This document shows, piece after piece, positions 1 to 64,000 of a stretch of DNA of 64,000 nt. This DNA comes from a virus. Position 1 is the stretch's first letter. Every line of letters begins with the position of its first letter. The stretch lies in the IMG/VR virus record IMGVR_UViG_3300022752_004829, positions 1 through 64,000 of that record, one strand, 5' to 3'. The notes under the pieces are model-generated. The model was not told where the DNA came from. It saw only the letters and a list, made by a program, of their open reading frames with translations, and searched no databases. Position numbers and translations under genes: made by a program.

Positions 1-81
1 ATTTTCGCTAGTAATAGTCTTTGGCTCATCGTTAAGAACGATAGTAAGACTACGATCAGTTAATATATATGGTATCTTCAT
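1..81 (-). CDS. rIIB: rIIB-like protein, N-terminal part (runs off the window)
   Basis: Hand-translated MKIPYILTDRSLTIVLNDEPKTITSEN; lies directly downstream of rIIA; AAGGAG ribosome binding site at about 95-100. Confidence 0.7.
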   Translation of the reverse strand, partial: MKIPYILTDRSLTIVLNDEPKTITSEN

Positions 82-102
82 ATTTATAGTTTTACTCCTT
101 TT

Positions 103-2310
103 TTAGTTTTTGTCAATAAGATTTATATATTCGGCAATCTTTTCAATTTTAGCTTTTGAATCAATTTGCCAAACATTAACACAAGGCAGAAAGATATTCA
201 ACATAGAATACTTTTCTTTCACAGCTTTAATGAGTTTTTGTAAATCATAAGTTGGCTGGACATCTTTGAATTTAATATCAAACTCTGCATTTTTCAAAAA
301 CTCCAAAACTTCATTTACTTTCTTAAAGTTAGATTTTTTATAGAACATAACCGCACTCAAGTATTGAGCAAACTCACTATTATTTTTAGTGATAGAGCTA
401 TGTTTATTAATTCTTTCTGCAAGATCAGAAAACTCATCACCATCATCTTCTTTAATATGATTTTGCCAATGCTTTGAATCTATAACGAGTTGAGCAGTTT
501 TATCAAACTCCTCACGAAGATGCTCCTCCATATACTCCCATAGATTAACAAGATTTTTATTCTTCGAAATTACTTTCTTTTTGCTTTCAAAAGTCTTGGA
601 TTTAATTCCATAGATTTCTGTAATCTTTTCGCCAGTAAGCTCCTCATACTTTTCTAGTGTGTCCTTGAAAGAACCATTACCAATTAAAGTTGTTCCATTC
701 TTTGCTACTGCTTGGAATGTATTAAGTTCCACATAGATAGCTTTGTCATTAGCAAGATCAATGCTCATAGTTTCCCAATGAGAGGATTTAGTTCCCCAAT
801 TACGAGCATCATCACGCTTAAACTTAAAGATTTGAGAAGAATGTTTCGGATTCTTTGGTGCTACTGATGAAGAACCAGAGCTAACTTGCTGAATACTAAT
901 CTTTTCGTAATCAGAAAGTTTAAGGTAATTCTTTTCTACAAGACCGAGTTGCTTATCAAATATGTTTTTATCGGCATCAGTTTTAGGTGTGATAACATAA
1001 GCACCATCAATCTCATCACCTAATTGATTCCAGAGCGTTGCTAATCTGAAAGTCACACCTTGCGTAGAACCAGTATCATTAATTAGAATCTTGTGAGACT
1101 TCTCACAAATGATTCTAGAATCTTCCGCTTCTGAAACGAGTTTTGTGCTTCTGCGAGACTTCTGATAAAATCTCACTACAACTTCACCAGCACACACTTT
1201 GTCTATGATAGTTTTATTGAACGGAATAATATGATCGTTGATAACTTTACCATTCCATTGAATCTTATTGTTCAAAGAGCTACGAACAATATAGCCTAAA
1301 CTGCCGTGAGTTCCAAATACTTCTTGGAACAAACACTTAACATCAAAAATATTGTCAGATGCTTTAAATTGATTTGAGATTGATTCTGCAATCTCTTGTT
1401 TTACTTTCTTGAATTTAGCTTTGATAGCTTTCTTGGTCTTGTCAGTATATTCAAGACTCTCACGGCTTGCAGTAATATCTAGTTCACCTAGCTCAAAATC
1501 TACTTCAAAACCTTGATTGCAAAGACTTTCCAAGTCATCATCTTTGAAATCTACATCACTAGTATCAATAGAGTATCCAACGCCCATTACTGCGACAGAG
1601 TTAGAGCGACTATAATAATCACCTTTTTCGGCATAATAACGCCAAGATTTGCCTTCAAATACAGGCTTACGATCATAAACTTTTGCTAGTTCGTCTTTAG
1701 TTGCACCTTTGATAACTGGCTTATTCTTAAAGTGTTTGAATAAATTAATCGCAGTATTCAAAAAGGTTTGAGTATCATCTTCACGAATCGGAACAGAAAT
1801 CATAACGCCAGAAGGCTCGGAAGATTTTTCTTCTTTGAGCTTTACAATCTTACCGATTTTAGTCTCGTCAATAAAAGCGTTGTAAGTGGTTTTCTTACCA
1901 GCGTGATAAGAAATCAAAACAAAATTATCACCATAGCTGAATGGTGCAAACTTACCAATGCCATAATAGCCAATAGCGGAATTATTATTACGCTTTGTGG
2001 ATTCACCATAAAAACAATAAAGATTCTTAATATCATCAGCAGAAAGACCATTACCAAAATCTCTGATAGTCAAAGTAGGGTCGAGCTTTGTAGGAAGTTT
2101 AACTTCGATAGAACGCTTGCTATTTGCTTCGATATTAGCGTCTTGTGCATTACAAGCGATCTCACGCAAAACTGCGAGAGGCTTGTTGGAATACAACTGA
2201 TTGCGAAGGATGTTAAAGATATAAGGAAGTCCAGATTGTTTGATTCCAAAACTTACGGACTCAAAACTATCGGACTCTACAACATTGATGGGTTTTTCGA
2301 TTAATTTCAT
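103..2310 (-). CDS. rIIA: rIIA-like protein with N-terminal GHKL/Hsp90-like ATPase domain
   Basis: Motifs LYSNKPLAVLREIACNAQDA, IRDFGNGL, STK, IGYYGIGKFAPFSY, GELDITASRESLEY. Confidence 0.85.
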   Translation of the reverse strand: MKLIEKPINVVESDSFESVSFGIKQSGLPYIFNILRNQLYSNKPLAVLREIACNAQDANIEANSKRSIEVKLPTKLDPTLTIRDFGNGLSADDIKNLYCFYGESTKRNNNSAIGYYGIGKFAPFSYGDNFVLISYHAGKKTTYNAFIDETKIGKIVKLKEEKSSEPSGVMISVPIREDDTQTFLNTAINLFKHFKNKPVIKGATKDELAKVYDRKPVFEGKSWRYYAEKGDYYSRSNSVAVMGVGYSIDTSDVDFKDDDLESLCNQGFEVDFELGELDITASRESLEYTDKTKKAIKAKFKKVKQEIAESISNQFKASDNIFDVKCLFQEVFGTHGSLGYIVRSSLNNKIQWNGKVINDHIIPFNKTIIDKVCAGEVVVRFYQKSRRSTKLVSEAEDSRIICEKSHKILINDTGSTQGVTFRLATLWNQLGDEIDGAYVITPKTDADKNIFDKQLGLVEKNYLKLSDYEKISIQQVSSGSSSVAPKNPKHSSQIFKFKRDDARNWGTKSSHWETMSIDLANDKAIYVELNTFQAVAKNGTTLIGNGSFKDTLEKYEELTGEKITEIYGIKSKTFESKKKVISKNKNLVNLWEYMEEHLREEFDKTAQLVIDSKHWQNHIKEDDGDEFSDLAERINKHSSITKNNSEFAQYLSAVMFYKKSNFKKVNEVLEFLKNAEFDIKFKDVQPTYDLQKLIKAVKEKYSMLNIFLPCVNVWQIDSKAKIEKIAEYINLIDKN

Positions 2311-2316
2311 ATATTG

Positions 2317-2345
2317 AATTTAAATTAATTTTAAATGTGTGTCAA
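2317..2345 (-). promoter_or_regulatory. sigma70-type promoter for rIIA
   Basis: TTGACA-N17-TAAATT, then 6 nt to ATG. Confidence 0.7.
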
Positions 2346-2353
2346 ATTATATT

Positions 2354-3469
2354 TTATTCGTAGCTATCTCTATCAATAGCAATCACATAAGGAAATCTTG
2401 GCACATCATCGGGCGTATAATTAAAAAACTTTATGGTAGCTTTTTTGCCAACAAGTTTATTTTTATCTTTAAGAAGTTTGGCTAGATAATCAAAATCACC
2501 TTTGATATTGCTCTTAAAGTTTCTGCCGTGTTTATTTTTGAAAACCATATAACCAGCAGTTCCTTTTCTATTGCCCTCACCTTCAACAACTTCTTGGATT
2601 ATAAATTCTTCGTCCATAAAATCTTTTCTTTTAAGAAGATTCTTACTACGCTTATTTTCATAAGGACGATTTAATCTAACCATTTGACCTTCATAGCCTT
2701 GCTCCATATATAATTCGTAGGCTTCATCAAGTTCTTCTTGTTTGTTAATTTTTAATGTAGTGACAACTTTGATCTTTTTATATTGATTACTCTTTTTAAG
2801 AGCATCTAATACAAGTTCATATCTTTCATAAAATGAATCGGTCTGAGAAGCTATACCGATTTTAGGTGCATCATAAACCCAATATTCAATAGTTTCTGCA
2901 CTTTCTTCTAGTTCTTCATCAGTAGGTTTCGTTCTCTTTACTAGCGAACAAATTTTATTAAAATCGTTTGCTAACTTATCACAATATAGTTCTCCATCTA
3001 GAATAGCGTTAGGATATTTTTTGAAGAATCCTTCTAGATTTTCTCGGATATGAGGAGCAGAAATTATTTTCTTACCATTACGAGAAAACATACCATCTTT
3101 TGTGACTATACAACGAATACCATCTAGTTTAGGTTGAGAATAAACAGGAAAATTAATATCGTAATCTCCGTATTTATGGGCAAGCATAGGTTCAAAGAAT
3201 TGAGTTTTATTAATATCTTTTATAGATTCAAAATAACCAGATTCCAATTTCTTTTTGCGTTTTGCTTCTGCTTCTTTGATTGCTTGTTCTTCTGGAGTTG
3301 TGGCGTTAGCACGACCAGCATTTTTTACATCACAATCTGTCCATTCATTTGTAATTTTCTCACCATCAGTATGACCAGAAATTGTGCGGTATTGATTTCC
3401 TTTAACTTCGATAGTCCACTCTTGGACTTTACCAGCCTTTGTCTTTTTATAAATTGTAGGTAGCTTCAT
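2354..3469 (-). CDS. ATP-dependent DNA ligase
   Basis: EPMLA, QPKLDGIR (KxDG), LDGELY, GYEGQMVR, LLKRK, PRFP. Confidence 0.93.
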   Translation of the reverse strand: MKLPTIYKKTKAGKVQEWTIEVKGNQYRTISGHTDGEKITNEWTDCDVKNAGRANATTPEEQAIKEAEAKRKKKLESGYFESIKDINKTQFFEPMLAHKYGDYDINFPVYSQPKLDGIRCIVTKDGMFSRNGKKIISAPHIRENLEGFFKKYPNAILDGELYCDKLANDFNKICSLVKRTKPTDEELEESAETIEYWVYDAPKIGIASQTDSFYERYELVLDALKKSNQYKKIKVVTTLKINKQEELDEAYELYMEQGYEGQMVRLNRPYENKRSKNLLKRKDFMDEEFIIQEVVEGEGNRKGTAGYMVFKNKHGRNFKSNIKGDFDYLAKLLKDKNKLVGKKATIKFFNYTPDDVPRFPYVIAIDRDSYE

Positions 3470-3475
3470 AGTTCC

Positions 3476-3504
3476 AGTTTATACTGGATAAGCCACGATG
3501 TCAA
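3476..3504 (-). promoter_or_regulatory. sigma70-type promoter for the ligase
   Basis: TTGACA-N17-TAAACT, then 6 nt to ATG. Confidence 0.75.
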
Positions 3505-3707
3505 ATTTTGTTTTTTTTTGATTTAGAAGGAGTTGCGACTTTCAATAAAGTCCAAGTGCCGTTTTTGTTATCGTGCCAATCTATCGTATCACCGATTTTC
3601 CAACCCATCTTTTTTATCAAAGAATTTGGCAATTCAATATACAAATAACCATCTTTTTCTTTAACTTCAAGAGTATGAGAGTATTTATTTTTCATTTTCC
3701 GAATCAA
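3501..3707 (-). CDS. AbrB/MazE/SpoVT-family DNA-binding protein
   Basis: LYIELPNSLIKKMGWKIGDTIDW swapped-hairpin pattern. Confidence 0.75.
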   Translation of the reverse strand: MIRKMKNKYSHTLEVKEKDGYLYIELPNSLIKKMGWKIGDTIDWHDNKNGTWTLLKVATPSKSKKNKI

Positions 3708-4293
3708 AAGTATTTAATTTAAATATGTGTTGTAAATTATATTTTATAATATTTTCATTTACAATTCTACCCGCTTCATCTTCGGTCTTATAAAAGCCTA
3801 GATGTATTTCTTTTGATTTTTTATTTAAAAAATCTGGATGATTTTTAGGAATTGTGATTCTTGCTCTCCAAATTTTACCTGTTTTTAATTTCGCCTGTTT
3901 CTTATCTAAGGTGACTCCAATATGCTTTGAAGATGTTTTCTTTCCATTAAAAAATTTTCTTTTATCTCCATAATATCTATTCTCTGGCATCGTTAATGGC
4001 CTTAAATTATCTATGCTATTATTTAAAGGATTAAAGTCTATATGATCTATTTCTTCTGGTAAATATCTATGTTTGTGATAAAAAAGAACATTATGTAATA
4101 ATAGTCTTATAACTTTTCCGTGTCTGCTATAATTAATTTGAGGATATTTGCAACCACCACTTACTTGAGGAATATATGTGTGATTAGTTTTTCTTCTAGA
4201 AACAGATTGTTTTTCTAAATCAATTAAAAACTCTTTGTCCATCTCATCTGCGGTAGGCCAAAGATGTGTGACTACTCTGAAATTTTTTTTCAT
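3685..4293 (-). CDS. HNH homing endonuclease with AP2-like C-terminal domain
   Basis: EIDHIDFNPLNNSIDNLR; SSKHIGVT...WRARI...IHLGFYKTEDEAG. Confidence 0.85.
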   Translation of the reverse strand: MKKNFRVVTHLWPTADEMDKEFLIDLEKQSVSRRKTNHTYIPQVSGGCKYPQINYSRHGKVIRLLLHNVLFYHKHRYLPEEIDHIDFNPLNNSIDNLRPLTMPENRYYGDKRKFFNGKKTSSKHIGVTLDKKQAKLKTGKIWRARITIPKNHPDFLNKKSKEIHLGFYKTEDEAGRIVNENIIKYNLQHIFKLNTFDSENEK

Positions 4294-4958
4294 CTTGGAG
4301 TTAAAACTTTAACAAAAAATCTAATACCCTTCCAATTCATCCAATCTAAAACTCTAATAAGTTTAGTAATATATTTTTGAATTGTCCAGCCAGTTTTTTC
4401 AACAGAACGAACATAATAATTAAAATAAATTCTATAAACTGGACAACGCATCTTCTTTTCGTGAAGATTGATCTCTGCTTCTAATTTTAATTGAGATTCA
4501 ATCCTATCTTTGCTAGGATATTTTTGATATTCTGGAAGGATTGTAAGTTCTTTTATCTCACCTTTAACTACAACAGCTTTCCAATCTGGATAAAAGTCTG
4601 TGGCATCAATATTATCACCATTCACAACACAACCAAAAGTAAAAGTTCCAGTATAATCGTCACGAAACTTATCATACTTTTTATCAACTACCCACTTTTG
4701 TTTCCAAAGAGAAGGAATCCTAATCCAATTATTATATTTTTTATTATCAGCTTCTATTTCTTCTTTTGTCTTATCTTCGTAATGTCCTTCAATTACTTCT
4801 TCATATAATTTATTATCTCTTAAAATATAAGTAGAAAGACAATTTTCTTCTATTTCTTTCGTCTGAAATTCCTCGTCTCGCCAATTACGATTTAGCGTTT
4901 TTAATGTAGCATCAAGAGGAAGTTCCTGTTCTACTCGGACATAATTAAATAATCCCAT
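4290..4958 (-). CDS. hypothetical phage protein
   Basis: 222-aa ORF coupled to its neighbours. Confidence 0.6.
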   Translation of the reverse strand: MGLFNYVRVEQELPLDATLKTLNRNWRDEEFQTKEIEENCLSTYILRDNKLYEEVIEGHYEDKTKEEIEADNKKYNNWIRIPSLWKQKWVVDKKYDKFRDDYTGTFTFGCVVNGDNIDATDFYPDWKAVVVKGEIKELTILPEYQKYPSKDRIESQLKLEAEINLHEKKMRCPVYRIYFNYYVRSVEKTGWTIQKYITKLIRVLDWMNWKGIRFFVKVLTPR

Positions 4959-4973
4959 ACTACTTATTATAAT

Positions 4974-5636
4974 TTAAATTTTTATTAAGTCAATGTTATT
5001 CTTATTATCTATAACAACAAAAGAAGCTCGCTCCTCACAAAAACTACCAGTATTAATATATTTATCCGAGTATTCAGCTATATGTGAATGACCACAAATT
5101 ACTTTATCATAGTTATTATTTTCTATATATTTGAGAGCATTTCTTTTCATATCACAGCTTTTCTCTATGAAATTATTTGTTCTATTCTTAAAGATACTAA
5201 AGAAATCATCAGCAAATGGAGTATAATGTCTGAATATGTAATATAATCTTACAATAAAATTTGTTATCCATTTATATTTTGTAAAATAAATATCAAAAAT
5301 ATCGCCGTGAACAACAAGAATCTTTTGGTCTTTCAATTCTAAGATATATTCATCCTTGCAATCGAAGCCGAGAAGAATACTCATAAACTCTGCTTTGAGA
5401 AAACAATGGTTGCCAATTAGGTAAATTACTTTTTGTTTTTTAGATAATTTTCTTAACTTAGATAATACTTTCCAATGATTACCTTTTAAACGATTTAAGT
5501 TGTGGTGGTCAAAAAGATCACCAGCAATTATAATTGTTTTTGCCTTGTGTTTTTTTAAAACCTTTAGTAAGATTTCTGCCTTACAATCTTTATCGCCAAG
5601 ATGAATGTCAGAAATAATTAAGTATTTATTTTTCAT
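4974..5636 (-). CDS. calcineurin-like metallophosphoesterase (LpxH/UDP-2,3-diacylglucosamine hydrolase-like)
   Basis: ISDIHLG, AGDLFD, IGNH, HGDIFD, CGHSH, NTGS motifs. Confidence 0.85.
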   Translation of the reverse strand: MKNKYLIISDIHLGDKDCKAEILLKVLKKHKAKTIIIAGDLFDHHNLNRLKGNHWKVLSKLRKLSKKQKVIYLIGNHCFLKAEFMSILLGFDCKDEYILELKDQKILVVHGDIFDIYFTKYKWITNFIVRLYYIFRHYTPFADDFFSIFKNRTNNFIEKSCDMKRNALKYIENNNYDKVICGHSHIAEYSDKYINTGSFCEERASFVVIDNKNNIDLIKI

Positions 5637-6291
5637 TCTTAATCTGCTCTTTAATTCGGATAAAATTATGTTTATCTATGTATTTTTCTTTTTGTTCTTC
5701 TAGTTCTTGTAGCTTATTGTGTTTAACTAATATTTCTTCATCAATATTTATTATATTTTCTTTGGCGTAATCTCCATATTCTTTTAATAAGAAGTTATTT
5801 CTACAAACAACCGCTAATTCTTCTGTGACAAAACCTTTATCACTAATAAAATTTCCTTTATAAAAAGGCCACCAATAAGAATATCTTTTCATAATTCCTA
5901 CATATTTTTTTGAGACTTTTGATCTTTTTGATTTTTTTCGTCTTTTTATTTTTTCTTCTTTTAATCTATTTAATTTTCCATTAGATGCTCTTAAGTTTGA
6001 AATAGCATCTTTATTTTTTATGTCTTTTTTATGATCTACACTTGGCGGTAATTCACCATAATAAGCGTAGTAAATTAATCTGTGGGCTAATACATCAATA
6101 GATTTGCCATTCTTTGTGACACTAATTCTTCTATAATTTCCCTTAGATGTTGTTGGTCTGCCTACTTCTTTTGGGTGTCCTTTGTCCCAAAATTTTTTAT
6201 CATAAATTTTCCCTGTTTCAAAATCTATGTGGAAATAATTAAAAATTTCTTTATGATCTGGAAATAAAGTTTTTAACTTATCTTGTTTCAT
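5626..6291 (-). CDS. HNH homing endonuclease, divergent
   Basis: LAHRLIYYAYYGELPPSVDH...ISNLR followed by an AP2-like tail. Confidence 0.7.
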   Translation of the reverse strand: MKQDKLKTLFPDHKEIFNYFHIDFETGKIYDKKFWDKGHPKEVGRPTTSKGNYRRISVTKNGKSIDVLAHRLIYYAYYGELPPSVDHKKDIKNKDAISNLRASNGKLNRLKEEKIKRRKKSKRSKVSKKYVGIMKRYSYWWPFYKGNFISDKGFVTEELAVVCRNNFLLKEYGDYAKENIINIDEEILVKHNKLQELEEQKEKYIDKHNFIRIKEQIKNEK

Positions 6292-7181
6292 AACTTGGTA
6301 AAAGATTTTTCTTTCATTTTTAATTCAAAATCTACATCTACATTTAATCCGTATGAATCTGGTATGCGAGTTGCGTAGTCAGCGTGTTTGCGTGGATTCT
6401 TGTGTCCTTCAATACTTTCTGAATAATGAAACAATGGAGTAGTATTCCAAGTAGAATAAGCTAACTCAAACGCTTGCTTCTCGGTTAATCCATCTGGATG
6501 ACACTTGTGATGAAGATAATCAAAAGTAATTGGTATAGCTGTGACAGAATGAAAATGTCTCATAAGTTTTTTAATAGACCAACAAGAATCTTTGTCATCG
6601 TTTTCTATAACTAATCTAGTCTTAACATCCTCTGATAGCTTATCAAAGTTGCTCATAAACTTTTTGACTATACCATTTAGATCACCTTTGGAATTATGTA
6701 TGTGCATATTCATAGGCGAGTTATAGTTTAGTGGACAACCAATTTGCGTCATAAACCAACCATAAAAATTTAATTCTTTGATTGTTTTATCTACTGCATT
6801 TTGATTGTCACTAGCAAGAACATTAAATTCAGAGGGATGACAAGAAACTCTAACATTCGTAGATTGAATTAAAGATTTGATCTTATCGAATTGATCTAGT
6901 ATTAGATTATAGTCTGGTAAATCTTGTAGCGATACATTTGCCTTATCGTAAGTAATAAGAGGAAACAAATCAGAAGATAATCTATATGCGTGTCCATTAT
7001 CCGCACAATATTTAATAGCGTGATATGTGACATCCATATTGTTGAGAATACGAGAAGATAGCTCTCTCAATGCTTCTTCTCTAGGAAGTTGAGAGAATCT
7101 TTTATATGTCATTGTCTTAAACTTTTTTGGAACATCTTGTTCCTCTAGAGATAAGACAATACAGCATACTCCTTTTCTCAT
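6288..7181 (-). CDS. uvsE: UV damage endonuclease
   Basis: YRLSSDLFP, HPSEFNVL, IENDD, FDYLHH, HYSES, HADY, ELKMKE. Confidence 0.92.
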   Translation of the reverse strand: MRKGVCCIVLSLEEQDVPKKFKTMTYKRFSQLPREEALRELSSRILNNMDVTYHAIKYCADNGHAYRLSSDLFPLITYDKANVSLQDLPDYNLILDQFDKIKSLIQSTNVRVSCHPSEFNVLASDNQNAVDKTIKELNFYGWFMTQIGCPLNYNSPMNMHIHNSKGDLNGIVKKFMSNFDKLSEDVKTRLVIENDDKDSCWSIKKLMRHFHSVTAIPITFDYLHHKCHPDGLTEKQAFELAYSTWNTTPLFHYSESIEGHKNPRKHADYATRIPDSYGLNVDVDFELKMKEKSFTKL

Positions 7182-7187
7182 TATCTA

Positions 7188-7216
7188 AATATACTAACCA
7201 TTGTCAATTTTGTCAA
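7188..7216 (-). promoter_or_regulatory. sigma70-type promoter for uvsE
   Basis: TTGACA-N17-TATATT, then 6 nt to ATG. Confidence 0.65.
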
Positions 7217-7595
7217 TATCTACTTTTTCAAAGAATCCAAAACTATTTAGCCTTGTCGTGCCGTGGAACTTATATTTCATTGTAAATCTTTCTGGTTCAA
7301 TAAGAGACAAGAATCTTCTACCTTCTTCTGCTTCGTATAAATAATAATCTTGACCTATAATACATTCTATTCTGCACTCAAAAGTATCCACAAAGCTATT
7401 CCATTCGTGGAGAGAAACTAAAGCGTCATATTCAGCTTTGATCTCTTGGAGCCTCGTCTCTATTTTTTTATTGAGATTTAGATGTCTAACTTGTTGTAGT
7501 TTATCAAGATTCGCAAGCTCAATCTTTGGGGCAGAGTATTCCGCTATATAAGAAGAACTTGCACGATTCTCTAAGGCTCTTTTCAAATCTGTCAT
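7194..7595 (-). CDS. DUF2452-like protein
   Basis: IGQDYYLY...FLSLIEPE pattern. Confidence 0.65.
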   Translation of the reverse strand: MTDLKRALENRASSSYIAEYSAPKIELANLDKLQQVRHLNLNKKIETRLQEIKAEYDALVSLHEWNSFVDTFECRIECIIGQDYYLYEAEEGRRFLSLIEPERFTMKYKFHGTTRLNSFGFFEKVDIDKIDNG

Positions 7596-7768
7596 TTGTA
7601 AATATATGTAGATGAACCATTTTGTTTTTTTAATTCTTTTTTAATCAATGACTTTTGATCTTGCTCTTTCCAAGAAATACTATCATAGTTTTCTTTAAAC
7701 CTATCAGAAAAACAATTTCTTGGCGAATCACCTTTTCCAGCTCCTTTATTTGGCGTTTTTTCATTCAT
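7592..7768 (-). CDS. small hypothetical protein (58 aa, not in the ORF track)
   Basis: MNEKTPNKGAGKGDSPRNCFSDRFKENYDSISW...; ATGA overlap with the next gene. Confidence 0.7.
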   Translation of the reverse strand: MNEKTPNKGAGKGDSPRNCFSDRFKENYDSISWKEQDQKSLIKKELKKQNGSSTYIYK

Positions 7769-7783
7769 AAATATGACTTTTTA

Positions 7784-7878
7784 TATATTTGGCAATTTTT
7801 AGTTAGCAAATAGCCTTTATTTGCAAAAATCCTGTTAGCAAATATGGTATTATATTTGGGATTTTTTTGTTAGCAAAT
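7784..7878. repeat. three tandem copies of a 28-bp element, TATATTTGG-N9-GTTAGCAAAT
   Basis: Copies at 7784-7811, 7816-7843 and 7851-7878; a fourth at 9349-9376. Confidence 0.8.
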
Positions 7879-7879
7879 G

Positions 7880-8173
7880 TTACTTTTTAAAATCGCCAAG
7901 ATCACGATCAAAAGAAAACTTTCCAGTCTTCTCGACAAGGCCTTCATAGGTTTCTTCCGTACAACCAGCCATTTCTGTAAATGGAGCTACTACAGCAAAA
8001 ATTCCGAATGCACCAATTGTCGCAGCAGATGAAATTGGGCGAACTAAGACTAGATCGCCAGTAGCTAGAAATCCATCTGATACATCGTAATCATTATTAC
8101 TTGAATCTACATCTGCCATAGAAACAGAGATAGTTAATACTAAACTTAGGATAATTTTATTTATTTTATTCAT
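7880..8173 (-). CDS. small exported or membrane protein
   Basis: Signal-peptide-like N-terminus; DLVLVRP followed by a hydrophobic stretch. Confidence 0.65.
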   Translation of the reverse strand: MNKINKIILSLVLTISVSMADVDSSNNDYDVSDGFLATGDLVLVRPISSAATIGAFGIFAVVAPFTEMAGCTEETYEGLVEKTGKFSFDRDLGDFKK

Positions 8174-8179
8174 ATAGTC

Positions 8180-8208
8180 ATTATATGATAATTACAAGTA
8201 GAAATCAA
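8180..8208 (-). promoter_or_regulatory. sigma70-type promoter
   Basis: TTGATT-N17-TATAAT, then 6 nt to ATG at 8173. Confidence 0.7.
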
Positions 8209-8250
8209 GATTTATATTTGTTTTTTTTATACATGGAAATATAATTATAT

Positions 8251-8973
8251 GTGTTTAAAGATTTCGAATATATTGATCATCCTTGCGCGGGTTTAGACTT
8301 CGCAGATGATATTGTATGCAAAACCTTCTCTAAAGAAGATTTTAAAGAAGAATATTGTTTTCATGTAAATTTAGATGGCATCTTAAATAAGAAAAAATAT
8401 TATATATTTAATTTAAATAACATAAAAGATAAAGCACTATTGTTTAATGTTTTAAAGAAAATTATAAAAAAGTTAAACTTATATAACTTTAAAAATGAAA
8501 TATATAAATATGTATTAATTGAGACAGGAATTAACTTAAATTCATTTTTTTATATAAACTTTAATAAAAAATTTACTGATAAAAAAATAGACCATTTTAT
8601 TATTAAGGTTGATATGAATAATAATTTTGGATTATATATTCGAGGCTTAAATGTTAATGACTCTTCAAATAATTCATCAGGAAGATCTTTATCTATTAAA
8701 GACGGAATTATAAATTATAAATTATATAGTATAACTAAATATTCAATTGATGAAAGGGACGCTTCTAAAGCAGAAAAAATATGGGCAGAAGAAATAAATT
8801 TAACTTTAAATAAATTGGAAAGTTATTATGAACCTATCGATTATATATTTTCTAATAAAAATTTTAAAGCAAGCTATATAACTAAAGAAGTTGATGGATC
8901 TAAAGGTTTCTACTATAGAAGAATTAATAAAAACGAATCTTCAAAGAAAAATATTTTAAGAATTTACTTTTAA
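8251..8973 (+). CDS. hypothetical protein
   Basis: 240-aa ORF, no recognised motif. Confidence 0.55.
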   Translation: MFKDFEYIDHPCAGLDFADDIVCKTFSKEDFKEEYCFHVNLDGILNKKKYYIFNLNNIKDKALLFNVLKKIIKKLNLYNFKNEIYKYVLIETGINLNSFFYINFNKKFTDKKIDHFIIKVDMNNNFGLYIRGLNVNDSSNNSSGRSLSIKDGIINYKLYSITKYSIDERDASKAEKIWAEEINLTLNKLESYYEPIDYIFSNKNFKASYITKEVDGSKGFYYRRINKNESSKKNILRIYF

Positions 8974-8975
8974 AG

Positions 8976-9083
8976 TTAGAGCCAATCCCAATCTCGCCAC
9001 CAGTATTTAGGTTTATTAGATCTTTCTAGTTTCTTAGGTGAAAATAAATATTTTATAATTTTTAATATAAAGTGGCTGTTCAT
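8976..9083 (-). CDS. 35-aa peptide with Trp-rich C-terminus (not in the ORF track)
   Basis: MNSHFILKIIKYLFSPKKLERSNKPKYWWRDWDWL; own TTGATT-N17-TATATA promoter 6 nt upstream. Confidence 0.5.
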   Translation of the reverse strand: MNSHFILKIIKYLFSPKKLERSNKPKYWWRDWDWL

Positions 9084-9114
9084 TCTATATATATACTATA
9101 TTTTTCTAAAAAAA

Positions 9115-9330
9115 TCAACTATTATTTTGAGGTATAAAATTTACTAAAGCTTCGTCTCCATAGACTTTAAATGATTTTAATTTATAAGCTTTTCGTTCTA
9201 ACATATTCTTCAGTTCATTAATGTATTCGCTTTTCATATAAACTACAATACTTTCGCCGTCTTCAATATCTACGCCATATTCATCTGCAAATTCAGAGCA
9301 AATCGCAAGGGCTTCGTTTTCGTTGCTCAT
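9115..9330 (-). CDS. hypothetical protein
   Basis: 71-aa ORF preceded by a GTGTAA motif. Confidence 0.65.
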   Translation of the reverse strand: MSNENEALAICSEFADEYGVDIEDGESIVVYMKSEYINELKNMLERKAYKLKSFKVYGDEALVNFIPQNNS

Positions 9331-9338
9331 ATATATTA

Positions 9339-9387
9339 TTACACCTTATATATTTGGCTCTTTTCTGTTAGTAAATTAAAAGTGTAA
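9339..9387. promoter_or_regulatory. divergent GTGTAA promoter pair flanking a copy of the 28-bp element
   Basis: TTACAC at 9339-9344, element at 9349-9376, GTGTAA at 9382-9387. Confidence 0.6.
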
Positions 9388-9399
9388 ATTAATTTACTT

Positions 9400-10176
9400 A
9401 TGGCTCTTGTTTTTACTCTTAAAGTTGATGATACATATGAAGTCTCATCTGGATCTTGCGCTGGAGCAGGAGACGTTATTATACCAAGTACTTATAATGG
9501 AAAAGCTGTCACAAGTATTGCGGCAAATGCTTTTGAATTTTGTTTAGACATAACTAGCATTATTATACCAGACTCTGTAACGAGTATAGGTAATTTTACA
9601 GCTTGCTATAATCTCACTAGTGTTATATTAGGTAATTCCGTAACAGCTATTGGAGATAATGCGTTCTCTGGATGTACAAATCTAACTACTATTACAATAC
9701 CTAACTCTGTAACAAGTATTGGAGGCACTGCTTTCGATTCTTGCTTCAATCTTTCCTTAGTAACTATTTTTAGTAATATAATAAATATTGACCCTAGTGC
9801 TTTTGCTAATTGTATCAATTTGCAGGAAGTTTATTTTTTAAGTGGGATTTCAAATTCAACTTCAATCATTCTTGAAGGTACGCTTTTTGCAAATTGCCCT
9901 AAATTAAAACATATATATTTTTCTGGAAATGCTCCTATTTGCGGTAATGAAACTTTTATGGCTAATGGTACAAATGATTTAAAACTATATCGTAAAAAAA
10001 ACTTTGTCAATAATTGGCCATCTTCTATAGAAAGGATTTTTGGTTATCCACCAGTAGAAGTGGTTCTTTGGTCTGATAATGTAATAAAAAGCGGAGGAAT
10101 TGGAAAGTTGGTGGCTAGAAAAAGAAATAATATCGAAGAACCTGGTGGTGGTGGTGGTACTGAAGGTGGAGATTAG
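9400..10176 (+). CDS. BspA-type leucine-rich repeat (LRR_5) protein
   Basis: Repeats of the form xIPxSVTSIGxxAFxxCxNL; Gly-rich tail ending EGGD. Confidence 0.9.
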   Translation: MALVFTLKVDDTYEVSSGSCAGAGDVIIPSTYNGKAVTSIAANAFEFCLDITSIIIPDSVTSIGNFTACYNLTSVILGNSVTAIGDNAFSGCTNLTTITIPNSVTSIGGTAFDSCFNLSLVTIFSNIINIDPSAFANCINLQEVYFLSGISNSTSIILEGTLFANCPKLKHIYFSGNAPICGNETFMANGTNDLKLYRKKNFVNNWPSSIERIFGYPPVEVVLWSDNVIKSGGIGKLVARKRNNIEEPGGGGGTEGGD

Positions 10177-10186
10177 ACTTTCTCAT

Positions 10187-10274
10187 CGGAACGAGTAGGA
10201 TTCGAACCTACGGATGATATTAAACCATCGGAAGTTTAGTAAACTTCTGCTTTAGACCACTCAGCCATCGTTCC
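10187..10274 (-). tRNA. tRNA-Ser, anticodon ACU, long variable arm, CCA not encoded
   Basis: Acceptor GGAACGA/TCGTTCC with G73; D arm GCTGAGTGGTCTAAAGC; anticodon arm GAAGT-TTACTAA-ACTTC; T arm GTAGG-TTCGAAT-CCTAC. Confidence 0.92.
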
Positions 10275-10276
10275 AA

Positions 10277-10891
10277 TTATTTTAACCAAACTGATGTAGG
10301 ATTATAAGCTTCTGTATCAAGATAATCCCAAACTTTCCAGTCTTTCTCTCCTTTAGTATAAGAAATAATATTAGAAAGAAATGCTTGCAAATCTTCAATA
10401 TGCCAAACATCATCTAGTAGCTTTTTACCAAGATATCGTGATTGATGAGCGACATGATCTGCGTAACTATAAGCAAAGGCAGAAAACGGTGGGAGAACGC
10501 ATCCCATTGAGCAAAGAACTCCTTGCATTCTAGATGCTACTTCTTTACCTCCAACAGAATGCATTGTTACAATTACTCCAGTTGGTTTTCCAAGAAGATG
10601 TTTTTTACCTTCGATCTCAGTCATCTTTTCGAAAAGTTGTTGCATATTTGAACCCCAACTATCCCAATATGTTCCAGTGCAAAAAATTAACGCATCACTT
10701 TCTTTAATAATATGTCTTACTTTGGGCCAATAAAAATCTTTATGAAGATGAACAATCTTTATTTTTATATTCGAATCAATTTTATTGATTTTTTTCTTTA
10801 TCTTATTGATAAGAGATCCAGTATTTCCATTCTTCCCGCCTATAGAACCATTAATTATGGTAAGAGTTATTTTCTTTTCTGGCAAGTTCAT
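10277..10891 (-). CDS. NAD(P)H-dependent FMN reductase / flavodoxin-like protein
   Basis: IINGS...GNT, SDALIFCTGTYW, GKPTGVIVT...GG. Confidence 0.8.
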   Translation of the reverse strand: MNLPEKKITLTIINGSIGGKNGNTGSLINKIKKKINKIDSNIKIKIVHLHKDFYWPKVRHIIKESDALIFCTGTYWDSWGSNMQQLFEKMTEIEGKKHLLGKPTGVIVTMHSVGGKEVASRMQGVLCSMGCVLPPFSAFAYSYADHVAHQSRYLGKKLLDDVWHIEDLQAFLSNIISYTKGEKDWKVWDYLDTEAYNPTSVWLK

Positions 10892-11144
10892 CTATATAGT
10901 CCTTTATTATATTATATAATCTAGATTCTTCTGGATTAGCTTCTCTTTCTACTTCATCAAAGTTATAAAATATATATTCTTTTAATTGATGATGCTTAAA
11001 TCTATGTATTCCTTTTTTATCGTCTCCACTAACGAATATATATCTAAATGGAAGCGGTTCATTTTTTATTTTGTATAGCTTTCCATATTTAGGAAAAGAT
11101 TGTTCGGTTTTATCAAGAAAATTTAATATCTTTTTAAAGATCAT
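10851..11144 (-). CDS. hypothetical protein
   Basis: 97-aa ORF within the operon. Confidence 0.55.
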   Translation of the reverse strand: MIFKKILNFLDKTEQSFPKYGKLYKIKNEPLPFRYIFVSGDDKKGIHRFKHHQLKEYIFYNFDEVEREANPEESRLYNIIKDYIDELARKENNSYHN

Positions 11145-11344
11145 AATACTCCAAAAACTTTTAACATAACAATAGAAGAAACGATTGCACCAATTAAGCT
11201 ACTGCAAGTTCTAATTATCTCAAGTTTATGATTATGATGATCCACCCATATCTCGAAAGGATCTCTTAACTTGCCCTTTGCAAGAAGCTTGCGTCTTTGT
11301 TTTTTGCTAAGTTTTAAATTTGATATATCTTTTAATGTTATCAT
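11141..11344 (-). CDS. small membrane protein (start probably 11344 rather than 11371)
   Basis: C-terminal hydrophobic helix; ATGA coupling on both sides. Confidence 0.55.
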   Translation of the reverse strand: MITLKDISNLKLSKKQRRKLLAKGKLRDPFEIWVDHHNHKLEIIRTCSSLIGAIVSSIVMLKVFGVL

Positions 11345-11514
11345 CTTTTTTTCTTTCTTACTGGTTTCCAAAGAATATCGGTCGAATCTAAATTAGAACT
11401 CCAAATCATTAATTTTGAATATAATCCATACCCAATACCATTAAACCACTTCATGGTAGTTCTGCTAATGATATCTCCAATGTAATAGAATAAATATATA
11501 AAAAATACCCTCAC
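11341..11514 (-). CDS. small hypothetical protein (57 aa, GTG start, not in the ORF track)
   Basis: MRVFFIYLFYYIGDIISRTTMKWFNGIGYGLYSKLMIWSSNLD...; fills the gap after purA. Confidence 0.55.
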   Translation of the reverse strand: MRVFFIYLFYYIGDIISRTTMKWFNGIGYGLYSKLMIWSSNLDSTDILWKPVRKKKR

Positions 11515-11526
11515 AATATATTATAA

Positions 11527-12519
11527 TTATATATATTCTTTGTTTCCAGAAAAAATTATGTCTACTGGTTCTTGTAAGGCATGATTTAATTGATTTTTAA
11601 TAAAGGATTGCATAGCTTGTAATGTATTAAATTTATATAGATTATTATTTTGAAACAATTTATATGTATGTATTTTTTCAAGAATATCACATTTATTAAT
11701 AATTAACTTAGTGACACCAGAAATTTTAATTGCGTCAATTAGTTTATTTAGATTTAACCAGTTTGCAATTCTGCGTCTTCCAGTAGTTGATCCAAATTCT
11801 TGACCAGCTTCAATTAACATATTTAATTCTGAGTCTTCCCATAAGCTTTCTGGAAATAGCGGATCTACTCCGCTTTTTGTATCATAAATCTTTGCCACGC
11901 CAATAATGTCTCGAATCTTCTTAGGAGAAAAACCTAAAGAGCAGGCGGAATAAGGTAAAGTTTCGCTACTTGTTACATATGGATAGTCTCCATAATTAAT
12001 ATCAAGCCAAAAACTTTGTGCTCCTTCACAAAGAATTTCTCCATAAAGTTCTCCATCCCAAAGATAATTTTTATCAATATAATCTCTTGCAAGCTTTCCG
12101 ACTCTTAACATCTTATCTCCGTAAGCGGGAGCAATGCCTTGACCAGTTGTTCCAAGCTTTTTCTTTAAAACAGCAAGATCATAATTTATATGTTTTTCTG
12201 TAATAATATGAGCTTTTGGACTTACTTTAATTAAAGAAGTGTTGAATCCTTCTTTATTTAAATACTCTATTTCATCAAAAAATTTATCAACATTAATAAC
12301 ACAATTAGGCCCAATAATACTAAGTTTGTTTTGAAAAACTCCGCATGGAATAATATGTGTTTTATATTTTTTCTCTCCTAAATAAACTGTATGTCCAGCA
12401 TTAGGTCCGCCATTCCAGCGACAAACAATATCATAATTTTTGCTAATAGCATTACTTATTTTCCCCTTCCCCTCATCTCCCCAAGCTAAACCAAAGATTA
12501 TATCAATATTTTTAATCAT
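11527..12519 (-). CDS. purA: adenylosuccinate synthetase, short form
   Basis: WGDEGKGK, GGPNAGHT, GTTGQGIAPAY, EGAQ, YPYVTSS, EFGSTTGRRR, NKCD. Confidence 0.93.
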   Translation of the reverse strand: MIKNIDIIFGLAWGDEGKGKISNAISKNYDIVCRWNGGPNAGHTVYLGEKKYKTHIIPCGVFQNKLSIIGPNCVINVDKFFDEIEYLNKEGFNTSLIKVSPKAHIITEKHINYDLAVLKKKLGTTGQGIAPAYGDKMLRVGKLARDYIDKNYLWDGELYGEILCEGAQSFWLDINYGDYPYVTSSETLPYSACSLGFSPKKIRDIIGVAKIYDTKSGVDPLFPESLWEDSELNMLIEAGQEFGSTTGRRRIANWLNLNKLIDAIKISGVTKLIINKCDILEKIHTYKLFQNNNLYKFNTLQAMQSFIKNQLNHALQEPVDIIFSGNKEYI

Positions 12520-12784
12520 CTTGAGCTGTCTGATTAATTTTTTCTATTGTTGTGTTCTTTTTATTTAAATCGTTCAAATATTTCTCAAGATTATCTTTTG
12601 CTCGATTACAGTAGTCTTGTCCACTTATTCCGCAACATTTTTTAAATTTTTTTCCAGAGAATGGACAAGTTGCGTTTCTGTTTATCTTTGGTAAAACTCG
12701 AACAATAGGGGAGAAATCTGTGGCTCTACCATAAGGTGTATTCCCCCATTCAATTGGTTTTTCATTATTGTTATTATCTTGCAT
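12512..12784 (-). CDS. SEC-C motif protein
   Basis: KINRNATCPFSGKKFKKCCG. Confidence 0.75.
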   Translation of the reverse strand: MQDNNNNEKPIEWGNTPYGRATDFSPIVRVLPKINRNATCPFSGKKFKKCCGISGQDYCNRAKDNLEKYLNDLNKKNTTIEKINQTAQDD

Positions 12785-12941
12785 TATATATCTCCAGTAT
12801 TGTTTTTTTTAAAACATTTAGATGATGGATATTCCAATCCACCCCAGTCTTTTCACCATTATTCTTTTTAAAATCATCATAAATATTTTTTTCTATAATT
12901 TGATCTAATAATTGTAGCGCATATTCCCAGTTTGACTTCAT
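12774..12941 (-). CDS. small hypothetical protein (55 aa, not in the ORF track)
   Basis: MKSNWEYALQLLDQIIEK...DWNIHHLNVLKK; promoter TTGACT-N17-TATAAT 6 nt upstream. Confidence 0.65.
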   Translation of the reverse strand: MKSNWEYALQLLDQIIEKNIYDDFKKNNGEKTGVDWNIHHLNVLKKTILEIYNAR

Positions 12942-12947
12942 ATGGTT

Positions 12948-12983
12948 ATTATAATATAAGTATTGAAAAAAGTCAAAGTGTAA
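12948..12983. promoter_or_regulatory. divergent promoters: sigma70-type (minus) and GTGTAA-type (plus, towards the tmRNA)
   Basis: Minus strand TTGACT(12971-76)-N17-TATAAT(12948-53); plus strand GTGTAA at 12978-83. Confidence 0.65.
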
Positions 12984-13010
12984 TATATAATACTTTAAGT
13001 TCTTTGAAAT

Positions 13011-13399
13011 GGGCCTGAATTTGGTTTCGATTTTAGTATTGAGAATTAAAATGCAGGTAGAGGTTTAGGTGGGTCTCTTTAAAAAGCCTTAAAAGTATTA
13101 ACTGCCAAAACAGCCAAATACAAAGGTCATATCTCTGCTAGAGTTTCTCTAGTCGAGGAGACCGTTTCTGTAGCTTAAGTTCTACAGCGTGATTACCGCG
13201 ACGCATCTAACGGATAATTGCGTATTTAGATGTCTTTGCTTATAAAGTTTTTTTATTCTTTATAAGTATAGTATTCAAAATAAAATCGCCAATTATGTCT
13301 GTTTTTCTTCTATAAAAGGTTAAAAATAAGAAAAACTAAACTTGTAGTATTTTAATTCAGATTATCTAGAAGACCTCGGTTCGACCCCGAGCAGGTCCA
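13011..13399 (+). ncRNA. ssrA: tmRNA
   Basis: Acceptor GGGCCTG/CAGGTCC-A with G3:U70; GGTTTCGA D-like loop; T arm CTCGG-TTCGACC-CCGAG; tag ORF 13104-13178 after TTAACT, (A)AKTAKYKGHISARVSLVEETVSVA*. Confidence 0.92.
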
Positions 13400-13447
13400 T
13401 TATATATTTTTTATATATGTAGAAAATTTTCGTGTAATAGTAAGTAT

Positions 13448-13972
13448 ATGGCATTAAGAACAAGCGATATTTATGCGGCTGATGCACAAATGATATTCTC
13501 GGTAATAGATCGAGATTTTGATGCTTTAACAAAGAAACCAACTTTAACTCTTAAAGATTTATCTACCTTTAAAGCCACAGATGAGGCGGCATTCTTTGGA
13601 GCTTACGTTAATAATTCAACGGTAAAAAGTGCAGTTTATAATCAATTAAGGATCAATGCATTTACTTTATTGAATAAAATCAGAACTAATCAAACTGCTC
13701 TTCAAACTATTCCAATATATTGCATGTCAAACACTAATGTTGTTAATGCCTTACAAGCAAGAGTTAATGAGGTAGCTAGATTAAAACATATTCGTGGATT
13801 TCAACAAGTTAGAAGTTATTTTCAAGGTATGTATAATTTTAATATCAAAACAAAAATACTAGTTAGTGCAACTTTTGATGATGTCACTTTAAAAGCTGAA
13901 TTTAACTATAAAAATAATACTCCTGCAAGTCCATTGTATCTAGATGCAATTAATTTTGATTATGTAACATGA
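13448..13972 (+). CDS. hypothetical protein
   Basis: 174-aa ORF preceded by GTGTAA at 13432. Confidence 0.65.
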   Translation: MALRTSDIYAADAQMIFSVIDRDFDALTKKPTLTLKDLSTFKATDEAAFFGAYVNNSTVKSAVYNQLRINAFTLLNKIRTNQTALQTIPIYCMSNTNVVNALQARVNEVARLKHIRGFQQVRSYFQGMYNFNIKTKILVSATFDDVTLKAEFNYKNNTPASPLYLDAINFDYVT

Positions 13973-14271
13973 AATTAAATTTTTTAAAATTCTTAAATTC
14001 ATTTAATAGTAAATCTGTCGGATATGACATCGATCCAAATCTAGAAACGATGACTAATATTGATGTTATACTAGATCCTTTTAATGATCCAAATATTCCA
14101 GAGATTAGCGCGCCAGCCCGACCAGGTTTTAGACCACCAGTAAATCCTGGACCAAGGCCAGGTCCTGTTCCAGGAGGAAATGAAGGAGGCGGAGATAGCG
14201 GAGCTTGTGGTACTGGAGGATCTGGTGATGGTGGTACAACTCAGCCTGGTAGTAGTGAAGGTGGAGATTAA
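13969..14271 (+). CDS. Pro/Gly-rich, probably disordered small protein ending EGGD
   Basis: ATGA coupling to the upstream gene; low-complexity C-terminal half. Confidence 0.65.
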   Translation: MKLNFLKFLNSFNSKSVGYDIDPNLETMTNIDVILDPFNDPNIPEISAPARPGFRPPVNPGPRPGPVPGGNEGGGDSGACGTGGSGDGGTTQPGSSEGGD

Positions 14272-14561
14272 AAATTAATAATTATTAAACCTTCTTCGTT
14301 TTTTAAACTTAAATTTTCTGTATTTAGCTTTATTTTTAAATTATTTTTAAATTCATCTGAAAGAGTATTATTAAAATCTAAATATAATTTATACGCTTCA
14401 TTAAAAGCTTCTTCAGATAAAACTCTTGGTTTGCGTGGACAGTTACATGTTTTTTTACCCATCATAAGATAAAAGAACTTTAAATAGTGTTCATTACTTT
14501 TTACAAAATCAAAATCTAATTTCTTAGATTCTTCAAATAATTCTCTAATCGTTAATTGCAT
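14268..14561 (-). CDS. hypothetical protein
   Basis: 97-aa ORF with a CNCP motif. Confidence 0.55.
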   Translation of the reverse strand: MQLTIRELFEESKKLDFDFVKSNEHYLKFFYLMMGKKTCNCPRKPRVLSEEAFNEAYKLYLDFNNTLSDEFKNNLKIKLNTENLSLKNEEGLIIINF

Positions 14562-14934
14562 AATATAGTCTTTTAAAAATACTATACATAATTACACTTA
14601 AGTAGTATATACCAAAGAAAAGATAAAGTTTATTTACATATATTGATATCAAAATATTAACCCAAAAACCTAGACAAAGAGGACAGCTGATTAATTTAAT
14701 AAAAAAATTATTATAAACTGAGCCAATATAAGCTATATATAACTGACCATCATCCACCATTTCTTTATATTTTAAATAATCATTTATTTTAAATAATTTA
14801 TTTAAATATCGAATATGCTTAAAATATTCAACTATTACATTTGTATCATAGAAAATAATACAAATAAATGAATAGATAAAAGAATATTTAATTAAATCTA
14901 TAAAGAAATTACTTTCCATGTGCAAAACCTTCAT
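14545..14934 (-). CDS. membrane protein, DUF1360-like
   Basis: KLISCPLCLGFW plus hydrophobic helices. Confidence 0.55.
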   Translation of the reverse strand: MKVLHMESNFFIDLIKYSFIYSFICIIFYDTNVIVEYFKHIRYLNKLFKINDYLKYKEMVDDGQLYIAYIGSVYNNFFIKLISCPLCLGFWVNILISIYVNKLYLFFGIYYLSVIMYSIFKRLYYAIND

Positions 14935-16015
14935 ACATGCTATTAGTAGTAACTCTTACAGCTTGAATCTTATTTGTCCAGAGACCACCCCTCATATCTT
15001 TAAGATTCCTAAATCCTAAATAACTCATTGCACTTCTTAAGCCATTGGCAAAATCATAAATAACATCTTCTAATGATTTACCTTCAATGATAGGAATCAG
15101 AGTGTTATCGCCTTCAACAAAAAGATTCTTCTTTGTCCCATCATATAATTCATAGTCTTCTACTACGTCTTTGCTTGCCATACCTCGATATTTAGCAAAT
15201 CTCTGACCATTTTTCTCGACTATATCTTCATCATCAATAACGTCTGAGAGCCCAGCAAAAATTCTACCACAGATTACAGCATCGCATCCACTAACGATTG
15301 CTTTTACTAAATCTTTTGGATATCTGATTCCACCATCGGTTAAAATGCTTGGCCTATTAGCTGGATCTGGTTCATTTGAACTGAATAAATCTACTTGGGA
15401 TAGTTCCCAATTTCTTACGGCTTTCCATGCATAATAATTTCCAGTTATACTTGGACATCCTATTCCTGTTTTAACTTGGGTTAAACACATTGAGCCTGGA
15501 CCAATTAAATGTCTAAAACCATCTGCTTTTAAGATCGCTAGTCTATAAACGCTTTGCTTTGTTAATGTATTTCCAACAATAATATCTTGTCGAAATCCTG
15601 CTGTCTTATACCATCTTAGAAAATCCTCAACGTTTTTTGCTAGGCCATTAGCTGTATCTAAAAAATAAATATCTGTATAAGTACTAGTCGCCCTAATCCT
15701 ATCGTCAGCATCTCTTAGGCCTATCGCTGTAATACAAAAATTACTCTCATCCTTAATAAGTTTCGCTTTGGCAGCTTGATCGTCAATAGACATGAATCTA
15801 TGTATTACCCCAGCTCCACCAAGTTTGTTAATTTTAATGCAAGACTTTACAGAGGAGACTGTATCCATTGGAGATAAAATAATTGGAATATTTATTTCAT
15901 AATTTCTAGATATTTTGGTTTTAGTGCAAACTTCTTTTCTAGAGTTAATATCTGAAAAATTTGGTAGCAAAGAAATATCATCGTAACTAAGAGCTTGTTT
16001 AAAATCATTTATCAT
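14909..16015 (-). CDS. GMP reductase / IMP dehydrogenase family protein without CBS domains
   Basis: ALSYDDISLLP, SPMDTV, GVIHRF, IGPGSMC, DGGI, YRGMAS, VEG, GLRSAMSYLG. Confidence 0.88.
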   Translation of the reverse strand: MINDFKQALSYDDISLLPNFSDINSRKEVCTKTKISRNYEINIPIILSPMDTVSSVKSCIKINKLGGAGVIHRFMSIDDQAAKAKLIKDESNFCITAIGLRDADDRIRATSTYTDIYFLDTANGLAKNVEDFLRWYKTAGFRQDIIVGNTLTKQSVYRLAILKADGFRHLIGPGSMCLTQVKTGIGCPSITGNYYAWKAVRNWELSQVDLFSSNEPDPANRPSILTDGGIRYPKDLVKAIVSGCDAVICGRIFAGLSDVIDDEDIVEKNGQRFAKYRGMASKDVVEDYELYDGTKKNLFVEGDNTLIPIIEGKSLEDVIYDFANGLRSAMSYLGFRNLKDMRGGLWTNKIQAVRVTTNSMYEGFAHGK

Positions 16016-16021
16016 TTATAT

Positions 16022-16087
16022 ATCATATAACTTTCTAAATTGAATGTCAAGTTTCTATTTGACAAGTTATAATATTTGGAGTAAGAT
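16022..16087. promoter_or_regulatory. back-to-back sigma70-type promoters
   Basis: Minus TTGACA-N17-TATGAT-6 nt-ATG(16015); plus TTGACA-N17-TAAGAT-6 nt-ATG(16094). Confidence 0.8.
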
Positions 16088-16093
16088 CAAAAA

Positions 16094-16168
16094 ATGGATT
16101 ACCAAAATTTATTCTGCATATCATCTGGTATAGCAATATCTATATATTGGTGGTATAAAAATTTATGA
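16094..16168 (+). CDS. 24-aa hydrophobic peptide (not in the ORF track)
   Basis: MDYQNLFCISSGIAISIYWWYKNL; starts at the predicted +1; ATGA overlap with the deaminase. Confidence 0.55.
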   Translation: MDYQNLFCISSGIAISIYWWYKNL

Positions 16169-16581
16169 AAAGGCCTTCATTTTTAGATATGGCTATTGCA
16201 ACTGCGAAAGTATGGTCCATAAGATCAGAAGATCCTTATAGGAAAGTAGGATGCTGTATCTTAAATAAGAATGGAAGAGTTCTTTCTGTCGGATATAATG
16301 GATTACCTTCAAAATTCTCCGCAGCTGGAGATTTCTGGAAAGATAGAGATTCAAGAAGAAAATACATGCTTCACGCTGAGATTAATGCTCTGAGCTTAAT
16401 TAGGGAAAGTGATGATCCTAATTTATTAGCCTGTACTCTTTTGCCTTGCCCATCTTGCGCTACCGCTATAATTGCTCATGGTATAAAAAATGTAATATAT
16501 ATTGATAATTATGAATCTGATTCAAGTTCTATTGATATATTTGAATATTATAATATAAATATTAAAAAATATGAAATTTAA
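16165..16581 (+). CDS. dCMP deaminase
   Basis: RSEDP..KVG, GYNG, HAEINAL, PCPSC. Confidence 0.9.
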   Translation: MKRPSFLDMAIATAKVWSIRSEDPYRKVGCCILNKNGRVLSVGYNGLPSKFSAAGDFWKDRDSRRKYMLHAEINALSLIRESDDPNLLACTLLPCPSCATAIIAHGIKNVIYIDNYESDSSSIDIFEYYNINIKKYEI

Positions 16582-17074
16582 AATTCTATTAATTCTATTC
16601 TCTATTATGGCAAACCACCATTTATTTGCTCAACAGGGTTCAGTATATGAAACTTATAAATCCAGAAATGATTCTACTAATTCTTCTCATGGAAGTATTT
16701 TCCCAAAAGCTTTCCAAGAATATAATTATATTAAAACCCCAAGAGGTATTGAAGTTTACGAAACTTATAAAAATTATAGCGGCAACACTAACCAATCCTC
16801 GGGGACTATTTTCTCTAAACCATTCCCTTCTTATATAATAATCAATGATAAAATATATAGAACTTATGTAAATAGACCTAGTTCAACTAATGTTTCTGGT
16901 GGTACAATATTCACTAAACCTTTTGAGGCTAAAGTAATTGATCCTAGCGTTAAAAATATAAGAGACATATATTCAACATCAAATTCTATTATTAATAATG
17001 ATATTAAATATACAAAAAGTATTTCTACTGGCCCTACCTACGATGGCGAAACTTTTTCTGAAGGAGGAAATTAA
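16571..17074 (+). CDS. exported protein with three internal repeats, ending EGGN
   Basis: Signal peptide; three copies of [VI]YxTY-x5-[SN]TNxSxG[ST]IFxK[AP]F. Confidence 0.65.
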   Translation: MKFKILLILFSIMANHHLFAQQGSVYETYKSRNDSTNSSHGSIFPKAFQEYNYIKTPRGIEVYETYKNYSGNTNQSSGTIFSKPFPSYIIINDKIYRTYVNRPSSTNVSGGTIFTKPFEAKVIDPSVKNIRDIYSTSNSIINNDIKYTKSISTGPTYDGETFSEGGN

Positions 17075-17076
17075 AT

Positions 17077-17667
17077 ATGATAGGACTAACTGGAGTTGCT
17101 AGATCTGGAAAAGATACTTTTTATTCTATATTAAAAAGATATTTTAAAGAGAAGAATATTCAATCTCAAAGGATAGCTCTTGCTGATGAGCTAAAAAAAG
17201 AACTAGGAGATTTCGTAGAAAAAAAATTTAAAATTGATCTAAACAAATGTGATGGATCAGATAAAGAATTAATTCGACCTCTTATGGTTGCATATGGAAA
17301 ATGCAGAAGAGTGCAAACTGAAGGTAAATATTGGACATCACTTGTAGATTCTAAAATTAAAGAATTAAAGAAAGATAATATAATACCTATTATCACAGAT
17401 ATAAGATATATTGAATATAAAGATGATGAATATGCGTGGCTTAAAAATCATAATGGTATCTTAATACATATCTCAAGAAAGAGAGATGATGGAAGTCTTG
17501 TGCCTCCAGCTAACATAGAAGAGAAATCTAATGATAATAAATTAAAGGCTGTTGCTGATTATTCGGTTAGTTGGGAAACTTGTCAAGATGTCAATTTTCT
17601 TTATGAACTAAGTCAAAAACATCTAAAGAATATATATGAAAAATACTTACAGGATAAAATAAAATGA
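17077..17667 (+). CDS. deoxynucleoside monophosphate kinase
   Basis: IGLTGVARSGKDT P-loop, LADELK, IITDIRY. Confidence 0.85.
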   Translation: MIGLTGVARSGKDTFYSILKRYFKEKNIQSQRIALADELKKELGDFVEKKFKIDLNKCDGSDKELIRPLMVAYGKCRRVQTEGKYWTSLVDSKIKELKKDNIIPIITDIRYIEYKDDEYAWLKNHNGILIHISRKRDDGSLVPPANIEEKSNDNKLKAVADYSVSWETCQDVNFLYELSQKHLKNIYEKYLQDKIK

Positions 17668-18263
17668 AATATACAATAGAAAAAACAGATGAAGAATTAA
17701 TAAAGAGTATAAAAACTCTTAATGACGAACAATGTCTAAAAAAATTAATAGAACGTCATTCTCCTCTTTGTAATAATATTTATAATAAATATTCGCATGT
17801 TCTTAATGGTTCTGGAATATATATTGATGACGTTAAGAAAGAGAAAGATTATATTGTATATAAATCTGCCATATCATTCGATCCAGAGAAGAAGTCTAAA
17901 TTTTCTACTTGGCTATATAATCAAGTAAGATATCAATGTTTAAATTTAATTAATAATCAAAGCAGATATATAAATATGGAAGAAAAAGATTTAATATATC
18001 ATATAGATAAAAATTCAATACAGACTGAAATTAAAAAAGATGAAGTAAGAGAATATATATTTGATATATTAAATTCATTAAATGATCAAAGGATAAAAAA
18101 AGTCTATGAATTAAGATACTTCTCTGGTAAGAAAAATATGCCATGGAAAAGAATAGGTCAAAAATTAAAGATAAGCACTCAAACTGCTATTAATTTGCAT
18201 AATAAAGCTATTGGATTATTAAAAATAAAATTTAATAGTAAAAATTGTTTTGACAAAATATAA
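17664..18263 (+). CDS. sigma70-family RNA polymerase sigma factor
   Basis: Region 2 SFDPEKKSKFSTWLY; region 4 helix-turn-helix WKRIGQKLKISTQTAINLHNKAI. Confidence 0.85.
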   Translation: MKYTIEKTDEELIKSIKTLNDEQCLKKLIERHSPLCNNIYNKYSHVLNGSGIYIDDVKKEKDYIVYKSAISFDPEKKSKFSTWLYNQVRYQCLNLINNQSRYINMEEKDLIYHIDKNSIQTEIKKDEVREYIFDILNSLNDQRIKKVYELRYFSGKKNMPWKRIGQKLKISTQTAINLHNKAIGLLKIKFNSKNCFDKI

Positions 18264-18278
18264 TAAAGGATATACAAT
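18250..18278 (+). promoter_or_regulatory. sigma70-type promoter
   Basis: TTGACA-N17-TACAAT, then 6 nt to ATG at 18285. Confidence 0.8.
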
Positions 18279-18284
18279 ATAAAA

Positions 18285-18578
18285 ATGAATAATACAAATA
18301 CAAATAAAAATCAAAATGAGCTAGGTGCTCTTTGGAAAAAGAAAAGTAAAACTGGGATGTCGTTTCTATCTGGTTATATTAATGACCATGATGGTCAAAG
18401 AATTGATGTAGTAGTTTTTGCTAATAGCAATAAGAAGAATGAAAAAGCTCCTGATTATAGACTCTATGTTTCTAAGCCATTAGAAAATAAGACAACTCAA
18501 AAGGCTAGTCCTCAGAAACAAAATGTTGTAAAGAAGGCAGTTCAGCAAGTTCAAGAGGATGAAGATGACATTCTATGA
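18285..18578 (+). CDS. DUF736-like putative ssDNA-binding protein
   Basis: GALWKK...FLSG...NEKAPDYR and acidic tail EDEDDIL. Confidence 0.7.
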   Translation: MNNTNTNKNQNELGALWKKKSKTGMSFLSGYINDHDGQRIDVVVFANSNKKNEKAPDYRLYVSKPLENKTTQKASPQKQNVVKKAVQQVQEDEDDIL

Positions 18579-19663
18579 GTTTGAGTTTAAATTTACCAAT
18601 AAATAGCGTAAGTTTTGGTCAAACTAGTACCCTGTTACTTAGGGAATTAATTAATAAAAATAAAGATATATTAATATTTCCTATTGGAAATAATATAGAT
18701 CTTAGTTCTCAAACAAATTTAGATAAAAATTTTACAGATTATATACAAAAAAGTATATCAAATTCTTTATCTAATCATAAAAGATCGGATAATATATTTA
18801 AACTTTGGCATCTAAATGGTTCCTTAGAAAGCTTTTCTCAAAAGCAAATACTTTTTTCATTCTATGAATTAGACTCTCCGACTAAATTTGAAATTAATAT
18901 TGTAAAGAATCAAGAGAAGGTACTTTTTAGTTCAAATTACTCTGTAGACTTATTCAAGTCATACGGATGCAAAAATGTAGAATTTGTCCCATTACCTTTT
19001 GATAAATATAACTTCTCTCGTAAGGATAAAAAATATTTTAGCGATGATAGAATCGTATTTAATTTAGTTGGAAAACTTGAAAAAAGAAAACACCATAAAA
19101 AATTAATTCAGACTTGGTTAAAGAAATATGGCAATAATAGAAAATACTATTTACAATGTGCAATAAACAACCCATTTATTCCAGCAGAACAGCATCAACC
19201 ATTAATTGCTTCTATTTTAGAGGGTAAAAATTATTTTAATGTATCATTTATTGGTGGAATGCCATTAAATTCTTCTTATAATGATTACTTAAATAGTTCA
19301 GATATTGTAATAGGTATGAGTGGTGGAGAGGGTTGGGGATTACCAGAATTTCATTCTGTAGCTTTAGGAAAACATGCAGTTATATTAAATGCTCACGCTT
19401 ATAAAGATTGGGCTAATGAGAATAATTCTATTTTAATTGAGCCTAATGGTAAAATCGAAGCCTATGATAATATGTTCTTTCATAAAGGCGCGCCATTTAA
19501 TCAAGGTAGCATTTTTGATTTCAATGTAGATGATTTTATTAGTGGATGTGAAAAAGCAATTGAAAAAGTATCATCTAATAGACTCAATCAAGAAGGCTTA
19601 AAACTTCAAGATAAATTTAATTCTGAATCTTTTTCGAATAAAATATTATCTTATATTGAGTAA
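18575..19663 (+). CDS. glycosyltransferase (GT-B, GT4-like)
   Basis: VGKLEKRK; SGGEGWGLPEFHSVALGK. Confidence 0.85.
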   Translation: MSLSLNLPINSVSFGQTSTLLLRELINKNKDILIFPIGNNIDLSSQTNLDKNFTDYIQKSISNSLSNHKRSDNIFKLWHLNGSLESFSQKQILFSFYELDSPTKFEINIVKNQEKVLFSSNYSVDLFKSYGCKNVEFVPLPFDKYNFSRKDKKYFSDDRIVFNLVGKLEKRKHHKKLIQTWLKKYGNNRKYYLQCAINNPFIPAEQHQPLIASILEGKNYFNVSFIGGMPLNSSYNDYLNSSDIVIGMSGGEGWGLPEFHSVALGKHAVILNAHAYKDWANENNSILIEPNGKIEAYDNMFFHKGAPFNQGSIFDFNVDDFISGCEKAIEKVSSNRLNQEGLKLQDKFNSESFSNKILSYIE

Positions 19664-20010
19664 TGCCAATATATATCTATCAAAATCCAAAAACTGAAGA
19701 GATAATTGAATTAGTTCAATCTGTCCATGATAATCATGAATATATTGATTCGTCTGGTTTAAAATGGCATAGAATATTTACTGTACCACAAGTTGGAATA
19801 GATACTAAGTTAGATGCATTTAGTACTAGTAAAGATTTTATAGAGAAAACTAAAAATAAGAAAGATAATATTGGCCATTTATGGGATAGAAGTAAAGAAC
19901 TCTCAGAAAAGAGAAAATCCAAATTTGGAGAAGATAAATTAAAAACTAAATACTTAGAAAATTGGAGTAAAAAAAGAAAGGGTAGAAAACCACCTAATAC
20001 TCTATTATGA
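19663..20010 (+). CDS. FmdB-like ribbon protein lacking the Cys ligands
   Basis: MPIYIYQNPKTEEIIELVQSV...WHRIFTVP. Confidence 0.6.
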   Translation: MPIYIYQNPKTEEIIELVQSVHDNHEYIDSSGLKWHRIFTVPQVGIDTKLDAFSTSKDFIEKTKNKKDNIGHLWDRSKELSEKRKSKFGEDKLKTKYLENWSKKRKGRKPPNTLL

Positions 20011-20441
20011 ACTTGGATAAATATTTTTATTCAAATTATCTGTATTTAGAAAGATCTAATATTAGTGGTTATGGAGTTTTTGCTAAAAAAGATCTTGATG
20101 CGAATTCTATTATAGAATGCCCAAGATATATATTAATACCTAATTATTTTATTAAATATAAAATATATAAAATATTAAATTATATTCTTTCCCCTAGATA
20201 TCAGAGGAAATTTAGTAAAGAAAACGATATATTTTATTTTAGTACCTATATATTTAAATCAAAATTCTATATAAAAAATAAAATGAATTTAATTTATTTT
20301 ATACCCATAACTCAATTAGTATTTTGTAATAGTAGCAATAAACCTAATATTGAAGTTAGATATAATCCTAATTCTCAAAAAATATACTTTAAAACAATCG
20401 ATATTATAACAAAAGATACAGAAATTTTACTAAAATATTAA
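20007..20441 (+). CDS. SET-domain-like protein
   Basis: SNISGYGVFAKKDL...FCNSSNKPN...TEILLKY; the canonical NHS reads NSS. Confidence 0.7.
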   Translation: MNLDKYFYSNYLYLERSNISGYGVFAKKDLDANSIIECPRYILIPNYFIKYKIYKILNYILSPRYQRKFSKENDIFYFSTYIFKSKFYIKNKMNLIYFIPITQLVFCNSSNKPNIEVRYNPNSQKIYFKTIDIITKDTEILLKY

Positions 20442-20444
20442 TAA

Positions 20445-20960
20445 TTAAAACCATACCTCATTATGGATTAATCTGAGTATTTTAATCCAATCATCTAGAT
20501 GATAAGATATTTCTTCTTTCTCTGAATTTTCAAATCCATTTTTAGCAATATTATAGTAAATGCTTTCTGATGGATAAGATCTTCTTAATTTTCTTAAATT
20601 TTTATAAAAGAATCCAAGAAAAACAGTAATTGATTTTGCAGTATCCTCATTATGCTCTAATGTAAAGAAATATTTATTTTGCAATGGAGTTTCTATTAGA
20701 TCGTAGAATTTAGAACCAACTGCCTCTGATATATATTCTTTTTCTTCAAATGGGTATTTTAGATCTTTACTATATTTTATAATAGTTAGTTCTGCGAAAA
20801 CTGGAAAACTAATATCAATAATACCATCTATATTTTCTTCTGACACTTTATTTAAAATCTCTGGAAGACAATCTGGATCCTGCAGAAGTAGAAAAGTTTT
20901 CTCTGGTGATAAATTTAATTTTTTGGCAAAAAAATCTATGTCTCTTTCTGAAACCGTCAC
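20445..20960 (-). CDS. hypothetical protein
   Basis: 171-aa ORF with GTG start; CTGTAA 8 nt upstream. Confidence 0.6.
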   Translation of the reverse strand: MTVSERDIDFFAKKLNLSPEKTFLLLQDPDCLPEILNKVSEENIDGIIDISFPVFAELTIIKYSKDLKYPFEEKEYISEAVGSKFYDLIETPLQNKYFFTLEHNEDTAKSITVFLGFFYKNLRKLRRSYPSESIYYNIAKNGFENSEKEEISYHLDDWIKILRLIHNEVWF

Positions 20961-20974
20961 ATTAACTATTACAG

Positions 20975-21313
20975 TTAATTTTTATTTTTATTCATTAAAT
21001 AATTTTGTATAGTCTCAAAATTACGATCTAATTTAGCTTCTATCCTATCAAAATAAGCTTCAAAAGACTCTTTAGTAACATATGTAGTACTAACTTTTAA
21101 AGCTAAATCCGCTATCTCTTGTTGATGTTTACGGCTTTCTAGTTCTACTTCTTTTCTTAAAGCTATAAAATCACTAAATGTTTTATCATTTAGATCTTTG
21201 ATAAGCTTCTCTTGACGATCTGATATAGAGAATACTCTAGTAAAAAGCCATCCACCAAGAAATGATAAGGCTCCGATAACAAGGTTAAATACTGTTGTTA
21301 TATCTAAATTCAC
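20975..21313 (-). CDS. single-pass membrane coiled-coil protein (possibly holin-like)
   Basis: N-terminal transmembrane segment FNLVIGALSFLGGWLF, then a heptad-rich region; GTGTAA upstream. Confidence 0.55.
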   Translation of the reverse strand: MNLDITTVFNLVIGALSFLGGWLFTRVFSISDRQEKLIKDLNDKTFSDFIALRKEVELESRKHQQEIADLALKVSTTYVTKESFEAYFDRIEAKLDRNFETIQNYLMNKNKN

Positions 21314-21341
21314 ACATATATTTACACTTTAATATTAAATA

Positions 21342-22406
21342 TTATAGCTTAAAATCGCCAAAATCATCATCAGATATATCTGTTTTCCTTGCCCCAATTT
21401 TATATGTTGAAATTTCTGTTTCTTGTGGAGCAACTTGGACTTTGCTACTATCAAGATAGCTATCTAACCATCCAGCAATAGGATTATCTTTTTGATTAAA
21501 GATTTTCTTATATCCTAATGATCGCAAACGAGCGTCACAAAGCCACTTAGAATAACCAGCTAAAACTTCTGCGTTTAAACCTAACAAAGAACCCTTACTA
21601 AATAGATATTCAGCCCATTCAATTTCATTTTTAGCAGCTTGTTCATAAAAAGCATATATCTTATCTTCACTCTTTTTAACTATAGAAGTAAAACCTTCTT
21701 TATCTTCTTCTTTAAGAATCTTAATTAGATTTTGAGTTGTAGCAAAATGAAGAGCTTCATCTCTTTGAATAAATTTAATAATCTTAGCATTACCTTCCAT
21801 CTTACCTCGATATCCAAAATAAAAAGAACAAGCGAATGAGACATAAAATACAAGACCTTCCATAACATTAACAGAAAGAATACAATCAAAAATCTTTTGT
21901 TTTAAATCTTTTTTATCATCATCGCCAAGGATCTTATCAAAATTATTTCTAATTAATTCTGCACGAGATACTATTTCTTTATCTTCCATAATACTATCAA
22001 AAAATTTACTAGCATCTGGATGTACGTTATTAAGTAAGTACGAATAAGAATAACTATGAATACCTTCAAATCTTTGCCAAGTATTCATGCATATTTCAAG
22101 CTCTGGATTACTGACGTAATCTTTTAAAGAATGGATACTTCTAGACAGCATACTATCTCCAAGGGTTTGGAATTTTAGATTAGTATCAAATACGAATCTT
22201 TCTTGACCAGCTAAATCTTTATAATCACTACGATCTTTATTTAGTGCTATCTCATGAGGCCACCAAAAGAATTCTTCTTGTTTCTTAAATAGTTCAAAAA
22301 ATATAGGATATTTAAAACGATCATATCTTTGAAGATTAAGATCCTCTCCAAAAAATAATGGTTGTTTCGTATGATCTATATTTTTAAGATTTAAAACGCT
22401 TTTCAT
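21342..22406 (-). CDS. nrdB: class Ia ribonucleotide reductase, beta subunit
   Basis: FWWPHEI, EGIHSYSY, EGLVFYVSFACS, RDEALH, VQVAPQETEISTY. Confidence 0.96.
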   Translation of the reverse strand: MKSVLNLKNIDHTKQPLFFGEDLNLQRYDRFKYPIFFELFKKQEEFFWWPHEIALNKDRSDYKDLAGQERFVFDTNLKFQTLGDSMLSRSIHSLKDYVSNPELEICMNTWQRFEGIHSYSYSYLLNNVHPDASKFFDSIMEDKEIVSRAELIRNNFDKILGDDDKKDLKQKIFDCILSVNVMEGLVFYVSFACSFYFGYRGKMEGNAKIIKFIQRDEALHFATTQNLIKILKEEDKEGFTSIVKKSEDKIYAFYEQAAKNEIEWAEYLFSKGSLLGLNAEVLAGYSKWLCDARLRSLGYKKIFNQKDNPIAGWLDSYLDSSKVQVAPQETEISTYKIGARKTDISDDDFGDFKL

Positions 22407-22409
22407 AAG

Positions 22410-24671
22410 TTATAATTTACACGCTCCAGAAGAGCAATCTCGATCTTCTTTTTGATTCATTAGTTGTTCTTTATCTCCATCGTCTGTATTATTATAATAA
22501 AGACTAATTAACCCTAAAGAATAAGCATACATAATTTCCTTCATTACTTTTGCATCTGGAAGAACATTATTTTCATAATGAGAATAGTTATAGTATACAT
22601 TAGTTGATATTGCCATGTCAATATATTTTTGAATAACTGCATTTACTTTTAATAAGCCAGAGTTATCTTTGAAATTATAAGCTAATTCGTAATTATCATC
22701 ATATTTTCCAACTCCAGGAACTAATACTGGTAACTTACCCATTTTACTCATTTTATAAGTAATTAAACTACGAATTGGCTCTACTCCATTGGTTGAAGAT
22801 TGAATTACTGAACTACTTTCGCATGGCATACAAGATGATAAAGTTGAATGCCTTAAACCAAATTCCTTAATATCTTTCCTTAGCTTCTCCCAGTCAAGAG
22901 ATAGTTTCCTTTTACAAAATTCATCTACTTTATCTTTATAAGTATCAATAGGAAGAATTCCTTTAGAGTATTTTGTTCTATCAAATTTTTCACACTTGCC
23001 TTTTTCTTTAGCAAGTTCTAAACTTGATTTTAAAAGATAGTATTGAAAATGTTCCATCCATTCATCAAGAACTGGAAGAGCCTTATCGGATGTATATTTT
23101 AATTCATTTTTAGCAAGATAGGCTGCTAAATTAGTTATACCTACCCCAAGACTACGACGTTTTTTTGCAAAATTTTCAGCAGCAGTATTAAAATAATCTT
23201 GAATCTCAATAATTTCATCAAGAAATCTTACAATAAGATCGCAAGTCTTTTCAAGATCCTGCCAGTTTTTAATTTCTAGCATATTTACTGCGGAAAGAAT
23301 ACACATACCAATTTCACCATTTTTATCATGATAATCATTTAATGGTATTGTGGGATGAATAACTTCTGTGCAAAGATTACTCATTGTAACTTTATCTAAC
23401 CAAGCTCCATGATTATTAGCGTGATCTACATTTAGAATATAAATTCTACCAGTTTCAACTCTTTCTTTTATAATTAAAGAAAATAGTTTACGAGCAGATA
23501 CTTTTTTCTTTATCTTTAGCTTCTTCGTTTCGCATTCTTTATAGACTTTATCGAAATCTTTTGTTCCCCAAGCTTCATATAATTCTGGAACTTCTGAAGT
23601 ATTGAATAGAGTAATCTCTTCATCTTTTAAAACTCTATCATAGAATAGTTTACTCATGCCAACAGTATAATCTAATTTACGGACACGATTATCATCTGTT
23701 CCTGCGTTATTTTTTAATACTACAATATCTTCAATTTCGTAGTGCCACCATTGAATATTGCAAGTAGCACTTCCGCCACGAAGACCATTTTGTTGCCATG
23801 CCTTTACGCTACTCTCATAAATTTTAAGAAATGGAATCAATCCAGTATGAACTACTTCTCCATTTTTTATAGGAGATCCAATAGCTCTTATCTTTGATAC
23901 GTCTATACCTATTCCGCACCTACTAGCTGTAGCCATACTTACGGCAGTTGCACTTGCAGTAATACTTTCTCTACTATCATCAACTCCAATCAAACAGCAA
24001 CTAGCATAATTTTTACTGGGGGTTCTTACTCCAGCCATTACTGGTGTTGGGAGATTGATTTTATGTTTGCTAATAGCATCATAAAATTTACGAACATAAT
24101 TTAATCTTGTCTCTTGTGGATAGTTTATGAAAGCATAAGCTGCAATTAAAACGTAAGCGAATTGAGGAGTTTCATAAATTTTTCCTGTTACGCGATCTTT
24201 AATAAGATACTTATCGCATAATTGTTTTATTCCAGCGTATGTAAAATTATAATCTCTTTCATGATCAATAAATTCACCCATCTTATTCATTTCGTCTTCA
24301 GAGTATTTTTCTAAAATTATAGAATCATAAATTTTATTTTTTAAACCTTGATTTATAAATTCTAATAAACGAGGAGCATGCTTACCTTTCCAAACATCTT
24401 TTCTTAGCTGATAATTCAGTAATCTTCCTGCGACATATTGATAATTTGGTTTTTCTACAGAAATTAAATTCGCTGAAGACTCAATTAATAATTTATGTAT
24501 TTCTTTTGTACTAACACCATCTGTCATATTTATCTTCGCATTGATTTCAATATCAGTCAAACTTACGTTACTCAAATCTTTCGTTGCCCAACTAATAACT
24601 CTATGAATTTTTTCTATATTAAATTTTTCAGTTGATCCATTTCTTTTTCTTACGTTTATATTCTTACTCAT
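22410..24671 (-). CDS. nrdA: class Ia ribonucleotide reductase, alpha subunit with ATP cone
   Basis: VRKRNG ATP cone, YETPQ, PTPVMAG, SCCL, SNLCTE, NGVEP, C-terminal CSSGACKL. Confidence 0.97.
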   Translation of the reverse strand: MSKNINVRKRNGSTEKFNIEKIHRVISWATKDLSNVSLTDIEINAKINMTDGVSTKEIHKLLIESSANLISVEKPNYQYVAGRLLNYQLRKDVWKGKHAPRLLEFINQGLKNKIYDSIILEKYSEDEMNKMGEFIDHERDYNFTYAGIKQLCDKYLIKDRVTGKIYETPQFAYVLIAAYAFINYPQETRLNYVRKFYDAISKHKINLPTPVMAGVRTPSKNYASCCLIGVDDSRESITASATAVSMATASRCGIGIDVSKIRAIGSPIKNGEVVHTGLIPFLKIYESSVKAWQQNGLRGGSATCNIQWWHYEIEDIVVLKNNAGTDDNRVRKLDYTVGMSKLFYDRVLKDEEITLFNTSEVPELYEAWGTKDFDKVYKECETKKLKIKKKVSARKLFSLIIKERVETGRIYILNVDHANNHGAWLDKVTMSNLCTEVIHPTIPLNDYHDKNGEIGMCILSAVNMLEIKNWQDLEKTCDLIVRFLDEIIEIQDYFNTAAENFAKKRRSLGVGITNLAAYLAKNELKYTSDKALPVLDEWMEHFQYYLLKSSLELAKEKGKCEKFDRTKYSKGILPIDTYKDKVDEFCKRKLSLDWEKLRKDIKEFGLRHSTLSSCMPCESSSVIQSSTNGVEPIRSLITYKMSKMGKLPVLVPGVGKYDDNYELAYNFKDNSGLLKVNAVIQKYIDMAISTNVYYNYSHYENNVLPDAKVMKEIMYAYSLGLISLYYNNTDDGDKEQLMNQKEDRDCSSGACKL

Positions 24672-24788
24672 ATCTTTAGTGTGAATATAAGTTTACAGTA
24701 TTTTTTTAAAATATAAAAGAAAAAATATTGTGTTATTAACAAATAAATAAATCTTAATACATATAGGTGTACGTAATATTTATTATTA

Positions 24789-25067
24789 TCTTCCCAATGA
24801 GCTCCTGCAAAGCGAAGCTTTCCCTGTAATCAGGGTATTTAGAGCTGATTAATTCTTCTTCCCAATTGAGTCCATAAGCCTTTCGGCTTGCCTAGCACTT
24901 ATCGGATGTCGGTAGGATCATCCATCGCGCGCTAGCCCTTCCACCTACACTCCCTTAATTTCTTAAGGTTCCTCGGGTCGCAAGCTTCGTTAGCGTTGCC
25001 CGACGTTTGAATTAATCTAACTCGCTATTTATGTAAATAGCAAAACTTGTGCTTATTTGGCACTATG
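24789..25067 (-). ncRNA. unassigned structured RNA (~280 nt) upstream of nrdA
   Basis: GC-rich island with no annotated ORF; many stems, GAAA tetraloops, G-U pairs that work on the minus strand, a long-range closing helix and its own promoter. Confidence 0.75.
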
Positions 25068-25073
25068 TATAGT

Positions 25074-25123
25074 ATCATACTAACTTATTTTTTATTTGTC
25101 AATTTTATTTTTTGTGGTATAAT
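25074..25123. promoter_or_regulatory. divergent promoters for the ncRNA/nrdA and for the glycan cluster
   Basis: Minus TTGACA(25097-25102)-N17-TATGAT(25074-79); plus extended -10 TGgTATAAT (hexamer 25118-23), 6 nt before ATG 25130. Confidence 0.75.
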
Positions 25124-25129
25124 ATTTAA

Positions 25130-25891
25130 ATGTTTAGTATCTATAGTTCGGCCTTTAATCTCATTAATAATAATTTTGATTATACTGAATCTATTAATAA
25201 TTTTTGTAGTTTTGCTGATGAAGTAGTAATAGCAGTAAATAAATCAGAGGATAATACATTTGAATCGTTAAAATCATTAAATTTTCATAATTTAAAATTA
25301 ATTAAAACAAACTTCTCTTATCAAGATCCGTTATTAGATGGTAAAATTAAAAATGAAGCATTACAGAATACGAAAGAAGAATTTAAGATTGGTCTTGATA
25401 TGGATGAATATATTCCATTATGGCAAAAAGATATCTGGACAAATTTAGCCTATCAGTTAAGATTTGATATCTATGATTGCTATATGATACCTTCATTGAA
25501 TCTCTATAAAGATAGAGACAATTATTTTTCAATAGGACATAAATGGTATTTGCACAAAGGTAATCTTTTTAGAGGAGCAGTTAATTTTGCCAAAAATAAA
25601 GACGGAACAGTTGATACCTCAAGGAGTGATACCTGTGAATTGATAGATCTAAATGGAAATTTAGTACAATCTAAAATATTTGACAAAGATATTAATACGC
25701 TAAGATCTAAAATAGCTCCATTCGTAGTTCATAAAGGATATTTAGATTTACAGAATAGAATATTAAGAAACAAAAATTTTTGGAAACAACATTGGAAAAT
25801 TGAGTCTGGAGGTTTTGAGCCAAAGCATAAAGTCCATGAATCACTGGAAGATTTTAATGAGAACTATTATAATCATTTACTAGATATATGA
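25130..25891 (+). CDS. glycosyltransferase (GT-A, GT2-like)
   Basis: FADEVVIAV..SEDNT; LDMDE (DxD motif). Confidence 0.75.
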   Translation: MFSIYSSAFNLINNNFDYTESINNFCSFADEVVIAVNKSEDNTFESLKSLNFHNLKLIKTNFSYQDPLLDGKIKNEALQNTKEEFKIGLDMDEYIPLWQKDIWTNLAYQLRFDIYDCYMIPSLNLYKDRDNYFSIGHKWYLHKGNLFRGAVNFAKNKDGTVDTSRSDTCELIDLNGNLVQSKIFDKDINTLRSKIAPFVVHKGYLDLQNRILRNKNFWKQHWKIESGGFEPKHKVHESLEDFNENYYNHLLDI

Positions 25892-26589
25892 AGAAGTTGC
25901 CTTTATTTAACGACTCAGAAATAGAAGTAGATGATATAATTTACGATCAGATGATCGATCAATGGTATAAGATGGAAGAGTGTATCGAAGAAGCAAAATC
26001 ATCTTATAATTTTTATGATGGCGGTAACTTTTTTGATATAGGTGCTTTTAATGGCATATATAGCTATATATTAGCCCCAAAAGCTAAAAATGATTTCTTT
26101 ATCTCCTTTGAGCCAGATACAAGATTTCTGGATTTAATTAAATATGCTCTAGAAAATCTATCTAGGAAATATAGTAATATTTATCATCAACTTATTGCTA
26201 CCCCAGTTGGAAACGGAGAGAATATAAGTTATAATCTACCTAATCTTGGACCAAATGGTGAAGTTGGTAATCCGTGTTTTTTTGGAGATTCAAATTCAAA
26301 AAATGGCATAAAAACCATAACAATTGATCAATACGTTAATGATACGAATATTATACCTAATATTATTAAAATTGATGTAGAGGGTGCAGAGCTTAATGTT
26401 CTTAATGGCTGTAAAGAGGTACTAACAAAATATAAACCTAAGATAATCCTTGAAATTCATAACGATTATTTAAGAAAAAATTTTAATACCGAGCCAGTAG
26501 AAGTAATAAATTTCATAGAAAAATTTAATTATAAAGAGAATTTAAATGCAAAAAATCAAAAAGTACAAAAAATATTATATTTTGAATAA
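25888..26589 (+). CDS. FkbM-family methyltransferase
   Basis: FDIGAFNGIYS, FEP, IKIDVEGAELNVLNG. Confidence 0.9.
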   Translation: MKKLPLFNDSEIEVDDIIYDQMIDQWYKMEECIEEAKSSYNFYDGGNFFDIGAFNGIYSYILAPKAKNDFFISFEPDTRFLDLIKYALENLSRKYSNIYHQLIATPVGNGENISYNLPNLGPNGEVGNPCFFGDSNSKNGIKTITIDQYVNDTNIIPNIIKIDVEGAELNVLNGCKEVLTKYKPKIILEIHNDYLRKNFNTEPVEVINFIEKFNYKENLNAKNQKVQKILYFE

Positions 26590-27602
26590 TGAAAATAGCT
26601 TTAATAGGTAATGATTATGTTCAGCAATTTCCATTAGAAAATTATGGTGGAATTGAGACTTGTGTTGAAAATTTAGCGCAAGGTTTATACGATAATAAAA
26701 ATGATTTTTTTGTTGTTTGTCCTAAAAGAAAAAATAAGAAAGAATATCCTTTTGATATCTATGAGACAGAAGAACAGCCTACATCAATAACGAATAAGAA
26801 TAGTTCTTATTACGCCTATTCTGTAGCTAAGATTTTAAAAAACTTAGAATTTGATATAATTTGGAGTCAAAGTAATTGGAGTATAGATCCATTATTATCA
26901 TTAAAAAAACCAATTATATGTACGTTTCATGATAGTTGTGAAAAACAATATGGGTGGATGAAAGATTTAGATAGAGTAAAATATAGATTTATTTCTAATT
27001 TTCAATACAATAACTGGGTCAAAGAAGGATGGGAAAAGCAAAAAAGTTTTATGTGTTACACTGGTCTTTCTAATTCAGAATTTAAATTAAATAAATCTAA
27101 GAAAGATTATTTCTTATGGTGTGCTGGATTAAACTGGGGTCTAAACGCAAAAGGTTTAGATGTTTTTATAAAATTATCTGAAATTTTTAAGAATAAAAAT
27201 TTTATCGCATATGGGGCAGGAAATAAACAGCTGGAAGAATATCTTTTAAATAAAAATCAAACAAATTCTAATTTTTTATTTAAAGGTAAATTAAATAGAG
27301 GAGAAGAACATGAAATAGTTTTCTCGAATGCCAAAGCTTTCTTTTTCCCAACTAGACTACCAGAAGCATTCGGAAGAACAATTATCGAAAGCTTTTCTAA
27401 AGGAACACCTGTTTATGGATCAAGAAATGGCGCATCAGAAGAATTAATAGAAGATAATATAAATGGACTAAAATTTGATTTAGATAATATCAATATAAAT
27501 TTAGATATTAATTTCGATTATTCCAATATATTTAATATGTCAAAAAAATTTCATATAGGAAATGAGATAGAGAAACTTTTACAAGAATCTAGAGACTTAT
27601 GA
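26589..27602 (+). CDS. glycosyltransferase, GT4
   Basis: YGGIE; KGLD; EAFGRTIIESFSKGTPV. Confidence 0.9.
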   Translation: MKIALIGNDYVQQFPLENYGGIETCVENLAQGLYDNKNDFFVVCPKRKNKKEYPFDIYETEEQPTSITNKNSSYYAYSVAKILKNLEFDIIWSQSNWSIDPLLSLKKPIICTFHDSCEKQYGWMKDLDRVKYRFISNFQYNNWVKEGWEKQKSFMCYTGLSNSEFKLNKSKKDYFLWCAGLNWGLNAKGLDVFIKLSEIFKNKNFIAYGAGNKQLEEYLLNKNQTNSNFLFKGKLNRGEEHEIVFSNAKAFFFPTRLPEAFGRTIIESFSKGTPVYGSRNGASEELIEDNINGLKFDLDNININLDINFDYSNIFNMSKKFHIGNEIEKLLQESRDL

Positions 27603-28303
27603 AAATATTAGAAAATGTTACTCTTTTAACAATAATGGGCAATCCAAAGCCATCGTTCAAAGAAAACTATAATTTGATGGACAAAATAATAGATAGATCA
27701 TATAGCGAGCTAAGATTTAATAGTATAAAGATACTATCCGCGCAGGATGAAGATTTTGATTTTAAAAACAAGAATGTATCAATTATAAAAATTAATCCTA
27801 TGTCACAAGCAGGATATAATGCTTTTTGCATAAATCATTTATATAAATATGTAGACACAGACTTTGTTCTACTTTTTCAGAATGATGGGTTTATTTTAAA
27901 TCCAAAACATTGGTCAGATGACTTCTTAAATTATGATTATATCGGAGCCCCATGGCCAAGTTATGAGAATTCTAGAGTAGGAAATGGAGGATTTTCTTTG
28001 AGAAGCAAAAAGTTTCTAAATGCGGTTAAAAATTTAGTTTATATAGATGGTATAGGTTTGTCTGGAGGAGAGTTTACTCCAGAAGATCATCTGCTATGTA
28101 GACATTATTATGATTACCTAATTAAATTAGGTATAAAATTTGCACCAATTGATATAGCTATTAGATTCTCTTTTGAACAAGCAATACAAGAATATCCATT
28201 TTGGAATAATGATATGTCTTTAGGATTTCATGGTTTATTTCAAAGTGGATGGGATAATGATGAATTTAGAATTAATTTAAAAAAAGAATATAATCTATTA
28301 TGA
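27599..28303 (+). CDS. DUF5672-family putative glycosyltransferase
   Basis: FQNDGFILNP, YDYIGAPW, VGNGGFSLRS, PED, GFHG. Confidence 0.85.
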   Translation: MKILENVTLLTIMGNPKPSFKENYNLMDKIIDRSYSELRFNSIKILSAQDEDFDFKNKNVSIIKINPMSQAGYNAFCINHLYKYVDTDFVLLFQNDGFILNPKHWSDDFLNYDYIGAPWPSYENSRVGNGGFSLRSKKFLNAVKNLVYIDGIGLSGGEFTPEDHLLCRHYYDYLIKLGIKFAPIDIAIRFSFEQAIQEYPFWNNDMSLGFHGLFQSGWDNDEFRINLKKEYNLL

Positions 28304-29268
28304 AAGTAGCGTTTTTTAATCATCAATTATGTATAAGAGGATCTACTGTGTCTTTATATAATTATGCGTTAGCTAATCAAACACTATTAGGCAATGAATC
28401 AATTATTGTATATATGACTGATCCAGATAATCTTCCTCACACAGATTCTACAGTATTAGAAAAGTTTAATAAAACATTTAAAACTAGGGGGTTTGATAAT
28501 TGGGAAACATTAGATCAATACCTAAAAGAAGAAAAAGTTGATGTACTCTTTAAGAGTTGCGGTGGGTGGAACGATGGTAAAGTAAGTAAACATGCAAAAA
28601 CGTGCGTTCAAGCAATTTTTGATATATATCAACCACACGGAGACGTTTACTCATATCTTCATGAATATATGTCAAATAAGATGACTAGCGGAAAGGCCCC
28701 ATATGTTTATGGTATATGCGACTATCTGCCAGAGTCTAATTTAAATTTAAGAAAGATTTATAATATTCCATCTAGCGCAAAAGTCTTTGGTAGAATTGGA
28801 GCGAAAGATTCATTTAATGTAGATTGTGCAAAACATGCAATTATAGATTTAGTCAATAATACAGAAGATGTTTATTTTATGTTTTTTGGTACAGATTCTT
28901 TTTATGAACATCCTAGAATTATATACTTACCAAAGTCTCATGAATATCAAGATAAATCAAATTTTGTAAATGCTTGTGATGCAATGCTTCATGCAAGAAT
29001 AGATGGAGAAATTTTTAGTTTATCTATATCAGAATTTTTATGGTTTGATAAACCAATTATTACATATCATATAGGACATCAAACTGGACATTTTGAAATT
29101 CTAAAAGATAAAGCTATAATTTATAAAGATAAAGAATCTTTATGCTCTATTATTAAAAATTTTAATAAAAATAATTATCCTAAAAATTACTATAAATCAA
29201 TTATAATAGATAATGGATTTACGACAGAAAAAGTAATGCAAAAATTTAAAGAAGTTTATTTAAGTTAA
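28300..29268 (+). CDS. glycosyltransferase (GT-B)
   Basis: RGSTVSLYNYA; CDAMLHARIDGEIFSLSISEF. Confidence 0.8.
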   Translation: MKVAFFNHQLCIRGSTVSLYNYALANQTLLGNESIIVYMTDPDNLPHTDSTVLEKFNKTFKTRGFDNWETLDQYLKEEKVDVLFKSCGGWNDGKVSKHAKTCVQAIFDIYQPHGDVYSYLHEYMSNKMTSGKAPYVYGICDYLPESNLNLRKIYNIPSSAKVFGRIGAKDSFNVDCAKHAIIDLVNNTEDVYFMFFGTDSFYEHPRIIYLPKSHEYQDKSNFVNACDAMLHARIDGEIFSLSISEFLWFDKPIITYHIGHQTGHFEILKDKAIIYKDKESLCSIIKNFNKNNYPKNYYKSIIIDNGFTTEKVMQKFKEVYLS

Positions 29269-30068
29269 TGAATCTTATAATAGATAGATCAAATCGTTTA
29301 GCAAATGAATGGTGCTGGGAATGGCATTATATTATGAATATTTTTAGAGAATTAGAGAAAAATGAGTCAAATAATTATCAATATATATTTACAGATAATT
29401 TAGAAAAACTTCCAGTAGAACCAACTAAAAATACAGTAGTTTTTATTGTTTCCGATGAACATTATACTATTCCAAAATATACAGAAAAAGTTAAAGCTAT
29501 TTTTAAAAATTATGTTTTTCCAGAACAAGAGGGTTTAAGTATATACCCTATTCCCCAAGGTCATAATAAAGATTTAATTTTTTATCCTTACAAAAATATA
29601 GAAGAAAAAACCTATGATATAGGTTTTCAAGGTAATTTTCATACATCTAGACCAATAGTTATTAAAGGTATTCTTGAAGAAATAAATAAAAGAAATTTAA
29701 AATTAAATATTTTATTAAATCAAAGCTCAAATGCATTTGATTATTCTAATAATCTGTGGAATACAAAAATATCATTATCATTAGATGGCCAAGTAACACC
29801 AGAAAATTTTAGATTTTTTGAATCAAGTATCTTAGGATGCGCAATTATTGCTTCAAATAATTTACCTAAGAATTGGATATATGATCAGAATCATTATATC
29901 AAAGTAGATTGGATGAATCCCAAACAGGTTGTAGATAATATAGAAAATTTATTAAAAAACATAGATTTATTAAAAAAATTTTCTAAAGAATCTTATAATG
30001 CATGGAATAATATCTATAATCCTAAAAACGTATCGGACTATATAAAGAATAAATTAAATCAATTATGA
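29268..30068 (+). CDS. putative glycosyltransferase (exostosin/GT-B-like)
   Basis: DIGFQG...R...TKISLSLDG...ENFRFFES..LGC. Confidence 0.7.
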   Translation: MNLIIDRSNRLANEWCWEWHYIMNIFRELEKNESNNYQYIFTDNLEKLPVEPTKNTVVFIVSDEHYTIPKYTEKVKAIFKNYVFPEQEGLSIYPIPQGHNKDLIFYPYKNIEEKTYDIGFQGNFHTSRPIVIKGILEEINKRNLKLNILLNQSSNAFDYSNNLWNTKISLSLDGQVTPENFRFFESSILGCAIIASNNLPKNWIYDQNHYIKVDWMNPKQVVDNIENLLKNIDLLKKFSKESYNAWNNIYNPKNVSDYIKNKLNQL

Positions 30069-30664
30069 AAAATAAAATAAAAGATATATTATTAGAATAT
30101 GGACATAAAGGTATTTTTACACACGATGGACATTTTCAATGTTTAACAGATAAAGCAGCAAGATCATCTCAAGTTGGGCATTCATATGATCATGTATACC
30201 CAGATTTGTTAAATAAATTTCTTGGATTAGAAAAATTTACTATGTTTGAAATCGGTATTCATAAAGGATATAGCTTAGAAATGTGGACAAAAATATTTCC
30301 TCAAGCAGATATTTATGGATTGGATATTGATCATTCTTTAATCGATCCTTATGCTAACCTAAATCAAAAGAATATTACTATCCTCCCTCAAGCAAGTCAA
30401 ATAGACACAAATATTTTAAACTTAATACCCAATATGGATCTAATAATAGATGATGCATCTCATAGACCCGATCTAACTATGCGCTCATGGGAAATTTTTA
30501 AACATAAATTAAATAAAAATGGACTATATATTATTGAAGATGTACCAGATACAATTTTCAATGAACAAGTTTTCCCGAAATCTTTTAAAGATAATTTTAA
30601 ATTAATAGATTTAAGATCTGTAAAAAACAGAAGCGATGACATTATTTTATATTATGAGAATTAA
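30065..30664 (+). CDS. class I SAM-dependent methyltransferase, probably acting on sugars
   Basis: FEIGIHKGYSL, GLDID, DLIIDDASH, GLYIIEDV. Confidence 0.85.
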   Translation: MKNKIKDILLEYGHKGIFTHDGHFQCLTDKAARSSQVGHSYDHVYPDLLNKFLGLEKFTMFEIGIHKGYSLEMWTKIFPQADIYGLDIDHSLIDPYANLNQKNITILPQASQIDTNILNLIPNMDLIIDDASHRPDLTMRSWEIFKHKLNKNGLYIIEDVPDTIFNEQVFPKSFKDNFKLIDLRSVKNRSDDIILYYEN

Positions 30665-31463
30665 ATACTCAATCCAAGAAAACCCAAAAATTACAAGCCA
30701 ATTTAATAATTTTCCATTTGGATGTGGAGAAATAAAATACTTCATAGATATATGTAGAGAAATTCAATCTATAAAAAATATAGATAATACAGTTTGGTAT
30801 GTTGACCCAGATTATAACTATCAAAATCCACCAGATGGTTTATGTAAAGAAGATATAGTCTTTTATAAAGGAGACGAACATTATAGAATTCCTTCTTGGT
30901 ATAAAGACTGCAAATTAATTTTAAAACATACAGTTAGAAATAATTTTCCAGAAAATATTATACATATACCATTTTTATATACCTCAGATTTTATAGAATT
31001 CCCATATGTTCCATTTAATGATAGAAAAATAGATATATTTTTTACTGGAACTTGTTGGCCAGAAACAAACAGAAGATTTATTCTAGAATATCTAAAGTCA
31101 AAATTAAAAAAAGTAAATTTTATTCTTGGTGATTTTATTAATCCGAAAGAATATTATTATATTTTAGCTAATACTAAAATCTCTTTATGCTTAGATGGAA
31201 AATGGACTCCAGAGTGCTATAGATTTTCAGAATCCGTACAAGCAGGCTCATTAGCTTTCTCATCTAATTTATCCTATTCAAGACTATTTGATAATTGTCC
31301 ATATATAGAAACTAACTGGTCAAATCTTGATCAAGTCATAGATCAAATATATTTTTATTTAAATAATAAAAATTCTGAAGAAATTTCAATTCAGGCTCAT
31401 AACTTTTGGTTGAATAATTGGCATCCTAAAAAATGGGCAGAATTAATTCTAGCTAGGATTTAA
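30654..31463 (+). CDS. putative glycosyltransferase, paralog of 29268-30068 (ORF track starts it at 30636)
   Basis: GDEHYRIP, DIFFTG, TKISLCLDG..TPECYRFSES. Confidence 0.7.
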   Translation: MRIKYSIQENPKITSQFNNFPFGCGEIKYFIDICREIQSIKNIDNTVWYVDPDYNYQNPPDGLCKEDIVFYKGDEHYRIPSWYKDCKLILKHTVRNNFPENIIHIPFLYTSDFIEFPYVPFNDRKIDIFFTGTCWPETNRRFILEYLKSKLKKVNFILGDFINPKEYYYILANTKISLCLDGKWTPECYRFSESVQAGSLAFSSNLSYSRLFDNCPYIETNWSNLDQVIDQIYFYLNNKNSEEISIQAHNFWLNNWHPKKWAELILARI

Positions 31464-32413
31464 TGATAATAGCCAAGACACCATTTAGGATTTCACTGGC
31501 TGGAGGATCTACAGATCTTGAATCTTTTTTAGATTTATATGGGCAAGGGTCTGTCATAAGTTTTCCATGTAATCTTTATACCTATATATCAATTTTTGAT
31601 GATAAATTAGGTTTTAATTCTTATGATAAGAAATATATAGTTGCATATTCTAAAAGAGAAGCGACCAATCAAGTAGATAAGATAAAGAATGATATTGCAA
31701 GAATTATTCTAAAGAAATATAATATCGCTCCAATTAATGCTACATTTAATTCTGATATATTTAGTTCAAACTGTGGGCTGGCTTCATCTAGTTCTTATAC
31801 ATTATCATTTTTAAATGCTATTTTAAAATTCAAAGGATTAGATTACTCTAATATAGATTTATGTAAAGAGGCTTTAGCCATAGAAAGAGAATTCAACCCA
31901 TTAACTGGACAGCAAGATATTTTTGGATGTGGTATAGGTGGATTCAAAAAGATGGATTTTTTTAAAGAGAAGAATCCAACATTTAAATATCTCAACGCAG
32001 ATATGTTTAATAGATATGATTTTAGTTTAATATATACAGGGGTATTGAGATCTTCAACTAAAATATTAAAAGAAATAGACCCAAGGAAATCATTTTCTTT
32101 ACTTAATTTGGTACAGGAAATGGAAATAGCCATAGAAAAAAATAGACATAAAGATTTTATCTCTATAATAAAAGAGGGTTGGGTAAAAAAGAAAGAATCA
32201 AATCCAAATATTGTATCTAATAAAATAATTAAAAAAATTGATGAAGACCTATCAAATGATAAATCTATTTTAGCTCATAGATTATGTGGAGCAGGAAATG
32301 GTGGATATTTTTTAGCTATAAAAGAGAAAAGATCAAAAATAAATTTGAATACTAAGTCTAATATTATTAATATACTTTATGATAAAGAAGGACCAAGGTG
32401 CTACAGGATTTAA
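31463..32413 (+). CDS. GHMP sugar kinase, HddA-like (heptose-7-phosphate kinase)
   Basis: KTPFRISLAGGSTD, GLASSS, GQQD, GAGNGGY. Confidence 0.85.
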   Translation: MIIAKTPFRISLAGGSTDLESFLDLYGQGSVISFPCNLYTYISIFDDKLGFNSYDKKYIVAYSKREATNQVDKIKNDIARIILKKYNIAPINATFNSDIFSSNCGLASSSSYTLSFLNAILKFKGLDYSNIDLCKEALAIEREFNPLTGQQDIFGCGIGGFKKMDFFKEKNPTFKYLNADMFNRYDFSLIYTGVLRSSTKILKEIDPRKSFSLLNLVQEMEIAIEKNRHKDFISIIKEGWVKKKESNPNIVSNKIIKKIDEDLSNDKSILAHRLCGAGNGGYFLAIKEKRSKINLNTKSNIINILYDKEGPRCYRI

Positions 32414-32927
32414 AAATAGCATTGATTTGATTAGTAGACTTATAGCTAAAATAACTAATGCAGATTTAGTTAAATTCAGAGAAATAATATTTGATTATGA
32501 TAATATTATTATTATAGGAAATGGCGGAAGCAATTCAATATCTAGTCATATAGCTGTAGATTATAATAAATTTCTTAAGAAGAGAACATTAGCATTTACT
32601 GATCCATCAATGCTTAGTGCATACTTTAATGATTATGGTTTTGAAAAAGTATACGTTAAGTTTATCGAGCAGAATTTAACCAAAAAAACATTGGTGATAT
32701 TAATATCTTCTTCTGGAAATTCTTTAAATATTTTAGAATGTGCTAATTTCTGCGAAAAAAATAAAATAGGATTCTGCTCTTTTACTGGTTTTAATAAAGA
32801 TAATAAACTTAAAGTAAAATCAGAAAAATCTAAGAATTGCAAATTTAATTATTGGGTCGAATCAAAAAGCTATGGAGTAGTAGAAAATTGTCATCAAATA
32901 TTTTTGCATGCGGTTGTCGTAAATTAA
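32379..32927 (+). CDS. SIS-domain phosphoheptose isomerase, GmhA-like
   Basis: IGNGGS..ISSH..D, ND.G, ISSSGNSLNI, YGVVENCH. Confidence 0.85.
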   Translation: MIKKDQGATGFKNSIDLISRLIAKITNADLVKFREIIFDYDNIIIIGNGGSNSISSHIAVDYNKFLKKRTLAFTDPSMLSAYFNDYGFEKVYVKFIEQNLTKKTLVILISSSGNSLNILECANFCEKNKIGFCSFTGFNKDNKLKVKSEKSKNCKFNYWVESKSYGVVENCHQIFLHAVVVN

Positions 32928-32928
32928 T

Positions 32929-34257
32929 ATGAGATATTGCTTAGATTTAGATAATACAATTTGTATAACCGAGAAGAGTGATTATAATAACTCGAAATTA
33001 ATAGAAAAAGCTAAGACCTTAATTAATAAACTATACGATAATGGAAATTATATTATTATAAATACAGCAAGAGGTGCGTCTTCTGGTATAGATTGGACGG
33101 ATTTTACTAAGAAACAATTAATAGATTGGGGAATTAAATATCATGAGCTTATTATGAATGCAAAGCCTAATGCAGATATATTCGTTGATGATAAAAATAT
33201 TTCTATAGAAGAATGGTATAATTCCGATAAATCTCCAAAAGGATTTATAGCTGGCACATTCGATCTTATACATAATGGATACATTAAACTTTTTGAATTT
33301 GCAAAACAACATTGTAATAAACTAATTGTAGCAATTCATGAAGATCCATCTTTAGAAAAGAAAGAGAAAAGCAAGCCTATTCATAGTATAGAAGAAAGAA
33401 TTGAGATTTTAAAGTCAATTAAGTATATAGACGATATCTTAATATATCAAACAGAAGAAGATTTATACGAATTAATAAAATTAATGAAACCTAGCATAAG
33501 ATTTTTGGATGAAACATATAAAAATAAGAAAATAACTGGAGAAAATCTATGCCCAATTATGTTTCATGAGAGAAAACATAATTATTCTTATACAAATTTA
33601 AAAAATAAAATTTTTGGTGATGAAGCTTTATCAAATAAAATTAATCAAATTATTTTAGACTTAGTAGAAAAAGATAATGCTAATATTGATCTTCCGAATC
33701 CATTACCTAATGAAATTTTAATAAATTCTTTTATAGATACGGCAATTTCTAATATTACCATTAAAAATGGTTTAGTATTAGAATTTGGAGTTTATCAAGG
33801 AAGAACGATAAACTATATTGCTTCAAAATTCCCAGATAATATAATATATGGATTTGATTCATTCGAAGGTCTTCCAGAGCAATGGAATGATAAGAATCCA
33901 AAAGGAATATATACATTGGATGGTAACTTGCCTAAAGTCGAAAAAAACGTTAAATTAATTAAAGGATGGTTTAACGAAACTTTACCTACTTTTGTAGCGG
34001 AGCATAAAGACCCAATTTCCCTACTGCACGTAGATTGTGATATTTATTCTTCTACAGTATGCGTTTTAGAATCATTAAAAGATCAAATTATTGATGGAAC
34101 AGTAGTTATATTCGATGAAATTTGGAAATATCCAAATTATAAAGAACACGAGATAAAGGCTTTTGCAGAATTTCTTTTGAAATATGATTTTAAATATGAA
34201 TGCATCAGAACACTTAAATCAAGATACGCAAAAGCTATATTTATATTAAAAAAATGA
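32929..34257 (+). CDS. three-domain fusion: HAD phosphatase + cytidylyltransferase-like + TylF/MycF-like methyltransferase
   Basis: DLDNTIC/TARG/KP/FVDD; AGTFDLIHNGY/EERIEIL; LEFGVYQG/GFDSFEGLP/KGWFNETL/HVDCDIYSS. Confidence 0.85.
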   Translation: MRYCLDLDNTICITEKSDYNNSKLIEKAKTLINKLYDNGNYIIINTARGASSGIDWTDFTKKQLIDWGIKYHELIMNAKPNADIFVDDKNISIEEWYNSDKSPKGFIAGTFDLIHNGYIKLFEFAKQHCNKLIVAIHEDPSLEKKEKSKPIHSIEERIEILKSIKYIDDILIYQTEEDLYELIKLMKPSIRFLDETYKNKKITGENLCPIMFHERKHNYSYTNLKNKIFGDEALSNKINQIILDLVEKDNANIDLPNPLPNEILINSFIDTAISNITIKNGLVLEFGVYQGRTINYIASKFPDNIIYGFDSFEGLPEQWNDKNPKGIYTLDGNLPKVEKNVKLIKGWFNETLPTFVAEHKDPISLLHVDCDIYSSTVCVLESLKDQIIDGTVVIFDEIWKYPNYKEHEIKAFAEFLLKYDFKYECIRTLKSRYAKAIFILKK

Positions 34258-35144
34258 AAACTAAAGTAATCGTAACAGGCGGATGTGGCTTTATAGGAAG
34301 TCATGTAGTAGATCTATTAATAGAAAAGAATTTCGATGTGCATGTAGTAGATAATATTTCTACTTCAAAAAATAATAAATATATACATCAAGATGCTGTG
34401 TACTTGAACCTAGATATAACTCAAAATGTTGAAAAATTAAAAGAAGTATTTAACGGAGCTAAGTATATATTTCATTTAGCAGCTTTTGCGAGAGTAATTC
34501 CATCTATACACGATCCAGTTACTTTTCATAATATAAACGTTAATGGATCTTTAAATGTTTTCTTAGCGGCGAAAGAAGTTGGGGCAAAAATTATATTTTC
34601 TTCTTCATCATCAGTATATGGAAATCCAATAGAATTACCAGTAAAAGAAACTCATAGACTAGACCCAATGTGTCCATATGCACTTCATAAGCAAATAGGC
34701 GAAGAATATCTTCAATTATTTAATAAAATCTATTCTCTAAATAGTGTTTCTTTACGATATTTTAATGTCTTTGGAGAGAGAGCCCCAAGAGAAGGAGCTT
34801 ATGTTCCAGTAGTTGGAATATTTTTAAGGCAAAAAGAAGCTGGTGAATCACTAACTATAGTTGGTGATGGACTCCAAAATAGAGACTTCGTTCACGCAAA
34901 AGATGTAGCTAGAGCAAATTTAGCCGCAGCTTTAGATGAAAGAAGCGGGGCATTTGCATATAATGTTGGTTCTGGTAAATCATTATCGGTAATAGAAATA
35001 GCAGATAAAATATCAAAAAATATAGTCCATATACCAGAAAGATTTGAATACAAAAGCGCAAGAAGCGATGTTACTAAAATTAAAAAAGAATTAGGCTGGG
35101 AATATGAAATTGAATTAATGCAATGGCTTGAGAAATACGTATGA
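34254..35144 (+). CDS. NAD-dependent nucleotide-sugar epimerase/dehydratase
   Basis: TGGCGFIGSH, HLAA, SSSSVYG, YALHK, LRYFNVFG. Confidence 0.92.
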   Translation: MKTKVIVTGGCGFIGSHVVDLLIEKNFDVHVVDNISTSKNNKYIHQDAVYLNLDITQNVEKLKEVFNGAKYIFHLAAFARVIPSIHDPVTFHNINVNGSLNVFLAAKEVGAKIIFSSSSSVYGNPIELPVKETHRLDPMCPYALHKQIGEEYLQLFNKIYSLNSVSLRYFNVFGERAPREGAYVPVVGIFLRQKEAGESLTIVGDGLQNRDFVHAKDVARANLAAALDERSGAFAYNVGSGKSLSVIEIADKISKNIVHIPERFEYKSARSDVTKIKKELGWEYEIELMQWLEKYV

Positions 35145-35914
35145 AAATAATTGATTGTTTTCTTTTCTCAAATGAATTAGATATACTTGAGATTCGTCTA
35201 AATGAATTAAATGATAAAGTAGATAAATTCCTTATCTGTGAATCAAAAGAGACTTTTGCAGGAAATTCGAAAGAACTTATATATGAAAAAAATAAAAATA
35301 GATTCTATCAATTTAATGAAAAGATTATTCATATAATAGTTGATAAATTTCCGCAAAATATTTCAGCCGAAAATAGAGAATATTTTAATAGAAATTATAT
35401 TTTAAATGGTATACCAAACTCATTTACTGATGAAGATATAATTATATTCTCAGATGTAGATGAAATTCCTAAAATAAACAATCTCAATAAATCCTTAGAT
35501 CTTTCTGTTTTTAGGCAAGATATGTATTATTTTAATTTCAATACTAAATTTATAGAACCAAATGATCACGCTAATTGGCATGGCTCAATAGCATTCAAAG
35601 CTAAATTTAAAAGTCAAGTAAATTTACAAAACCTTAGATTTAATAGATACAATATAAATACAGTAGTACAAGATGGTGGATGGCATTTTTCTTACTTTAG
35701 TAATCCACAGAATGTTATCAATAAAATTAAAAATGGAGGGCATACGGAAATGTTTGATTTAAGTCTAAACGAGAATATAATTGCGGAAAGAATTGAGAAA
35801 AGAATTGATGTTCTTGGCAGAACTGGTTATATATTAAAAGGAATAGAAAATAATAAAGATTTACCAAAATATGTCTTAGACAATAAAGAAAAGTATAGAC
35901 ATCTATTTTACTAA
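35141..35914 (+). CDS. GT17-family glycosyltransferase
   Basis: DCFLFSNELDILEIRL, SDVDEIP, GGWHFSY. Confidence 0.88.
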   Translation: MKIIDCFLFSNELDILEIRLNELNDKVDKFLICESKETFAGNSKELIYEKNKNRFYQFNEKIIHIIVDKFPQNISAENREYFNRNYILNGIPNSFTDEDIIIFSDVDEIPKINNLNKSLDLSVFRQDMYYFNFNTKFIEPNDHANWHGSIAFKAKFKSQVNLQNLRFNRYNINTVVQDGGWHFSYFSNPQNVINKIKNGGHTEMFDLSLNENIIAERIEKRIDVLGRTGYILKGIENNKDLPKYVLDNKEKYRHLFY

Positions 35915-35935
35915 TAGATATTATATTAAATAAAA

Positions 35936-36934
35936 ATGAATAAAAAACTTTTAATAACTGGCGGTGCAGGAATGATAGGATCGGTATTAGCTAGATTTTT
36001 TATTGATAAAAAATATCAAGTTATTGTTCTGGACGATTTAAGCGGTGGGTTTATAGAGAATATTCCCCAACAAGCAAAATTTTATTTAGGTAATATTTGT
36101 GACCAAAATTTTATTAATAAAATCTTTGAAATTGAAAAACCACATTTTGTAATTCATTGCGCGGCTTATGCAGCTGAAATACTTAGCCCTTTTATAAGAA
36201 ACTATAATTATCAAAATAATCTAATTGGATCAATAAATATTATCAATGCATGCATTAATAATGATGTTGACAAAATTATTAATTTTTCTAGTTTTGCTAC
36301 TTATGGAGAAGGTAAACCGCCATTCAAGGAATCAGATCAAAGAGATCCGAAAGATTGTTATGGAATAGCTAAATTAGCCGTAGAGATGGACTTGAAAGAG
36401 GCGCATGAGCATTTTGGATTAAGGTATTCGACAATACTCCCGCATAATGTAGTTTCTAAATATCAAAATTATTGGGATAGGTATAGGAATGCAATAGCTA
36501 TATGGATTAGACAATGTTCACTTGGCGAAGATATAACTATATATGGAGATGGTTTACAAACAAGAGCTTTTTCTGATTGTAAATATTTATGCGAACCAAT
36601 TGAAAAATTACTTTATTCTTTTGATAATAATTTTTACAATATTGGATCAGATAATCCAATTACAATTAAAGACGCAGCGGAGTTAGTATTAAAAGTGGGA
36701 ACAGAGTTTGGGTTCAATAAATCTAAGTTAGTTTTTCTTGAGAAAAGGAAAGAAGTAATCCATGCATATTGCGACCATGAAAAAGCCAAAAAAGATTTAA
36801 ATTTCGATGATCATACCAATTTAGAATCTCTGATAAAGGATATGTATAGTCATTATCTCATTTTTCCAGAAAAAAAAGTTGAATATATGAAATATGAAAT
36901 AGAAAAAAATATGTATAGTTTTTGGAAAAAATAA
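35936..36934 (+). CDS. NAD-dependent nucleotide-sugar epimerase/dehydratase
   Basis: TGGAGMIGS, HCAAYAAE, YGIAK, GDGLQTRAFS. Confidence 0.9.
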   Translation: MNKKLLITGGAGMIGSVLARFFIDKKYQVIVLDDLSGGFIENIPQQAKFYLGNICDQNFINKIFEIEKPHFVIHCAAYAAEILSPFIRNYNYQNNLIGSINIINACINNDVDKIINFSSFATYGEGKPPFKESDQRDPKDCYGIAKLAVEMDLKEAHEHFGLRYSTILPHNVVSKYQNYWDRYRNAIAIWIRQCSLGEDITIYGDGLQTRAFSDCKYLCEPIEKLLYSFDNNFYNIGSDNPITIKDAAELVLKVGTEFGFNKSKLVFLEKRKEVIHAYCDHEKAKKDLNFDDHTNLESLIKDMYSHYLIFPEKKVEYMKYEIEKNMYSFWKK

Positions 36935-36935
36935 T

Positions 36936-37586
36936 ATGAAATTTGAAAATACAGATCTTGTCATTGCTAGATACAATGAAGATGTAGATTGGATTAAATC
37001 TGAATATTCTAGGATTTTTATTTATAATAAAGGACAACATCTAAACAGAAAGGATGAAATATCTTTACCTAATATAGGAAGAGAATCTCAAACATATTTG
37101 CATCATATTGTAGAAAATTTTAATAACTTAAATAATATAACAATATTTACCCAAGGAAATCCAGATGTTCATTATTTTCATAATAGACATTATAATGAAG
37201 AATATTTTTTTGAAATGAAAAAACAAGCAGAAATATATGGCTATTCTTTAAATAAAGATTACTATCCAAATGTTATGTTTGGTGGATACAAAGATGGAAA
37301 TTATAGAGATCATCACCCAACGCTTAGAGATCCAAATATACCGTTATCTAGATTTGCGACTATAGGTAAATTTCACGAATATATTTTTGGAAAATCATTT
37401 GATCAGTATAAATGGTATGCGAATGGAATATTCGCTATATCGAAAGAAAAAATTTTATCAAGAAGCATAGATTTTTATAAAAAAATTCTACTAGACGAAG
37501 AACAATTTTATATATCAGGAGAACTAGGCTCTTACTTAGAGAGGACTTGGACCTTAATATTCAATATTCCAGACAATGAAGTATGA
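36936..37586 (+). CDS. DUF3431-family protein
   Basis: VIARYNEDVDW, LPNIGRESQTYLHHI, FTQG, LERTW. Confidence 0.85.
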   Translation: MKFENTDLVIARYNEDVDWIKSEYSRIFIYNKGQHLNRKDEISLPNIGRESQTYLHHIVENFNNLNNITIFTQGNPDVHYFHNRHYNEEYFFEMKKQAEIYGYSLNKDYYPNVMFGGYKDGNYRDHHPTLRDPNIPLSRFATIGKFHEYIFGKSFDQYKWYANGIFAISKEKILSRSIDFYKKILLDEEQFYISGELGSYLERTWTLIFNIPDNEV

Positions 37587-38667
37587 TTTTCTAATAGTTG
37601 GATGTGGTCTATTTGGAGTAACATTCGCCCAGCAAGCAAAAGAAAAGGGCAAGAGATCCTTAATCATTGATTCCAGAAACCATATTGGTGGAAATGTTTA
37701 CACAGAGAATAAAGATGGTATTAATATTCATACTTATGGCGCACATATATTTCATACGAATAATGATGAAATATGGAATTATATAAATAAATTTACAAAA
37801 TTTAACCACTTTGTCAACAGGCCTAAAGTAAACTACAAAGATAAAATTTATTCATTTCCAATTAACTTATTTACCTTATATCAACTCTGGGGAGTAAAAA
37901 ATCCAGAAGAAGCCAAAATAAAATTAGAGTCTGTAAAAGTAAAGATTCAAGAGCCAAAGAATCTCGAAGAATGGATACTATCGCAAGTCGGAGAAGAGAT
38001 TTATTATACCTTTATTTATGGATACACAAAAAAGCAATGGAATAAAGAACCCAAAGATCTTCCTTCCTTTATTATAAAAAGATTACCGATTAGATTGAAT
38101 TTTGATGATAATTACTTTTTTGATAAATATCAAGGTATTCCAATTGGAGGATATACAAAAATTATAGAAAATATGACAGAAGGAATAGAAGTAATATTAA
38201 ATGAAAATTATTTTGATAGGAGAGATTACTGGGATCAAAAAGCTAAAAAAATTATTTTTACTGGTAAGATAGATGAATTTTATAATTATAAATATGGAGA
38301 ATTAGAGTATAGATCTTTAAAATTTGAGGAAATTAGATTAGATATAAAAGACTATCAAGGTAATTCATGCGTTAACTATACAGACGAAAATATCCCATAC
38401 ACAAGAATAATAGAACATAAACATTTTGAGTTCGGACAACAAGACCTGACCTATATCACTAAAGAATATCCAGCAAATTATATTAAAGAATTAAATACGC
38501 CATACTATCCGATAAATAATGATGTAAATAATGATTTATATAAAAAATATAGACAAATGAGCGAAAAGGAGAATAATATATTATTCGGAGGTAGATTAGC
38601 TGAATATAGATATTATGATATGCACCAAATCATCGGATCAGCATTACAAAAAAGCAAAATCATATAA
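37576..38667 (+). CDS. glf: UDP-galactopyranose mutase
   Basis: IVGCGLFG, HIGGN, YGAHIFHT, YQGIP, YTRIIEHKHF, GRLAEYRYYDM. Confidence 0.95.
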   Translation: MKYDFLIVGCGLFGVTFAQQAKEKGKRSLIIDSRNHIGGNVYTENKDGINIHTYGAHIFHTNNDEIWNYINKFTKFNHFVNRPKVNYKDKIYSFPINLFTLYQLWGVKNPEEAKIKLESVKVKIQEPKNLEEWILSQVGEEIYYTFIYGYTKKQWNKEPKDLPSFIIKRLPIRLNFDDNYFFDKYQGIPIGGYTKIIENMTEGIEVILNENYFDRRDYWDQKAKKIIFTGKIDEFYNYKYGELEYRSLKFEEIRLDIKDYQGNSCVNYTDENIPYTRIIEHKHFEFGQQDLTYITKEYPANYIKELNTPYYPINNDVNNDLYKKYRQMSEKENNILFGGRLAEYRYYDMHQIIGSALQKSKII

Positions 38668-39812
38668 TGAATATAAATCTTATGGAAACATATCATGGTA
38701 AAAAAATAGACACAGCCAATATCTTAAATATTGAAGATGCGAGTAGACTTATAAAAGGAAGAAAAACTGTAGTTATAACTGGAGTCACAGGTCAAGATGG
38801 TAGTCATATGGCCGACTTTCTTTTAAAGAATACCGATTTACTAATTTTTGGAGGAGTAAGAAGATTAAGCGTATATAATCATGAGAATATTAAGCATATT
38901 CAATCTGATAGATTCCATTTAATTAATTTTGATTTAACAGATTCTCATGCTATAGCGCGTACAGTAGAAAAACTGCAGCCAGATTATTTTATTAATTTTG
39001 CAGCTCAAAGTTTTGTGGCTAGTAGTTGGGACTTTGCAAAACAAACATGGGCGACAAATTCTACCAGTGTTTTAGATATACTTGAAGCGATTAGACTTTA
39101 TAAACCATCTTGTAGATTATATCAAGCAGGATCTAGCGAAGAATTTGGTAATGTATTGTATAGCCCACAAGATGAGAAGCACCCACTAAGGCCAAGGAGT
39201 CCATATGGAGCAAGCAAAGCGGCCTCTAGGCAATTAATTAAAGTATATAGAGACTCTTACAATCTTTACGCAATTCAAGGCTGGTTATTTAATCACGAAG
39301 GGACAAGAAGAGGTGAAGAATTTGTTACGAGAAAAATTACCAAGAATATAGCAAGAATACATAATGCTTTAAAAAATAATCAAGAATTTAAGCCTATGGA
39401 GCTTGGAAATATGGAAGCAAAAAGAGATTGGAGTGATGCAGAAGATTTCATAGAAGGAGTTTGGAGAATGTTAAATCAAGATGAATACAATACAGAATAT
39501 AATGGAATACCAGAGGAATATGTATTTTCATCTAATGAAACTCATACTATTAAGGAATTTGTAGAAAAAGCTTTTAGTGTGGCTGGTATTAAAGGAAGTT
39601 GGATAGGTGAAAATGAGCATACTATGTATATATCAAATGATAATAAAATCCTAGTGCAAGTTAATCCTAAATTCTATAGACCAGCCGAAGTAGAATTATT
39701 GTTGGGAAATTCGAATAAAGCAAGAAAAGAGCTTAATTGGAAACCTAAAATTTCATTTGACAATCTTGTTGAAAAGATGGTAGAATGTGATATTGAAAAA
39801 TATAAATCATAA
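38667..39812 (+). CDS. gmd: GDP-mannose 4,6-dehydratase
   Basis: TGVTGQDGS, AAQSFV, PRSPYGASK, LFNHE, FVTRKIT, RDW, YRPAEV. Confidence 0.93.
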   Translation: MNINLMETYHGKKIDTANILNIEDASRLIKGRKTVVITGVTGQDGSHMADFLLKNTDLLIFGGVRRLSVYNHENIKHIQSDRFHLINFDLTDSHAIARTVEKLQPDYFINFAAQSFVASSWDFAKQTWATNSTSVLDILEAIRLYKPSCRLYQAGSSEEFGNVLYSPQDEKHPLRPRSPYGASKAASRQLIKVYRDSYNLYAIQGWLFNHEGTRRGEEFVTRKITKNIARIHNALKNNQEFKPMELGNMEAKRDWSDAEDFIEGVWRMLNQDEYNTEYNGIPEEYVFSSNETHTIKEFVEKAFSVAGIKGSWIGENEHTMYISNDNKILVQVNPKFYRPAEVELLLGNSNKARKELNWKPKISFDNLVEKMVECDIEKYKS

Positions 39813-40137
39813 ACTTTGTCAATTCATAGTTAAAAAATATATAAAAGTAAATATAAATTGGCCAAGAGAAATTAAAATAGCTCAAAGATTAATTAAAAGA
39901 TTTAAAGAGTTCGAATTTTGGGACAATCTTCAAGAACTTAAAAGCCCACCTCCATCTCTAGCTTGGTTTCTTAAACCAGAAGGTAAAGCTTTTTTATTAG
40001 CTGAATATGAAAAATTTAAATTAAATTTAAATCAAAAAGAAATAAAAATAGAAAAATATAAAATAAATGAAGATAAAAAGATTTGCCAAAAGCCTAAAAC
40101 TCTGTTAGAATTTATAAGATATGGGAAGAAAACCTAA
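39787..40137 (+). CDS. hypothetical protein (start may be TTG at 39793)
   Basis: Follows TTGACA-N18-TAGAAT (39757-39786); overlaps the recA start. Confidence 0.55.
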   Translation: MILKNINHKLCQFIVKKYIKVNINWPREIKIAQRLIKRFKEFEFWDNLQELKSPPPSLAWFLKPEGKAFLLAEYEKFKLNLNQKEIKIEKYKINEDKKICQKPKTLLEFIRYGKKT

Positions 40138-41263
40138 AGAAGAAGTAGTTCAATCTATCGGTCCATCAGCATCGGATAGATTATTATCATTTTTAAAGGA
40201 TAATAAAGAAGATCATTATAACTTTGAAGAAGAAATTTATTATAAAGTATCTACTGGTAGTCTTAATCTGGATATAGCTACAAGCGGTGGTCTATCTCCT
40301 GGTCTTCATAGATTTATAGGCATGAATGAAGGTGGTAAAACTTCAGAGGCGCTAGAAGTTGCTAAAAATTTTCTCAAAACAGTAGAGAATTCAAGAGCTT
40401 TACTTTTTAAAGCAGAAGGTCGCCTAAGTAAAGAGATCAAGGAAAGATCAGGAATTAAATTCGTTACAGATCCTAAAGAATGGGTAGATGGAACATGTTT
40501 CGTATTTGAATGTAATATTTTTGAAACAGTATCTGAATTAATGAAAGACTTAGTTCAATCAAATGACGAAAACAAAAGATATATGTTCATACTTGATTCT
40601 GTTGATGGCCTTATTACAAAAGGTGATAAAGATAAAACTTTAAGTGAAGCAACTAAAGTTGCAGGAGGAGCAGTTATATCTTCTATGCTTATGAAGAAAA
40701 TTTCATTAGCACTATCAAAGCGCGGTCATATGGCAATTTTTATCAGTCAAGTTCGTTCTGATATTAAACTTGATCCTTACGCAGCAAATAAAGAAGTAAG
40801 ACAAACTACAGCGACTGGCGGAAATGCATTATTACATTTTGCAAATTGGATTCTTGAATTCGAACCTCGTTACAATAAAGATCTTATTCTTGAGAAACCA
40901 AATGAAAAATATGATCCAGTGAAAAATAAAATTATTGGACATAATGTAAAAATTGCAATTAAAAAATCTACAAATGAATCAACAAACTCCAAGATTCAAT
41001 ATCCAATCAAATACGGAAGAAAAGAAGGTTCTTCTGTATGGAAAGAATACGAAGTAATTGATCAAATTCTTGCTTGGGAATTTGCAACAGCTAAAGGGGC
41101 ATGGGTTACTTTCTCTGATGAAATTATAGAAGAACTCAAAAAATCAAATATTGAACTTAAAAAACAACATCAAGGCGTAGATAATCTTCGACTTTATCTT
41201 GAAGAAAATAAATTAATAGTTGATTATTTTTATAATAAGTTTATTCAAACATTAGCGTCATGA
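40121..41263 (+). CDS. RecA/UvsX-like recombinase
   Basis: STGSLNLDIA..GG, GMNEGGKT Walker A, ILDSV, FISQVR, TGGNALLHFA. Confidence 0.9.
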   Translation: MGRKPKEEVVQSIGPSASDRLLSFLKDNKEDHYNFEEEIYYKVSTGSLNLDIATSGGLSPGLHRFIGMNEGGKTSEALEVAKNFLKTVENSRALLFKAEGRLSKEIKERSGIKFVTDPKEWVDGTCFVFECNIFETVSELMKDLVQSNDENKRYMFILDSVDGLITKGDKDKTLSEATKVAGGAVISSMLMKKISLALSKRGHMAIFISQVRSDIKLDPYAANKEVRQTTATGGNALLHFANWILEFEPRYNKDLILEKPNEKYDPVKNKIIGHNVKIAIKKSTNESTNSKIQYPIKYGRKEGSSVWKEYEVIDQILAWEFATAKGAWVTFSDEIIEELKKSNIELKKQHQGVDNLRLYLEENKLIVDYFYNKFIQTLAS

Positions 41264-41679
41264 GATTGTTAAATATTAACGGGAAACTCGTTAATAAAAA
41301 TGTAAGAAATAATCTGGTAGACTGGCAGGGTAAAAGCCGCAGTAAATTACAATTTAAATTTAAACAATTTTTTTATCCATATTGGAAAAATCATATAGTC
41401 TACGAAGAGTTTCCTGTTTATGGCACTATGCTTAAAGTAGACATATTAAATGCAACAAAACGAATAGCAATAGAGGTGCAAGGTAATCAACACGAATCAT
41501 TTAATCAATTTTTTCATGATAATTCTCGTCTTAAATACCTTGAGAGTATAAAAAGGGACGTTAAAAAAGAAAAATGGTTAGAAATGAATGGATTTAAATT
41601 CTTAGAACTATATGAAAGTGATTTAAAAAGTTTATCACCACAATATATAGAAGAAAAATTTGGAATTTTAATCATTTAA
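41260..41679 (+). CDS. Vsr/DUF559-like PD-(D/E)xK endonuclease
   Basis: SKLQ...EEFPV...VDI...AIEVQGNQH...RDVKKEKW. Confidence 0.75.
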   Translation: MRLLNINGKLVNKNVRNNLVDWQGKSRSKLQFKFKQFFYPYWKNHIVYEEFPVYGTMLKVDILNATKRIAIEVQGNQHESFNQFFHDNSRLKYLESIKRDVKKEKWLEMNGFKFLELYESDLKSLSPQYIEEKFGILII

Positions 41680-41694
41680 GTGTAAAAGTTTTAG

Positions 41695-41970
41695 GTGACA
41701 AACAAGAAAAAAACTTTTAAAATTCCCGATTCGCTACTAAAGCAGATTGATGAATGTAGTTTTGGTGGATATATTATGTTTAATTTTTCAAGCAAAGGGG
41801 AGCCTCAAGTCTTTACTAAATTCGATAATCAGATAAATGCTATGGCACTCTTATATTATGTTAATACTTGGAGTCAAAGTGTAGATCAATTAAATTTGGA
41901 AGCAACGACAGATCAAATAGCTCGCACAAATCAAGAAGATGATTTTGATGAGCCAGAAGATAAAGATTAA
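41695..41970 (+). CDS. hypothetical protein
   Basis: GTG start 9 nt after GTGTAA (41680-85); acidic tail. Confidence 0.6.
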   Translation: MTNKKKTFKIPDSLLKQIDECSFGGYIMFNFSSKGEPQVFTKFDNQINAMALLYYVNTWSQSVDQLNLEATTDQIARTNQEDDFDEPEDKD

Positions 41971-41973
41971 AAC

Positions 41974-42002
41974 TTGACTTTTAATTTCTAGTTTGGTATC
42001 AT
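41974..42002 (+). promoter_or_regulatory. sigma70-type promoter for dnaB
   Basis: TTGACT-N17-TATCAT. Confidence 0.65.
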
Positions 42003-42011
42003 ATATAAAGG

Positions 42012-43496
42012 ATGATTTATTCTTTACAAGTAGAAAGACATGTATTAAGTGGTTTATTAAAACATCAAGATTTATTTGCAGATATTGATGTATTTTTAAC
42101 TGAAAATGATTTTTATAATGATGTTCACTCATCAATATATACTGTATTTAAAAATATAAAACATAAAGGTGAAAAAGTAGATAAAGTACTTCTAGCTGAA
42201 AAGATTAAAAATCTTGGAATAACATTTAAGGATGAGATTAATATTTTCGATTATATTGATAATCTAAGCTTTTCTCAGATTACAGAAGAAGCAACAATGA
42301 ATGCTTGTAAGGAATTAATTAAATTAAGAATTCGAAGGGAGATATCTCAAACTGCCGACAAACTAAAAGAATATATAAATAAGAATTCAGAAGATTCTAT
42401 AGATGATATTATAGGTAAGATAGATCAAATATATAATAAAAAAATTTCAGCATATTCAGAAAATGATATGCCAGTTAATATCTTTGCGGAAGTCGAAGAT
42501 CTTATTGAAGAAATTGGTAATTCTCCAAAAGAAGATACTGGATTAATTACTCCATATTCTGAATTTAATAGAATGTACGGTGGTCTAAAGAATGCGAATA
42601 TTTACGCTATCGCAAGTAGACCTGGTCAAGGAAAATCTACATGGTTAAACGATATTTGTTTTAAAACTTCTATTAATCCTAAAAATAAAACTAAGACGCT
42701 TATTCTTGATACAGAAATGCAAACTGTAGATATTCAATTAAGAATGGTCGCATCATTAACTGATGTACCTGTATGGTATCTTGAAACAGGAAATTGGCGT
42801 AAAAATGAAGAAATGACTAAAAAAGTCCGAGCTGCTTGGGCAAAAGTTAAAACATATGAATATTTTCATTATCATGTAGGTAATAAAAATATAGATCAAG
42901 TCTGCTCTCTTATTAGAAGATGGTATCTTTCAAAAGTTGGAAGAGGCAATCAAGCGATGATCGCGTATGATTATATCAAATTAACTGGTGAGAAGGTTGG
43001 TCAAAATTGGGCAGAGCATCAAGCTATTGGAGAAAAAATTGATAAACTAAAAAGAATATCTGAAGAAATACATTGCCCAATCATTACTGCTATGCAATTA
43101 AATAGAACTGGAGAGAACTTTAATAGAAATTCAAATAACGTTGTAGATGATAGTTCAGTTATTTCTTTATCAGATAGACTTCAATGGTTTGCTTCATTTG
43201 TAGCAATTTTCAGAAGAAAAACTCTTGATGAAGTGACACTTGATGGACAAGCGTTTGGGACACATAAATTAATTCCAACAAAAACAAGATTCCAAGGGAA
43301 AGATGCAGCTGGACATCAAGATCTAGTTAGAAGACTAGATTCAACAGGCAAAGAAATATGGGCCCAAAATTATCTTAATTATCAGGTTACAAATTTTAAT
43401 ATTGAAGAAAGAGGATCTTTGAGAGATGTCGCAGAAAGACAAAGAGAGCAATACGAACTCACCGATCAAAATGCAAATGATGGAGAATTACTATGA
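42012..43496 (+). CDS. dnaB: replicative DNA helicase
   Basis: ERHVLSGLL, ASRPGQGKS, DTEM, YDYIKL, AMQLNR. Confidence 0.93.
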   Translation: MIYSLQVERHVLSGLLKHQDLFADIDVFLTENDFYNDVHSSIYTVFKNIKHKGEKVDKVLLAEKIKNLGITFKDEINIFDYIDNLSFSQITEEATMNACKELIKLRIRREISQTADKLKEYINKNSEDSIDDIIGKIDQIYNKKISAYSENDMPVNIFAEVEDLIEEIGNSPKEDTGLITPYSEFNRMYGGLKNANIYAIASRPGQGKSTWLNDICFKTSINPKNKTKTLILDTEMQTVDIQLRMVASLTDVPVWYLETGNWRKNEEMTKKVRAAWAKVKTYEYFHYHVGNKNIDQVCSLIRRWYLSKVGRGNQAMIAYDYIKLTGEKVGQNWAEHQAIGEKIDKLKRISEEIHCPIITAMQLNRTGENFNRNSNNVVDDSSVISLSDRLQWFASFVAIFRRKTLDEVTLDGQAFGTHKLIPTKTRFQGKDAAGHQDLVRRLDSTGKEIWAQNYLNYQVTNFNIEERGSLRDVAERQREQYELTDQNANDGELL

Positions 43497-44149
43497 ATGT
43501 CGAATTAGTTTCAATTACAAAACCAGAAATAAAAAACTTACAGAAAGCTGAAGATCTTGTAGCGTACTGCGCTAGAGTCAGCAATCCTTCTAATCAATTA
43601 AATACAGAGACTGCTCCAAAACTATTAAAATTTTTAATTAAAAATAAACATTGGAGTCCATTTGAATTAGTAGATATGTGTGTTGAGATAAAAACCAGTA
43701 GAGCAATCGCAGCGCAAATTCTACGTCATAGATCATTTTCATTTCAAGAATTTAGTCAAAGATATAGTTTAGCTAACGAATATGAAGATGTAGAACTAAG
43801 ATTACAAGGCGACAAAAACAGGCAAGTGGGAGAGAAACTTTTACCAACAAATACGGATGCTTATGATGATATATCGCATCTCGTAGCAGAATCTATATCA
43901 TTAGCCCAGCATTGTTATGATACAATGATAGAAAATGGAGTAGCAAAAGAAGTGGCAAGAATGATTCTACCGCTAACTACTCAAACTACAATGTATATGA
44001 AAGGTTCTTTAAGAAGTTGGATACATTATATAGAGTTGAGAACTGAACAGAATACTCAGAAAGAACATCGAGAAATTGCAGAAAGATGTAGAAAAATTTT
44101 TGTAAAAGAATTTCCAATTATAAGTGAGGCTTTGGAATGGAACAGATAA
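43493..44149 (+). CDS. thyX: FAD-dependent thymidylate synthase
   Basis: ARVSNP, HWSPFE, QILRHRSFSFQEFSQRY, EVARMILP, TQKEHR. Confidence 0.97.
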   Translation: MNVELVSITKPEIKNLQKAEDLVAYCARVSNPSNQLNTETAPKLLKFLIKNKHWSPFELVDMCVEIKTSRAIAAQILRHRSFSFQEFSQRYSLANEYEDVELRLQGDKNRQVGEKLLPTNTDAYDDISHLVAESISLAQHCYDTMIENGVAKEVARMILPLTTQTTMYMKGSLRSWIHYIELRTEQNTQKEHREIAERCRKIFVKEFPIISEALEWNR

Positions 44150-45042
44150 GCGTTTACGAAATTCTTACAGAATTAGGCTATAAGCTTAAAGACTATGGTA
44201 AAGAGTTTAGAACAAAACCTCTATATAGAGATAGCGATAATGATACAGTATTAAGAATCTATAAAGATACTGGTAAGTGGTTTGATTTTAAGCAGAACAT
44301 TAGTGGAGACATAAATTCATTAATAAGACTCACTTTAAAAATTGATGATCCAGAGAAAGCTCAAGAATGGTTAAAGAATAAAAACTTTCATGTTAATTAC
44401 AATATTGAATATGTAAAACCGATTTTAAAGTCAACTCAAAAATTTGATATTAATTTATTAGAGAATCTTGAGAATAATAATTCATACTGGAATAAAAGAG
44501 GTATCACGGACGATATCTTACTACAATTCAAAGGTGGAGTCGGAAAAGCTGGCAAAATGAAAAATAGATATGTATTTCCAATATTTGATGCAAAAGGCGA
44601 TATAATAGGATTCTCTGGAAGAGATATCACAAATCTATCTAAAATTAAATGGAAACATTTAGGAGAAAAGAATGATTTTGTTTATCCATTGTTCTTAAAT
44701 AATAAATCAATTGAAGAACAAAAAGAAGTGATCTTAGTTGAAAGTATTGGGGATATGCTAAGTCTTTACCAAGCTGAAATAAAAAATGTTTTAGTTACAT
44801 TTGGGACAAATCTAAGTCTATCAATTTTAAATTATTGTTTAAAGATGGATATTCGTAAAATCTTTATAAGTTTAAATAATGATATAGAAAAGAATATGGC
44901 TGGAAATATTGGTGCAGAAAAAATATATTCAAGACTTAAAAGATATTTTGATGATAAACAATTAAAAATAGCACTGCCAACGAAAAAAGATTTTGGCGAA
45001 ATGACGGAAGAAGAGATTTTACAATGGAAAGCAAATCTTTAA
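44137..45042 (+). CDS. DNA primase, DnaG-like TOPRIM
   Basis: RYVFPI, GFSGR, KWKH, LVESIGD, LNND, KDFGEM. Confidence 0.88.
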   Translation: MEQISVYEILTELGYKLKDYGKEFRTKPLYRDSDNDTVLRIYKDTGKWFDFKQNISGDINSLIRLTLKIDDPEKAQEWLKNKNFHVNYNIEYVKPILKSTQKFDINLLENLENNNSYWNKRGITDDILLQFKGGVGKAGKMKNRYVFPIFDAKGDIIGFSGRDITNLSKIKWKHLGEKNDFVYPLFLNNKSIEEQKEVILVESIGDMLSLYQAEIKNVLVTFGTNLSLSILNYCLKMDIRKIFISLNNDIEKNMAGNIGAEKIYSRLKRYFDDKQLKIALPTKKDFGEMTEEEILQWKANL

Positions 45043-45989
45043 AAGTATTATCCGCTTCCAGAATAAAAACTCTTGAGACTTGTTCTTGGGTCTATTGGAA
45101 TAACTATCACACCAAAGTCCCTCAGACTCAAAATGATGGCGCTCTTAGAGGCACAATCTGTCATACAGTTTTTGAACTACTTTTAAATCCAAAGCATAAA
45201 AATCATTTTAATAAAATAATAAAAAAGAATTCTATTAAAGGAAGTAAAGCAATTACAAGATTAGTCAAGAGATTAAAAGCTAAAGTTGGGCTAGATGAGT
45301 CAAATTTTGATATTTTAGATCAAATGATTATGGTTGGTCTAAAACATGACTTTTTTGGCGAGAAAGATGGCGAGATTGTTTCTCCAGAATACGCCTTTGA
45401 AATCAAAAATGATACGCCTAAATATCATATTAAGGGATTCATTGACAAGCCCATTAAATCAAAGAATAAAATGGTTATAATTGACTACAAAAGCTCAAAG
45501 GCTAAATTTAGAGGAGATGATCTTGAGGCAAATATCCAAGCAATGATGTATAGTCTTGCTAGTAAAAAATTGTGGCCAAAACTTAAACCTATTGTAAGAT
45601 TTTTATTTCTTAGATTTCCAAAGCAGCCCATACAAGAACTTCAATTTACAGAAGATCAAATAAATGGTTTTGAGCATTACCTAGAGCATATAAATGATTA
45701 TATTAATAAATTTGATTATAATGCAGCTAAAGCTAATTTTGCTATAGATAATGACAAAAGCAAATGGATGTGTGGAGTTGGCAATTGGAGATGTCCTTAT
45801 AGAGATCCTTATGAATATTACGTTAAATTAAACGAAAAAGGCGAAATCCTAGAATCTAGTCTGGATGGTAAATTTAAAGATATAAAAGGATTCCAGATAG
45901 AAAAAAGAAAATATGAGGGATGTCCAAAATTTAATACCTTTAATAAAGATAAATTTTTAGATAAAAAAGAAGACGAATTTTTAGATTGA
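45024..45989 (+). CDS. PD-(D/E)xK (RecB/Cas4-like) nuclease
   Basis: LSASRIKTLETC, GTICH, GFID, IIDYKS, QAMMY, C-terminal Cys cluster. Confidence 0.85.
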   Translation: MESKSLKVLSASRIKTLETCSWVYWNNYHTKVPQTQNDGALRGTICHTVFELLLNPKHKNHFNKIIKKNSIKGSKAITRLVKRLKAKVGLDESNFDILDQMIMVGLKHDFFGEKDGEIVSPEYAFEIKNDTPKYHIKGFIDKPIKSKNKMVIIDYKSSKAKFRGDDLEANIQAMMYSLASKKLWPKLKPIVRFLFLRFPKQPIQELQFTEDQINGFEHYLEHINDYINKFDYNAAKANFAIDNDKSKWMCGVGNWRCPYRDPYEYYVKLNEKGEILESSLDGKFKDIKGFQIEKRKYEGCPKFNTFNKDKFLDKKEDEFLD

Positions 45990-46014
45990 TTGTCAATAAA
46001 ATCTAAGTTATAAT
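45986..46014 (+). promoter_or_regulatory. sigma70-type promoter
   Basis: TTGATT-N17-TATAAT, then 7 nt to ATG at 46022. Confidence 0.65.
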
Positions 46015-46021
46015 ACATAAA

Positions 46022-46771
46022 ATGATACCCTTATTTAAGTCTCATTATTCATTAGGCAGGTCTATACTTACCCTTGAAGACAAAGAAGAGAGGGATGACT
46101 ATCCAGACTCTATAATTCAAATAGCTAAAGAAAATAATCTGAAACAAGTACATATTGTGGAAGATAACATGTCATCATTTTTAGAGGCATATACAAATAC
46201 AAAAAATAACAATATTAGTCTCAATTATGGATTGAGAATCTCTATAACAGAATCTATAGAAGATAAAACCGAAGAGTCTAGAGCCAAAACATCCAAGATT
46301 GTTATTTTTATAAAAAATAAACAAGGATATGAATCATTAATTAAACTATTTAGTATCGCCGCAAAAGCAGGATTCTATTATGAGCCAAGGCTAGATTATC
46401 AAACTTTAAAAAATAATTGGTCTAATAATTTAATACTTTGTATACCATTTTATGATTCATTTATATTTAATAACACATTAAAGAATTTTATATGTATACC
46501 ACAATTTGATTTCGCAAAACCAATATTTCTTCTAGAGGATAATGATTTACCTTTTGATTTTATTATAAAAGATAAGATCAATAAATATATAAAAGAAAAC
46601 AATTACGAACTTTACAAAGCAAAAAGTATCTATTATAATAAGAGAAATGATTTTAAGACATATCTTACATTTAGATGTATCAATAACAGAACTATTTTAA
46701 ATAAACCAGAGCTTGAGCATATGAGTAGCAACGAATTTTCTTTTGAGAGTTGGAAGGAGATGGATAAATGA
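46022..46771 (+). CDS. stand-alone PHP domain of DNA polymerase III alpha
   Basis: FKSHYSLGRSIL, KNKQGYESLIKL, GFYYEPRLD. Confidence 0.85.
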   Translation: MIPLFKSHYSLGRSILTLEDKEERDDYPDSIIQIAKENNLKQVHIVEDNMSSFLEAYTNTKNNNISLNYGLRISITESIEDKTEESRAKTSKIVIFIKNKQGYESLIKLFSIAAKAGFYYEPRLDYQTLKNNWSNNLILCIPFYDSFIFNNTLKNFICIPQFDFAKPIFLLEDNDLPFDFIIKDKINKYIKENNYELYKAKSIYYNKRNDFKTYLTFRCINNRTILNKPELEHMSSNEFSFESWKEMDK

Positions 46772-47331
46772 AACTTCAAGATCCACAAAAAATTGTAAAT
46801 AAATATGCACAAAAAGTGAATGATTATGGCCAAAAAGATAAGCAGCGATTAGATGACGAAGATAGATCTGCGGGCTATAGAAGAATGATATATAAAGAAA
46901 ATGGGCTATACTCGACTGATGTAGATTTAATGTGTATAAAAGAGCAAAGAAATAAACAAGCCGAAGTTGTAGCTGGATTAGAGCTTACTATGATAAGTGA
47001 TCATACCTCAAGACCACATAATAATTATTTTGCTAGCATTATGGCTAGATATAGAAAAGATGGCCAAGGTAAGTACAGCATAATGATAACAGGCTTCTGC
47101 AAAGCTCCATCTATAATAGTAGCTTTCTCTAGAGATCTTATGAATTTCTATTTATATAATTTAACAAAAGATAATGGCATGTGGTATTACCAAAATAAAC
47201 TAAGACATCTAGAATGGCATTATAAAATTAGAGATGTAGCACCACCAGAAGATTTATATACAAAAAATAAAATGGACTCTTATCAAGAAAAATTTTTAGT
47301 CGAGGTCCCATCATGGATGATCACTTACTAA
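46768..47331 (+). CDS. hypothetical protein, possibly a PD-(D/E)xK fold
   Basis: STDVDLM...VAGLELT pattern; overlaps both neighbours. Confidence 0.5.
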   Translation: MKLQDPQKIVNKYAQKVNDYGQKDKQRLDDEDRSAGYRRMIYKENGLYSTDVDLMCIKEQRNKQAEVVAGLELTMISDHTSRPHNNYFASIMARYRKDGQGKYSIMITGFCKAPSIIVAFSRDLMNFYLYNLTKDNGMWYYQNKLRHLEWHYKIRDVAPPEDLYTKNKMDSYQEKFLVEVPSWMITY

Positions 47332-47951
47332 GGTACAATAATAAAAAGAACTTAGTCTTCGTGGACTGCGAGACTTTTAATCTTTGCTTAAATTTCTGCC
47401 ATAATCTTCCATGGCAGATCGCTATGATTAAAGTGCAGGGAGATAAAAAAATTGATGAAAAGAATTACTATCTTAAATGGCAAACCGAATTAAAAATAAG
47501 CCAAGACGCAGCAAGAATTACGAGGTATGATCATAAAAAAGTACAGAAAGAAGGCCATGACCCAAAAGAAATATTTCCCACAATTAAAGATTGGCTAGAT
47601 CATGCAGATTATATAATTGGTCACAATACTATAGGATTTGACATTTATCTTATAAAAGAGTATTATAAGTATATGGGTTGTAATTGGCGACATTTAACAA
47701 ATAAATTTATTGATACAAATGCGATAGCTCGTGGAATTAAATATGGCATGCCTTATAATTCAAAGGAAAGCTTAATAGAATATCAATATAAGATATATCA
47801 TACAAGAAAGAAAAATGTTAAAAGCTCTTTAACAACACTAGGTAAAGAAAATGGTATAGACCATGACTATGATAAGTTGCATGATGCTATAAATGATCTT
47901 GACTTAAACTTAAAAGTATGGAATAAATTAAAGTGGCAGGCAGAGGTATAA
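47313..47951 (+). CDS. DEDDh 3'-5' exonuclease (DnaQ/epsilon-like)
   Basis: VDCET, GHNTIGFD, IDT, HDAINDL. Confidence 0.9.
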   Translation: MDDHLLRYNNKKNLVFVDCETFNLCLNFCHNLPWQIAMIKVQGDKKIDEKNYYLKWQTELKISQDAARITRYDHKKVQKEGHDPKEIFPTIKDWLDHADYIIGHNTIGFDIYLIKEYYKYMGCNWRHLTNKFIDTNAIARGIKYGMPYNSKESLIEYQYKIYHTRKKNVKSSLTTLGKENGIDHDYDKLHDAINDLDLNLKVWNKLKWQAEV

Positions 47952-47952
47952 A

Positions 47953-48168
47953 ATGGCATCATTAGATGATATTTATGATATGGTTCAAAAATTAGATGAT
48001 TCTAATATAGAATATCTTTTAATTACAATCCAAAAAGGTAAAAAGAATGGTAAGGCGGATGTCTTTTATTCTTTAAAAGATAAAAATTCAATGAAAATAC
48101 TAACTCATGGATTAAATCAATTTAGTAAAGAAGTAGATAGGTTAGATGATGAAGGAAAATTTGAATAA
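47953..48168 (+). CDS. hypothetical protein
   Basis: 71-aa ORF within the operon. Confidence 0.55.
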   Translation: MASLDDIYDMVQKLDDSNIEYLLITIQKGKKNGKADVFYSLKDKNSMKILTHGLNQFSKEVDRLDDEGKFE

Positions 48169-50743
48169 TATTTTAGACGATAAAGATTTTTTTTCTAAAT
48201 TCGAAGATTTAGATTTAGGTTTGCATGGAGTAAGACTTCCAGAATTTGATATTGAGTCTTCGGCTAAAAGACATCTTAATGTTAGTGAAGATGTATCCAA
48301 CTATGATTTTCTTAGAGCCTTAGCTTTAAATGGCTTCAAAGATTTAAAAATAGATAAAAATTTACCAGAATATAAAAAATATGTAGATCGTGCTAAGTAT
48401 GAACTTGAAACCTTAAAAGAACTTGGTTTTATTGACTACATTTTGCTTGTATGGGATGTTATTAATTTCTGTAAAACAAATAATATTCCAGTTGGCCTTG
48501 GTAGAGGTTCAGCCGCTGGATCTTTGATTCTCTATTTGATAGGAGTAACAAGAATCGATCCAGTTAAATATAATCTTTATTTTGAAAGATTTATATCTAA
48601 GATTCGAGCTAAAAAGCAGGTTGTTGATGGGATAACATATCTAGATGGTAGTTTGATGTGTGACGTAGATCTTGATATTTGTTATTATAATCGCCATAAA
48701 GTATTGGAATATCTAGAAACTAAATTCAAGGGTAAAACAAGTAAGATTTTAACACTTAATACCTTAAGCGGAAAACTTTTGATTAAAGAATGCGGAAAAA
48801 TTGTTGGTGAAAAAACAGAAGAGGAGATGACCACAATTTCTTCTTTAATTCCTAAGATCTTTGGTCAAGTCAAAGATATTACAACCGCTTATCAGGATGT
48901 ATCTAAATTTAAAGAATGGTGTGATGAAAATATAGAGGTATACAAGATCGCTTTAAAATTAAGAGATTTAATTAAAAATAAAGGGGTACATCCATCTGGA
49001 GTCTTGTTATCTTGCAATGATCTAGAAAAAACTTGCCCAACTGAATTTTCATCTGATAAAGAATCAGTATCAAGTTTTGACATGAATTGGGTTAGTTTAT
49101 TTAATATAAAACTAGACATTTTAGGTTTAAGAAGCGTCTCCGTTGTTGATGATGTCTGTAAAAATATTGGAATCAAAGTCCAGGATATTGATTTAAATAA
49201 TTTATCAATTTATCAAAATCTTCAAGATTTAAAATCTCCACATGGGTTATTTCAAATCGAAGCAGATACAAACTTTAAAGTATGCCAAAAGGTAAAGCCT
49301 AAGAATCTAGAAGAACTTAGCGGAGTTCTAGCTCTAGCAAGACCAGGCGCTTTACAATTCGTTGATAAATATGCTAAATATACAAACACTGGTGATTATG
49401 AAGGTATTCATCCATTTTTCGATGATATCTTAAAACAAACTGGTGGAGTCGCACTTTACCAAGAGCAATTAATGCAAATGGCGCATAAAATTGGATTTAA
49501 TCTTGATGAAGCAGAAATCTTAAGAAGAATTGTGGGTAAAAAAAAGATTGACGAAATTAAAGCTTGGCAAAAGAAAATTGATACAAAAATAAAACAGAAT
49601 AAATTACCCAAAGAAGTCGGTGAAATTTTATGGAAAATTATGGAAGATTCCGCTAACTATTCTTTTAATAAATCCCATTCATTAGCTTATGCAGCCTTAG
49701 CTGCAGTTACAATATATCTCAAATTCAATTACCCACAGCAGTTTTTCCTTTCTTTACTTAAAATGAGCAGAAATGAACCAGATCCAATCGGAGAGATTTC
49801 TAAAATCCAAAAAGAAATGTATGAATTTAATATCAAACTACTACCCCCACATATAATAAAGTCTGATATGGATTTCTCTATTGAAGATAAAGACATTAGA
49901 TTTGGTCTTTTATCAATAAAGGGAATTTCTGATAAATCAATAGAGAAACTAAACAGTTTTAGAAATAAATATTCAAATAAATTTGAGATATTTCAAGCCG
50001 CAGAAGAAGCAGGCTTAAACATAGGAGTTCTTTCCGCATTAATTCAAGCGGGAGCATTAAGTGGTTTTAACCAATCAAGATCAAAGATCGTATTGGAGGC
50101 TCAACTTTGGAATATATTAACCTCTAAAGAAAAGAAATATGCCATATCATTTGCTGAAAAATTTGAATATGATTTAATTAGGATTATTAAACATTTAAAT
50201 AAGTTTACTGATGAAAAAAATAATATTGTTATCAAAAATACAAGGCTAGATACAATCAAATCAAAATATGAGCCTTATTTAAAAATTTATAACCAAAACA
50301 GTAAAAGTGAAACATTTGCGAATTGGTATTATGAGAAGAAACTTCTTGGATATACCTACAATAAAAATCTAAAAGAAATATTTACTGAAAAAAGAGAAAA
50401 TTTAAAATATATATCAGATATTGCAGATGAACCAATTAACTCTAAAGTAGTATTTGTTGGACAAATTGACGATGTATATTCTGGAATATCTAAAAATCAG
50501 AAGAAAACAAGATATCTAAGATTAAAAATATCAGACGAAACTGGGATAGCTACAGCATTAATATTTAATGATAATATTGAAAATAATAAATTATTAAATA
50601 ATAAATCTTTTGAAAAAGGTAATATAGTTATTGTTAAAGGATTAAAGAAAGATGATTGTATATTTGCAGATCTAATAGCTATACAAGATCAAGATATTTA
50701 TATGAAATTAAATGATTTAAAGAAAAATGATAAAAATAGTTGA
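48146..50743 (+). CDS. dnaE: DNA polymerase III alpha catalytic core, without PHP domain
   Basis: GFIDYILLV, GLGRGSAAGSL, FERF, DVDLD, HPSGV, KLDILGL, YQEQ, YSFNKSH. Confidence 0.95.
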   Translation: MMKENLNNILDDKDFFSKFEDLDLGLHGVRLPEFDIESSAKRHLNVSEDVSNYDFLRALALNGFKDLKIDKNLPEYKKYVDRAKYELETLKELGFIDYILLVWDVINFCKTNNIPVGLGRGSAAGSLILYLIGVTRIDPVKYNLYFERFISKIRAKKQVVDGITYLDGSLMCDVDLDICYYNRHKVLEYLETKFKGKTSKILTLNTLSGKLLIKECGKIVGEKTEEEMTTISSLIPKIFGQVKDITTAYQDVSKFKEWCDENIEVYKIALKLRDLIKNKGVHPSGVLLSCNDLEKTCPTEFSSDKESVSSFDMNWVSLFNIKLDILGLRSVSVVDDVCKNIGIKVQDIDLNNLSIYQNLQDLKSPHGLFQIEADTNFKVCQKVKPKNLEELSGVLALARPGALQFVDKYAKYTNTGDYEGIHPFFDDILKQTGGVALYQEQLMQMAHKIGFNLDEAEILRRIVGKKKIDEIKAWQKKIDTKIKQNKLPKEVGEILWKIMEDSANYSFNKSHSLAYAALAAVTIYLKFNYPQQFFLSLLKMSRNEPDPIGEISKIQKEMYEFNIKLLPPHIIKSDMDFSIEDKDIRFGLLSIKGISDKSIEKLNSFRNKYSNKFEIFQAAEEAGLNIGVLSALIQAGALSGFNQSRSKIVLEAQLWNILTSKEKKYAISFAEKFEYDLIRIIKHLNKFTDEKNNIVIKNTRLDTIKSKYEPYLKIYNQNSKSETFANWYYEKKLLGYTYNKNLKEIFTEKRENLKYISDIADEPINSKVVFVGQIDDVYSGISKNQKKTRYLRLKISDETGIATALIFNDNIENNKLLNNKSFEKGNIVIVKGLKKDDCIFADLIAIQDQDIYMKLNDLKKNDKNS

Positions 50744-50768
50744 CATTTATTCATACTTAATATAATAT
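50740..50768 (+). promoter_or_regulatory. sigma70-type promoter
   Basis: TTGACA-N17-TAATAT, then 7 nt to ATG at 50776. Confidence 0.7.
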
Positions 50769-50775
50769 AAGCTAT

Positions 50776-51324
50776 ATGATTTCATTTTATAAACCAAATA
50801 GTAAAAATACTGGAACTGCTTGCAGTTTCACGGTAAATGCAAAGGATGCCTCAATATGGGGATCTTTAATAAAACAATCTTCATGGAACGAAGTAAAAAA
50901 GATAGGTTCATTTTCAGAAAATCAAAATAATCCAAATAAAAGCGTAAAAATTAAATTTTCTTTAACAGAAGCCGCTGGTATATTAGACGCAATAGAGAGG
51001 AATGTCGAATTTTCGGCATACCACACTTCAGAAAAACAAACAACTAGAATAAAATTCTGTCCTTATATTAAAGAAGAAAAGCAAGTGGGATATTCATACT
51101 CTGTAAATAAAGAGGATAAGCAAAATAGCGAAAATAAACAATCTTATTTAATTGGATTTTATTTTAATGAGGCTACTCTTATAAGAGAATTTTTAAAATT
51201 TGCATTGAATAATATATTTCATCAACAAGAAATAGAAAATATTAAAAAATTAAAAAATAGAAAGATTGAAGCTAAACCTCCAACCGAATCTAATCAAGAA
51301 GATGGAGATGGCGAAATTTGGTGA
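50776..51324 (+). CDS. hypothetical protein, candidate ssDNA-binding protein
   Basis: Next to dnaE; acidic tail ending in an aromatic residue (EDGDGEIW). Confidence 0.5.
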   Translation: MISFYKPNSKNTGTACSFTVNAKDASIWGSLIKQSSWNEVKKIGSFSENQNNPNKSVKIKFSLTEAAGILDAIERNVEFSAYHTSEKQTTRIKFCPYIKEEKQVGYSYSVNKEDKQNSENKQSYLIGFYFNEATLIREFLKFALNNIFHQQEIENIKKLKNRKIEAKPPTESNQEDGDGEIW

Positions 51325-53237
51325 AAAAGAAAAAAGTTTTAATACAAACAGATTTTGCCTTAGCGAAAACAGGCTTCGGTAGAAATGCGAAAGCATTATT
51401 AAAATATCTATATAATTTAAATAAATATGATATCACACATTACTGCTGTGGTATGCCATGGAGTCATCCAGAATTAAAAAGAACTCCATGGAAATCCTTT
51501 GGGTCACTACCAGACACACAACAAGAATTGGAATTATTAAATAGAGATCCTAATCTAGCTAGAATGGCTAGTTATGGCGCGCACTTTTTAGATAGAATAA
51601 TTGAACAAGAAAAGCCAGATATATACATTGCGATCCAAGATATTTGGGGGGTTGATTTTGCAATAGATAAACCTTGGTTTAATAAAATAAACTCAGTTAT
51701 TTGGACTACGTTAGATTCTTTGCCTATATTAGATTCTGCGATATCATGCGCTCCTAAAGTTAAAAATTATTGGATATGGAGTAATTTCGCAACTAAAGCT
51801 CTAAATAATATGGGATTTGGTCATGTCAAAACTGTTCATGGATGTCTAGAAACTAAAGATTTTTATAAACTATCAGATTTTGATAGAAAAAAGCTAAGAA
51901 ATAAATATAACTTGCCTCAAGATGCATTCATAATTGGGTATGTATTTAGAAATCAATTAAGGAAAAGCGTTCCTAATTTATTAGAGGGATACGCTTTATG
52001 GAAAAAGGAAAATCCAAATATAAAAAATACTTTTTTACTTTTGCATACTCACTGGGGAGAAGGCTGGAATATTCCAAAGCTTTGTAGTGAACTTGGAGTA
52101 AATATTCAAGAAGTTTTAACAACTTACGTATGTAGAAATTGTGGCGAATATGAAATTAAGAATTTTGCTGGACAGGATCTAAATTGTAAATACTGCGGAG
52201 CAGAAAAGAGTCAAACAACCACAAACGTTAGCATCGGAGTATCAGAAGAACAACTTAATGAAGTATATAACCTTATGGATGTTTATTGCCATCCATTTAC
52301 TAGTGGTGGTCAAGAAATTCCTATTCAAGAAGCTAAATTAACAGAACTCATTACTTTAGTTACAAATTATTCTTGTGGCGAAGAAATGTGTGAAAAAGAC
52401 GCGTATTCTATTCCATTAGAATGGTCAGAATATAGAGAGCATGGAACAGAATTTAGAAAAGCTTCAACCTGTCCAAAATCTATAGCAAAAAACTTAAATA
52501 AAGTATATAAGATGTCTAAAACGGAAAAGATTGAAATGGGTAAGAATGCTAGAGATTGGACTATAAAAAATTTCTCAGTAGAATCTGTAGGATCATTTAT
52601 ATCAAATTTCATCGATAATTGTGAATATGTAGATCTTGATTTATCTCAAAGTCATATCGAAAGAAATCCTAATGTAGTAATTCCAGATATAAAAGATAAT
52701 AAAGAATGGATATTATACTTATATCATAATGTTTTATGTCTTAAGAATATAAATGAAAAAGACTCTGGATTTATATACTGGATGGATCAAATTTCCAAAG
52801 GAATGCCTAGGAATGAAATAGAAACTTACTTTAGGAAAGTCGCCTCAGAAGATTTAAATAAAAATAAACAAATCCCATTCGAAGAAATCTTAGATAAAGA
52901 TGATAATGGTAAAAGAATCTTAGTTGTTATGCCAGAAAGCGCTGGAGATGTTTTCATGATCACTAGCCTATTGCCATCCATAAAAAATATATATCCAGAA
53001 TATAATATATACTTTGCTACAAAACCAGAATATTTTTCAATTTTAAATGGAAATAAATATATTCATAAAACTATACCATACATTCCTCAAATGGACAATT
53101 TAATGTGGTTAGAAGGAGCTGGCGACCATAAAGGTTTTTTTGAAATAGCATTCCTACCTCACATAGGAACACAGAGAATTTTAAATTATTTGCATAATGG
53201 CAAAGATAAAATAGAATTTAAAATTAAAAATTTTTAA
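51318..53237 (+). CDS. multidomain glycosyltransferase (GT4-like with Zn ribbon and GT9-like C-terminus)
   Basis: KTGFGR, RNQLRK, CRNC..CKYC, SGGQEIPIQEA, MPESAGDVFM. Confidence 0.82.
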   Translation: MVKKKKVLIQTDFALAKTGFGRNAKALLKYLYNLNKYDITHYCCGMPWSHPELKRTPWKSFGSLPDTQQELELLNRDPNLARMASYGAHFLDRIIEQEKPDIYIAIQDIWGVDFAIDKPWFNKINSVIWTTLDSLPILDSAISCAPKVKNYWIWSNFATKALNNMGFGHVKTVHGCLETKDFYKLSDFDRKKLRNKYNLPQDAFIIGYVFRNQLRKSVPNLLEGYALWKKENPNIKNTFLLLHTHWGEGWNIPKLCSELGVNIQEVLTTYVCRNCGEYEIKNFAGQDLNCKYCGAEKSQTTTNVSIGVSEEQLNEVYNLMDVYCHPFTSGGQEIPIQEAKLTELITLVTNYSCGEEMCEKDAYSIPLEWSEYREHGTEFRKASTCPKSIAKNLNKVYKMSKTEKIEMGKNARDWTIKNFSVESVGSFISNFIDNCEYVDLDLSQSHIERNPNVVIPDIKDNKEWILYLYHNVLCLKNINEKDSGFIYWMDQISKGMPRNEIETYFRKVASEDLNKNKQIPFEEILDKDDNGKRILVVMPESAGDVFMITSLLPSIKNIYPEYNIYFATKPEYFSILNGNKYIHKTIPYIPQMDNLMWLEGAGDHKGFFEIAFLPHIGTQRILNYLHNGKDKIEFKIKNF

Positions 53238-53246
53238 TATAAATAT

Positions 53247-54425
53247 ATGCATATATTAGAACAATACGCATTAAATTGTGGGGTATCTATATCCAAGCCA
53301 TTTATAAATGAAGAATTTTTTCCATTACCATTTGAAAAGTATATAACCCTACATCCAAAAGGAAAATTCCATTCCAGAGAATATGATTATTGGGAGGAAG
53401 TAACTACTAATCTTTATCCGATCCTAAATAAGCATAATATTAAAATTGTTCAAATTGGAAATAAAGAGGATAATCTTATCCCCTTCTGTTATTCAATAAA
53501 CGGTCAGACTAACTTGAATAATTTAGCTTATATAATAAAGAATTCGCTTTTGCATCTAGGAATAGATAGCCTTCCAATTCATTTAGCTTCTGCTTATGAT
53601 AAAAAAATAGTTGGATTATATTGCAACATGTATCCAAATCAATCTAAACCATATTGGTCAGATTCAAATGATTACGAGATTTTATTTGCAGATCTAAAAG
53701 ATAAAAAGCCTTCATACGCAGCTATAGAAAATCCAAAAACAATAAATACCATAAAACCAGAATCTATAGTTAACGCAGTTTTAAAAAAATTAAATATAAA
53801 TGAAAAAATTACTAATAAAACAATTTATAATGGTGAATCAAGTCATTTAAGATCTATTGAGATAATACCAGATCATGTTCCAAACTTGTCTTCTTTTAAT
53901 ATAAATATTGCTAATATAAGAATGGATTATCATTTTGACGAACAATTTTTATTTAATATTCTTAGCGTATATCAAAGCAATATATTAACAAATAAAGCTA
54001 TTAATATAAATCAACTAATTAAATTTAAGAAGAATATATTAAATATTTTCTTTATCATAGATAGTGAATCAAATTTTGATATTAAATTTATAAAGAATTT
54101 AAAAGCAAATGGAATAAAATTCTCCATTATATCTTTTATATCAGAAGAAAAGATTGAAAAATTTAAAATTGATACAATGGATTTCTCTAACATTATAATT
54201 AAGAATTTAGAAAAAAACAAAGATACAATAAAATCATTCTATAAAGATAATCTTAAGTTTAAATCAAGTAAGCTTCTCCTAAGTCAGGGTAAAATGTACC
54301 CATCTTTTGGAAGCTTTAAATCAAATATACATTATAAAGAATCCCTCCATGAATATTTTGATTTTGATAATAAAGACGATCTTTATAAAGAATTGGAAAA
54401 TTTTTATATTTTTAGCATTGACTAA
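53247..54425 (+). CDS. GT9 (heptosyltransferase-like) glycosyltransferase
   Basis: YITLHP...REYDYW, VQIG, GIDSLPIHLASA. Confidence 0.78.
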   Translation: MHILEQYALNCGVSISKPFINEEFFPLPFEKYITLHPKGKFHSREYDYWEEVTTNLYPILNKHNIKIVQIGNKEDNLIPFCYSINGQTNLNNLAYIIKNSLLHLGIDSLPIHLASAYDKKIVGLYCNMYPNQSKPYWSDSNDYEILFADLKDKKPSYAAIENPKTINTIKPESIVNAVLKKLNINEKITNKTIYNGESSHLRSIEIIPDHVPNLSSFNINIANIRMDYHFDEQFLFNILSVYQSNILTNKAININQLIKFKKNILNIFFIIDSESNFDIKFIKNLKANGIKFSIISFISEEKIEKFKIDTMDFSNIIIKNLEKNKDTIKSFYKDNLKFKSSKLLLSQGKMYPSFGSFKSNIHYKESLHEYFDFDNKDDLYKELENFYIFSID

Positions 54426-54446
54426 TATAATAATTTCGGATATCAT
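54418..54446 (+). promoter_or_regulatory. sigma70-type promoter
   Basis: TTGACT-N17-TATCAT, then 6 nt to ATG at 54453. Confidence 0.7.
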
Positions 54447-54452
54447 ATATAA

Positions 54453-55268
54453 ATGAATCCAAAAAACAAGAAAGAAGAGAATACAATTTCTATTGGTAGC
54501 TCAGAACTTTCAAATTTCATTTCTCAAAAAATTGAAATTAATTCAATTGATGCAGTCGAATCAATAACTCAAATTCCACCAAATATTATTTCAAGAAACA
54601 AATATGGTCTTTTAGAAAATTCAAACGTAAATTATATCTATAATGAAGATGGTACAATTAATTGGCGAAAAATGGTAAAGACAGAGTACCTAGTTCCAAA
54701 TCGTCAAAAGACACAAGAGACGGACGTATCTAAATTAGAAGATAAAGATCTATTAATTTTACTTGGAGGAATTAAAGAGCTCGCTCAAATACGTGGATAT
54801 ACAAGCGTTGAGTATAAAGTTATTTCAGCTTCAGAAAACTATTTCGCTACTTCATGTAAGATTAAATGGATTCCAAATTACGAAACAGATAATCGAGCTA
54901 TAGAATTTGAAGCGCTTGCGGATGCTACAAGTAATAATACAAAGTCTTTTGCTCGTTTCTTTTTGGCTGCAATCGCAGAAAATAGGGCTTTTGTAAGATG
55001 TGTCCGTAATTTTCTTAAGATTAATATTGTATCTCAAGAGGAACTTGGAGATGTAAAGCTACTAGAAGATTCTTCAGCAAATCAAGACAATCCTACATCT
55101 CCACACACATTACTTGATAAAGTAATGAAACATAAATCTATTTCCTTCGAGCAGCTAAAAAAGAAATTAATTAAAGAAAATTTCGAAAATGCAGAAGGTA
55201 TAAATGAATTATCCGATATTCCAAAAGCAAAAATTTTTGAACTTATTGAAAGAATTAAGAAATCTTAA
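54453..55268 (+). CDS. hypothetical protein (possible ssDNA-annealing protein)
   Basis: 271 aa; AIAENRAFVRCVRNFL loosely recalls the AExRAxxRAxR helix of annealases. Confidence 0.45.
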   Translation: MNPKNKKEENTISIGSSELSNFISQKIEINSIDAVESITQIPPNIISRNKYGLLENSNVNYIYNEDGTINWRKMVKTEYLVPNRQKTQETDVSKLEDKDLLILLGGIKELAQIRGYTSVEYKVISASENYFATSCKIKWIPNYETDNRAIEFEALADATSNNTKSFARFFLAAIAENRAFVRCVRNFLKINIVSQEELGDVKLLEDSSANQDNPTSPHTLLDKVMKHKSISFEQLKKKLIKENFENAEGINELSDIPKAKIFELIERIKKS

Positions 55269-56062
55269 CTTAAAATATAAGTTGAAAAGTTTATAGAAAC
55301 CTTACCATTTTCACTAACATTTAAATTTAAATCCTCATTATTTTTAATAATATTATTAAATGTAAAAGATAAAATATTTTCTAGAGTAGAATATTTTTTA
55401 AAATTTACCTGCATAGATTGTATCTGTCCGTTTAGCAAAAAAGATCGCATATTAGACATCATAAAGTTATCTATATCTAAATCAAAAGAAAAATTAATTT
55501 TTATTGGATAGCTTACTAATACTTGATTAGGATAATACTCTCCAATATCATATTGAGGTATACGATCTGTTGATATCGTCATCTCAAAAGAGCTTAATCG
55601 ATTCGATGTTGCCTCATTGAATATTATTTCAGTATAACATATATCATAAGGATCTATATTATAATTTAAAGGCGCATTTACACTAATACCAGTATTCTCT
55701 GCAAAAGCTCCATAGACATCTATATTTGCTCGACATACCACTGGATTCTCTATAGAACTCTTTATATTATATCTAGTTAAATATCCGCTCGTAAAATTTA
55801 CATATTTATTTGCATATCCAAAAGTACCACTTATAGGAGCTTCTCCCGTAAAAGAAAGTAAGGGATCAATATTAGAAGGAATGTATTCAATAGATAATGA
55901 AGATTTATTTTGATCGGTTACTAAATAATTGAATCCTGTATCCTCTAAAGCTAAAGATGGAAATATATTGGTATCATATGATACACCAAAAGATTGAACT
56001 CCAGATACAAACTGGTTATTTAGATAAATATTTTGATTTTGTTTAGAAGAAAAGATAGGCAT
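55265..56062 (-). CDS. putative virion structural protein (tail-tube-like)
   Basis: Rich in beta strands and S/T/G/N; divergent from the tail module; GTGTAA upstream. Confidence 0.55.
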   Translation of the reverse strand: MPIFSSKQNQNIYLNNQFVSGVQSFGVSYDTNIFPSLALEDTGFNYLVTDQNKSSLSIEYIPSNIDPLLSFTGEAPISGTFGYANKYVNFTSGYLTRYNIKSSIENPVVCRANIDVYGAFAENTGISVNAPLNYNIDPYDICYTEIIFNEATSNRLSSFEMTISTDRIPQYDIGEYYPNQVLVSYPIKINFSFDLDIDNFMMSNMRSFLLNGQIQSMQVNFKKYSTLENILSFTFNNIIKNNEDLNLNVSENGKVSINFSTYILS

Positions 56063-56071
56063 TTAATATAA

Positions 56072-56094
56072 TTACACCATTAAAACAAGTGTAA
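56072..56094. promoter_or_regulatory. divergent GTGTAA putative late promoters
   Basis: TTACAC at 56072-77 and GTGTAA at 56089-94, between structural genes. Confidence 0.65.
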
Positions 56095-56115
56095 TTATTT
56101 AAAAGGTATAAGGTC

Positions 56116-56658
56116 ATGGCAAGTATATACGATACAGTTTCTGGCTGGTCTAGCGCTGTTAACTATATTAAATACAATATAGTTTCTGGATCAGATTCTA
56201 GATATTATTATTCTATTATAAATAATAATAGTGGAGCAGGAAATAATCCAACTTCGCTGGCCAATCTTCAAACTCAATGGGATGGATATATAAATATTAA
56301 TGGAACGCTAATGCCTAATTTCTTCTGGAAACCATCCTATACAAGTACATTGAATATTAATCCATATACAAATGTTATTCAATTTGGTAATGGATATCAG
56401 CAAAGAATTAATCAAACAATTAACCCTAATCTATCTGAATTTGAAGCGCAATTTGATAATAGAACTGAGTTTGAATCTGTCTCTCTACTTCATTTTTTAA
56501 ATGCTAGATCTGCAAAAGAAGCTTTTATATATAATGTTCCAACAATATTTAGGAAATCTACTTTTTCCACTAAATTTATATCACCAAATTGGTCAGTTAC
56601 ATATAATTCATATAATAATTATTCAATAAAAGTTAAACTTCAAGAGGTCTCTGCATAA
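56116..56658 (+). CDS. minor tail protein, lambda gpM-like
   Basis: FFWKPSY, QFGNGYQQR...IN, HFLNAR..EAF. Confidence 0.85.
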   Translation: MASIYDTVSGWSSAVNYIKYNIVSGSDSRYYYSIINNNSGAGNNPTSLANLQTQWDGYININGTLMPNFFWKPSYTSTLNINPYTNVIQFGNGYQQRINQTINPNLSEFEAQFDNRTEFESVSLLHFLNARSAKEAFIYNVPTIFRKSTFSTKFISPNWSVTYNSYNNYSIKVKLQEVSA

Positions 56659-58466
56659 TGCCAACTCAACAAGAAGTATTTAATGAAATTGTAAGTGGAT
56701 ATAAATCTTTAAATGCAGAACTATCCAAATTAGAACCAAGTACTCCAATCTCTTTCTACGAAATAGATCTTAACGAAATCTATCCCAAGGCAAATTATGC
56801 TCAATCAGATCAGCCCATTGTAAATGGTATTCTAAGAATATATAATGATTACAATTTATTTAACATTTCATCTAATCCTTATGGGACAATAAATTGGCAA
56901 GGTAATTATTATTATCCATTTCCTATATACGCAGAAGGATTTGACCTAACCTCTTCTACTACATTACCGACACCCATGGTTTCTTTTTCTAATTTTTCGC
57001 CAGATTTATCTAATAATTCATTTTATAAATATATTAGAATGCAAGTAGAATCATTAGGTGATATTGTAGGCTGTAAATTTACTAGAATAAGAAGTTTCTT
57101 AAAATATCTAAGATCTAGTAATTTTTCAAATAATATAAATCCTTACAATACCGATCCTTCAATTGTAGAAATAGAATTACCAAGAGATATATATTATATT
57201 GATAGAAAAAATTTAGAAACAAGATCAAAATTAGAATTTACATTGTCTTCTATATTAGATGTAGAAAATGTAAATCTACCTGGAAGAATGATTTTAGGAA
57301 CAAGATGCCCCTATCAATATAGAGGTGAAGGTTGTTTATATGAATATGAAAAAAGAAAAACTTATATTCACAGCGGAATATATGGACAAGTGGTTAATCC
57401 AGATATTAATATTACGTTACCATTAGAAGCACCACCAGTTGCAACAGATAATGATGAATTATTTATTGGAACAATATTTACTGGAAATTCTGAAGCAGCA
57501 AGGTTTAGCGGACTAGATTATAAAAGAGTTGGTACTGGTAATTATGGAAATTTAAGTCAATGGACTTTTACAAATTATACTCGTGGTGGAGCTGGAACAG
57601 ATTTAGCTGCAGCAACAATTTTGAATGATGGAAACGGAGCAGTTGCAGGAATTACTTCTCAGGCTTCAATTGGAGTTGTACAATTAAATCTAAATACTGG
57701 AGCCGAAATTACAAGAATTAGATTGACATCAATTACGACTATTAATAATAATTATCAAGTTCAATTTTCAATGAATAATGGATCATGGAATACAGTTAGA
57801 AATGTTAGTGGTTTAGATTTAACATGGCCATTAAATGGTAGTGCATCAGGAACATATCAACTTGATTTTCCATCTAGAGGAATACATACTGGGTGGAGAT
57901 TAATAACGACTAATTCTTCTGCTGGCACGCAAATCTCCGAATTAAATTTTAGTGGTCAGTATAGGGTCGGAGACGAAGGATTATGGAACACGGGTATTGC
58001 GTATGAAAAAGGAGATTATGTATATTTAGAAAAAGAAGGAATAAAATACTACTTTGTTTCAATTACTGGTCATACATCTGATGTTTTTAATAATCCACCA
58101 AATAGAAATTATTGGGGTTCAGATAATTGTAGTAAAACAATATATGGTTGTAATCTTAGATGGCTAAAGAATCCTTATTTCAGACCAGTCTTATGGCCAA
58201 CTACAAGAGAAGGTTGGGATCAAGATGGTTTTATACGTAGGTATCAAATTACGGGTACTGGAGGACTTAATTCAAATACAAATATTAGAAGACTAATTAC
58301 TCCTCCTTGGTATAGGACTGGAATAAATGATGGTTGGCCAAGAAGACCTGATGTTCATGACCCAAATAGTAATTATGCACATGGATTACCAAAAGATATT
58401 AGTGGAGAATATCTAAATGGATTTATTCCATTCGGAGGATTTCCAGGAGTAGAAAAATTACAATGA
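56658..58466 (+). CDS. minor tail protein, lambda gpL-like, with inserted domains
   Basis: FYEIDL, YYIDRK, LPGR, CPYQYRGEGC, DNCSKTIYGC, PFGGFPG. Confidence 0.88.
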   Translation: MPTQQEVFNEIVSGYKSLNAELSKLEPSTPISFYEIDLNEIYPKANYAQSDQPIVNGILRIYNDYNLFNISSNPYGTINWQGNYYYPFPIYAEGFDLTSSTTLPTPMVSFSNFSPDLSNNSFYKYIRMQVESLGDIVGCKFTRIRSFLKYLRSSNFSNNINPYNTDPSIVEIELPRDIYYIDRKNLETRSKLEFTLSSILDVENVNLPGRMILGTRCPYQYRGEGCLYEYEKRKTYIHSGIYGQVVNPDINITLPLEAPPVATDNDELFIGTIFTGNSEAARFSGLDYKRVGTGNYGNLSQWTFTNYTRGGAGTDLAAATILNDGNGAVAGITSQASIGVVQLNLNTGAEITRIRLTSITTINNNYQVQFSMNNGSWNTVRNVSGLDLTWPLNGSASGTYQLDFPSRGIHTGWRLITTNSSAGTQISELNFSGQYRVGDEGLWNTGIAYEKGDYVYLEKEGIKYYFVSITGHTSDVFNNPPNRNYWGSDNCSKTIYGCNLRWLKNPYFRPVLWPTTREGWDQDGFIRRYQITGTGGLNSNTNIRRLITPPWYRTGINDGWPRRPDVHDPNSNYAHGLPKDISGEYLNGFIPFGGFPGVEKLQ

Positions 58467-59197
58467 AACTTAATAAAATTAAAAAATTTATTAAAAATCA
58501 TGCTTTAGAAGAATTTCCTAAAGAATGTTGTGGTTTTATAGTAGAAAAAGAAAATGACTTCTATTGCATTAAATCAGATAATATAGCTAAAATACCAACT
58601 AGAGACTTTAAAATAAAAATCTCTGATTATCTAAATATAAAAAATCAATATAATATATTATATATATATCATAGTCATTGCGATGAAAAGTATACAGAAT
58701 TTTCTGGAAAAGATATTTTAAGTTCCGATGGAATAGGAATTAATTATCTATTACATGTAGTAAATACTGATATATTTAAAACATATGAAGCAAATAGTTT
58801 TTCTAAAAAATATATTGGAAGAATTTATGAATATAAAAAATATGATTGTATGACTTTAATTTTAGATTTCTTAAAAAATGAATTTAATCTTTCTATAAAT
58901 GTTGATTCACTATATGATTTCTTTGAGAAAAATGGATATATGCATGCAGATGTAACGAATCTCGTAGAAAAGGTTTTTCTTGAATCTAAAAAATTAGAAA
59001 AGATAAATGATTTAGAAAATATTAAAAAAAATGATATATTCTTAATGAAAAACCATCTAAATAAAGCTTGTCATTTTTCAATTTATATGGGAGATGATAA
59101 AGTGCTTCATCATACACCAGATCGCTTTTCTAGAATAGAAGATTATTCTAGTGGATGGAAAAAAAAGACAGTCTTAGCATTTAGGGTTAATAATTAA
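58463..59197 (+). CDS. tail assembly protein, lambda gpK-like (JAB + NlpC/P60)
   Basis: FPKECCG, YHSH...FSGKD, YDC, HFSIY, LHH. Confidence 0.9.
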   Translation: MKLNKIKKFIKNHALEEFPKECCGFIVEKENDFYCIKSDNIAKIPTRDFKIKISDYLNIKNQYNILYIYHSHCDEKYTEFSGKDILSSDGIGINYLLHVVNTDIFKTYEANSFSKKYIGRIYEYKKYDCMTLILDFLKNEFNLSINVDSLYDFFEKNGYMHADVTNLVEKVFLESKKLEKINDLENIKKNDIFLMKNHLNKACHFSIYMGDDKVLHHTPDRFSRIEDYSSGWKKKTVLAFRVNN

Positions 59198-59198
59198 T

Positions 59199-59978
59199 AT
59201 GGTAAAAGTAACTTTACATGGAAAATTAGGTGAAGACATAGGTCCTGAATGGGATCTAGATGTCAAAAGCGTACAGGAAGCATTTCGGGCAATTGAGGCT
59301 AATACTAGAAAATTAAAAAAATGGATGTTTAATCAAGGCTCTCAATATTCTTTGTCTATCTTTATAAATAAAAAACCAATTGATCTTAGTAATCAAAAAA
59401 ATATTAAATCTTCCGAGATATTTTTTATTTTTAATAATCAATTAAAATCTATAGATGTTATTCCAGATATAGAAGGATCTATAACATTACCAAGTTGGGC
59501 AGAGAGGTGGGCTTCTCCAGTTTTAGGAATAGTGGGTGGTGCAGCTAGTATCGGCGCGGGAGTTTGGTTAGACAATGATTTTTCTCCATACTTAGTAACT
59601 GCAGGAGTAGGCCTAATAAGCGCTGGCGTAACCTCATTATTAGCTAAACCTCCACCAAATATACCTTATCAAGCTCAACAGGCCACAACTCAAACTCAAG
59701 GAGCAATCGGGCAAAATGGAGGTCCACAATCTTACCTGTTTAATGGCCCAGTAAATATTGTTGGAGAAGGTGGTCCAGTTCCAGTAGGTTATGGGCAATT
59801 GATGGTTGGAAGTAATGCTGTTAATGTCTTTTATGAAAATCTTTATCTTACAAATAGGAGGAGTGTATATACTGATCCGACGGATGTTAGATATCTACAA
59901 GATACAAATCAAGGTTATCAATATCCATTTAATGAGCAAATGATGCTTATTAGTCAAAAAGCAGGATATAACGTTTAA
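59199..59978 (+). CDS. tail assembly protein, lambda gpI-like
   Basis: VTLHGKLG, EAFRAI, VIPDIEGS, SYLFNGPVN, GGPVPVGYGQLMVGS. Confidence 0.9.
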   Translation: MVKVTLHGKLGEDIGPEWDLDVKSVQEAFRAIEANTRKLKKWMFNQGSQYSLSIFINKKPIDLSNQKNIKSSEIFFIFNNQLKSIDVIPDIEGSITLPSWAERWASPVLGIVGGAASIGAGVWLDNDFSPYLVTAGVGLISAGVTSLLAKPPPNIPYQAQQATTQTQGAIGQNGGPQSYLFNGPVNIVGEGGPVPVGYGQLMVGSNAVNVFYENLYLTNRRSVYTDPTDVRYLQDTNQGYQYPFNEQMMLISQKAGYNV

Positions 59979-59981
59979 TTT

Positions 59982-62900
59982 ATGCCTGGAAATCCAAATC
60001 TTTTTAGTGAGGGGTATGAAGGCATAGATTATGTCAGTAATATGGGAATCATGTGGGGTAATTCTGATATTCCAGATTCATATGCAGCAAGGCATTTTGG
60101 TGGAGGTCATACTCTAATTTTTAGTGGTTATGATTGGTGGGGAGCTAATGCTTTTAATACTACTTTATCTTATGCATGGAGTGGTATAGTAGGACCAAGA
60201 TCACCAATTATAGATTTAACTGGCTCAATGTGGAATGGAAGTGGTACATCAAATATTTGGCCAAATAATATATTTTTCCAAACAGGAAATACTAGAATAC
60301 ATTGGGATACTCGAAGAGGAGTAGGAGTAGTTACAGATGAAGTTGGAAGATTTTGGACTGTTCCACCAGATCCAGATTTTCAAAGACTTTATCATACGGG
60401 TGCGCCTAGTTTAAGAACATTATATACTATTCCAAATAGAGTTGGATATAGAGAATTTTATAATGTTCGTCCATCAGAATCAGGATACTATGATGTCTCA
60501 ATATCTACATCTCAAAATGTTCACATTTTAGATTTAATATCCGAAGGACCAATTGAAGGGCTTGTAACAGGATTATATACATATAATGTAAGTGGTAAAT
60601 CTGCTGGAGATATTGGTTATACATCTTATACTTTTAACCCATTTACTTCACAGAATGCAGGAGTAGTTTCATCTATATTGGATCCTAGTATAACTATTCC
60701 ACCAGAAGCTAGATCAATATATTGGAATGATACCCCAGTAGCTACAAATGACGGACTTTTAAATTTTAGATATACAAACTATAAATTTGATTATGGATCA
60801 ACAAATATACATACCGTTTCTCAACCATATGTTTATCTATACGAAGATAGATTTCATTACGATGGTTACCAAGTTGATAAAAATAAAGTTCCAGTATTGA
60901 CCGCAAATACTACTCAAGTAAATGAAAGATTATATGGACCATTTTTCTATAGTGGTATTGTCTCAGGTTTAATACCTCAGAAAAAATATTATGTATATAA
61001 TACAGACGCGGACGCAATTAAAATTATTTATAATGTTAATGCTTTATATTCAAATATTGTTTCTGGAGAATACGCTGGTACATCACTAAGAGACCAAATA
61101 AAAATGGGTGTTAAATTATATAGAGTATTTTCTGATAGAAGAGAATCTTTAGCTACTACAAGATATATTCAATCAAATCCAGAAAAATGGGCAAGCGATA
61201 GCTTTCTTATAAAAGGAAAAATTACTCAACCAGCTTTGATGCATTATACTTTTTGGCTAAGGCCTTATGCAGATAATGGATTTTTAGTTGAAGTTTTACC
61301 AGATCAAATTGGTTGGGCAATTGAAGTACAGAAAATTACAGAAGAATTTTCTCAAAGCGCAAGATCAAATGCGACTTTCGTTAATAGTATTACAGAAGTA
61401 TACGCGAATAGATTTACATATCCAAACTCAGCAATGATGTATAATGTATTTAATTCAAAGTATTTCTCTGAAATTCCAACTAGAAAATATAAAGTACGGC
61501 TTTTAAAAGTTAAAGTCCCAATAAATTATGATCCAATAGGCAAAACATATAGTGGGGCATGGAATGGACAATTTAAATTAGCCTGGACAGATAATCCAGC
61601 CTGGTGTTTTTATGATATAGTAACGAGCAATAGATTTGGATTAGGAAAATATATAAATAGTGCTTTGGTTGATAAATGGTCTCTATATGAAATTTCTCAA
61701 TATTGTGATCAATTAGTTCCAGATGGATATGGAGGATTAGAGCCTAGATTTACATGTAATTTACTTATGACAGCTAGAGAAGAAGCCTATAAAGTATTAA
61801 ATGATATGGCTTCTATTTTTAATGGTTTAGTTTATTATAATGCTGGTTTAATTTTCGTTAGTCAAGATCGCCCAAAAGATCCAATTTATACTTTTAACTC
61901 AAGTAATGTTGTTAATGGTGAATTTAGATATTCAAATAGCTCAAAAAGAGTGCGCAGATCTGTTGCCCTTGTTAGATTTAATGATGAATATAATAATTAT
62001 TTACCTGCAGTTGAATATGTAGAAGATAGAAATAGCGTATTAAAATATGGCATTAGAGAAGTAGAAGTTACAGCATTTGGATGCACAAAAAGAAGTCAAG
62101 CGAGAAGATTAGGAAAATGGTATTTGACTAGTGAAAATCTAGAAACAGAAACGGTAAACTTTGATGTTGGTTTAGATGGAAATTTTCTAAGACCAGGAGA
62201 TATCATAGATCTATATGATGAAAATAGAAAGAATAGGGTCTTCGCAGGTAGGACTTTAACGTTTAATAGTAGTGAAGCAATACTAGACGTACCGTATAAT
62301 AATTCAAATTTATTTGCTTTTACTGGAGTTGTGAATCCAATTTCTATTAATTTTTTAACACCAACATATAATTTAAATTTTGGAACTTATTTGGGAGATT
62401 TATATATAACTGGATTTCCAAATTCTACCAGTTCTAGCGGAATTTCAGGAATTAATTCTAATTTTATAAGAAGATCGCAAATTCAAAAATTAACAATAAC
62501 AGACCCAAAAAATTACGCTTCTCAAGGCACTGGTAATTATACAGGATTTTTAAGAATAACATTTCCTTCTGGTCTTAATAGCACAGATTATATTCTTCCA
62601 AATAATACAGTCTGGACCATAGACTATAATGCGGCAATTTATTCTGGAAGTAATTTAGGATTGAATAATAGATATAATATAAATAGTCAAAAAGATCAAA
62701 ATTTACTTTATCCTGGTTGGTACTTAGAGGGTTACCTAAATGATATAAAACCTTATAGAATAGTAGATGTAAGGCATAAAGAAGATTCGATATATTCCGT
62801 AACAGCGCTTGAGTATACTCCACAGAAATATACAGATATTGTTACTGGCGAATCTTTAATTTCTGTTCCTACTAAAATACCTGCTCCAGATTCGCCATCT

Positions 62901-63362
62901 CTTTCTCTTTCTATTTTATATAGAGATCCAGCTGGAAATTATGGGCCAAATGGAAGTTCGCCAGCTTATACAATTGATAAAACTGGAGTTAATTCTGTAG
63001 CTTATTCAATAACTCCTCCTTCAAATTCTGGCGTAGTTTCATTTTATAATATATATAGAAGATTAGGATCTAATTTTAATACCCCAATTCAAGCAGGAGA
63101 CTTATTTGATGTTCAATCCGCGAATCTAAGAGGCCAAACTTTAGTATTACCTATAGCTAGCATTTCTGGAAATACTCCACCATTTTTCACGCCAACAGGC
63201 ATTGGTACTTGGTATATAGGTTTAGAAGCAGTAAATGCATATGGAGAAAAATCTCCATTTGTAAGCGGAACAATAACACTAAGTTCTCAAGCTCCATTAG
63301 CTACTGTATTAGCTTCTGGATTTAATATTGTTGGTGGTAATAATTTACCAGATAATATATAA
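59982..63362 (+). CDS. tail tip / host specificity protein, lambda gpJ-like
   Basis: DLISEGPIEGL, YPNSA, WTDNPAWCFYD, EPRFTCN, AFGCT..QARRLGKW, LRPGDII. Confidence 0.93.
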   Translation: MPGNPNLFSEGYEGIDYVSNMGIMWGNSDIPDSYAARHFGGGHTLIFSGYDWWGANAFNTTLSYAWSGIVGPRSPIIDLTGSMWNGSGTSNIWPNNIFFQTGNTRIHWDTRRGVGVVTDEVGRFWTVPPDPDFQRLYHTGAPSLRTLYTIPNRVGYREFYNVRPSESGYYDVSISTSQNVHILDLISEGPIEGLVTGLYTYNVSGKSAGDIGYTSYTFNPFTSQNAGVVSSILDPSITIPPEARSIYWNDTPVATNDGLLNFRYTNYKFDYGSTNIHTVSQPYVYLYEDRFHYDGYQVDKNKVPVLTANTTQVNERLYGPFFYSGIVSGLIPQKKYYVYNTDADAIKIIYNVNALYSNIVSGEYAGTSLRDQIKMGVKLYRVFSDRRESLATTRYIQSNPEKWASDSFLIKGKITQPALMHYTFWLRPYADNGFLVEVLPDQIGWAIEVQKITEEFSQSARSNATFVNSITEVYANRFTYPNSAMMYNVFNSKYFSEIPTRKYKVRLLKVKVPINYDPIGKTYSGAWNGQFKLAWTDNPAWCFYDIVTSNRFGLGKYINSALVDKWSLYEISQYCDQLVPDGYGGLEPRFTCNLLMTAREEAYKVLNDMASIFNGLVYYNAGLIFVSQDRPKDPIYTFNSSNVVNGEFRYSNSSKRVRRSVALVRFNDEYNNYLPAVEYVEDRNSVLKYGIREVEVTAFGCTKRSQARRLGKWYLTSENLETETVNFDVGLDGNFLRPGDIIDLYDENRKNRVFAGRTLTFNSSEAILDVPYNNSNLFAFTGVVNPISINFLTPTYNLNFGTYLGDLYITGFPNSTSSSGISGINSNFIRRSQIQKLTITDPKNYASQGTGNYTGFLRITFPSGLNSTDYILPNNTVWTIDYNAAIYSGSNLGLNNRYNINSQKDQNLLYPGWYLEGYLNDIKPYRIVDVRHKEDSIYSVTALEYTPQKYTDIVTGESLISVPTKIPAPDSPSLSLSILYRDPAGNYGPNGSSPAYTIDKTGVNSVAYSITPPSNSGVVSFYNIYRRLGSNFNTPIQAGDLFDVQSANLRGQTLVLPIASISGNTPPFFTPTGIGTWYIGLEAVNAYGEKSPFVSGTITLSSQAPLATVLASGFNIVGGNNLPDNI

Positions 63363-63364
63363 TT

Positions 63365-64000
63365 ATGAATAAGATATTCTCAAAAGATATAGAAATTAAA
63401 TGGAATATATATCCTAATATTCCAGCATATATTAGTAAAGAATTAGATTTTTTCAACATGTTATCTTTTAATGTTTCTATTATTAATCCAGATGGTATTA
63501 TGCTGGACAGAAAAAATCAAGTATTATCTATCAATAATGAATTTATCATAGATGCAGATAGCTTAAATGAATATTTTGATGGAAATAGACCAGTTTTGTA
63601 TGAATATGCTTCGGGAAATACTCGCGGATTATATGAGATTACAGAAGTAAAAAAGATACTGCCTCAGAATTTTATATATACATTAGAAGATAATTATAAT
63701 CACTTTTTAAAATTATATAATAAAAAAGGATTTTTTAAATCACTTTCTTTTGAAATTAAATATGATAATTTTGATATTTATAAAAAATTAGATATAGAAT
63801 ATGATATTTTTAAAATAGAAGATTTTAATAAAATTTTCTTAAATATCTATAAAAATTCTGATGATTTATCATTAAAATTTAAGATAAATAAAAAAGAATA
63901 TTTCAATTCAAAATCTAATGGACTCTATATTATTCCTTATGATTTAAAGACAAATAAACAGTTAAATACAATTTATATAAATAATATACATGATAAATGG
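63365..64000 (+). CDS. hypothetical protein, truncated by the window end
   Basis: Open frame of 212 codons, MNKIFSKDIEIKWNIYP..., with no stop before 64000. Confidence 0.65.
   Translation, partial: MNKIFSKDIEIKWNIYPNIPAYISKELDFFNMLSFNVSIINPDGIMLDRKNQVLSINNEFIIDADSLNEYFDGNRPVLYEYASGNTRGLYEITEVKKILPQNFIYTLEDNYNHFLKLYNKKGFFKSLSFEIKYDNFDIYKKLDIEYDIFKIEDFNKIFLNIYKNSDDLSLKFKINKKEYFNSKSNGLYIIPYDLKTNKQLNTIYINNIHDKW

What the first reader, a model, noticed from the sequence alone, without database searches (positions are those of the whole stretch)
24789..25067. Unassigned ~280-nt pseudoknotted RNA with its own promoter, upstream of nrdAB
Seen: a GC-rich island with no annotated ORF, starting just after TTGACA-N17-TATGAT on the minus strand. 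It folds into 5' hairpins (GUGC/GCAC; UUGCUAUUU/AAAUAGCGA) and a long-range helix, GAGUU-A-GAUUAAUUC (25023-25009) with GAAUUAAUC-AGCUC (24855-24842), enclosing about 150 nt. Inside are UCGGG/CCCGA, CCUUAA-GAAA-UUAAGG and a GAGU/ACUC-closed domain. That domain holds the hairpin CUAGCGC..GGAUG/CAUCC..GUGCUAG, whose loop CCUAC can pair with the upstream GUAGG (a pseudoknot), and AAGCC-GAAA-GGCUU. CUCA(A)UUGGGAAGA occurs twice (24870-24857 and 24801-24789). G-U pairs and GNRA loops point to the minus strand. I cannot match it to RNase P, SRP, cobalamin or purine riboswitches, or hammerhead. Inference: a new phage ncRNA, ribozyme, or nucleotide-sensing leader for ribonucleotide reductase.
Basis: partly seen in the sequence, partly recalled or inferred. 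Interest (0 to 1): 0.85.

Follow-up and report, generated by a model that had tools for sequence, protein, structure and literature searches.

The report
Stand-alone twin-box phage RNA gene
The GC-rich island before nrdA is a real gene for a knotted RNA of about 290 bases, found in many uncultured lake phages and in no RNA catalogue; it is not a control element of the reductase genes, and two short stretches in it always mutate together for a reason still unknown.

Summary
Window 24783-25071 (-) is a GC island (49% against about 27%) behind TTGACA-17-TATGAT. It folds well (z -4.6) and matches no Rfam 15 family, even at E<=10.

A covariance model found one copy in 58 of 80 related IMG/VR phage records, and I confirmed members on at least 87 contigs. 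On 59 distinct sequences, 95.6% of cells pair (shuffled 73.9%) and 50 of 62 pairs change on both sides. The pseudoknot was left out of the model and still covaries.

The RNR-leader reading fails. Distant members lie downstream of nrdB on the other strand with no gene behind them, or 7-10 kb away. Most often they sit back to back with the phage tmRNA gene.

The two boxes (24873-24857 and 24805-24789) have identical 9-nt tails in 57 of 59 sequences, across 10 tail versions. A fixed one-base register difference argues against plain gene conversion. I found no complementary partner and no reverse transcriptase.

The function is unknown. My best guess, at about 0.2, is that box A RNA re-pairs with template DNA at box B, as in ColE1 RNA II.

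This scan has reported the same family, and other twin-box RNAs, on other phage DNA. My searches found nothing in print.

The parts
25074..25102 (-). Sigma-70-type promoter: -35 TTGACA (25102-25097), 17-nt spacer, -10 TATGAT (25079-25074). The transcript start is inferred near 25068-25066, at the conserved ACAUA.
   Evidence: 11 of 12; a promoter scoring at least 10 of 12 stands at the same distance in 58 of 59 distinct family members, and 56 rows list an exact TTGACA.
24783..25071 (-). The RNA gene as matched end to end by the covariance model. The 3' end of the transcript is not known.
   Evidence: 295.8 bits, model positions 1-295, the only significant match in the window..
25049..25063 (-). 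P0 hairpin GUGC/GCAC.
   Evidence: Both sides differ between subfamilies by eye. Not counted, because its columns are not in register.
25042..25048 (-). J0/2, AAGUUUU, with invariant U residues. It is complementary to the 5' half of either box, giving two mutually exclusive helices.
   Evidence: with box B, 86.8% of cells pair and 2 of 6 pairs change on both sides; with box A, 95.2% pair against 91.3% shuffled. The support rests mostly on invariant letters.
25024..25041 (-). P2 hairpin (GCUAU ... AUAGC).
   Evidence: helix 1: 5 of 5 pairs change on both sides and 100% of cells pair.
25009..25023 (-). P3 5' strand (long-range helix).
   Evidence: helix 2: 14 of 14 pairs change on both sides and 98.2% pair.
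24974..25002 (-). P4: an outer CGGG/CCCG helix, an internal loop, and an inner CGC/GCG helix with a variable loop. The sequence is highly conserved.
   Evidence: helix 3; the inner pairs 90-107, 91-106 and 92-105 covary (98.9% paired), whereas the alternative GCAA/UUGC pairing used in the model fails in 28 of 59 sequences.
24953..24968 (-). P5 hairpin.
   Evidence: helix 5: 5 of 6 pairs change on both sides.
24944..24948 (-). Pseudoknot 5' strand GUAGG (in J5/6).
   Evidence: helix 6. It pairs with 24916-24912. Two pairs covary: AU 48 / GC 7, and CG 25 / GC 25 / GU 4 / AU 1.
24892..24935 (-). P6 (CUAGCGC/GUGCUAG) enclosing P7 (GGAUG/CAUCC). The P7 loop holds the pseudoknot 3' strand CCUAC (24916-24912).
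   Evidence: helices 7-9. Coordinates.
24878..24887 (-). P8 hairpin GCC-GAAA-GGC with a GNRA loop.
   Evidence: helix 10: 3 of 3 pairs change on both sides. L015 has GUG-GCAA-CAC.
24857..24873 (-). Box A, GGA-C-UCA-A-UUGGGAAGA. It is the strand joining P8 to P3 inside the core.
24842..24855 (-). P3 3' strand.
   Evidence: helix 2.
24809..24835 (-). P9 (CCCUG/CAGGG) and P10 (AAAGC/GCUUU) hairpins.
   Evidence: helices 11 and 12.
24789..24805 (-). Box B, GGA-GC-UCA-UUGGGAAGA, at the 3' end of the conserved RNA.

Best explanation
SHOWN. This is a separately promoted, early-type (sigma-70 consensus) gene for a structured RNA of about 285-290 nt. It occurs once per genome in a clade of uncultured, AT-rich, T4-like lake phages. 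A long-range helix, P3, encloses four hairpins (P4, P5, P6/P7, P8). The P7 loop pairs with the strand between P5 and P6 to form a pseudoknot. Two further hairpins and box B follow. The RNA is not tied to nrdAB.

The two boxes have the form RRA-N5-tail. They keep identical purine-rich tails while the tail sequence drifts between lineages.

INFERRED. Identity itself is under selection, which points to read-out by base pairing against a single complementary strand. The only such strand that needs no further gene is the template DNA of the RNA's own gene.

My committed guess is this: box A, held in the folded core, re-pairs with the template-strand DNA at box B, 65-75 nt downstream, just before a very AT-rich stretch. 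That would anchor a persistent RNA-DNA hybrid that marks or primes DNA replication. It follows the logic of ColE1 RNA II and the R-loop origins of T4, both recalled rather than read.

I put about 0.9 on the 'what it is' part and about 0.2 on this mechanism. The confidence value given is that of the mechanism.
For: Gene and fold.

Independence from nrdAB.

Boxes:
- The tails are identical in 57 of 59 distinct sequences; the other 2 are identical over 8 nt.
- There are 10 tail versions, and 6-9 of the 9 tail letters are purines in 58 of 59.
- The best covarying partner of each variable box column is its twin.
- The single-lineage changes seen are U>C in both boxes (L068), G>A in both (L069), and G/A/U at the last tail letter. 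Transitions can pass through a wobble intermediate.
- The register difference (box A: RRA-C-UCA-A; box B: RRA-RC-UCA) is kept in every subfamily. Plain gene conversion would be expected to erase it.

No complementary strand turned up in the RNA, its flanks or the window.

The 200 nt downstream of box B are 19% GC.
Against: There is no transcript, R-loop or replication data: no RNA run holds the stretch.

A primer RNA would not obviously need so elaborate and conserved a tertiary fold.

The position of the gene in the genome varies.

AT-rich DNA after box B is the rule everywhere in these genomes.

Transitions are also the commonest mutations under any model.

Earlier notes of this scan reached the same idea, but that is not independent evidence. 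One later check of a related twin-box report put its bold reading at 2 in 100.
Confidence: 0.2

Rival explanations
1. RNA-protein particle. The folded core and the two identical hairpin-linker-box modules bind a dimeric or duplicated protein, from the phage or the host. The boxes track that protein's specificity, as iterons track their Rep protein.
For: Each box follows a hairpin and a short linker, P8 then box A and P10 then box B. In 28 loci of the distant subfamilies a conserved 66-71-aa ORF of unknown family lies next to the RNA. The tmRNA gene, itself part of a ribonucleoprotein, is the commonest neighbour.
Against: A single-base change mirrored in both boxes of one lineage (L068, L069) would need a third, matching change in the protein. 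The small ORF is absent from the 83 kb held for this phage. It has no Pfam or PHROG family.
Confidence: 0.15
2. Two-state or self-processing RNA. The invariant J0/2 strand acts as an internal guide that pairs with the 5' half of box A, giving a second pseudoknot, or of box B, giving a closing helix. The same core can then dock either box, for co-transcriptional refolding or for cleavage or ligation at equivalent sites.
For: Both helices are possible in nearly all members: 95.2% and 86.8% of cells pair, against 23-66% when the partner columns are slid. A U-G wobble is kept in 58 of 59 sequences at the same place in both helices. The overall architecture, with a pseudoknot and a GNRA loop, resembles that of large ribozymes.
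Against: The support comes mostly from invariant letters: shuffled columns already pair at 91.3%. The identical tails themselves stay unexplained. No Rfam ribozyme family matches. The contigs laid on the stretch showed no joint between the boxes, but these were DNA contigs only.
Confidence: 0.12
3. Homo-oligomeric 'ornate' RNA. Box B of one molecule takes, in a neighbouring molecule, the place that box A takes within its own, building an RNA-only assembly like those reported for GOLLD, ROOL and OLE.
For: Abstract of PMC12286853, seen in the listing: large phage-associated RNAs form homo-oligomers. Identical strands would be needed for such a swap.
Against: No receptor that covaries with the boxes was found. 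There is no sequence or model similarity to GOLLD or ROOL.
Confidence: 0.07
4. Cis-acting leader or riboswitch of nrdAB.
For: In the window's subfamily the RNA lies 105-137 nt upstream of nrdA on the same strand, in 46 of the 48 locus rows where nrdA was held. No terminator lies in between.
Against: Homologues lie elsewhere, and in L020 and L002 no gene follows them. A conserved nrdA upstream module lies between the RNA and nrdA, also in the 12 loci shown whose RNA is not at that spot. One contig has another gene in between. No riboswitch family matches.
Confidence: 0.03
5. Template RNA for a reverse transcriptase or other copying enzyme. The complement of box A re-anneals at box B, as in telomerase alignment or the template jump of DRT2 systems (recalled).
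For: Direct repeats at both ends of a 65-75-nt segment, whose identity is under selection.
Against: No RVT_1 domain in the 4 records searched, three of them 86-87% complete; the control genomes did ring. The segment between the boxes varies in length in steps that are not multiples of three and is mostly helical.
Confidence: 0.02
6. A DNA-level element only, such as iterons or an origin, with no functional RNA.
For: Direct repeats next to AT-rich DNA.
Against: Compensatory changes keep RNA helices, including G-U pairs that would be A-C on the other strand. A consensus promoter stands at a fixed distance.
Confidence: 0.02

Closest known systems
ColE1 RNA II primer and the R-loop origins oriF/oriG of phage T4 (recalled from textbooks and from Masukata & Tomizawa 1990; no paper was read here)
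   Same: A promoter-driven, folded, non-coding transcript. An upstream RNA stretch has the same sequence as a downstream one, so it can pair with the downstream template DNA. AT-rich DNA follows. The phage lineage is T4-like.
   Different: There is no sequence or model relation. The pseudoknotted core here is far more conserved. The boxes are 16-17 nt words, not G runs. No RNase H site or DNA start has been mapped. The position in the genome varies.
GOLLD (RF01998) and ROOL (RF03087), large ornate RNAs of phages and prophages
   Same: Large, highly structured RNAs carried by phages, of unknown function, and often next to tRNA-type genes. Here the neighbour is tmRNA in 28 of 51 distinct distant members.
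   Different: No Rfam match at gathering score or at E<=10. The RNA is about 290 nt rather than 500-800. Twin boxes are not described for them, as far as I recall.
Other 'twin-box' phage RNAs noted by this scan, some starting with the Rfam motif Polynucleobacter-1 (RF01718)
   Same: Knotted RNAs of aquatic T4-like or giant phages that carry one fast-changing short word twice (AI notes, unchecked).
   Different: Those are 345-490 nt and usually sit behind a small nuclease gene. RF01718 does not match here or in three near-complete relatives, although that search had no positive control. Whether the families are homologous was not tested.
Riboswitches upstream of nrd genes: cobalamin (RF00174), and 2'-dG-I of Mesoplasma (recalled)
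   Same: The position of the window's copy, just 5' of nrdA. A multi-helix junction with a loop pseudoknot.
   Different: No model match. Homologues are not tied to nrd genes. No expression platform was found.

Membership tests
Any Rfam 15 family (4227 models, including RNase P, SRP, 6S, tmRNA, group I/II introns, riboswitches, GOLLD, ROOL, raiA, HEARO, Polynucleobacter-1) | A covariance-model match at or near the family's gathering score. | tested here: not met
   at gathering score the window gives only tmRNA and tRNA, both elsewhere; at E<=10 on 24650-25150 there are two chance hits only; at E<=10 on 9 loci from the main, L015, L020, L059 and L063 types there is nothing on the RNA; no RF01718 match in 4 records, but that search had no positive control.
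Cis-regulatory leader or riboswitch of nrdAB | A constant position 5' of the regulated gene on the same strand across homologues. | tested here: not met
   members lie on the opposite strand downstream of nrdB, 7-10 kb away, or next to tmRNA.
Cis-regulatory leader or riboswitch of nrdAB | An expression platform: a terminator or a helix that sequesters the ribosome-binding site, coupled to the aptamer. | tested here: not met
   0 terminator-like sites; no consistent hairpin plus U run; an independent conserved nrdA upstream module lies between the RNA and the start codon.
Group I intron | The P3-P8 and P4-P6 topology, a guanosine site in P7, and insertion within a gene with exon-pairing P1/P10. 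| tested here: not met
   No RF00028 match. The strand that pairs with the P7 loop lies directly before P6, with no P4-P6 domain in between. nrdA is intact and starts with its ATP cone.
ColE1 RNA II-type primer RNA | An upstream RNA segment able to pair with the template DNA of a downstream segment, meaning the same sequence occurs twice in the RNA. | tested here: met
   the tails are identical in 57 of 59 sequences, and the spacing is 65-75 nt.
ColE1 RNA II-type primer RNA | A persistent RNA-DNA hybrid, RNase H processing, and a DNA synthesis start at the 3' end. | not testable with these tools
   No RNA or R-loop data: one search lists no RNA holder.
Template RNA of a reverse transcriptase (telomerase or DRT2 type) | A cognate reverse transcriptase gene. 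| tested here: not met
   0 of 4 records, three of them 86-87% complete; the control genomes rang.
Type III antitoxin or CRISPR-repeat mimic | Tandem, full-length repeats of 23-50 nt, with unique spacers or a cognate nuclease gene. | tested here: not met
   Only 16-17 nt are repeated. The stretch between the repeats holds the 3' strand of P3, which covaries with its distant partner. No such neighbouring gene was seen.

The most novel reading that the evidence does not exclude
Twin-box RNAs are a new functional class of phage RNA. A conserved catalytic or scaffolding core reads one short 'word' present twice in the same molecule. The RNA can then re-pair with its own gene, or exchange strands at two equivalent sites, to start replication or to process itself. 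If so, this would be a mechanism without a described counterpart, spread over several RNA families of aquatic T4-like phages.
Probability: 0.2. Interest if true: 0.9.

Novelty: categorically new. Interest (0 to 1): 0.75.

Why it matters
T4-like phages of streamlined lake bacteria are abundant, yet they keep about 290 nt for a promoter-driven, pseudoknotted RNA that no catalogue lists. Each held record that carries it has one copy.

The selected identity of two internal words is a clean evolutionary signature. It narrows the possible mechanisms to templated or pairing-based read-out, and simple box-swap mutants can test it.

If the RNA starts replication or processes itself, it adds a new kind of functional RNA. 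If it is a protein scaffold, it points to an unknown phage-host interaction, possibly linked to the phage's own tmRNA.

It also shows that a position in front of nrdA is not evidence for a riboswitch.

Tried and rejected
- Rfam at gathering score and at E<=10: nothing on the RNA.
- blastn of the window's RNA and of the L020-type RNA against 50,697 GenBank phage records: no match.
- Model R1 on the cultured relatives Pelagibacter phages Mosig and HTVC008M and Methylophilales phage Melnitz: no match at E<=1. These runs had no internal positive control, but the same model scores 54-333 bits on family members.
- A P4 pattern search of genome contigs, 185,579 species: 0 matches. This gives no host hint.
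- Sequencing runs: no RNA holder is listed, and 11 DNA rows from lake, freshwater and (at a small share) soil metagenomes hold part of the stretch.
- Contigs of 4 runs laid on 24600-25200: no joint between the boxes. The only joint came from a divergent relative. Contigs cannot show RNA ends. This is no evidence on expression either way.
- A third copy or a complement of the box: 12-mer with up to 2 mismatches in the window, 7 hits against 3.9 expected, and the one 1-mismatch hit lies inside a 735-aa ORF. Complement of tail plus RRA: 11 hits against 10.5 expected. Column-wise Watson-Crick partners and duplex scans of RNA plus flanks in 15 representatives: no consistent site. The local best hits were the 3' strand of P4 in the main type and the T-rich nrdA module in two L063-type loci; neither is conserved across subfamilies.
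- The weak R1 hit at window 12029-12184 lies inside a purA-like ORF: chance.
- The upstream 253-aa gene as a partner: it occurs only in the window's closest subgroup.
- p66 as a partner: no family, and none in the window or L136.
- Reverse transcriptase and Polynucleobacter-1: none.
- L120, which shares the P4 hairpin sequence: R1 does not match it. Rfam gives only a sub-threshold hammerhead II nearby.
- Print searches that found no description of this RNA: pelagiphage / noncoding RNA / structured RNA; pelagimyophage / freshwater / tmRNA; nrdA / RNA motif / phage / covariation: 0 papers; six terms: 8 papers, none relevant by title or abstract.
- Papers. PMC9004378: abstract and passages through 'find'. 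PMC2864571: one table passage. PMC12286853 and PMC7029224: search listing and start of the abstract only. Work on ColE1, T4 origins, DRT2, nrd riboswitches and NrdR boxes is recalled and was not read. Supplementary files were not requested; the motif files of Weinberg 2010 could bear on the Polynucleobacter-1 comparison.

Full report
WHAT IS THERE. The window is part of an 83-kb IMG/VR virus record estimated 54% complete. The stretch 24800-24999 has 49% G+C, against 19-31% on both sides. On the minus strand it follows TTGACA-17-TATGAT at 25102-25074, 11 of 12 matches. As RNA it folds to -89.9 kcal/mol with z -4.64, and none of 200 shuffles folds as well. Downstream lie class Ia nrdA (22410-24671) and nrdB (21342-22406). 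Upstream, on the other strand, a glycosyltransferase and methyltransferase cluster begins. No Rfam 15 family matches, either at gathering score over the whole window or at E<=10 over 24650-25150.

RELATIVES. NrdA fetched 80 related viral contigs, 78-96% identical.
- nhmmer with the RNA found 20 of 80, and 21 after iteration. All of these lie just upstream of nrdA.
- I aligned 25 distinct sequences and built covariance model R1 from them. R1 then found full-length, much more divergent members (54-75 bits, E 1e-17 to 1e-24) in loci that nhmmer had called empty.
- Searching the whole records of the remaining loci added 9 more.
- In total, 58 of the 80 records carry the RNA, one match each. The 22 without it are 3-74% complete. 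They include all eight records of the NrdA 78-80% group.
- Two pattern scans of IMG/VR added 9 and 19 further contigs. That makes at least 87 contigs including the window.
- The window holds one copy.
- Three cultured relatives gave no match: Pelagibacter phages Mosig and HTVC008M, whose NrdA is 53% identical, and Methylophilales phage Melnitz. Neither did GenBank phages by blastn or 185,579 prokaryote species by a P4 pattern.
- The DNA runs that hold the stretch are mostly lake and freshwater metagenomes.

STRUCTURE. On the model-made alignment of 60 members, 59 of them distinct, the structure plus the pseudoknot pairs 95.6% of cells, against 73.9% after shuffling and 29-41% when the partner columns are slid. 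Fifty of 62 pairs change on both sides. The alignment was fitted to the model, which favours the nested helices. The pseudoknot, GUAGG at 24948-24944 with CCUAC at 24916-24912, was not in the model and still shows two compensatory pairs.

Mutual information corrects P4: the inner helix is CGC/GCG (columns 90-107, 91-106, 92-105; 98.9% paired), not the GCAA/UUGC pairing I first used. A two-pair contact between J3/4 and the P7 loop is possible, but it rests on a single two-state split.

A promoter scoring at least 10 of 12 stands at the same distance in 58 of 59 distinct members. No consistent intrinsic terminator follows.

NOT AN nrdAB LEADER.
- In the window's subfamily the RNA ends 105-137 nt before nrdA. 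The exception is one contig where a 371-aa glycosyltransferase-like gene lies in between.
- That gap holds a conserved nrdA upstream module, which begins at TACAC. Of the 16 loci shown whose RNA is not at that spot, 12 keep it.
- In the divergent subfamilies the RNA takes one of three positions. It lies before nrdA in 5 loci. It lies downstream of nrdB on the opposite strand in 23 loci; in L020 and L002, whose ORFs I listed, it is convergent with the neighbouring gene and no gene follows it. Or it lies 7-10 kb away, in three records checked against the ranges.
- The commonest neighbour is the phage's tmRNA gene. It is divergent and 106-895 nt upstream in 28 of 51 distinct non-main members, and in 24 of the 33 with at least 1200 nt of upstream DNA held; L141 adds one more by cmscan.
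- A 66-71-aa ORF of no known family often lies in between.
- In the window the tmRNA gene (13011-13402) is 11.7 kb away.

THE TWIN BOXES. Box A (24873-24857) is the strand joining P8 to P3 inside the core. Box B (24805-24789) follows P10. Both have the form RRA-N5-tail.
- The 9-nt tails are identical in 57 of 59 distinct sequences. The other two are identical over 8 nt with a gap at the ninth.
- There are 10 tail versions, and the spacing is 65-75 nt.
- The best covarying partner of each variable box column is its twin.
- L068 has U>C in both boxes and L069 has G>A in both. The RRA triplet also changes together, GGA, AGA or GAA, in 53 of 59 sequences.
- The five letters in between keep a fixed one-base register difference in every subfamily: C-UCA-A in box A and RC-UCA in box B. 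So the boxes are not simply homogenised by conversion. Identity of the flanking parts is selected.
- I found no complementary strand in the RNA, its flanks or the window.
- The 5' half of either box can pair with the invariant J0/2 strand, including a U-G wobble kept in 58 of 59 sequences. This rests mainly on invariant letters.
- No reverse transcriptase domain occurs in 4 records, three of them 86-87% complete.

READING. Shown: a stand-alone, early-promoted, pseudoknotted RNA gene family, with two internal words under selection to stay identical.

Inferred: read-out by base pairing against one complementary strand. The most economical candidate is the template DNA of the gene itself, with box A RNA pairing on box B DNA. 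That gives a ColE1 RNA II-like anchored hybrid next to AT-rich DNA. I rate this at about 0.2.

The rivals are a protein-bound particle (0.15), a two-state or self-processing RNA that uses J0/2 as guide (0.12), an RNA-only oligomer (0.07), an nrdAB leader (0.03), a reverse-transcriptase template (0.02) and a DNA-only element (0.02). The remaining probability goes to something not yet thought of.

PRIOR KNOWLEDGE. Four full-text searches found no description. This scan has already reported the same family on other genomes, with the same verdict, and has reported other, larger twin-box RNAs in aquatic T4-like phages. I reached the structure, the distribution and the twin-box result from my own calls before reading those notes. 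New here, as far as the notes I saw go, are:
- the pairing with the tmRNA gene and the small ORF;
- the fixed register difference;
- the corrected P4;
- the absence of a reverse transcriptase;
- the absence from three cultured relatives.

One later check quoted in those notes gave a related bold reading 2 in 100, and I have kept my own bold reading modest accordingly.

Noticed in passing
window 13011-13402 (+) and 10187-10274 (-): The phage carries a one-piece tmRNA gene (111.9 bits) and a long-arm tRNA that ARAGORN calls tRNA-Ser. In related phages the tmRNA gene is the usual divergent neighbour of the twin-box RNA.
   Followed up: partly
L020 7089-7289 (+); also 27 other loci: A conserved 66-71-aa ORF (MEIIKNKARW...YPC...KKDC) with no Pfam or PHROG family lies between the tmRNA gene and the RNA, about 55 nt from the RNA's 5' end. 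None was found in the window or in L136. A distant homologue lies 7.5 kb from a main-type RNA in L104.
   Followed up: partly
window about 24770-24690 (-): A conserved nrdA upstream module (TACAC ... TTGTTAATAAC ... TTTTTTCTTTT ... CTGTAAAC) is also present in 12 of the 16 loci shown whose RNA is not at that spot. It may be the real nrdAB promoter or operator. Any resemblance to NrdR boxes is from memory only.
   Followed up: no
L012 1790-2905 (+): A 371-aa glycosyltransferase-like gene is inserted between the RNA and nrdA in one contig. The family label is by eye and was not tested.
   Followed up: no
L120 10644-10669 (+) and 9917-9977 (-): An unrelated, GC-richer viral contig holds the same P4 hairpin sequence (GGGCAACGCU-loop-AGCUUGCGACCC) inside about 1 kb without a convincing ORF. 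A type II hammerhead match 1.6 bits under the gathering score lies 0.7 kb away.
   Followed up: partly
L137 592-1440 and 1856-2680 (RNA-oriented coordinates): In one phage the RNA gene is flanked on both sides by ORFs of 274 and 282 aa whose first 40 residues differ at only one place.
   Followed up: no
window 25130-29268 (+): A divergent cluster starts right at the RNA's promoter. It comprises an unknown 253-aa protein, an FkbM-type methyltransferase, a GT4 glycosyltransferase and a DUF5672 protein. It is part of the glycan cluster noted earlier by the scan.
   Followed up: partly
window 11527-12519 (-): A 330-aa adenylosuccinate-synthetase-like ORF (GDEGKGK motif, by eye) lies near the tmRNA gene. 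It looks like an auxiliary purine-metabolism gene.
   Followed up: no
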